Of a stretch of 35,575 nt of DNA, positions 1-35,575 are shown in pieces. Under the pieces are notes generated by a model. That model worked only from the letters and a program-made list of their open reading frames with translations. It was not told the DNA's origin and did not search any database. The stretch is taken from NCBI GenBank assembly GCA_013239625.1, contig MU053557.1:6335842-6371416 (forward strand), written 5' to 3'. The DNA is from Lama guanicoe. Lineage: Eukaryota. The position numbers were made by a program, and so were the translations under genes. Numbering within the stretch: the first letter of the stretch is position 1; each line of letters opens with the position of its first letter.

Positions 1-722
1 TCATTAGCAGATAGTAGATGTTCTACAAATACTTATTGAACATGTATTATCATCATTTTATAGTTGAAGAATTAGAGTTCAGAGATTAGCCTGTGGCTAA
101 AGTAAGATTCTGGCACATTCTGCCTCCAAAGCCATCTGCTCAACCACTGTACTCTTCTTTTTGCCATGACTGTCCAAAATTCTAAATATAAAGTGCTTCT
201 AGTTCTGTTCAGATGATGTAAGCACACTGCATCATATCTGCCACACTGATTAAAACTAAAAGCCCTGGACAGAAAACATAAAGCAACTATACATGGGCTC
301 TGAAAAGTATATAATAGAAGGTGAATTGCTCAAAACTAGTAAAAATGGCCATTATGGTAGTGAATTTCTTGATTTTTTCTCTTCCCATGTCTCCCAGTTA
401 GACTCAAAGGGAGCCCAAATTCTGGAACTATGTAGTGGATGCAGACAGGGAAAACTCAAAGAGAAACCTCTTTTCTGGTTAGAGGACCTAAAATAGGGGA
501 CCCTGTGGGACAGACAGCATGGAGAGAATCCCTATTATTTTTCTTCCTTTTTTTTTTTAACTCTCCAGGCCATACCCCCAAGGCAAGTCTCAGTCCAAAG
601 CAACAGTCTGCTGTATTAGTGACTGTGGTGGTTACACAGGCATCTAAAAATCTGAGGCAAACTCCTCTCAGAGCAGAGGAACAGGGAAAGGGGGCTTTGG
701 GAATCCAGAGTGTGAGGGGAAT

Positions 723-891
723 CAGGACTGGCTACATAATTTGTGGGACCCAGTGCAAAATGACAATACAGAGCCTCTTGATCAAAGATCGGGAATTTCA
801 AGATAATGAAAGCAGAGCATTAAACCAACTGTGGGATCCTTCTAAAGGCCCTAGATGGCCACACAGGTTGCAAGCCCAGGGAGCTGTCCTG
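723..891 (-). mobile_element. MER45A-like hAT-Tip100 DNA transposon, near full length
   Basis: CAGGACTGGCTACATAATTTG...GCTGTCCTG termini match the recalled MER45A reverse complement; degenerate 8-bp TSD aggggaat/ggtggaat. Confidence 0.8.
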
Positions 892-1279
892 GGTGGAATC
901 CCTATTACTTTCTTCCCTTTTTTCTCTCAGTGCTTAACCCTAGAGTTAGGTCCAGTCACAAGAAGTGTGTAACAGGGCATGGAGGATAAAACTCTGGCTT
1001 TTTAGCCAGAAGACCAGAAAAAGAAACCACTGGGTGAGTGTGCAGGAAAACTTGGAAAGGAGAGAGCCAGATAAAGTGATTCCCTAAATCTATGGATGAA
1101 GTCCTGGGCTCAGCCCTGAGGTGCACATGAACTGATGTGAAGCACCAAAGCAAAGGCTTTGACAGCTAACCTATCGTGGAGACCACCATCTACATCCAAG
1201 ACTGGTCCCTGGGTAGTACATTAGCAAGGTGGAGCCAAACACCACTTCAAAGTCATTTTGGTATTCATGAAAGGACAAA

Positions 1280-2600
1280 CACACTGATTGATGAATCAGA
1301 AATAGGGAGCTCAGAGACTGACCCATACTTGTGTATCAACTAGCTTTTTACAAAGATGCAAAGGTAATTCAATGGAGAATAGGTAGTCTTTTCAACAAAT
1401 AAGGCTGGAATAACTGGGCATTCTTAAAAAATTGAACTTTAACCTATGAACACTTTTACTAATTAACTCAGAATGGATCATAGATCTAAATGTACAATGA
1501 AAACAATAAAACATTTAGAAGAAAATATATGAGGAAAATCTTTGTGACTTTGGATTAGGCAAAGTGTTTTAGATAAAGCAGGATCCACAAATGAAAAATT
1601 TTCATATGTTGAACTTGATCAAAATTAAAGCTTTTTCTTTGTGAAAGACACTGTAAAGAGAAGGAAAAGGTAAGTTACAGACCAGAGAAAATATCTACAA
1701 ATTACATATTTAATAAAGAGTTTGCTTTTGGAATGTATAAAGAATTTTTAAAACTCAGCAATAAAAGACAGTAACTCAGTTTTTTAAAAATTTGCAAAAG
1801 ATTTGAAAGACAGTACACCAAAGATGATATACAGATGTCAAATAAGCTCATAAAGAGATGCTCAAAATCATTGGTCATTAGTAAAATGCTAATTAAATCA
1901 CAAATACCACCACCCTTAGCAGAAGGCTAAAATTAAAAAAACCTGAAAATACATACAAGAACTAGCGAAGATGCAAAGCAACTCTAATGCTCATACATTA
2001 GGTGGGAATGCAAAATGGTACAGCCATTCTGGAAACTTGTTTGGCAATTTCTTATAAAGCTAAACACATTAACATGTGACCTAACAAACCTACTCCTAGA
2101 GAAATGAAAACATCTGTTCACACAAAACTCTGTACACAAATGCTTACAGCAGTATTACTCATAAACGTCAGAACCTAGAAACAGCCTAAACGTCCTTTAA
2201 CAGGTGAATGGATAAACAAGTGGTGGTGTTGCCCATACAGTGGGTGCTCAGCAGTGGAAAGCGACTAGTTCCTGATGCATGCAGCCACGTGGACGATCTT
2301 ACATGCAGCTAAGTGAAAGAAGCCAGGCTTAAAAAGTTACATACTGTATGATCCCATGTGGATGACGTTCTGGAAAAGATAAGACAATAGAGACAGAGAA
2401 CAGAAGGTGGATGCCAGGGGTTAGTGGGAGATGGGGGGAAGTTGACTACAAAGTGGGCAGCACAAGGGAGCATTCTGTGGTGAGGGAATTGTTCTGCGTC
2501 CTGATTGTGGTGCACTGATGATTCTATGCATTTCTCAAAACTTACAGAAATGTGCACCAAAAAAATGAACTGTACTGTATACAAATTAAAAGTAAACTTT
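1280..2600 (+). mobile_element. Old L1 (L1M-type) ORF2 3' end and 3'UTR fragment
   Basis: L1 phrases such as gtcttttcaacaaat, gaatggatcatagatctaaatgt, ggtgggaatgcaaaatggtacagcc and gaatggataaaca; no intact ORF. Boundaries approximate. Confidence 0.85.
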
Positions 2601-2624
2601 AAAATATAGAGGTATATAGAGGTA

Positions 2625-3075
2625 TACAGAGGTCAAGAGGTACAAACTTCCAGTTGCAAAATAAATGAGTCACAGCACAAAATAAATGAACAGTATGGGG
2701 AACATAGTAAAAACTACGTGATATCTTTGTATCGTGACGTATCATAACTAGACTTACCCTGTGATCATTTTGAAATGTATAGAAATACTGAATCACTGTG
2801 TTGTGATTCACAGGAACTAACATAGTGCTGTAGGTGAATTATAAATATAATTAACAATGCTGTATTTTAAATGAAACTTCAGTAAATCTGAAGAGTTCTC
2901 ATCACAAGGAAAAATATTTTTTTCTATTTCTTTAATTTTGTGTCTATATGAGATGATGCACGTTCACCAAACTTTTTGTGATAATCATTTCATGATGTAA
3001 GTCAAATCATTATGCTGTATACCTTAAACTTATACAATGCTATATGTCAATAACATTTCAATAAAACTGGAAGAG
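2625..3075 (+). mobile_element. Two stacked L1 3'-UTR ends (L1MA-like)
   Basis: gaggtacaaacttccagtt...gaactaacatagtgctgtagg, followed by gttctcatcac...ccttaaacttatacaatgc...tcaataaaactgg. Confidence 0.75.
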
Positions 3076-3457
3076 AAAGAGTATACACACAGCACCTATC
3101 CTTCCTCACGTGTGGAAGTAGAGACTATACAATTATCCATTGTAAATAGACTGTACTTTCCAGTGTAAAACTCCTTTGTTTCATCAAATCCTATAATTTA
3201 AATTGTATACCTCCATTTATCTTGATTTTAAAAAATTAGGAAACATATTTTGATATGAGGATAAATGTTTAATAAATGTATTGGGGCAAGAATGAAACTG
3301 TCTCCTGACTGCCTCTCTGTTGTGTGTAACCTACTTTTCTCCTGCTGGTGACAACTGGCCCAAGTGATGTCAGAGGTTATTTCTCCTGTGTGGTCACAGT
3401 AACTCAGAGCTCCCAGCTCCTGTTCAGAAGGCCACCCACAGCACCTGGGAAAGTCTA

Positions 3458-3769
<312 letters not shown>

Positions 3770-4931
3770 TCAAGGTATTGCCCAAGTACTGAAGGATCAG
3801 GATCTCATGGAGAGAGTTTGGTTCATCAGAATCCTCCAGAAGAAAATCTTACACACCACAGGTGAGTACCAGCCTAACATGCCCAAGAACACTTCAAATG
3901 TACCACTGGTTATGGGTGCTGGAAGTTACTGTGACTACAGTTACAGTGATATTCTAGGGCCCAAAGTAATTAGTGAAATATGAAAGTGCCCTTTCTTCAA
4001 TGAGCTATAAATTGAAAGGAAAAAAGTGTGTTGAATAAATATTTTATGTACCCTGTGACCTAGTATGTAAAAATGGCAGAACCATTTCTCTAATTAAGTA
4101 ATCTCTGGAATAGTCCAAAAGTAAATCAGAGGTAGCTATCTCATTAGAAAATTCAATTTTGCAGAATCCATCAATATTGCCGTAAGGAGTATAAGACTTA
4201 TCTGTAGTTATCCTAAAATATTTGACTAATTTGTTATTTTTACTAAATTCCATGGACTCTATAACTTTTTCCCTCTGTGACTTCTCAAAGAGAAAAACAT
4301 CTGAAAGGTTCTAGGTATGCCAAGGATCTTCAGGGTTTATGTTTCTATGTAGTCTTATCCATTATAAAATAAAAATTAGAAAGAATAGAAAAGTAGGAAA
4401 TTGAGGGAAAATCAATATCCATAACTCAACTTGAAAGATGTAATTTATATCATGATAGATTTGCTTGTGGTCTTTCAAGACTCTATTTATACCTCTGTGA
4501 CTAAATACTAGTTTTTTTTTCCTCTTGAGTTCCTTAGGGGTAATTTTGAAATTACCTGGAATTGTAGCCTCTAGTTTGTTAAGACTAACTCAGCAAGATT
4601 TCACTGTGGTAGAAGATGCTGTTTTTCATCTGCCTTTTGCTGTTTTCCAACCATTACAGGAATGGTCTATAGTTCACCAATCAAGATGTTTCCTTTGCAA
4701 AGCATATTTTTTTTCTAAAACCAGGATTTGACAGGAAATGAGTATTGGAGAAGCAACACGAAAGAGGAGATATCTAGAACGTACAGAGACATCTTTGTGG
4801 AAGGAAGGCAACCATAAAATGGGTACTAGGCTGAAGAGTGAAGTGGACACCCACTGGCCCCAGATGTCACTCTATTATATATATAAAAGCCTCTGCCCAC
4901 TGGAGGAGTCAGGTGTGTGGTGTGCACTAAC

Positions 4932-5150
4932 CTGGGTGATGTACTGGATGATGATGATTAAACTGACCAGCATGCTGATGTTGGCCAACAGGGAGAAGAT
5001 GGTCAGGATCCTGAGGTTCCGAATAAGGGCCAGCAGCACCAGGAAGGGCAGGAAGGTGAGCATGTAGAGTCGTGAATCCATGGTGGGCATCAGGATCACT
5101 GTCATGTTGTCATGGCAGTTGCTGGTGGTGCCATTAACTGCTTCCACTAC
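4932..5150 (-). CDS. SLC36A2: SLC36A2 coding exon 6, 219 nt
   Basis: cctcag acceptor, GTTAGT donor; [73 protein letters not shown], with N-glycosylation sequons NGT and NMT. Confidence 0.97.
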
Positions 5151-5449
5151 CTGAGGAAGGAATAGGGAAAAGCAAGGGGAAGAGTCAGTGAATCTTCTGG
5201 CTACCTGATTAGTTCAGTGCCTGGCCCAAAATCAAACTCAAAGAACTGGCATGTCTCACAATGAGTTAGGGTGACTTTAGGACTTCTTACTGTAAATCTT
5301 CTGCACCATTCTTTCTCAAAAGAGGACAGACATTTTTCTCTGTCATTTTGGAAGTTAGCCAATATTCTTTCACTAAACTTATTTTTCTATTTGAGTTCCA
5401 CAGAGTCTGTTCCTTTTGCTTTTAACTGAAAAAGTCCACCACTTACTAT

Positions 5450-5670
5450 TTCTTAACTGCACCAAAACTGACCTTTTGAGTGACAGAACTCTTCTTGTGA
5501 GGACTGGACCATTCATTGCAGGACATTTAGCATTCCTGGATGCAACCTAATAGAAGCTATTAGCATCCTCTGGTCATCGAGACAAACAAGGAACACCCCA
5601 CTGCACACTGTACAAACATCCCCTTGGCAAAAGTGAGTGTTGGGGGAATGGTACCATCCTCCTTTGGAAT
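5450..5670 (-). mobile_element. MER20-like hAT-Charlie element, decayed
   Basis: cattgcaggacatttagcattcctgg...tagcatcc resembles the MER20 reverse complement. Confidence 0.55.
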
Positions 5671-6809
5671 CAGCATGACTTAACTGATGCAGTCTCATTG
5701 TACAAGCAACACAATCTACTACAGAACAATTACAGAGTTAGGCAAGAAGAAAACGTTAAAGCAATGATAATCTCAATATCCATGGGTAGCCATGGTAATG
5801 CCTTGTGATATATTCATCTGTACATTTTCTGTGTATGCAATGCCACAAATTACATGCAATATACACATCCCTCTTTATTTTACAAAACTGCAATCATAGC
5901 ATACACTTTTATTTTGAAATCTCCCTTTCACTTAACTACACACCTGGATACCTAAATGAATCATTAAGCTTTGTTTTTCTCTGATTCCTCCCTACAGTAG
6001 GGAAAACTACTTGGAACATTAGCCAGGCATTCAAGGCCCTCTATAAATAGGCCCATTCAACTGTGAAGGCTCTTCCTTTCCCAAGGCCCACACCTTCCAC
6101 ACCTTCTACAATCACTTGTATTGTCTCTACTGAGCAAGCCCCACACATTCTTGCCTCTAGGCATTCACTCCTCCCTTCTCCCACCTTGGCTGCCATCACT
6201 TCTCCTCTAACCTGCCCTTCAATGCCCAGCTCAGATGCATCTCCTTAAGGGAGCCTTCTCTTGCTCCAATTATCTTTCCTGCTTCCACACATTTCTGCCC
6301 CTTAGTTCACAAATAAGCACCCCCAGCCTCAAGGTGTTAGAGGTGTCCTGACCCAGCACCAAAATATTATACTGATAGTTAACTTTTTATATGTTTTAGA
6401 GCACATCCCACTTAGTCCTCAGACTCCTTGAGACATGCTTACCTTGTCTCTAGACAGATGACTGATAAAATTCTGTCTATATCATTGATTTCCAAGCAGC
6501 AATCTGGCAGGTAAGAGCCTTTAAATCAAACCCTTGACCCAGTAATTTTACTTTAAAATATATACACACAAATATATTATAAGGAATAAAAGAATGTACA
6601 AAGACTTATGTAAATTATAGTAAAAAAGAACAAAGGGAAACAAAGAAAATATCCAATCATAGAACACTGAAGTCATCTGCATGATGGAAAATTATGAAAT
6701 TATTAAAAACTACACTAAAAATGTAAGGACATTGAAAAATGATAATCAAAACAATAACCATGAGTGGTTGGATTAAAAATAATTTTGTTTTGTTTTGAGA
6801 CGACATGTG

Positions 6810-7030
6810 ACATAGTGTTTAAGAACTTAAGCTGTGATGATGAAAGGCCTGTGTTTTTAATCTTTGCTCTGTGATGTTATTAATATACATTATAGAGTTC
6901 ACAACATCAGTTTTCTCATCTGCAAAATGAGAATAACCACAGTATCTACTCTGATATGGCCATGAAGAGAATTAAATGAGGGAAAGCTTATACAATGCTC
7001 AGTACTGTACCTGACGCTTAATAGAAGCTA
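6810..7030 (+). mobile_element. MIR SINE
   Basis: MIR core cagttttctcatctgcaaaatgagaataa...gagaattaaatgag. Confidence 0.75.
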
Positions 7031-7655
7031 ACTCTGAATGCCTACTGTTTTTTTTCCTTCCTTCTCATTTCTTTTTTTTATATTTCCAATTTTCCGGTAT
7101 TACTAAAAGCAAAACAAACAAACAAAAAAACCTCTATAGAATCTAAAGAATCGGTTTTTTTAAGCTTATTGACTGACAAAGAATAGCTTCTGTTATTACC
7201 CATATTATTTTGCTCAAATTGCTACAAGATAACTATTGTGATAGGTCAAAAGAACTTCTTGGGGACAAAAACTGTTAAATCATAGAGATTAAGCACCTCA
7301 AGGTAGATAAAGATGACCCACAGGTTAGGTATCATCCAAAAAGGCCTATATCAGTTCGAGAAGAGTTAAAGATGATTAAGTTCCAAGGCAGGATGACAGA
7401 CAAAATCCAGGGTTTCCTCCAGCTCAATTTTAAAAACCAATCTTGAGGACAGGTCCAGTTTTAGAGACAAAACTTGGACAAAGGGTGCTGCGGAAAAACT
7501 AACCATTTACGGAAATCTGCAGATGTGTGAACTGGGGGAAGCCTGGGTTCTTTGATAACATCTGGTTAACTTCTTTCTTTGTATGATGAGGACACTAGGG
7601 CCCAAAGAGAAGAAGCCATGTCCTTTTCCCTCCCTTATTCTCTAGAAGATTCTAC

Positions 7656-7740
7656 CTGTTTTAAATTATCGGCCAGAAACACAATGTACACGCAGCAGAA
7701 GCCCAACTGGGTGACTATGAGAAAGAAGCTCACGATATGC
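7656..7740 (-). CDS. SLC36A2: SLC36A2 coding exon 5, 85 nt
   Basis: tttcag acceptor, GTAGAA donor; [28 protein letters not shown]. Confidence 0.96.
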
Positions 7741-8069
7741 CTGAAAGAAAGGAGAGAGAGAGAAAGAAAACTTGTTATAAAAAGAGTAGGCTTGTCATTT
7801 CCATTTCTGTTCCTAGGGGTTGGTGACCCTCTACCAGCACCCTTGGTCCTGCCACCACAGTCAACAATGGAGCAGTAAGAAGGGAGGTAACAATAGTTCT
7901 TTAAAAACACATGTTTCTCAACCACCCTCACACTCTCAGCTCAGCAAGTGGTAAAATTCTTCATCGTCAGGAATCTTGCCCCATACCTGGCTCCGTGTTG
8001 AATACTAATTGATGTAAGGCAATAGGCCCAATGTTTTTTATTAGCTATAATTAACATTAAAAATTTTTT

Positions 8070-9175
8070 CCTATCATGTGCCAGACACCATACTAGGCAC
8101 TGAGGACACACAGACAAGTAACACTGTCTTTCCTCTAGTGGTTTAGAGACTAGTGGATGAGATGGATAAAAAATAATGTGGCAATAAGGACCATGGTAAA
8201 GGGGCATTTTACCTGAATTATAGAGCAGACAGCCTTCTTAGAAAAACCCATACCGGGGCAGAAGTCCCTCAGGAATATGAAGAGAGAGAGAGTGAGAGAG
8301 AGAGAAGAGGAATAAAGGGGAGGAGGAGATGGCGAGGAAGTGGTGAGGAAAGAACATTTCAGCAGATGGATTAGGCAGATTTTTCTAGCTGCCATGTGAA
8401 GAATCCACTGTAGGGGGCAAGACGGAGGATGGGAAGACTGGATAGGAGATTCTTACAATAATGGAGGTGAAAGATGGCAGCCACCCGGACAAAGACATGG
8501 CCATTAGAATGAGAGAAATAAAAGTATTTTAAGAGATGCTAGGGAGCTAGAGCTTACAGAACCTGGTGACCACGTACGTCAAGGGGAAGGGGAAAGGAAA
8601 TGACCTAAAGTGATTGACAGGTTTTTGGCTTGGACAACAAAATGAACTGGGAAATCAGAGGGAAGAACAGGTTTTAGGGGAAGGGAAAGAAATGACACAT
8701 TCAGTACCTGAATTGTTGAGCTTGAGGTTCCTACAGGGGACATTCAGGAGACAACCATATATTAATGCTCTGGAACTGCTGATTTGTTAGTAATAGATAA
8801 AGCCTTGAAAAGGCAGATCAGTGTTGGAAAGTATGCAGAGTGAGAAGGTTTCAAATCCTAGAGAATGGCAACACTTACAGGGAGGATAGAAACAAAGAAG
8901 ACTTCAAAGTAATAGCCAGAGAGGTAAAAGGGAAACTAGGGTGAAAAAGGATTTAACAGAAGCCAAGTGAAGAGCTAATGTCTGAAGAAAAGAATAGTCA
9001 GTCGTACCTACTGCTGCTGAGAGGTGCTCTAGGGTAAAGAAGGAGGTCTTTTAAGGTGCTGGTGGAAAGAACTTCAGTAGAAGTATAGGACAAGAAAGCC
9101 AGGTGACCCACGAAAGAGGTGTGAATGGCGTCTATGGAAGTAAAGTCAGAGGGTGGGCCATTCTTTCACGAAGCT
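8070..9175 (-). mobile_element. L2 LINE fragments
   Basis: tgtgccagacaccatactaggcactgagga and purine-rich L2 antisense phrases (gttgagcttgaggttcct, ctgctgagaggt). Boundaries approximate. Confidence 0.7.
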
Positions 9176-9894
9176 AGAGTGTGAGCTCCAGTCTTGAAGG
9201 TGCCCATTTTGTTCATAGTTGTGAGCCCACTGCCTAAAGTACTTCCTGTCATGTAGGTATTCAGTAGGTATTTGTTGAATGACCAGATAATGAATATGAG
9301 ATAGGATGGTAGCTAAAGGAAGGTATGAGGTCCAGGAAGGTTTATTAATTTATTTTATCATTTTTAAGATGGAGATACACGAACACATTTTAATGTTGAG
9401 AGGAAGAGCACACAGTTCAAAAAAGAACTTCAAGTCATAGAAGAGCAGATAATTAGCAAAGCAAAGTCTCTAAATAGAGCAGGAAAAATCCACTTTATAT
9501 GCCCAACAATGAGTAGAAGGATTTGAGGGGTTGTGACAGACAAAAGCTTGGGTCACACAATTGGGAAAATACTGGTAATCATCCCATAGCCTCCCTAGTC
9601 TGCTCATAGGTTGAATTTATTAGCTCAGTAAGTGAATGGGCTTTGGGTCAAGAGAGGTGCCAGACCCATGATGCTCATGGGCAGGGCACACCTCAGGTGG
9701 TGCAGTTCAGGGTATCACAGTTCAAGAAAGACTTTGATAATCTAGAGGTGCTCAGAAAGGAGTAGACAGACGGGGAGGGGACAGGTCTGAAAACAAAGAC
9801 AAAGGAGTAGATTTAGTCCCAAGTTCTTCATCATCTCTGAAAGCGAAAAGGTGGGAGTTGCAGGAGGAAGACTTCAGCTCATCAAAGGGTGCTT

Positions 9895-10830
9895 AATGTC
9901 ATGGTCTTTTTCTCTCTTTATTCTCACTATATACTCTCTCCCTAAAAGACCTCTTCTGTCCCCTGGCCTCATAGCTGACTTCAATTCTGTCCACTGCCTG
10001 AAGATACGCTCAAGCCTATACATATACAACTACCCATTTGACATCTCTACTTGAATATCCAAAACAGAAGTCATCAGAAATCTGAGTCAACCTTGACTCC
10101 TTTGTTCTCCCACAACCACGGGATCCAAATTATTATCAAATTCACTTTTCTCCATTGTCACTGCCACCAGCTTGGACCTAGCCATCATTACCACCTGCCT
10201 GGACCTTGTCAACAGCCTCCTCATGGGTCTGACTAAATCTATTCTTGCTTCCTTACAATCTATTCTCTTTACAGAAGCCAGACAGATCTTTAGACAATGC
10301 AACTATGACTAAAACAGGAAAGCCTCTGATTAAAAGCCTCCAATGGTTTCCTGGTTGCTTTTAAGACAAGAAAAAAACCTTGAAGAGAGTCTAAAATGTG
10401 CAGCTTGGCTGGGCCCCTGAATCTTTCTTCAGCATCATCTCCCTGACTATCTGCCCTCAAGTGACCTGGTCTTCCTGTCCCCTGAAACCGTCACATACTC
10501 CCTCCTGCTTCAGGACCTTCACATCTTGCTCTTCCTCCTGGAAGGCCCTTTAGGCTCCTGCATTCCCCTAGGTAATTCCTCATTCCTAAGACTGCCTTCC
10601 TTTGGAACTCACCTCAACTTTTCCACCCTAGGAAGCCTACCTGAACCCACGCACATCTCCTTACCTGTACGGCAGCAGCTAGTACTTCTTTCCTTCAAGG
10701 TACTTGTCCTAGTAGTTACTAAGTAACTGTGTTCTAAACTAATGTCCACCTTTCCCACTGGACTATGGGTCCTGTGATGGCAAAGCTTTGTTTGCTTTGT
10801 TCCCCACGGTATTTCTAGGGCCTAATTCTA
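9895..10830 (+). mobile_element. L2 LINE fragment
   Basis: gacatctctacttgaatatcc, aacagcctcct, cacagaagccag-like and ccactggactatg...tctagggcct L2 3' phrases. Confidence 0.75.
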
Positions 10831-11042
10831 ATAAAGTGAATAATATTAAAGCTGCATAGCAAAGAAATACAAGGGGATTGCTGGGGATATACAAGGAGTG
10901 GGACCGGATAAGGAAGACTGCCAATGAACTCCTTCCATGTGAATTGCAATATTCTGTGTTACATAGGCCAAATTTCCAGGGAAGAGGGCATTCCTGACAG
11001 CCACATTTCTTCTCCACTTTGGGTCAAGCAAGAACAAGGTAC

Positions 11043-11138
11043 CTTCCCCAATGTGCATGGTTCCGGAGCCAGGTGCTGGGGCTGGCTTCTAGTCCGTGCA
11101 TCACTGTATCCCCATAGTCCATAAACGGTTTGTTAAGT
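11043..11138 (-). CDS. SLC36A2: SLC36A2 coding exon 4, 96 nt
   Basis: ccttcag acceptor, GTACC donor; [31 protein letters not shown](R). Confidence 0.96.
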
Positions 11139-11329
11139 CTGAAGGAGAGAGGACATACAGTTACCAAGAGGCAGTTTAATCTAAGGTCATATACTGAGAA
11201 GTCAGTAGGCACATAGCACAGCAGGACCTAGCTGGAGTGAGAAGAACATTGGGGCAGGGAAAAAAGTATTTTGACACCTGGTGGTATTTCCTTGGTGGCT
11301 TGTTTTTCTTGCCTATTAAGTAGGGCAGT

Positions 11330-11550
11330 TACTACATAACAAGGGTAATAATATATGCCTTGCGTGGGTACAGTAGTTTTCATATCCATGATCCCATTGG
11401 ATCCTCACGACAATTCTCTGAGGCAGGGTTAGGCATGGATTGTTTATGCCCAATTTACAGATGAGCCAAGCAGATAGGCACAATGGCCTGATTGAGATCA
11501 CCGAATGAGTCACATGGAGGAGTCTCACTTTAGGTCCCTGCCCTGAATGC
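11330..11550 (-). mobile_element. MIR SINE
   Basis: atcctcacgacaattctctgaggcagg...cccaatttacagatgag. Confidence 0.7.
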
Positions 11551-11679
11551 TTTTCCCTTTTTCTTGGCCTTGTTGGAGGAAATTAAGAAGTAAACTCTTG
11601 TTTATATGGGGTATAATTCTGGGATGTCCCTGAGAACCAAGCACCAAAGGCACTGACATGAGAACACTGTTTTCCTCAC

Positions 11680-11768
11680 CTGTGGCAGAAGTGCTGGGCA
11701 CACCTGACCAGGATGTGCATACAATGGCAGGAGATGAGGCCCATGGCCAGCAAACTGAGCGGGCCCAT
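11680..11768 (-). CDS. SLC36A2: SLC36A2 coding exon 3, 89 nt
   Basis: ctctag acceptor, GTGAGG donor; [29 protein letters not shown](R), read by hand (this frame is not in the ORF track); the Gly falls at codon 87, as in human G87. Confidence 0.95.
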
Positions 11769-12354
11769 CTAGAGGACGGGGATGCCAAGGGGCAAGGCAA
11801 GAGAGAAGAGAATGGATCTGTGAATAACATGGTAGGGAGGGATTTGGTAGTTCAGGTTTCATTCAAGACTCAAAGAACTATCTAGCAAACTGGTTTGCAA
11901 GGCATTTTTAGCGGTAACAGGTATACTTTGTTTTTTCTTTACTGAAGTATAGTTGATTTACAATGTTATATATTCTTTCAAATATGATCTCAAGTAGTAC
12001 TCCAATAAAGTGTAAAAAGCAAGTACAATGACGTGTTATGGTGAGAGTAGAGGACTCAGACTTCTGATGTTTAGTGGCCTTTGAGGCATCCCTCAGCACT
12101 AGTGTTTTACAGAGCACAACTGGAAAACTAGTCATCCAACCCCTGCACTCCACAAGGGAGGAAACTGAGGCTCAGCCAGTGGACAAATGACTTGCTAAGG
12201 CCACTCAAAGTCCATGGCAGAGCCAGAACTCAAACCCAGACTAGATGTCTAGACTCCAGGTCTAGACCAAGCTGCCTTTCAGTAAGACTACTCAATGTAA
12301 GACATTATAAACTCTTAGAGGCTGTCCTCCCCCACCTGTGGCAGCCCCTCTTAC

Positions 12355-12445
12355 CAGGATGCCTGCATTCTTCACAGCCAGGGGTAGTCCCAGAATCCCT
12401 GTGCCTATGTTACCTTTCACCAGGTGAACCAAGGTCTGGAATGCT
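12355..12445 (-). CDS. SLC36A2: SLC36A2 coding exon 2, 91 nt
   Basis: tttag acceptor, GTAAGA donor; (T)[30 protein letters not shown] carries the SLC36 TM1 motif KGNxGTG; phase matches exon 1. Confidence 0.96.
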
Positions 12446-12607
12446 CTAAAGGAGAAGAAAAAGACTTGAGGATGTGGGTTCATGGAGGTGAGGAGATCTG
12501 ACAGGCGAAATCCCTCCTCGTATGCCAAAACCTGAGTTAAGCTGGATAGGTGGGCTCCTGGCCACTTCCCAGTCCCCATGGATTTCCTTGGCACTCGTGG
12601 TCTCCTG

Positions 12608-12658
12608 TAGGGTGACCAACCATCTCAGTTTGCCCAATACTGTCCTGGTTTTAGCAGC
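12608..12658 (+). mobile_element. hAT-Blackjack (MER81/MER94-like) terminal fragment
   Basis: TAGGGTGACCAACCATCTCAGTTTGCCCAATACTGTCCTGGTTTTAGCA resembles the Blackjack terminus. Confidence 0.6.
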
Positions 12659-12669
12659 TGACACTAAAC

Positions 12670-12890
12670 ATATGCCATTAGAACACTAACTATGTAATAG
12701 ACATTATGCTAAGGATTATATGTATTATCTCATGTAATCTTCTTGTCAAGACTAGAAAGTAGGTTATTGCCTTTATTTTTCAGATGAGAAAACTGAGGAA
12801 TAGAGATTTTTAAAGTGACTTATCAAAGGATATACTGGGGAGCCAGAATTTGAACCTAGGACTGCGTCAGAGTCCCTGTTCCTCACCTCA
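12670..12890 (-). mobile_element. MIR SINE
   Basis: ttttcagatgagaaaactgagg...gagccagaatttgaacctagg. Confidence 0.8.
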
Positions 12891-15500
12891 TTTCTACTGG
12901 ACTGTCTCCTGGAAACGAGCCCGGACAGATGAGTAAAGGGACAGCCCCATTTCATAACTGAGGGAACTGAGGCTCAGAGAGGGGGCAGGGAATAGCCCAA
13001 GGTCATAGAACTAGTAGCAGATAAGGGACTGAACTCAGAGAAGAGGGGAAAGTGCAGGCAGCAAAAAGAAATCATTGTGACTTCTGAATGAAGAGGTCAA
13101 ATAACTTAGGTCCCTAGATATGGTCTGTTGGGACAGGGTTATTCCAGGTTTGGTTTCCAGAGGAATTTTTCCTGCCAGGCCAGCACATCAAACTGGGGAA
13201 TGGCATGTCTCCTATCCTCCAAAAAAACAAAACCAAAAACTCAGACCCTTTTTTAAAGACTGATGTGAAGGTAATCCAGAAATAAGGTTTCAATCACCAA
13301 GGAGAAAGTTCTACGGAGGTATCCTCTCTAGTGGTGAAATAACAAAACAATCTATTTTTATACCTCTTTGTACCTGGACCAGGTTAAACCAAGGTGAGTA
13401 TTACATCCACAACTTCAGAAATCTTGGAAATTTCCCATGAGAGACTTCCAGTGAGGAGACTTACTGTGAGGAGCAGCAGAGGTATTGTGGAAGGAGCCTG
13501 GTCCCTGGACAAACCAGGGACTAAGACTCAAGGCTACTACTTAACTAGCTGTGTTATCTTGGGCAACATGTCTGCTTTACTGAGCCTCTGTAAGTCTTAG
13601 GAGGAATGATGTTTTGAAAGAACTGCCCCAAACACCTGTATCTTTATGTTAATCCCTGAATCCTCGAGCTTCCTGAGGATCTGCCCATTGATTTGTTAAG
13701 GGTTAAAGAGAAAAATTGCCGGAGAAAGAGGGTGGAGAGTCTCTGCATGCCTTTCTCTCTCCCTGTGGGTGTCAACATCGCTGACGGAGCACTGCACACC
13801 ACGGGCCTCCAATGATGGGCTTGTTTTGCAACTAGAACCAACGGGTCACTTTGAAATTTCTAACTAAAGGACTTAGGAAATGAGAATTCAACTTTGGGCC
13901 ACTCAGCAAACTTAATAATACAATGAGCTGTGTAAAACACTGGGCTGGGAGGCAGTACACCTAGGTTCTAGCCCTAAGTCCTTTGGTGACTTTGGAATGT
14001 CACTGTAGTCACTGCAGTTAGCTTCTGGGGACTGAGCTTAGTGGCTTCACTAAGCACACTTCGCACACTTCGCCTTCGCAGCCATCCTGGGAGGAGCGAA
14101 CTGTTATCTCACAGGGGAGAAATTAGAGTACCGAGAAGTTCCATCACTTGATCAGGCTGGTAAATAGCTAAAGTGGGAATTCAAACCCAGTACCCCATAA
14201 GTACCCATGACCCCATAAGTACCATGCTTACCCAACCTGTTTACTACCTCCCTCCAAGTCATAAGCAAGTTCTCACTTGCTTTATTTCTTTGATTCTTAA
14301 GTAGCTAAAACTGCCATCAAATCATGTTTTAGTTCAGGACATAAGAGCTAAGTGGTTCCTCCAAGACCCTGTGATTGAGAAATAAACTCAGCAGTGGATG
14401 GCCCCAAGGCCTGGAGACCTCACTCTCAGGACTGCAATTTCTAAACAAGCCCCAGGACTAGCCCTTGGGCAACAGAAGCACATTATAGTGCCAGTCACTG
14501 TGTCCACCCCTGAATTGTCCTGCAGGGTGGCAATGGAGAGGGGTTTGCCTGCCTCTTATAGTAACTGCCCCTCCTTGCTGCACACTGGCCCCCCCTCCCG
14601 CACAACCTTTCAGATTTAATTTCCACAGGCAACCTCCTTAAATTCACACTGCCACCAATTTATCCCTGTTTTGCAAAACGGAGGCATAGAGAAGGAAGGA
14701 GCAGAATCACAATGTGGACGCAAGTTTTCTTTCTACTGTACCGATGGTGTCAACATTTTCTTCTTAAAGTGCAGAACTTTATCACTATGCCAACCACCCC
14801 AACTATTTTTCCTCAGTGAACTAGCCATGCTGCCTGAGTGGTAGAAGCAAAGGAGGCGGGAGCCCGGTAGCTTGGCTCTCTTGCAGAAACCCTCTGAGTA
14901 CACCCCTCCTTGTTACGGTTAGAAAGCACTGTGAGGGATCCCCCGCTTCCCCTCAAACACAGACTCTTCCACATACTGCGCTTTAGACATTGTCACTGCA
15001 GTTCTCAATTGAAGTAGAAGCCCAGGGAACTGCAGGAAAGAGGCAAGGAAGAGGAAATGCTTGGGTACCTGTGGTTTTAGCTCAAGTGTCACCTTCTCTT
15101 CCAAGAAGCCAGGGATTCTGCCCCCCCTCCCCAACATTATTAGAGTTGGCCAGGAACAAATCTGACTCCAGGGCTATACCTCAACTAAAAACAAACAGAC
15201 TCTAGAGCCACCACTAGATTCCAGCCGCCATCCTGCCAATGAGCCAGTGCATGTCCTTGGGTAATTTGTCTTAGGTTCACCACCTGCACGAGTTGGAGAG
15301 TGGATCACTATATCCTAAGGGCTTTCTGGTAGTCTTCCCTTCTGCCTCTTTAAGCTCTCAACTTGATTCAGCCTCTGACTGTATCTTTTGAGGCTCCTGC
15401 ACGATGGCTTGTGGGCCAGACACACCCACCTTGGGGTTTTCGCCACTGCAAGCTTCCAGGCTGGAAGGCAGAAATGAGGATGGCAGAAAAAAGCACTCAC

Positions 15501-15664
15501 GTTATGCCCTTCGTCGTTTCCAAGCCCGGCGACTCTGAAGGGCTCCCATCCAAGAAACCGGAGTCCTTGTTCTGCAGCTTCTCGGCACTTTGGGGAGGGG
15601 ACTTGAGGTCCATTTTGAGGTCAACAGCTCCTGGGGGACCCTCAGCACTCTTTGTCTCGGGCAT
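15501..15664 (-). CDS. SLC36A2: SLC36A2 (PAT2) coding exon 1, 164 nt
   Basis: ATG at 15664 in gcagtcATGc context; translates MPETKSAEGPPGAVDLKMDLKSPPQSAEKLQNKDSGFLDGSPSESPGLETTKGI(T), resembling the mammalian SLC36A2 N-terminus; ends at AC|GTGAGT donor. Confidence 0.95.
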
Positions 15665-15830
15665 GACTGCTTCAGAAAGACAGGGCTCCCGGCTATGGTC
15701 AGGGGTCTGCACTGAGCAGGAAGGTGTCTAGTCAGGTGCAAACTCCAGCTCAGCGGCTTGTGCCTTAGCAGGCTCTGGCCAAGCTAGAATGAAGCCCCGC
15801 CCACCTCCCCCGGAGGGTGCTCCTCCTGCC
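15665..15830 (-). promoter_or_regulatory. SLC36A2 5'UTR/proximal promoter with GC box
   Basis: Directly upstream of the ATG; GTGGGCGGGG Sp1/KLF-type box at about 15795-15804; no clear TATA box. The TSS cannot be placed from sequence. Confidence 0.5.
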
Positions 15831-15949
15831 TGAAGAAGCCCAGTGGAAGAGGATCACTCATCAGCAGGAGGAGAGGAAGGGAGGGTTTTGGGAAAGTAGT
15901 CATCCATGTTTACCTAATACAGTAATGGCAACAGCGACTACAACACTGA

Positions 15950-16145
15950 TCATTTTAATAACTAATATTTATTAATCACTTCACTAAGGGATAGACACTC
16001 TTCCTAAGTGCTTTACCTTTATTTTCTCATTTAATCCTGTACATTAAATGATGAGGAAATCAGGCTCTGAACTAAATGGATCTGCCTAAGCTAGAAAGTG
16101 CCAGAGTAAGGACGATAGCCCAGTGCATCAGGCTTTTTAACCAAT
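15950..16145 (-). mobile_element. MIR SINE
   Basis: ctaagtgctttacc...ctcatttaatcct...atgaggaaatcaggct. Confidence 0.65.
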
Positions 16146-16674
16146 GCCCTATTTCTGCCTCTAAGAAACTATCTACACACCCCCACCTCCTTATTCAACC
16201 CAGGACAGGGGCTCCACTTCTCACTGGCTGTGTATTTGTTGTAAGGCATCCTCTGGGAGCTCCCCTTTCTTAAGCTGGAAAAAAAGGAGCACTTACTCAC
16301 CTCTAACTGCTTCTTAGCTTCTGTGAGGCTCCAGGGAGAGAGGAATGGGGATTCTTTTGGGAAGGGGAGGAGAGGCAGAGATTGTACAACCCCTAGCCAC
16401 ACTTCACTGGGTAGGATGCTGGCATCAGGAGAGGCTGTGATCTGCCTAAGGTCACATGTGACAGTCAGGATAGAACTCTGCAGCTAAAGAAGGTTTTGGA
16501 GGTTTCTCTAGTGTTCCATTCTCTGTCATTATCTCTACTTCAGTGACAGATGAATGGGCCAAAATTTCCTCCTCCTTCAAAATTATAGCATTTTACTCAA
16601 GCCATACCACTCCCCGTACCATTATCCCATGTGCCATGAGCTTTACTTAAATGATCTCACAACTAACTGGTAGC

Positions 16675-16860
16675 AACTGAGATAGATTTGCCTGAGTCCC
16701 TCCCTTACATGGGGCCCTTTCCAAGGTCCTCCAGGCAATTTTGAATTTGTAATTTTGTATTCTTTTTCTTAAAGAGGCCCTCTCCACCCCTTACTCCTAC
16801 CCACAACCTCATTCCCAGGGTATAAGCTTCAGACCCCATAAAGCCTGTCTACTTTTCTGG
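16675..16860 (-). mobile_element. MER53-like hAT DNA transposon
   Basis: gtaattttgtattctttttcttaaagaggccc...tataagcttcagacccca matches the recalled MER53 reverse complement. Confidence 0.7.
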
Positions 16861-18284
16861 GTAGCACTGTTATTTTGTTTTCACACATGTGGAAACCGAG
16901 GCTCGGGGAAGTAAACAATAGTTTGCTTAAGGCCACAACAACTCCTTCGCAGAGCCCAAACTCTGCCCTTGTCATATCTTTCTATCTCTGAAGCCTGTAG
17001 CTTTGACCACTACACTGACCCCCAGGTTTGAATACTGGCCCCACCCTTCAAGTTTCTTACCCTGAATCAACGGAAACACTGCGGTTTGAGAAAAATCCTC
17101 TATTCACTTGTCTGGCACCATTACGTGGCAGTATTTCTGGCCTGAGGGGAGGCAAGATGCATCCTCTGGCCTGTTTATTCACAGCGTTGAGAGTCCATAA
17201 TGCAATTCTAATCTCAGATCTCATCCAACTGACAGGTCTTTGTTCTGGCTGAGGCAACAAGATTGGTCAATAAGATTGTCAAGGATCTTGAGATGTTTAG
17301 GTATAAGGCTAGTTCTTGTTTCCTCTCCAGTTGTGAGAAGACCCCAAGTTAATCTTCAAACCTTTGGGAAAGGGTTTGCTGGAATATCAGAATTTTGCTG
17401 GGGTCCTTTCCAGATATCAGGTAAACGAATACTTGCAGGGCACTGCCTGCAGACTTCCAACTTGTACCACCTGTCCGCAGGCAGGGGGACATCCTCCAGG
17501 GTGGGAGCCTCCAGATAAGCCCTTCTAACACTGGCCCAAGCATCTGTGGCTCTGGGTTCCACCACGGCTCTACTGTGAAGCTGATGTGACCCTAGGAAAG
17601 GTATTGCTCCTCTTTCCCCCTTGCTGGGACACAGGCACTAGGTTATAGAAGACTTTTGAAGAACTGAAGCCCCCAGGGCCTGCGCTTTTCATTGTCAATG
17701 GATGCTGAGATACAGGCCTAGCTTCCCTTGGGGCACAAGCAACTTATGTAAGGACTGCCTAAACTGCTTGACATCTGCACAGACAGTGGAACAAATGGGA
17801 TTTTAATCATGATAATCTTTTATCATCCTTTAGAATAACTAGGGAGCCTTGTCTTTTTTTCTTTTTTTCTTTAACGGCAGTTTGGAAAGTTGGTGTGTTA
17901 TCAGAACCATCTGGGAAGATAATAAAGCACAGAGAGACCCAGACTCACTGAAGTAGGAAGAATTTGGGCCTTTTTGTTTTTACTACATTCCCTAGGTGGT
18001 TCTGATACTGGCCAGAGTTTGAGTTCTAGTATTCTGGGGAGTAGGAGGACTTGCCCACTCTTTAATAGATACCCGAGGCAGAGATCTGGGGAATGCTTTG
18101 CCTGAGGTGGTATAATCTATAGAGATGAACACAAGTACTCTTTTGGGCTGGAAGTTAGGGACTTCAGAAACAACAATGCAACCAATACATGAGTGAAATT
18201 TATTACCTTATCCTTGTTCCCTCAGGCACCTTTTCATTGCCTGTGGCTGTTTACTGTGGTTCTCCCATTGCCTAGGTAATAATT

Positions 18285-18480
18285 CTAATACTAACTCACT
18301 TGTGCCTAGCTTTAGACTAAGTGTGTTACATAAGGTAGGCACTATTAATTATCCTCACTTTATAGATGAGGAAACCCAGGCTCAGAAAGTTTACTTCACT
18401 CGCCTAAGGTGACCCAGTTAGTATTAGAGGCAGAGCTCTGATTTGAATTCAAGCCTCTGAAGCTGTAGTTTAGTTATCCT
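18285..18480 (-). mobile_element. MIR SINE
   Basis: tttatagatgaggaaacccaggctcagaaag...gcctaaggtgacccag. Confidence 0.75.
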
Positions 18481-18629
18481 GTTCCCCTACTATGCCTAAT
18501 GCATAGTAGAAACTCCAAAATTAAAAAACAAAAACAAAAAACACTCCCATGTACATAGCTTATGTGGTTCAAGACTTTGGGGTTTCATGCATCAATCAAA
18601 TTTCCAAATGAATTTTAGAGACTGGCATT

Positions 18630-19084
18630 TGAAAACAAAAGATGTTGTCTGTCATTCTGGTAAACAAAGAGTAGTGCCTGTCATTCCCTTTCTACAACCT
18701 CAAGCCGATCAAGTCAGTTGCCGACTGATACTGACAGTGCGCCCTGAGGGGAATTCTGTGCTTTGGATACTGGCCCTAGGTAGTTAAGATGCTTATCTAA
18801 GGAATAACTTCAATGAACCCAAATTCTTGTACCTTCCCATACAAATAAAAGCACTACAACTTTTAACTTGAGATATGTGTTCCTTGTGATTAGTAGTGGT
18901 CTTTTGATGTTTGTTTGTATTTTTTCCCAGCAAAAAACTCATATATCCTGGTTCCACCCTTACCTCTTCGGAGCACTTCCTCAGAGGTATCTGAGGCTGT
19001 CTCCTGGGCTATAGTCCTCAGTAAGTTCCCCAAATAAAACTTAACTCACAAGTTTTATGTTGTGCAATTTTCTTTCAGTCGACA
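18630..19084 (+). repeat. 5' LTR
   Basis: Starts TGAAAACAAAAG and ends CAGTCGACA; AATAAA near 19033; shares blocks with the 3' LTR (tatctaaggaataa, ggagcacttcctcagagg, cagtaag). Confidence 0.88.
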
Positions 19085-19088
19085 ATTC

Positions 19089-19106
19089 AGGTGACTATGA
19101 AGGGAT
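19089..19106 (+). other. Decayed tRNA-Arg primer-binding site
   Basis: AGGTGACTATGAAGGGAT vs TGGCGACCACGAAGGGAC: 13/18 matches, most differences C>T; 4 nt after the LTR end. Confidence 0.65.
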
Positions 19107-19265
19107 CCAGAGCAGACTTTTCTCCTTTGTCTGAGCTCAATGAGGATCCAGAATCTTGATACTAACAGCAGCCCCTTGTGCCTGTCTGCTCCTTGGTGAG
19201 TCCAGACGAAATTTAGGTGAGCCTCTTTGGTATTGGATTTCACTTTATTGGCTGATGACCCTAAC

Positions 19266-19350
19266 TTTTATTTGGTGGTGGATAAACTCTTTGTTTTTAT
19301 TTGGTGGTGGATAAACTCTTTGTTTTTATTTGGTGGTAGATTAACTCTTT
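19266..19350. repeat. 29-bp tandem repeat, about 3 copies, in the ERV leader
   Basis: Unit ttttatttggtggtggataaactctttgt; two exact copies plus one diverged copy. Confidence 0.9.
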
Positions 19351-19878
19351 CAAGGTTTTTCTTGAAATTAGTTTCAAGAAGTGGTACCTGGGTTATCCAG
19401 TTAAAAAAAAACTCTAAGTAAGTTCGTATTGGGTGATTAGGTAGGAGACTGGCCTGTTGTTTCCCTTAAATTGGCTACTTTAATAGAATTTGTCAGAATT
19501 AAAGTGAAAATAAAGCATGAGAGTTTTCAGCTCCAAAGAGGAAAAGGGACATCTCCTCCTGGCCAGCAACTGCTTTCTCAGGCAACTGAGAAACTTGCAG
19601 GAGTGGTGGAGGCAAGTTCTCATTCCCTGTAGCAGCCCCACAGAGAAACCCACTCATTTTATTAAGAAAACTTGCTTGTTCAGGGACCACACATAAAAGC
19701 TGGCCACTCAGTGATGTGAGCACCTATGACGATTTTAAACTGCCAGAGGGAGAAATCAAGACATATAATACAGCTGAAACAATTCTTGGATGACATGTAG
19801 ATGAATTAAGCTCACAAACAGCACAGTGACCCATCACACAATCATTACTAGCAGTTTTATCTTGACAAACCAACCAGA

Positions 19879-20220
19879 ATGGGAAACAAAGCTTTCAAAA
19901 TTAAAGAAAGAGGAGTAATAGGTTACCAGCCTTCAACTAACACCCCAGCCAGGTTCATGTACATTACTTATAGAATTTACACTTGCAAATACTTACTTAT
20001 TTTGGAAAATTACACTAAGGGAGATCTCAACCTAAAATGGCCAACTTGGGGTTTTTTTAGACATTCCAAAATTAATTTTTGTGTGTGTCCACAGCTAGAG
20101 AAAGCTGGCCATAAGATCAAACAGACTGAATAGAATGCTTATTTTGATTGGTATTTAGAAACTTCTAAAAGAGGAAATGATAAAGTAACTTCTTTGCAGG
20201 AAATCAACCCAAAAATTGCT
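19879..20220 (+). pseudogene. ERV gag (matrix) remnant
   Basis: MGNKAF...TPARFMY...CKYL...LKWPTWG...LEKAGHKIKQTE*NAYFDWYLETSKR; myristoylation-type MG start in the expected position after the leader; in-frame TAG at 20131. Confidence 0.65.
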
Positions 20221-20894
20221 TGAAACAATATCAGAGTTTATAAAAAAGCTGCTAGTGTTAACCTTGCCTCTCCCTCTGCTACTCCCTCATAACTGCCTGA
20301 CCCAGATGCTCTCTCTTCTGTCACCTTCACCTTCTGCTGTTTCCCTCAGCCCCTGCCAGTAAAGGAGGAACTTGCACTTCTCTCCTTGTGCCTCTAAGAT
20401 GTAAATGTTCTAACGGATCTTCTTAGCATTTTGTTCTGTGTTTTGAGAGTCTGTCCTCTACCATCCAGAAGGTACATTCAAAAAGACTAGGATTCCGAAC
20501 AGTCTTTTTATCTGGCTGTGCCAACTCTCAAGGAATTTTATCTTAAGGGGTCCCAGTGGATAAGAGGTCTTTTGTCATCTCAACATTTGTTGCATCACCT
20601 GTACACTGAAGGCCTTTACTTTCTTAGACTTTTTTGGGAGAAACTTTCTAGATCTTGTAAAGGCTGCATCTTTTGTACTCTCTTTTGTGAATGCATCTTG
20701 TATCTTGAATGGTTTGAGTTGCTATTAAAATACTATTCGCCAACAGCTAGACAAATGGATCCTTTAAGTTGGAGAAACTTCTAAATTAGTGATTTTTTAA
20801 GAGAACTCTCTTACAAATAGCTGTTTTTTATTGGTAGCTATTAAAAGACCAAATTAGAAGGTGTATACAAAAAATATAACAGTTAACCGTTATA

Positions 20895-23888
20895 CTTTGG
20901 TAACCATAAGTTTGCTTTCTATGTATGTGAGTCTGTTTCTGTTTTATAAATAAGTTCATTTGTGTCATTTTAAAAATTCCACACATAAGTGATATCATAT
21001 AATATTTGTTTTCCTCTTTCTGATTTACTTTACTTAGATAATCTCTAGGTCCATCCATATTGTGGAAAATGGCATTATTCCATTCTCTTTTATGGCTGAG
21101 CAGTATATATGCCACAACTTCTTTATCCAATCATCTGTTGACGGACATTAGGTTGATTCCATGTCTTGGCTATTGTAAATTGTGCTGCTATGAACACGGG
21201 GGTGAATGTATCTTTTCAAATTAGTCTTCTCCAGATCTTGATATGCCAAGATGCAGAATTGCTGGATCATATGGTAAGTCTGTTTTGAGTTTTTTAAAGA
21301 ATCTCCATACTGTTTTCCACAATGGCTGCACCAAACTACATTCCCACCAACAGTGTAGGAGGGATCCCTTTTCTCCACACCCTCTCCAGCATTTATCTTT
21401 TGTGGACTTTTTAATGATGGCCATTCTGACTGGTGTGAGGGGATACCTCATTGTAGTTTTGATTTGTATTTCTCCGATAATTAGTGATATTGAGCATCTT
21501 TTCATGTGCCTATTGGCCATCTATATGTTTTCATTGGAGAGATATCTGCTTAGGTCATCTGCCCATTTTTCGATAGGGCTGTTTGGTTTTTCCTTATTGA
21601 GTTCTATGAGCTGTTTGTACATTTTGGAACTTAAGCCCTTATCAGTCACATCACTTATCATTTGCAAATATTTTCCCCTGGTGTGTACACTGTTTTTCAT
21701 TTTGTTTATGGTTTCCTTTGCTGTGCAAAAATATAAGTTTAATTAGGTCCCATTTGCTTATTTGCTTTTATTTCTGTTGCCTTGGGAGACTGACCTAGGA
21801 AAACATTCTTAAAATTTTTGTCAGAGAATGTTCTATGTTCTCTTCTAGGAGATTTATGGTGTCCTTTCTTATGTTTAAGTCTATAAGCCATTTTGAGTTT
21901 ATTTTTGTGTATGGTATGAGGGAGTGTTCTAACTTCACTAATTCATACACAGCTGTCCAGCTTTCCAAACACCACTTGTCAAAGAAACTGTATATTTTCT
22001 CCATTGTATATTCTTGCTTCCTTCTCAAAGATTAATTGACCATAGGTGTCTGGGTTTATTTCTGGACTCTGTTCTCTTCCAATGATCTATATGTCTGTTT
22101 TTGTGCCAGTACCATGCTGTTTGGATTACTGTAGCTTTGTAGTATATTCTGAAGTCTGGGAAGGTTATGCCTCCAGCTTCACTCTTTTTCTTCAGTATTT
22201 CTTTGGCAATTTGGGGTCTTTTGTGATTCTATATAAATTTTAGAATTATTTGTTCTAGTTCTGTGAAAAATGTCTTGGTTAATTTGATAGGAATCACATT
22301 AAATCTGTAGATTGCTTTGGGTAGTATGACCATTTTAACAATATTAATTCTTTCAATCCAAGAGTGTGGGGTATGTTTCCATTTCTTTAAATCACCTTTA
22401 ATTTCCTTTATCAATGTTTTATAGTTCTCAGTATATACATCTTTTACCCCCTTAGTCAGGTTTATTCCTAAGTATTTTCTCTTTTTGATGTGATTTTAAA
22501 AGGGAGTTTTTTTTTTTAACTTTCCTTTTCTGATATTTCATTGTTAGCGTAAAGAAATGCAACGGATTTCTCTATGTTAGTCTTGTATCCTGCTACCTTC
22601 CTGAATTCATTTATCAGCTGTAGTAGTTTCTGTGTGGAGTCTTTAGGGTTTTCTATATATAGTATCATGTCATCTGCATATAGTGACAATTTTACCTCTT
22701 CCCTTCCAATGTAGATGCCTTTTATTTCTTTTTCTTGTCTGATTGCTATGCTAGGACTTTCAAAACTATATTGAATAGAAGCTGTGAGAGTGGGCATCCT
22801 TGTCTTGTACTAAATTTTAGTGGGAAGGCTTTCAATTTTTCAGCGTTGAGTATTGTGCTGGCTGTAGGTTTGTCACAAATAGCTTTTATTATGCTGAGAT
22901 ACGTTTCCTCTATACCCACTTTGGTGAGAGTTTTTATTATGAATGAATGTTGAATTTTATCAAATGCTTTTTCCGCATCTATTGAAATGATCATGTGGTT
23001 TTTGCCCTTTTTTTTGTTGTTGATGTGGTGTATCACATTGATTGATCTGCATATGTTGAACCATTCTTGATTCTGGGATTAATCTGAATTGATCATAGTC
23101 TATGATCTTTATTATGTGTTGTTGGATTTGGTTTGCTAATATTTTGTTGAGAGTTTTTGCTTCTATATTCATCTGAGATTTTGGCCTGTAATTTTCTTTT
23201 TGGGTAGTGTCTTTGTCTGGTTTTGGTATCAGGGTGATGGTGGCTTCATAGAATGGGTTTGGAAATGTTCCTCCCTATTCAATTTTCTGGAAGAGTTTGA
23301 AGAGGATAAGTATAAGTTCTTCTTTGTATGTTTGGCAGAATCCCCAGTGAAGCTATTCTGTCCTGGACTTTTGTTTGCAAGGATTTTTTTTGTCTTTTCC
23401 ATTTCAGATTCTCTTTCACTTCTAGTGATTGGTCTGTTCAAATTATCTACTTCTTTTTGATTCAATTTTGGTAGACTGTATGTTTCTAGAAACTTGTCTA
23501 TTTCTTCTAAGTTGTCCAATTTGTTGACATATAATTGTTCATAGTATTCTTTTCTTTTTTCTTGGTATCAGTTGTACTTTCTCCTTTTTCATTTCTTACT
23601 TTGTTTATTTGTGTTCTCTCTTTTCTTCCTAGTGAGCCTGGCCAGAGGTTTGACAATTTTGTTTACTCTTTCAGAAAACCAGCTGTTGGTTTTATTGATT
23701 CTTTCATTTCTGTTTTATTTATTTCCTTCCTGATCTTTATTATTTCCTTCCTTCTACTGACTTTAGGTTTTGTTTGTTCTTCTTTTTCTAATTCTTTTAG
23801 GTGGTAGGTTAGATTGTTTATTTGAGGTATCTCTTGTTTTCTGAGGAAGGCCTGTATCACTATGAACTTCCCTCTTAAGACTGCTTTT
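20895..23888 (-). mobile_element. L1 (cetartiodactyl-type) ORF2/3'UTR fragment nested in the ERV
   Basis: Broken ORF2 pieces: [32 protein letters not shown] (RT), [28 protein letters not shown]; many frameshifts. Confidence 0.95.
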
Positions 23889-25118
23889 TTCCCTTAAATT
23901 AAGAACTCTTTTAATTTAAAACAAACAAACAAACAAATCTGATTTGGGAAGTCTTATTTGTAGTCTTGGTTTCCCCTCAAAGGGTCTTACAGATGCTAAT
24001 AAAAACATTAGATTAATTAATGTTAATTAGGTTGATTAACAGGGGACTAAGAAGAAGCTGAGGGGAAAGTCAAGAGACTTCTTCCCAAAAAGGTGAAACT
24101 TTTAAGACTACTCTTCCCAACAGTATGGAAGGCTTTAGATGGTTATTAAGAAATAGAATAAGTAAAGTGGATATTGATGGCGTTAAAACAAAGGTTTTGA
24201 TACAACATCACCCAAAGCTGGATGGGCCAAAGGGACTCCCTATTGGTCACGCCAACGTTAAAAGGATGAAAGAAGTCTACTCTATTTACCTCTAATTAAA
24301 AAAAAAAATGTATAAGGCTGGAAGAAAATTACACAGAGATACTTGATAAGCAATTGCTTGGGAGCAACAGTTAGACTAATTAATCAGGTTAAAGACTGAC
24401 AAAAGGGCCTGAGCCTCTTGGCTCAATCCTTCCCCAGGAACCCCAAAGCCTTTTATACAAAAATGGATAAAATGGCTGGGGGATAAAAGGGAAAGTTTCT
24501 GGGACTCCAAGCCAAGATTTGTTGATTGGGTCCTAAGGGAAGCTAAAGTTAAAGGTATGAGTTGATACAATTGAGATAAAAGTCTATAAAAATTGGTGTA
24601 TTTGAATAGGCTTATATAAGATGGTTACATCTCTTTGCTTAATTATTTTACAGAATAGACATTATGTCTCACTGGGGAATACTTTCCCTGCCTGGTATTA
24701 TAAGACAAGGCTTATAAATCCATCTCCAAAGCAATATTAATTAAAATACTAAAATACCAAAAGAAACCACCAGAGTTACCTGAGCCCACACAACATGAAG
24801 TAAAAACTGGGGGTTAATATTCAGGGGCTAGGAAAAGTAATAATGGAGATTTTTTTTGCCCCTAGGGTAAATTGCTCTGGATTTAACTTGTGTACTCAGA
24901 AAAAGGGCCTTTTGTTGAATGCTTTGTGCAAACTTCTGAAAAGACATGATAAACTGAATCCTAAATTCTAGAACATAGAACTCTTGGTTTCCGGTTTAGT
25001 TGGAAATCTTGTCACTAATTAAAAAGCAAATTAAGGAAAATGTATTTGGGCAAATCAATCTTTTGATATTATTTAGGTGGCATGCCAGTTCTTTGGGGGA
25101 TTAAAAGCAACTGTCTTT

Positions 25119-25263
25119 TTTGTTTGTTTGTTTGTTTGTTTTGTTTTCCAGACGGAGGCCATTAGGTTTCCTTATTTATTTTTGATGGAGGTACTGGAGA
25201 TTGAACCTAGGACCTCATGCATGCTAGGATCCACTCTACGACTGAGCTATACCCTCTCCCCCG
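25119..25263 (-). mobile_element. tRNA-derived SINE (camelid Vic-1-like) nested in the ERV
   Basis: Minus strand reads GGGAGAGGGTATAGCTCAGTCGTAGAG (A box)...GGTTCAATCTCC (B box), then an A-rich (CAAA)n tail; TSD aaaagcaact(g/a)tcttt at 25103-25118 and 25264-25279. Confidence 0.85.
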
Positions 25264-28200
25264 AAAAGCAACTATCTTTGTCTTGCAGCTCTCTACATAA
25301 CAGAAATGTAAACACCCACATTGACCTGAGACTGAGCCTAATTAGCTCAATCAGGTAGAAACTGAAACCAAAGGGAAAAAGAGCTTTTTAAACTCAAACT
25401 GCTAAAAAGGCTCCTTCATCCAAAATCTAATTAATAGTCTCCATAAGGATTTATCCAGGACAAATATAAATCTTAAAAGTCTTCTCCACAAATAGTAAAA
25501 AGCCTTAGTCATCTGAGCAAATAAATTTAAGTCATTTCAACTGTGATTTACAAACTAGTAAGTTTATATTGTAATACCGGATTCATGACTAAGTTTTAAA
25601 AATGAAACTATAAGATCTCTGGTTATGTCTGTTTAAATGTCTTTGTGTGCATTAAACATGTATGTCTCTACCTTCAGATAGTATTATCAAAATTAAATTT
25701 GTAGAAGAGCTTTATTTAACTGACTTAAAAAGAAACGCTTACAAGTTAAGTATTTCTAAATGTAACAGAAACTAGCCCAAATGAATTTCAAGTTCACAAG
25801 ATCTAGGAAATATTCAATATTAAATTAATATTAGTTACTAAAATTTAAGTTTGTTGGTTTAACTAATATAGACATGTTACTTTTATTGCACCTAGGTTTA
25901 CTAATAGTTAAATAAGGTCATATTACCTACGTTATAAAATTTATCGGTAAGAAAAATGGCTGACTTGGTTTAACATCTCATAAATGTTTCATGTGTAATC
26001 TAAACACAATTGTTGGGAAAAGTGAATTAAATATATATAGATGAAATAAGAGCTTTTAAGTGATCTCTTTTAAGAATAAATATGTTTCATGGTATGTCTA
26101 CTTAAAATTAATTTCTCCAGATTTTTGGTAACTTGAAGCTTTACAGTTTTGCCAAGTTAAGCTAAATAATGAAAGCTTATTAAGTATCTATATCATTCCC
26201 AAATAAAATAAGATACTGAGACATTCATTGTTGAATACAGGCTTCCTTTTGCAGAGAAACTAAAGATATTTAGGACTACTAATAAAAATTTTTGGTGCTA
26301 CACTGAAAATTTTTCTATAAAAAAGCACACATTTTTAAATGTTTATAAGTTTGCCAACCTACAGAATAGTAATATAAAAGGGAGTTCATAGTTGCTTACT
26401 TCTTAGTTTTCACTAGAAATTAAAGTTTTTAAAAGTTAAGAATTCTAATTAATATATGTAGGTAAAACTACTAAAATTAATAAAGAGAACAACTTTATAT
26501 GAAAGGAAAAGGTATAAGGAATGGAAATGTATTTTGTTAAGGGAAAAGAAAATAATTTTTTCCTGGAGAAAGAGAAAGAAAGGGAAAAACATAGGACAAA
26601 ATCTGAAAGTAAAAAAGAAAGTTGTAAAACGGTTGTGGGAAAGGAACTCTGAGAAAAGTTCTACTCATGGTTAAGACTGGCTAAGATTAAAATAAAAAAT
26701 AAATTTTAACATCAAAAGCTGGTACAAACTATTATGCTATCCACCAGAAATTGACACAACATTGTATATTCACTATAATTCAAAAAACAAGTAAAAAAAG
26801 AAAAAGGTGGTACAAAAGTAGAATTTGGTTTTCTCTCTGTGTTAAGAGAACAAAATTTTCTTGGAATATTGATCTGCTTTTGATAATGGGTTGTAAATTT
26901 TCTTTACCATTTAAGTTATCTGTTGTAACTTTCTGTATTTATCTTTAAAATTGTTTATTGCCACTCTGGTTGAATGAATAAGTATTGTTTTGCAGTGATC
27001 TATGATCCTAACTGACCAAGTGTTTTAAAACCTTTTGATATCTTTGACAGACTCAATTCTAAATGAAGTTCTTTTGACCTCTAGCTAACTTTGGGATGCC
27101 TCAATGGAACCCTGAAACACCACCAAAAGAGAGAGATTAAACTAGTTAGGTTTATTTTCTATGTTTAATTACATGGGAAACATTGTCAAATAAGTGGCAG
27201 TAAACCTTCTTAGGTTATGCTGTATGGGTATGTATCATTAATATAGATATTACAAAAATTATATGGAATTCCTAAAAATCTGGTAAGTCTGGTATAATTA
27301 TTATCAGTCATAATTCTAGTTATATTAAAATGTTGTATGTCACAGAAATAACCAAGTTTCTTTGTCAGCTGCATGTAATCAGATCTTTAACCATGCCATT
27401 TAAAGTCATCTGTCATTGCTTTACTCTGATGCTTGAAGATTTTTCAAGAAGATTCATAAAAGGGACTTTTTGACAAATAAGGTTTCTAATGACTTTTAGA
27501 TCATATTACTAAACAGGGTAAGAAATTACAAAACTCTAATGGAAAACCTGATGCCTTCATCCAGATCAACAGGAATTAACTGCATAGGACTGAATAAACA
27601 GATAAATATGATTTATAATTTTATGACTTTTTGTCTGAACTATTACAGGCTTTTAATCTTTGTTTTCTAGAAAATTTTTCCTTTTATGCTAACTATGACC
27701 TACAACAAGTTGATAAAGTATACCTTTATAAATGAAGATGAAATATTTATCTTTTTCTCTCTGCCTGATCTGTCCAGAATTTGGCTTCTCCAGCTGGTTC
27801 CCCTCTGAACTTGATAGTTTATTGTGATTCAAATTACAACTACTTATACTAATCATTGTTTTAAATTGTTCTCTCTTCATTGTATTCAAAAGGTTTATGC
27901 TTTGTGTCTTTCTCTGGTGTACTATGAACTTATTAATGTTACTAGCTATATTACATATATCCTGTCTATCTCTTAAGATTGCTGTCTCTGGCTTTACCCA
28001 ATGTGTAATCAGGCCTCCAACAAAGTTAATGATGGCTAAATGTCTTGAGGCAATTGATCAGATATATAACTATATAAAATAATTGTAATAGTGCAACTCT
28101 AGATACAGGAAGAAGCAACAAGGGAAAATAGTTCCTGGATCATAACAGACTAGTAAATTAGTTGATACAGAGAATTTTGGGTTATCAACAGGGCCTAACC

Positions 28201-28335
28201 CAAAAAATAGACCATTGAGTGGCTTACCAACAAAATCCTAGTCTGATTTAGTAATGAGACTTCCTAGCACCCTGGGACAAACTGGTCATGAAACTGGTCC
28301 AAAACGTGGTCAATTTTATGACCCACAGGGAACAC

Positions 28336-28771
28336 TATAAACAAAGAATGGTGCCTGCCATTCCAGTTCTACAAAGATCAAGCCATTAGCCACTGCAGTC
28401 TCCCACTGACAGTGCACCTTGGAGCATTCAGGAAGCATTTTATGCTTTGGATACGGGCCCAAGATAGTCAAGATGTATATCTAAGGAATAATTTCAATGA
28501 ACTGAGATTCTTGCATCTTCCCATTCAAAAAAGGCACAAAATCATTAACTTGACATGTATGTTCTTCGTGATTAGCAGTAGTCTTTTCATGTTTGACTAC
28601 CTTTCTTCTCAGTTAAAAAACCTTCTGTATATTCTAATTCCTCCCTTATTTCTTTGGAGCACTTCCTCAGAGGCATCTGAGAGGCTGTCTCGCGGACTAT
28701 AGTTGTCAGTAAGGTTCCCGGATAAAGCTTAACTTGCACTTTTTACTTTATGTTTTTTCTTTCAGCTGACA
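28336..28771 (+). repeat. 3' LTR
   Basis: Starts TATAAACAAAG (TG>TA) after a decayed purine tract; ends CAGCTGACA, followed by the CATT TSD. Confidence 0.88.
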
Positions 28772-28829
28772 CATTGCCAAATTCTCATTTTTCTCTGTAA
28801 GAATCTTAAAAAAATTCCTGTTATTTCTT

Positions 28830-28977
28830 TTATTTTTTATTTTTTTTTAACATTTTTTATTGATTTACAATCATTTTACAATGTTGTGTCAAATTCCAGT
28901 GTTCAGCACAATTTTTCAGTCATTCATGGACATATACACACTCATTGTCACATTTTTTTCTCTGTGATTTATCATAA
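28830..28977 (-). mobile_element. Young, extremely 5'-truncated L1 3' end
   Basis: T-rich tail, then ttttattgatttacaatcattttacaatgttgtgtc; perfect 12-bp TSD ctgttatttctt at 28818-28829 and 28978-28989. Confidence 0.85.
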
Positions 28978-29549
28978 CTGTTATTTCTTAAAACAAAGAA
29001 CATTTCAACCCCTCAATGCTGAAGGACGCATCTCGGGATAAAGGACACTGTTTTAATGCTAAGAGTACTCCTCCCCTTTCTCGTTAGTCAAAGCTCTGTT
29101 CCTTTGGTTCCTCATTGTGAAATGATGAGTGCATTTATTGTTTTCCAGGCAAAAGGGAGGATTCAATGAGAAAAGGGACAAGTACAGGACCTGAATCACA
29201 GGTAGTGCCCCAGAGAGGGGGGCTATTTTTATTATATCACTTCATTACTAGAGGGAACTTGAAAGGTCATCTTGTTGAGCAGTACTATCTCACCAATCAG
29301 GGAACCGAGGCCCAAGAGGGGAAGGGACACAGTGAGTTAAGAGTGGTGCCATGGCAGGACTGAGACTATAACCCAGCCTAGGTCTCCTGACTTCCCAGCC
29401 TTGTTGTTTTCACCACTTCCCAAGCACCCTGAAATGCAGTAAAAACAGGAAGTTTATTTCATTCATTCAACAAATATTTGCCAAGTCCCTACCATATGCT
29501 GAATGCTACCGTAGGACCAGGAAGAAGGAGAACAAGCAGAACAAGTGCC

Positions 29550-29695
29550 TGTGCCTTAGCTAGAGCTGCACAACAGAGTACAGCAGGCCGGGTGGCTTAA
29601 ACACTAACATTTATTTTCTCACAAATTCCGGGGGCTGGAAGTCCCAGGTCAGCGTCTGGCACGGTCAGCCCCTGATGAGAGCTCTCCTGTAGAGG
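29550..29695 (-). mobile_element. MLT1 (ERVL-MaLR) LTR fragment
   Basis: gggtggcttaaaca...atttattttctcac...ggctggaagtcc hallmark. Confidence 0.75.
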
Positions 29696-29699
29696 GCCG

Positions 29700-29701
<2 letters not shown>

Positions 29702-29746
<45 letters not shown>
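29702..29746. repeat. (TG)n microsatellite abutting an assembly gap
   Basis: At least 22 perfect TG units, running into Ns. Confidence 0.97.
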
Positions 29747-29813
29747 NNNNNNNNNNNNNNNNNNNNNNNNNNNNNNNNNNNNNNNNNNNNNNNNNNNNNN
29801 NNNNNNNNNNNNN
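29747..29813. other. Assembly gap (67 N)
   Basis: Run of N bases. Confidence 1.
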
Positions 29814-30399
29814 CGTAGTAGATGCAGCTATGATAAGGACAAATGAGATCATGTCTGTAAACTACTTAGCACATGGGAAACATTCAATAAATATGTGCTA
29901 TTCATTCTCCTTGTTAATGATGAGTATGAATTACTCAGAAAACTAAATCCAAGTGGTCACACTATATTTTTCCAAACATTTTTATTCACACATTAGATTA
30001 TGAATGAGAATTTCTATTCTTTAGGGCTATTAATTTATAGTAGCCAAAAATCAATTAGGTCATATACACAAGAAAAAAGGTATCTTGGTTTAGATTTTTT
30101 TTTAAGAAAGAAAAATGACATGATTGCATTTTCAGGGAGCGATATTATTAATAATAACCAAAAGTTATTGAGTCACTTCTAAGTCACTTCTCAGCACTGA
30201 GCTTACATAGATTATTTCTAATTACAACCCCATGAAGCAAGTACTGTTATTATTATTTTTCTAATTGAAGTAAAGTTGATTTATGTTATATTAGTTTCAG
30301 GTGTACAAAATTAATCCCAAGGATTTAATGGACCTTTTGAAATAGAAAAGCTTTTTACACTAAGGCTGTTGAGAGAAAGGCCTATAATGAGGGGTGCTA

Positions 30400-30630
30400 G
30401 CAGTCATGTACCACTGTGTACTGTGTGTGAAGAGTGAACATGAATAGAGCCCACGCAGAGAAAAACAAACCTGAGAGATGGAAAGAGACTGAGTCCTGGG
30501 GATACCACTTGAGTAGCTGGATCCAGCCATGCCTGAAGTTACATATACACATGGACTTTTTTTTTTTGTTTTAAAAAATTGGATTGGATTTTAGTCACTT
30601 GCAAAGGAAAGAAAGAAATCTGACTAAACA
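30400..30630 (+). mobile_element. Old MLT1 (J/K/L-like) LTR fragment
   Basis: ctggatccagccatgcctgaag...gtcacttgcaa...ctgactaa. Confidence 0.65.
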
Positions 30631-30942
30631 TCAGTCATTGCTGGGAGGGCTTTTAGATATCATTTAGTCTAATCCCTTTGTTTGGTAGATGGAGAAACTG
30701 AGAGGAGAAGAGAAGTATCCTACTTAGAAGATAGGAGAATTAATGGCCGTGTTAAACTAGAATCCAGGTCTCTTGATTTACCTAGTCCACTAATTTCCAT
30801 GGTTTTCCATGACAGTTTCCTGGCATTCTTCTCTATGCTAAGACAATTCTCACTCATGTCTTTGCTACTCCCTTCTAACGAGGGGATGCCAGCCACCCTC
30901 TGCACGTCATCTTTCCGGCTCTGAGGCTGGGACTTCATTCAC

Positions 30943-31104
30943 CAGAGGTTGGGGAGGTTGAGGGTGATGCTCACCTGGGTGGTGGCCCCAAACTTGAGGT
31001 AGTCCAAGGCCTCGGAGGTCCTGGGTGGTGATCACCAACATCCCCCCAAATAGGATGAGAGGAAACTGGGCACAGTCCCACATCTTGTTTTCCAGAAGCA
31101 AAAC
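30943..31104 (-). pseudogene. SLC36-family pseudo-exon (exon-8 equivalent), frameshifted
   Basis: cattcacag|VLLLENKMWDCAQFPLILFGGMLVITTQDL /frameshift/ [23 protein letters not shown](W)|gtgaat, compared with SLC36A1-type [22 protein letters not shown]...[22 protein letters not shown]. It is 162 nt; that peptide needs 167 nt. Confidence 0.88.
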
Positions 31105-33590
31105 CTGTGAATGGAGTGGCCATAATTACACAGTGATCTCCATTTATGTTATCATTCTAAATTCATCAATTTCAGTCATGAAAAAGTTTGACAGAGGAAA
31201 AGAAAAAGCAAGCTCCAATACGTGGTGCCACTAGGCACAACAAACTGCTGAATTATAACAATGTCAACCACTAAAAAGACCTTAGGGGACTTTGAGTCCA
31301 GCCAGCCACACTCAGGTATCCTCTTCCATGCGCAGGAAGGACTCCACCTCTGAGCAGCCCTGTGGCCAGGGTTGATGATAATAGAAATTACCGATAAAAT
31401 GTTGCTGTTATAGACATTACTGATAAAATATATAAGCTGATGTCTTTGCAGGACTTGTGCTTTGGGCTCTGACCACCAGGAGGAGCACCTTCCCTAATTT
31501 TAGGTCTGGAAGCACAGGTGTGCAGACTACAGTATAATCTTCGGTTCCTTTTGTGTGGGGGTAGAGGGGAGACTTTCTGATACACCAAAATATGCAGCAG
31601 CTCCTGTCCAAAGGATGGAAAAGGAATATAAATTGCACTGGCACCTGGACTGAAGAAATTGTTTCCTTATACATGGTATGAGTTAGTTGTCTAGAAAACT
31701 CTCTACAATGCTCATCCTTTATTCCAGCTCCAGCTGTCTATAATCAGTAATTCTGTATCTCAGAGTAGTAGTGGGGGGGCATCAGCTCCGAATAATGGTT
31801 CAGGCAGCCTTACTCGTGTGTTGGGAGGAGTGGGGTGTGTGTGTGGGGGGTGTGAAATGTGTGTGTGTAGGGAGCAGTGGGGCAGTTGGTGATGGGGAGA
31901 TCCAGAGATAATCCTGTCAAAAGTAGAACTAAAAAGAAAACTGAAGATAAAAGAGGAAGACCAGAAGGAGCAACTGACATGGGACATTTGGTCTGGAAGC
32001 TGAGAGATGAGGGCTTAAGCCTTGGCTTTGGGATTTGACAGCCTAATGCTCTTAGACTAGATTGCTTCTAGCCCTCAGTTTCTGTGTGTAGATGTGAGTG
32101 CATTTTACATATATATACTACATACATACATACACACACACACACCCCACCCATATGTGGTGTGCATGTATTTTTTTCTGAGCTATATGAGAATAACTGA
32201 TGTGTTTTAAAGATTGTGTTCCTCTTGTGATTTCACTCAAAAGTTCAAAGGATAAGAAAATATTTGAAAACCTTTGCTAAGTTCCCTTTTAGCGCTGACT
32301 TTTTTCCAGTGCTGGATGAAAACAGATCTAGCACCCAAACGTGCCAATTAAGAGCATACCAAAGTAAACAGATTTTAAATATGGACACCATGGTGTTTAA
32401 GTAGGTTTACTTGTTGGCTGGGATTGTCATACAGATGTTTTCAGGTCTCCCATTCTACAGATGGACAAAATGAGGTCCATTGAAAAAAGCAGATTTGTTT
32501 AACACCCCATAGCTTTCTGTCAGGTATTTTTCTCTCTGGCATGTTAAAGGATGAGGGAGCTGGATGGCCAGAGATGCTCAGTCCTCTCATCTGATGCCTT
32601 CACTTTACAGATGGGGAGCCAGAGGCTCAGAAAGACTAATGGTGGTCATATTAACAAGGTCCCTTATCTAATACAGATAATGTGAGCAGCTATTATTACT
32701 TTGGTTCGTATGATAGGCCAGGCAATATGCAAAGTGCTTTAAACGCACTGTTTAATTCTCACCACAATCCTGAAAGCAGGGATTATTATCTTTAAGGATA
32801 AGAAAATTGAGGTTGAGGGCCTCTCTTGCTTTAGTTTCTCCTTCTGTAAAACAAGGAAGTTGAACTAAAACAGCATGTCTGAAATGAAAGTCATTTATCA
32901 TATATATGTTCTACCTGTATTATTTTTCTCATCAAGTCTGTTTTAAAGGGAAATTGATTTTAGGAAGAAGTATTATAGTGCAACTCTAAATCACCATGAA
33001 TAGAACATATCAACACAAATACATAATTTAAGAAAGTAAACAAGCATTACTCATCTCACCACTAAGTTTATCACTTGTACCATCAGAGGCATGGAGGCAC
33101 ACTTTGAAAAGCTACTGAATTAAAGGACTTCCTGGTCCAGTCCTATCTTTGTCTCTCCAAGGACACAGAATCCTGGAGGCTGGTGAGATCCGACACTTGA
33201 GAGCAATGCTCTTCAACAGACACTAACCATGGTAGGGAGCAACCACTAAAACTTCACTGTAAACAAGATAATCTCCAGGTTATTGACAGCAAATGGGACC
33301 CCAGGAGCCTCTGAAGGTTTTTCTTCTTTCTGGGAGCAGGGAGACACTTTCCCAGCCAGGGGAGCATTGATCTCCTGGGGGGTTTCCACGGTTGCTTGGG
33401 CAGGGGGGCCCTCATGTGATAAAGACTACCTGCAGAGTTCACACGCTGCATCCTATCTTTGCCTTGCTTTTGGCTCTTGAAAAGGAGAAATGGTGGAAGC
33501 TCAGCCCTTTGGCATTCAACAGGCTTTGTGGTCAGCAGCATTACTGAGTGCTTGGAAACCACAACATGCATGTATAAAGGACTTTTAGAG

Positions 33591-33990
33591 TGTTGTGACT
33601 CAAAGTGTGCTCAGAGGACCAGCAGCATCGGCCTCACCTGGGGGCTTGTTGGGAAAGCACAATCTCAGGTACCACCCAGACTCCTGAATCGGAACCTGCA
33701 TTGTCAATGTTCCCAGGTGGTTCGTGTGCACACTGGAGTTTGGGTGGCACTGCTCTGAGCTGCTGCTGACGCGGTTGGTCTGAAGACCACTCCTCACAGC
33801 AGTGCTTCAGAGTAATTACTCCCAAACTTGGCTGATCATCAGAATCAGCTGGGGAACTCTAAAAACCTCACAGATTCCTGGATTCCAAATTCCAAAGATT
33901 CAGATCCAGTACAACTGAGGCAGGGCTTGGGAATCTGTTACTAGACAAGGTCTTAAAGCGATTCTGATGCTTAGCCAGGTTTAGGGGAGA
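33591..33990. mobile_element. Cluster of MER5A1/MER5B-like hAT-Charlie elements
   Basis: ctcaaagtgtg...ggaccagcagcatcggcctcacctggg, and ccaaacttggctgatcatcagaatca...gattctgatgc. Confidence 0.75.
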
Positions 33991-34009
33991 TAACAGCTTA
34001 CATTTAAGG

Positions 34010-34210
34010 AGAACTTAACTGTGTACCAGGCAGGAGCCTAAGCTCTTTACATGTATTAATCCGTTTGAGTCTCACAACAGCCTTAGGAGGTAGGTGTTAG
34101 TATTAGTCTCATTTTCCACAGGGGAAAACTGAGGCACAGGAAAGTACCGTAATTTGTCAAACTTTGAAGTGGTAGAACTATAAACAGAATTCAGGTAACT
34201 CGGCTGTAGA
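34010..34210 (-). mobile_element. MIR SINE
   Basis: ctcacaacagccttagggaggtagg...gggaaaactgaggcacag. Confidence 0.8.
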
Positions 34211-34211
34211 G

Positions 34212-34304
34212 CATGGTTTTTCAGCTTTGGCACTACTGACATTCAGGGTGCCCTGTGCATTGCAGGATGTTTAACTGTGTCCCTGGCTTCCAAGCACTAA
34301 TTGC
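34212..34304 (-). mobile_element. Truncated MER20
   Basis: ggcactactgacatt...cctgtgcattgcaggatgttta...tccctggc matches the MER20 reverse complement; the match stops abruptly at the OR sequence. Confidence 0.75.
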
Positions 34305-34924
34305 TCTGCATTCACCCATGTATTTCTTTGTATCCAATCTTTCTTTTCTCGAGGTTGCCATTACGTCCACAGTGGTGCCTAAGATGCTGGCCAACACACT
34401 TTCTCTCACCAAAGCAATATCCTTCATGGGGTGCCTTGCACAGTCTTTCTTCTACTTTCTCTTGGTATCCACAGAATTCTTCCTCTTGGCTGTCATGTCC
34501 TTCGATCGGTACGTTGCCATCTGCAACCCACTAAGGTATACCATCATCATGAACAAGAAAACATGCGTATCATTGCTTCTGGGATCTTACGGGGGTGCAT
34601 TTTTGTCAATTTTGGCATCAGCAATATTAAGTGCTCCTCTGCCCTTTTGTGGGCCAAATGTAATCAATCACTTTTTCTGTGACAGTGCCCCTGTGCTAAA
34701 GCTGGTCTGTGCGGATATCTCTCTGGCTGAACTGGCTGACTTTGTCTCCTCTGCTGTGTTGTTACTGGGTTCCTTGCTCCTGACAGGACTGTCTTACACG
34801 TACATTATCATTACAATCTTTAGAATTCCCTCTGTCCAGGGACGGCAGAAAGCTTTCTCCACCTGTGTGTCGCATATCACAGTGGTAACACTTTACTATG
34901 GAAGCTCCATCTTCATCTACGTCC
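34305..34924 (+). pseudogene. Olfactory receptor fragment, OR6-family-like, TM2-TM6 only
   Basis: [38 protein letters not shown] and YGSSIFIYV motifs; no stops; lacks the N-terminus, TM1 and TM7. Confidence 0.9.
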
Positions 34925-35575
34925 AACGGACTCTTTCCTCTTCATTGCCATTGCCATCCTGTTTTCAGTGGCTCTGACAGGGAACATCACACTGATTCTT
35001 CTCATTCGAATGGATCCCAGACTCCACACTCCAATGTACTTTCTCCTCAGTCAGCTCTCTTTCATCGACATGATGTACATCTCCACCACTGTGCCCAAGA
35101 TGGCAGTTAACTTTCTGTCCAATAGTAAGACCATCACTTTTCTAGGCTGTGAGATTCAGACATTTGTGTTCACGGTCCTTGGCGGAACTGAAGCCCTTCT
35201 TCTTGGGTTCATGTCTTATGATCGCTACGTGGCCATCTGTCATCCTTTACGTTACCCTGTGCTCATGAGCAAGAGGATCTGTTGGTTCACAGTCACGTGT
35301 GCGTGGACCAGTAGTTCTCTGAACTCTTTAATACATACGGTGTATGTATTTCAACTTCCCTTCTGTCCATCTCGACTCATCAACCACTTCTTCTGTGAAG
35401 TCCCATCCCTGTTGCCATTGGTGTGTCAGCACACTTCTCAGTATGAACATACGATCCTCCTGAGCAGCCTTATTATTCTGTTGTTACCATTCACGGCCAT
35501 TGTGGCTTCCTATGCCTGTGTGATCTCTGTGGTTTTCCAGATGAGTTCAGGAAAAGGACAGACAAAAGCTATTTC
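34923..35575 (+). pseudogene. Olfactory receptor fragment, OR2AK2-like, N-terminally truncated, runs off the window
   Basis: Open frame [21 protein letters not shown]...[13 protein letters not shown]...[10 protein letters not shown]...[25 protein letters not shown]...[12 protein letters not shown]...[13 protein letters not shown], closely resembling recalled human OR2AK2; no start codon or N-glycosylated N-terminus. Confidence 0.88.

Follow-up and report, generated by a model that had tools for sequence, protein, structure and literature searches.

A fossil exon upstream of guanaco SLC36A2 probably derives from an unnamed and ancient SLC36 paralogue of placentals, for which intact copies are predicted in lemurs

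Introduction

Which gene left a solitary exon of an amino acid transporter upstream of SLC36A2 in the guanaco (Lama guanicoe)? In human and mouse, SLC36 is regarded as a family of four (SLC36A1–4), and to our knowledge the parent of this exon is absent from that set and hence has no reference name; it is called gene X here. At the horse locus three SLC36 genes are described, with SLC36A1 on the strand opposite SLC36A2 and SLC36A3 and approximately 100 kb from SLC36A2 (PMC2535566). Among the papers listed in a search of the literature (titles, starts of abstracts, and passages of papers including PMC5809530), none described a fifth SLC36 gene, although a passing mention in print is possible. 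A first-pass annotation of the window, by which we mean the whole stretch of 35,575 nt analysed here and to which all coordinates refer, had proposed that the exon is the relic of a lost additional paralogue. Our analysis indicates that it is a fossil exon 8 of an unnamed ancient placental SLC36 paralogue, predicted to be intact in lemurs, and it leads from there to a fifth member of the family filed under the misleading label "PAT1-like".

Results and Discussion

The relic exon and its lesion

The relic exon lies at 30943..31104 on the minus strand and has phase 0/2. On that strand it is preceded by ...CATTCACAG and followed by GTGAAT. The AG acceptor is at 31105..31106, at the start of the family exon 8, and the ancestral phase-2 GT donor (TG/GTGAAT, the slash marking the border) is at 30941..30942. 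A second, internal donor (CAG/GTGAGC, after base 30975, with its GT at 30973..30974) is nearer to the consensus than the ancestral GT at 30942. Exon 7 of SLC36A2 in the window ends in phase 0, and exon 8 therefore begins V-L-x-L-E-N. In intact members of the family exon 8 is made of 55 codons and 2 nt, a total of 167 nt; the relic measures 162 nt, and a net 5 nt have thus been lost. The resulting frameshift falls after codon 28–31, in a zone at about 31011..31021 whose candidate positions differ in score by no more than one point.

These coordinates and borders agree with the first-pass description of an exon with AG and GT at the family borders, phase 0/2 and a net 5-nt deletion; both peptides quoted there are found at the relic. 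The distance of about 15 kb to the SLC36A2 start codon on the same strand also holds (15.3 kb from the ATG at 15664). A processed pseudogene is ruled out, as exons are not joined and the homology ends at both splice sites. An intact multi-exon transporter frame is likewise rejected by the frameshift and by the window, in which no other exon of the gene was found. With a genomic exon, both splice borders, a disabling indel and lineage-specific loss, the relic is like unitary (non-processed) pseudogene relics, which, together with cryptic exons in read-through transcripts, are a general class. A 20-nt motif at 31020–31039, just before the frameshift, is repeated with 80% identity at 30974–30993, at the internal donor, and the lesion may have arisen by local copying.

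The relic matched SLC36A1 proteins in tblastn with E values down to 6e-10. The best single segment in 15800–34200 scored 44.3 bits with the lemur X protein introduced in the next section, 36.2 bits with fox SLC36A1 and 31.6 bits with alpaca SLC36A2, against maxima of 25.4, 26.2 and 29.6 bits, respectively, in 200 shuffles; the margin for SLC36A2 alone is slim. A profile of 17 sequences matched the relic with 24.1 and 16.6 bits. Pfam (Aa_trans) alone gave no match on the 53-residue relic piece, and of the 11 candidates from a protein search with the read-through exon none matched at E 0.01, which marks a limit of sensitivity and not absence. The significance of the alignment, which the earlier annotation had put forward for checking, is confirmed by the tblastn E value and the shuffles, and a chance match is rejected on the same grounds. 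On homology together with exon-8 borders and phases, we assign the relic to the SLC36 (PAT) family.

Gene X in lemurs and the elephant

A profile search of representatives at 50% identity, in which 150 of 5,720 matches were listed, identified a protein with the unusual exon-8 residues of the relic. This protein is G3UA62, a degraded gene model from the elephant (Loxodonta africana). With residues 164–398 of G3UA62 as the query, 71 matches were obtained from 1,566 candidates, and two lemur clusters outranked every SLC36A1 and SLC36A2. Together these clusters comprise nine sequences, belonging to the genera Microcebus, Eulemur, Lemur, Propithecus and Prolemur. A form of 513 residues is present in each of the five lemur species, and the RefSeq entries are labelled "PAT1-like" with no low-quality flag. 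The name hides a separate paralogue. The five RefSeq/UniRef proteins are 89.9–97.1% identical to one another and 64–68% identical to SLC36A1 and SLC36A2, and Propithecus also has separate A1 and A2-like proteins. The accessions of Propithecus X (XP_012513675.1) and of the PAT2-like protein (XP_012513676.1) follow one another, and both records give a scaffold length of 8,048,197 bp, which suggests that the two genes are adjacent. The lemur proteins carry a C-terminal extension of approximately 20 residues.

When 374 proteins were scored against the relic, the nine lemur X sequences took the top nine places with 35–36 identities in 49 positions; the other 36 of the top 45 reached at most 32 of 49. 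The motifs KFGATTQ, AQFP and GGM are shared by the relic and lemur X, which matches the relic better than camel A1 or alpaca A2 does. The first-pass reading of these residues as a mixture of A1-like and A3-like features did not survive, as they are the signature of gene X itself, and a chimera of A1 and A3 is rejected. The lemur proteins differ from the relic in being predicted as full length, whereas the relic is one frameshifted exon. The elephant gene (G3UA62, G3TYS2 and G3U6A9) falls in the same clade and shares AQFPLIL and YLK.GATT with the relic; unlike in the camelid, most of its exons are recognizable but degraded, the exon 5–6 region is unalignable, and E270 reads K. Among the sequences seen, which were reached with a degraded protein as the query, lemurs alone have intact copies. 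When metagenomes were scanned for the lemur protein, 64 sequences matched the pattern and none of them was confirmed. The proposal of an additional paralogue therefore stands, but the gene is not lost everywhere, as five lemur species have predicted intact copies and the elephant has a degraded one. The first-pass annotation had also called for a species with an intact gene at this position; the lemurs supply a predicted gene, which, from the Propithecus accessions and scaffold length, may lie next to SLC36A2.

Placement of gene X in the family

Comparison with other species was at the protein level, and all trees were calculated with LG+G4 and no mixture model. In a tree of 38 full-length proteins, lemur X forms a clade (100/100) on a stem of 0.4, sister to all A2 (83/98). 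We then used 30 rows, ten having been dropped for speed, with the relic and elephant blocks included. The relic, G3UA62 and four lemur X rows form one clade (100/99), a grouping that may be favoured by the elephant row, which consists of five trusted blocks aligned on the lemur row. In this tree X is the sister of A2 at 95/98. Since elephant, aardvark and armadillo A2 fall within the A2 clade, the duplication that separated X from A2 would predate crown placentals. One marsupial PAT1-like row is just outside A1+X+A2 with weak support (85/81), and an origin of X on the placental stem is possible. From these sequences, X is best placed as the sister of SLC36A2 and older than crown placentals.

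The relic was also placed on a fixed full-length backbone. Of 73 placements set up, log-likelihoods were obtained for 72, and 13 were put to the approximately unbiased (AU) test. The X stem was the best of the 72 evaluated, every placement outside X falling at least 10.8 log-units below it, and the other 12 tested were rejected (p 0.0005–0.046). The exon-8-only tree (29 rows and 55 columns, Cercocebus A1 being left out for want of an exon-8 anchor) again joins the relic to X (87/92). On exon 8 alone, the AU test rejects none of the groupings of the relic with A1 (p 0.129), A2 (p 0.115) or A3 (p 0.227). Thus, nesting of the relic within the clade of a known paralogue, which had been set in advance as the outcome that would undo the proposal, fails on the full backbone, and the suggested exon-8 tree with A1, A2 and A3 gives the X clade but no rejection of the other groupings.

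Two other parentages have to be weighed here. If the relic were a drifted, lineage-specific partial duplicate of exon 8 of SLC36A1, A2 or A3, the groupings left by the exon-only tests would be accommodated, as would a lone exon beside an apparent rearrangement junction. We consider this very improbable, because the placements on camel A1 (p 0.004), alpaca A2 (p 0.0005), pig A3, the A1 stem (p 0.021), the A2 stem (p 0.046, marginal) and the placental A3 stem (p 0.011) are all rejected, and because of the closer match and the motifs common with lemur X. A recent copy of any of the three is not supported by these comparisons, which point instead to a member of the X clade. The other possibility accepts X as an ancient paralogue and traces it to the SLC36A3 lineage, as the A3-like residues of the first-pass annotation would suggest. 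It is unlikely, though better placed: grouping of the whole X clade with A3 is retained by the AU test (p 0.137), and KFG..TQ is common to A3 and the relic. The best trees put X with A2 all the same, lemur X is 64–65% identical to A2 as against 56.5% to jerboa A3, and X+A1 is rejected (p 0.0036).

Proposed origin and loss of gene X

We estimate a probability of roughly 0.87 that the relic derives from an ancient SLC36 paralogue, X, which stood in tandem upstream of SLC36A2 and is dead in camelids, its exon 8 now being a neutral cryptic exon. Gene X (a candidate SLC36A5) would have arisen by tandem duplication before the placental radiation, most likely from the SLC36A2 lineage, and would have sat upstream of SLC36A2 on the same strand. 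Its homology, borders, clade and shared frameshift, as well as the arithmetic of the splice junctions, are read directly; its position in other mammals, the timing of the loss and neutrality are inferred. The frameshift of the relic recurs in C. ferus, where model XP_032333026.1 reads through it, and the lesion therefore predates the split of camel and alpaca, which is given as more than 11 million years (PMC13751797). X would have died in the camelid line before this split. The relic end branch of 0.37, compared with a lemur path of approximately 0.14 from the same node in the 30-row tree, suggests a loss much older than the split. The relic can presumably no longer encode a transporter, while its acceptor would still work, and the internal donor would let read-through transcripts take up 130 nt and splice into SLC36A2, most likely neutrally.

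Searches of the window with eight X-clade proteins (tblastn) and with the 17-sequence profile brought up no further X exon, the best stray match having an E value of 0.49 at 24134–24048. In the interval from the relic to SLC36A2, exons 9–10 of X could not be detected, and exons 1–7 are absent from the window. An assembly gap of 67 N at about 29746–29813, beside a CA microsatellite and 1.1 kb downstream of the relic, is in its stated size too short to hide exon 9; its true size may differ.

The relic in models of camelid SLC36A2 transcripts

In the alpaca RefSeq models X1–X3, a SNAP47-like coding sequence is joined to the relic, and the relic to SLC36A2 exon 2 (12355..12445, minus strand). In the C. 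ferus model X1, the relic is joined to the acceptor at 15711 in SLC36A2 exon 1 (15501..15711, minus strand). The models of both species use the AG at 31105 and the internal donor, giving a cryptic exon of 130 nt (31104–30975); the ancestral donor is unused in the models seen. Both RefSeq reading frames are recovered when the junctions are computed from the window sequence. The C. ferus model has a further 32 residues upstream, for which no match exists in the window. Isoform models of this kind from the NCBI pipeline rest on RNA-seq introns. Contig sets of RNA or guessed RNA (n=14) hold 0.09–0.21 of the words of 30700–31400, which fits an exon-sized match and is not counted as evidence.

The two species read the relic in different frames. 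In the ancestral frame of the relic, the window and C. ferus disagree at three residues out of 27; in the other frame, the window differs from the alpaca model at two residues within the relic. The differing frames and these changes argue against constraint at the protein level, and the relic looks like a neutral cryptic exon of SLC36A2 transcripts, as far as the splicing in automatic RefSeq models goes. The earlier view of a fossil exon stands in that there is no intact transporter frame, with the correction that the relic is not silent in the annotation. The camelid relic, probably inert, mainly accounts for the odd long SLC36A2 isoforms in camelid annotation.

Selection on the relic and a different history of the locus offer two further readings. 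Exapted in camelids, the relic would be under selection as an alternative 5′ exon with a role in SLC36A2 regulation or in a longer N-terminus. Use of both splice sites of the cryptic exon in models of two species would fit, as would the finding of no X exon but this one in the window. The models of the two species disagree in frame and in acceptor, however, and with the residue changes and the long end branch we regard exaptation as improbable. The alternative history accepts the relic as a member of the X clade but holds that X is not the tandem neighbour of SLC36A2 elsewhere and that a rearrangement involving olfactory-receptor and SNAP47-like DNA carried the exon in. Olfactory receptors beside SLC36A2 are, as we understand it, not the human arrangement, and a camelid rearrangement junction may therefore lie between 31.1 and 34.2 kb. 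Olfactory-receptor pieces begin approximately 3 kb upstream of the relic, and the alpaca models join SNAP47-like exons to it. Set against this are the Propithecus accessions and scaffold length, the shared strand of the relic and SLC36A2, and the sister relationship of X and A2 in the best tree, which make such an import quite improbable, more so than exaptation. A dead tandem neighbour of SLC36A2 with a neutral cryptic exon is the reading that we retain.

The alpaca SLC36A2 model X3 leaves its own exon 8 early, at a position homologous to the internal donor of the relic, with a shift of frame; a cryptic internal donor in exon 8 may be common to the paralogues. SLC36A2 isoforms of 397 residues starting from the exon-3 methionine occur in four camelid species, several with multiple transcripts, and may represent additional variants with upstream exons in which exon 1 is skipped.

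The predicted lemur protein and its substrate pocket

Lemur X aligns to human PAT1 (PDB ID: 9V3T) over residues 43–491 with an E value of 2e-207. It retains H55, C180 and C329, which we take to be functionally important positions of PAT1, and E270, the unwound TM1 motif, F154 and F267 are present in all five lemur rows. Of the hPAT1 pocket residues named in the structural report, G59, N60, G62, T63, G64, L65, F154, M228, F267, E270 and G271 are kept (PMC13473456). There E270 is the proposed proton site, and Y158, called invariant in the PAT family, is said to anchor all substrates; the Y158F mutant of hPAT1 shows markedly weakened binding of D-serine and D-cycloserine (PMC13473456).

Most pocket residues are thus as in SLC36A1, but Y158 is replaced by F and T150 by D in all lemur X (9/9). 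The TM3 motif is borne by 283 of 375 proteins counted (92 are without it); the other 274 of these 283 have Y158, and none has D150. Positions 150, 154 and 158 are about one helical turn apart, an arrangement that may turn D150 towards the inner pathway. A second pocket change, histidine in place of Y303 (PAT1 numbering), occurs in X of Lemur catta and Prolemur. SLC36A2 (PAT2) is like X in being its best-supported sister, the neighbour of the relic on the same strand and a gene with the same exon-8 phases. It differs in being intact across placentals and in its pocket, with Y158, T150, I65 and S271-type residues in place of the F, D, L and G, respectively, of lemur X.

From this pattern we consider it probable, at somewhat better than even odds, that lemur X is a proton-coupled carrier of small amino acids of the PAT type with a shifted substrate preference; the alternative would be a low-affinity or decaying PAT. 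The equal length and high mutual identity of the proteins in five lemur species count against decay, and they only suggest constraint. With the proposed proton site E270 kept and the tyrosine said to anchor the substrates gone, the lemur protein offers a naturally occurring test case for the recent hPAT1 structure.

A wider proposal, which we put forward tentatively and at a little under even odds, is that X was a fifth SLC36 gene of the placental ancestor, sister to SLC36A2, with its TM3 pocket reshaped (Y158F and an acidic residue at 150) for a different class of substrate. It would have been lost many times, at least in afrotherians and camelids and by implication in haplorhines and rodents, and would be working mainly or only in Malagasy lemurs. 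If this is true, X would escape gene-loss screens that take human or mouse as the anchor. Such repeated loss, with retention in lemurs, would pose a question for diet or for kidney and gut physiology.

Surroundings of the relic

Exons 3–7 of SLC36A2 are at 11768–11680, 11138–11043, 7740–7656, 5150–4932 and 3574–3476 on the minus strand, with exon 8 beyond the window edge; exon 6 is 100% identical to that of Vicugna pacos SLC36A2. Between the relic and SLC36A2, direct repeats of approximately 430 nt (18661–19084 and 28338–28771, 75% identical) bound a stretch of about 10 kb that has no stop-free run over 173 residues and looks like an old LTR element. By eye, we take the region at approximately 20.9–23.9 kb inside it to be LINE-1-like and that at about 25190–25260 to be a tRNA-like camelid SINE. 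The SNAP47-like segment fused to the relic in the alpaca models lies beyond the window end, and a near-identical piece is annotated on another contig of 61 Mb; the two copies suggest a segmental duplication.

On the plus strand, 34240–35575 holds two olfactory-receptor pieces fused out of frame. The first is 5′-truncated (7tm_4, E value 7e-43) and breaks near TM6–7 at approximately 34930, where the second is joined from its TM1 region (E value 3.6e-27). The fusion looks as it would after a deletion between tandem olfactory-receptor genes.

What the first reader, a model, noticed from the sequence alone, without database searches (positions are those of the whole stretch)
34305..35575. Head-to-tail fusion of two unrelated olfactory receptor coding fragments (OR6-like TM2-6 + OR2AK2-like TM1 onward)
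Seen: an OR6-type frame runs stop-free to ...SIFIYV and switches at TAC-GTCC-AACGGAC, with no spacer, to an OR2AK2-like frame starting just before TM1. The second frame is shifted -1 and is stop-free for about 650 nt. Inference: the join links non-homologous positions (end of TM6 to pre-TM1), so this is not ordinary unequal crossover between paralogues. GTCC could be a microhomology (GTC-C.. versus .GT-CCA). Both breakpoints fall inside coding sequence on the same strand, which suggests RNA-templated template switching or an MMBIR-type rearrangement. The undecayed frames imply a recent event or a misassembly.
Basis: partly seen in the sequence, partly recalled or inferred. Interest (0 to 1): 0.8.

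Follow-up and report, generated by a model that had tools for sequence, protein, structure and literature searches.

The report
Two olfactory receptor fragments fused
At the edge of a camelid smell-receptor gene cluster, a piece of one receptor gene is joined directly to a neighbouring receptor gene that has lost its start, which is most likely an ordinary dead fusion left by a DNA deletion.

Summary
Window 34306-34925 encodes residues 55-261 of an OR6M1-like olfactory receptor (98% to intact alpaca proteins). Window 34923 to the end encodes residues 22-238 of an OR2AK2-like receptor in the -1 frame. There is no spacer, and the two sides overlap by 2-5 bases.

The join is not an artefact of this assembly. 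An alpaca RefSeq model on a 120.7-Mb chromosome (P0252) reads straight across the same junction and is identical to the window for 130 residues through it.

The two receptor types share a chromosome or scaffold in 11 species. In Camelus ferus they lie 4 and 7 protein accessions apart on one 4.58-Mb scaffold. The simplest reading is therefore an end-joining deletion between two neighbouring same-strand genes, which left a chimeric pseudogene. A second non-homologous breakpoint at about 34302-34306 joins half of an old transposon to the OR6 piece.

RNA templating has no support. A one-step replicative template switch (MMBIR) remains possible because the two junctions are only about 620 bp apart. 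Read-level checking failed. Interest is low: this is a new example of a known kind.

The parts
31261..31315 (+). Candidate upstream exon. An ATG at 31261 opens 18 codons, followed by a GT donor at 31316-31317. It corresponds to the first 18 residues of the alpaca model P0252.
   Evidence: tblastn gives 18 of 18 residues identical; the sequence and the donor are visible. Whether this exon is ever spliced to the fused body was not tested.
34206..34302 (.). Truncated copy of an old interspersed repeat. Only one half is present.
   Evidence: Own-genome search found 11 other copies. blastn limits are 34206-34301. The alignment of 9 copies shows that they continue alike past the point where the window diverges.
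34303..34305 (.). Upstream (5') breakpoint between the half repeat and the OR6M1-like fragment, placed to within a few bases.
   Evidence: Repeat homology ends at about 34301-34302 and receptor homology starts at 34306.
34306..34925 (+). OR6M1-like coding fragment, residues 55-261 of about 322 (end of IC1/TM2 through TM6). It has no stop codon and lacks TM1, TM7, the start codon and the stop codon.
34921..34925 (+). Junction overlap GTCCA. Either 2-5 of these bases could come from either parent.
   Evidence: OR6-type contigs C35193 and C13832 read on through TM7 from here. Intact OR2AK2-like proteins have G-P-T/M-D at this point, and the window keeps the P codon CCA. The parent's glycine codon was not seen, so the length of the microhomology is inferred.
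34923..35575 (+). OR2AK2-like coding sequence from residue 22 (just before TM1) to residue 238, in the -1 frame relative to the OR6 piece and open to the scaffold end. The first in-frame ATG is at 35010, after TM1.

Best explanation
This is a real germline rearrangement in a camelid olfactory receptor cluster, not an assembly error. An OR6M1-like gene and the OR2AK2-like gene downstream of it on the same strand were joined by a non-homologous, short-microhomology end-joining deletion. The deletion removed the last ~61 codons of the first gene, the intergenic DNA and the first 21 codons of the second gene. A further breakpoint removed the first 54 codons of the OR6M1-like gene and half of a nearby old transposon. 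The product is a chimeric pseudogene. The OR6 piece has no start codon and lacks TM1 and TM7. The OR2AK2 piece has lost its start codon and N-terminal tail and sits one base out of frame with the OR6 piece. Its first in-frame ATG lies after TM1, so no seven-helix receptor can be made from an unspliced message. The open frames mean only that the event is young. Shown here: the structure, both breakpoints, and the junction's presence in a second assembly. Inferred: that the parents were adjacent, the deletion mechanism, and the loss of function.
For: The junction has no filler and 2-5 bases of possible overlap. The alpaca model P0252 (395 aa, on a 120.7-Mb chromosome) contains, in order, window-identical residues from 31261-31314, two in-frame OR6 pieces, and then a stretch that reads frame B from 34905 across the junction. 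Across that stretch 216 of 223 residues are identical, and the first 130 have no mismatch. In alpaca the OR2AK2 part continues to a normal receptor C-terminus, as expected if the right side is a gene in place. OR6M1-like and OR2AK2-like hits share the same longest-contig length in 11 species. In Camelus ferus the models are 4 and 7 accession numbers apart on one 4.58-Mb scaffold. Close paralogues with the missing parts exist in the same genome: C35193 and C13832 continue the OR6 frame through TM7 at 98% and 95% identity, and C3398 carries the OR2AK2-type start codon. The first in-frame ATG of frame B is at 35010.
Against: No DNA of an ancestral, undeleted arrangement was seen, so the adjacency, order and strand of the parents are inferred from protein accession order and shared contigs only. 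The two breakpoints lie only about 620 bp apart, which fits one complex event at least as well as two separate deletions. The alpaca evidence is a computed protein model, not DNA that I saw, and 7 of its 223 residues differ from the window, so it could be a second copy rather than the same locus. RefSeq treats the alpaca locus as protein-coding, and neither frame has decayed.
Confidence: 0.62

Rival explanations
1. One complex replicative event (FoSTeS/MMBIR-type serial template switching) or one multi-break repair event made both junctions at once. This would leave a deletion, then a retained 620-bp piece, then a second deletion. The product is the same dead chimera.
For: Two non-homologous breakpoints lie about 620 bp apart, at about 34302-34306 and 34921-34926. 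The second has a short possible microhomology. Neither has filler DNA.
Against: Nothing shows that the two junctions arose together. The microhomology at the upstream junction could not be assessed, because no copy of the OR6 5' part is assembled in this genome (best of 150 scored hits is 53% identical). No templated insertion or inverted piece is present. The alpaca model does not cover the upstream junction.
Confidence: 0.2
2. Assembly artefact: two contigs from a poorly assembled paralogue family were butted together during scaffolding or gap closing, and the animal actually has two intact genes.
For: This gene family is badly assembled here. The scaffold ends inside the OR2AK2-like gene. 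A 225-bp contig (C24866) ends at the same homologous base. C3398 has a 44-N gap ending next to the position homologous to the junction. Two contig ends share exactly 31 bases. No intact copy of either gene is in the assembly: the next best hits are 54% and 57% identical, among 124 and 126 scored.
Against: The same out-of-frame join is read by an alpaca protein model from a different, chromosome-scale assembly whose sequence differs from the window at 7 of 223 residues downstream. The same false join arising twice in different sequence is very unlikely. In addition, 20 runs from 9 studies hold 73-83% of the stretch's sampled words, although that figure is not specific to the junction.
Confidence: 0.07
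3. A working chimeric gene: a new upstream exon (ATG at 31261) is spliced into the fused body and rescues the headless OR2AK2-like receptor, as the 395-aa alpaca model proposes.
For: The first 18 residues of the alpaca model are identical to window 31261-31314 and are followed by a GT donor. Both receptor frames are free of stops. The OR2AK2 part of the model matches the full 7tm_4 profile, positions 2-276 of 280.
Against: The model skips about 61 codons inside the OR6 piece and switches frame through a short intron, which is typical of a computed rescue of a pseudogene. At the place where exon 2 would have to start in the window, the preceding two bases are CG, not AG (my reading). The model has no N-terminal glycosylation site and adds partial helices before TM1. 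No RNA evidence was available to me.
Confidence: 0.06
4. RNA-templated chimera: reverse-transcriptase template switching between two receptor mRNAs, inserted as a retrocopy.
For: Both pieces are coding sequence on one strand and are joined without a spacer.
Against: No poly(A) tract or target-site duplication is visible at the upstream end. The upstream flank is a truncated repeat rather than an insertion site. Receptor coding exons are intronless, so the absence of introns says nothing. Adjacent parent genes explain the same-strand coding-to-coding join without RNA. The downstream end lies beyond the scaffold.
Confidence: 0.02

Closest known systems
Human OR8U1 fusion gene, formed from OR8U8 and OR8U9 by non-allelic homologous recombination (Hasin et al. 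2008, PMC2570968; I read five passages found with 'find', including the legend of Figure S9, but not the figure)
   Same: It is a deletion between tandemly oriented neighbouring olfactory receptor genes that leaves one hybrid gene.
   Different: OR8U1 was joined at homologous positions within a stretch of identity, so it is in frame and full length. Here the join links the end of TM6 to the position just before TM1, between families only about 40% identical. It shifts the frame and duplicates TM2-TM6.
Non-homologous end-joining or microhomology-mediated deletions in receptor clusters. The same paper names NHEJ as a likely second source of copy-number variants at receptor loci (Discussion passage).
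   Same: There is no long homology at the breakpoint, at most a few shared bases, no filler, and both flanks are collinear on one strand.
   Different: The deleted segment and the undeleted ancestor were not seen, so its size and the adjacency of the parents are inferred.
Alpaca RefSeq model XP_072807786.1 'olfactory receptor 2AK2-like' (P0252)
   Same: It has the same junction, the same upstream exon and the same OR6 pieces. Identities to the window are 18 of 18, 52 of 53, 24 of 24 and 216 of 223 residues.
   Different: It is annotated as a 395-aa spliced protein-coding gene, whereas I read the locus as a chimeric pseudogene. Five of the seven differing residues cluster at window 35295-35321.
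Deletion-normal-deletion complex rearrangements ascribed to FoSTeS/MMBIR
   Same: Two breakpoints lie a few hundred bases apart and flank a short retained segment.
   Different: There is no evidence that the two junctions arose at the same time, and there are no templated insertions or inversions.

Membership tests
Olfactory receptor, OR6M1-like (left half) | Significant match to the olfactory receptor profile and to family members | tested here: met
   Pfam 7tm_4 E 1.2e-40. 98% identity to alpaca OR6M1-like P0001/P0241 over 207 residues.
Olfactory receptor, OR6M1-like (left half) | Complete single-exon frame of about 310-320 codons with start codon, seven helices and stop codon | tested here: not met
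   Only profile positions 25-229 of 280 are present, i.e. residues 55-261 of 322. TM1 and TM7 are absent from the whole window.
Olfactory receptor, OR2AK2-like (right half) | Significant match to the olfactory receptor profile and to family members | tested here: met
   7tm_4 E 2.1e-27 and 7tm_1 E 1.8e-37. 96.3% identity to P0250 and 96.9% to P0252.
Olfactory receptor, OR2AK2-like (right half) | Own start codon and N-terminal tail with an N-x-T site | tested here: not met
   Homology starts at residue 22. Intact relatives begin with a 21-residue tail carrying N-Q-T. The first in-frame ATG is at 35010.
Olfactory receptor, OR2AK2-like (right half) | Frame intact through TM7 to the stop codon | not testable with these tools
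   The scaffold ends at residue 238. In the alpaca model the frame is complete.
NAHR-type fusion receptor gene (OR8U1 kind) | Junction at homologous positions inside a stretch of high identity, giving an in-frame full-length gene | tested here: not met
   Residue 261 of one gene is joined to residue 22 of the other, the frame is shifted by -1, and the two families are 39-42% identical.
End-joining interstitial deletion between neighbouring genes | Flanks collinear on one strand, no filler, at most a few bases of microhomology | tested here: met
   The overlap is 2-5 bases; its upper bound depends on a parent codon that I did not see.
End-joining interstitial deletion between neighbouring genes | Parent genes adjacent and in the same orientation in the undeleted state | tested here: inconclusive
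   Both types are on the same chromosome or scaffold in 11 species, and accession numbers are 3-7 apart in alpaca and Camelus ferus. Order and strand were not seen.
Replicative template switching (FoSTeS/MMBIR) | Two or more closely spaced junctions with microhomology formed in one event | tested here: inconclusive
   The two junctions are about 620 bp apart. Whether they arose together, and the microhomology at the upstream junction, could not be tested.
Retrocopy / RNA-templated chimera | Poly(A) tail and target-site duplication around the block | tested here: inconclusive
   Neither is present at the upstream end. The downstream end lies beyond the scaffold.
Assembly chimera | Junction confined to one assembly | tested here: not met
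   The alpaca model from a 120.7-Mb chromosome reads across it.

The most novel reading that the evidence does not exclude
The decapitated OR2AK2-like receptor has been rescued by a newly recruited upstream exon (ATG at 31261) and OR6-derived segments. On this reading camelids express a chimeric receptor with a novel N-terminal region built from parts of a neighbouring receptor gene. That would be gene birth by non-homologous fusion within a receptor cluster, and it would explain why both frames stay open.
Probability: 0.06. Interest if true: 0.55.

Novelty: new member of a known kind. Interest (0 to 1): 0.17.

Why it matters
Olfactory receptor clusters turn over by duplication, deletion and pseudogene formation. 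This locus is a clean, dated-by-eye example in which a deletion between neighbouring genes of different families left a hybrid with both breakpoints still readable. It has two practical uses. First, the alpaca reference annotates the locus as a 395-aa protein-coding gene that is probably a pseudogene, so receptor counts built on that annotation are inflated by one. Second, the two junctions could serve as a simple presence/absence marker among camelid species and breeds. It does not open a new question.

Tried and rejected
The run search gives only overall word shares (0.73-0.83 in 20 runs of 9 studies), which say nothing about the junction itself.

2. My first working idea was a scaffolding or gap-closing artefact, prompted by contig ends that coincide with paralogue boundaries. 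I dropped it after finding the alpaca model that crosses the junction.

3. I searched the animal's own assembly for intact parents.
- Whole proteins: 124 of 1655 and 126 of 1654 candidates were scored, and the next best hits were 54% and 57% identical.
- N-terminal pieces: 150 hits were scored each time. For OR2AK2, only the window and C3398 are close. For OR6, the best hit is 53% identical.
- DNA of the small contigs found only themselves.
As a result, the parent nucleotides at the OR2AK2 side of the junction and at the upstream junction remain unseen.

4. Earlier notes of this scan gave nothing relevant, whether searched by sequence, by place or by words.

5. A literature listing for camelid receptor repertoires was seen only as a listing and was not used.

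6. No structure prediction, complex prediction or RNA-family search was run, because none bears on the question.

Full report
**What is in the sequence**

The last 1.27 kb of the window holds two olfactory receptor coding fragments on the + strand.

- Frame A (34240..34977) is free of stops and is receptor-like from 34306 to 34926. Pfam 7tm_4 matches profile positions 25-229 of 280 (E 1.2e-40). tblastn places the fragment at residues 55-261 of 322-aa OR6M1-like proteins of alpaca, with 98.07% identity and 4 mismatches in 207 residues.
- Frame B (34824 to the window end) is shifted by -1 and is receptor-like from 34923. 7tm_4 matches positions 2-208 (E 2.1e-27). The fragment corresponds to residues 22-238 of OR2AK2-like proteins, at 96.3% identity to P0250 and 92.6% to P0122.
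- Each half is only 39-42% identical to the other half's family, and they cover overlapping receptor positions. They are therefore pieces of two different genes.
- No other receptor piece lies anywhere in the 35.6-kb window.
- The window ends exactly where scaffold C1176 ends (6,371,416 bases), so the right-hand frame is cut by the assembly, not by biology.

**The junction**

In the same genome, two small unplaced contigs match the OR6 piece and then continue the OR6 frame through TM7 and the C-terminal tail.
- C35193 (280 bp) is 98% identical to 34822-34925.
- C13832 (202 bp) is 95% identical to 34791-34923.

Intact OR2AK2-like proteins of alpaca and camels read G-P-(T/M)-D-S-F-L-F just before TM1. 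The window keeps P-T-D-S-F-L-F, with the proline codon at 34923-34925.

The switch therefore falls inside GTCCA (34921-34925), with no inserted bases. Between 2 and 5 of those bases could come from either parent. The upper figure depends on the parent's glycine codon, which I could not see. The only close paralogue with the N-terminal region in this assembly, C3398, has a 44-N gap there.

**Is the join real?**

My first suspicion was an assembly artefact, because this gene family is badly assembled here.
- The scaffold ends inside the gene.
- A 225-bp contig ends at the same homologous base.
- C3398's gap ends next to the junction position.
- Two contig ends share exactly 31 bases.
- No intact copy of either gene is assembled. 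The next best hits are 54% and 57% identical, among 124 and 126 scored hits.

Laying public reads failed.

The protein database settled the matter. The seven closest camelid clusters hold 26 protein models. One of the 16 OR2AK2-like models, P0252 (alpaca XP_072807786.1, 395 aa, on a 120.7-Mb chromosome), is a spliced model made of four parts:
- 18 residues identical to window 31261-31314;
- an OR6 piece, 52 of 53 residues identical to 34351-34509;
- a second OR6 piece, 24 of 24 residues identical to 34687-34758;
- a stretch that starts at 34905, inside the OR6 TM6 sequence read in frame B, and runs across the junction into the OR2AK2 frame. Here 216 of 223 residues are identical, and the first 130 show no mismatch.

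A different assembly, whose sequence differs from the window further downstream, therefore carries the same out-of-frame join and the same upstream layout. The same false join arising twice in different sequence is very unlikely. None of the 6 Camelus OR2AK2-like models crosses the junction. That says little, because pseudogenes normally get no protein model.

**A second breakpoint**

Upstream of the OR6 piece, 34206-34301 is one half of an old interspersed repeat. Eleven other copies were found in the genome. In an alignment of nine of them, the copies go on alike past the point where the window turns into receptor sequence. Receptor homology begins at 34306, at residue 55. The 620-bp OR6 piece is thus bounded by two non-homologous junctions. 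The alpaca model does not cover the upstream junction, and no copy of the OR6 5' part is assembled here (best of 150 scored hits is 53% identical). Its microhomology therefore could not be assessed.

**How it most likely arose**

The two receptor types are neighbours.
- Their hits sit on contigs of identical length in 11 species: alpaca, three camels, brown bear, two elephants, two tenrecs, an elephant shrew and a porcupine.
- In Camelus ferus the OR6M1-like model and two OR2AK2-like models are 4 and 7 accession numbers apart on one 4.58-Mb scaffold.
- In alpaca the accession numbers pair up as 808108/808111 and 808193/808197, which suggests duplicated two-gene modules. Accession order is only a hint.

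For two adjacent genes on one strand, a plain interstitial deletion from the end of TM6 of the first gene to just before TM1 of the second gives exactly the observed join. The short overlap and the absence of long homology point to end joining rather than homologous recombination. In alpaca the right-hand gene runs on to a normal receptor C-terminus, as expected for a gene still in place.

I put 0.62 on this reading, with the upstream breakpoint as a further deletion. I put 0.20 on a single complex event, either replicative template switching or multi-break repair, that made both junctions at once. The close spacing of the junctions makes that a fair rival. RNA-templated origin has nothing in its favour beyond strand and coding content (0.02). 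An artefact keeps 0.07, because I saw a protein model from the second assembly rather than its DNA.

**What it does**

Most likely nothing.
- The OR6 piece lacks a start codon, TM1, TM7 and a stop codon.
- The OR2AK2 piece lacks its start codon and its N-terminal tail with the glycosylation site.
- The first in-frame ATG is at 35010, after TM1.
- The alpaca model reaches an open frame only by skipping about 61 codons within the OR6 piece and changing frame through a short intron. In the window the bases before its second exon are CG rather than AG (my reading).

The open frames fit a young event and need no selection. A rescued, expressed chimera cannot be excluded, and I give it 0.06.

**Comparison with what is known**

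The nearest documented case is the human OR8U1 fusion, made from OR8U8 and OR8U9 by homologous recombination between tandem genes. The same paper names non-homologous end joining as a likely second process at receptor loci (PMC2570968; I read passages and the legend of Figure S9, not the figure). The present case shares the tandem-neighbour deletion. It differs in joining non-homologous positions of two different families, out of frame. It is a new example of a known kind, and the locus itself is already in RefSeq under a probably over-optimistic protein model.

**Limits**

I saw no camelid DNA other than this assembly. Parent order and strand, the size of the deleted DNA, the age of the event and its distribution among camelids are all open.

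Noticed in passing
window 4875-5213 and 12292-12624, minus strand: Two open stretches match the amino-acid transporter family Aa_trans (E 1.2e-07 and 4.1e-05). From recalled motifs they look like exons of an SLC36-type proton/amino-acid transporter gene. If so, the receptor fusion sits at the very edge of the receptor cluster next to an unrelated gene.
   Followed up: partly
window 22746-23078, minus strand (also 23229-23567): A reverse-transcriptase fragment (RVT_1, E 5.1e-15), presumably a decayed LINE copy.
   Followed up: partly
window 29747-29813: A 67-N assembly gap directly after a GT-type microsatellite.
   Followed up: no
window 35575 = end of scaffold C1176; L003 (C24866): The 6.37-Mb scaffold and a 225-bp contig of a 90%-identical paralogue stop at the same homologous base, just before the conserved TM6 motif. 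This suggests that the assembler broke wherever paralogues share sequence.
   Followed up: partly
L002 (C3398) 1-31 and L011 (C35663) 1-31: The ends of two separate contigs share exactly 31 bases, a sign of a word-graph short-read assembly. C3398 also has a 44-N gap where about 47 bases of coding sequence are expected.
   Followed up: no
window 35295-35321: Five of the seven residues that differ between the window and the alpaca model P0252 fall within nine codons of TM4. The window's version resembles other paralogues (P0123, and camel proteins). This could be a gene-conversion patch or paralogue mixing in one assembly.
   Followed up: no
protein P0121 (Camelus ferus EPY85951.1): This is another head-to-tail receptor chimera. 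Residues 1-126 are OR2AK2-like (TM1 to the start of TM4), followed by a different OR2-type receptor starting again at TM1. Whether this is a gene-model artefact or a second genomic fusion was not examined.
   Followed up: no
protein P0243 (Camelus ferus EPY85944.1): An OR6M1-like model of 545 aa with a 253-residue non-receptor N-terminal extension. It is probably a neighbouring gene merged into the model. No matching sequence is in the window.
   Followed up: no
window 34040-34180: The sequence just upstream of the half repeat looks like a MIR-type SINE core. This is recalled from its appearance and was not tested.
   Followed up: no
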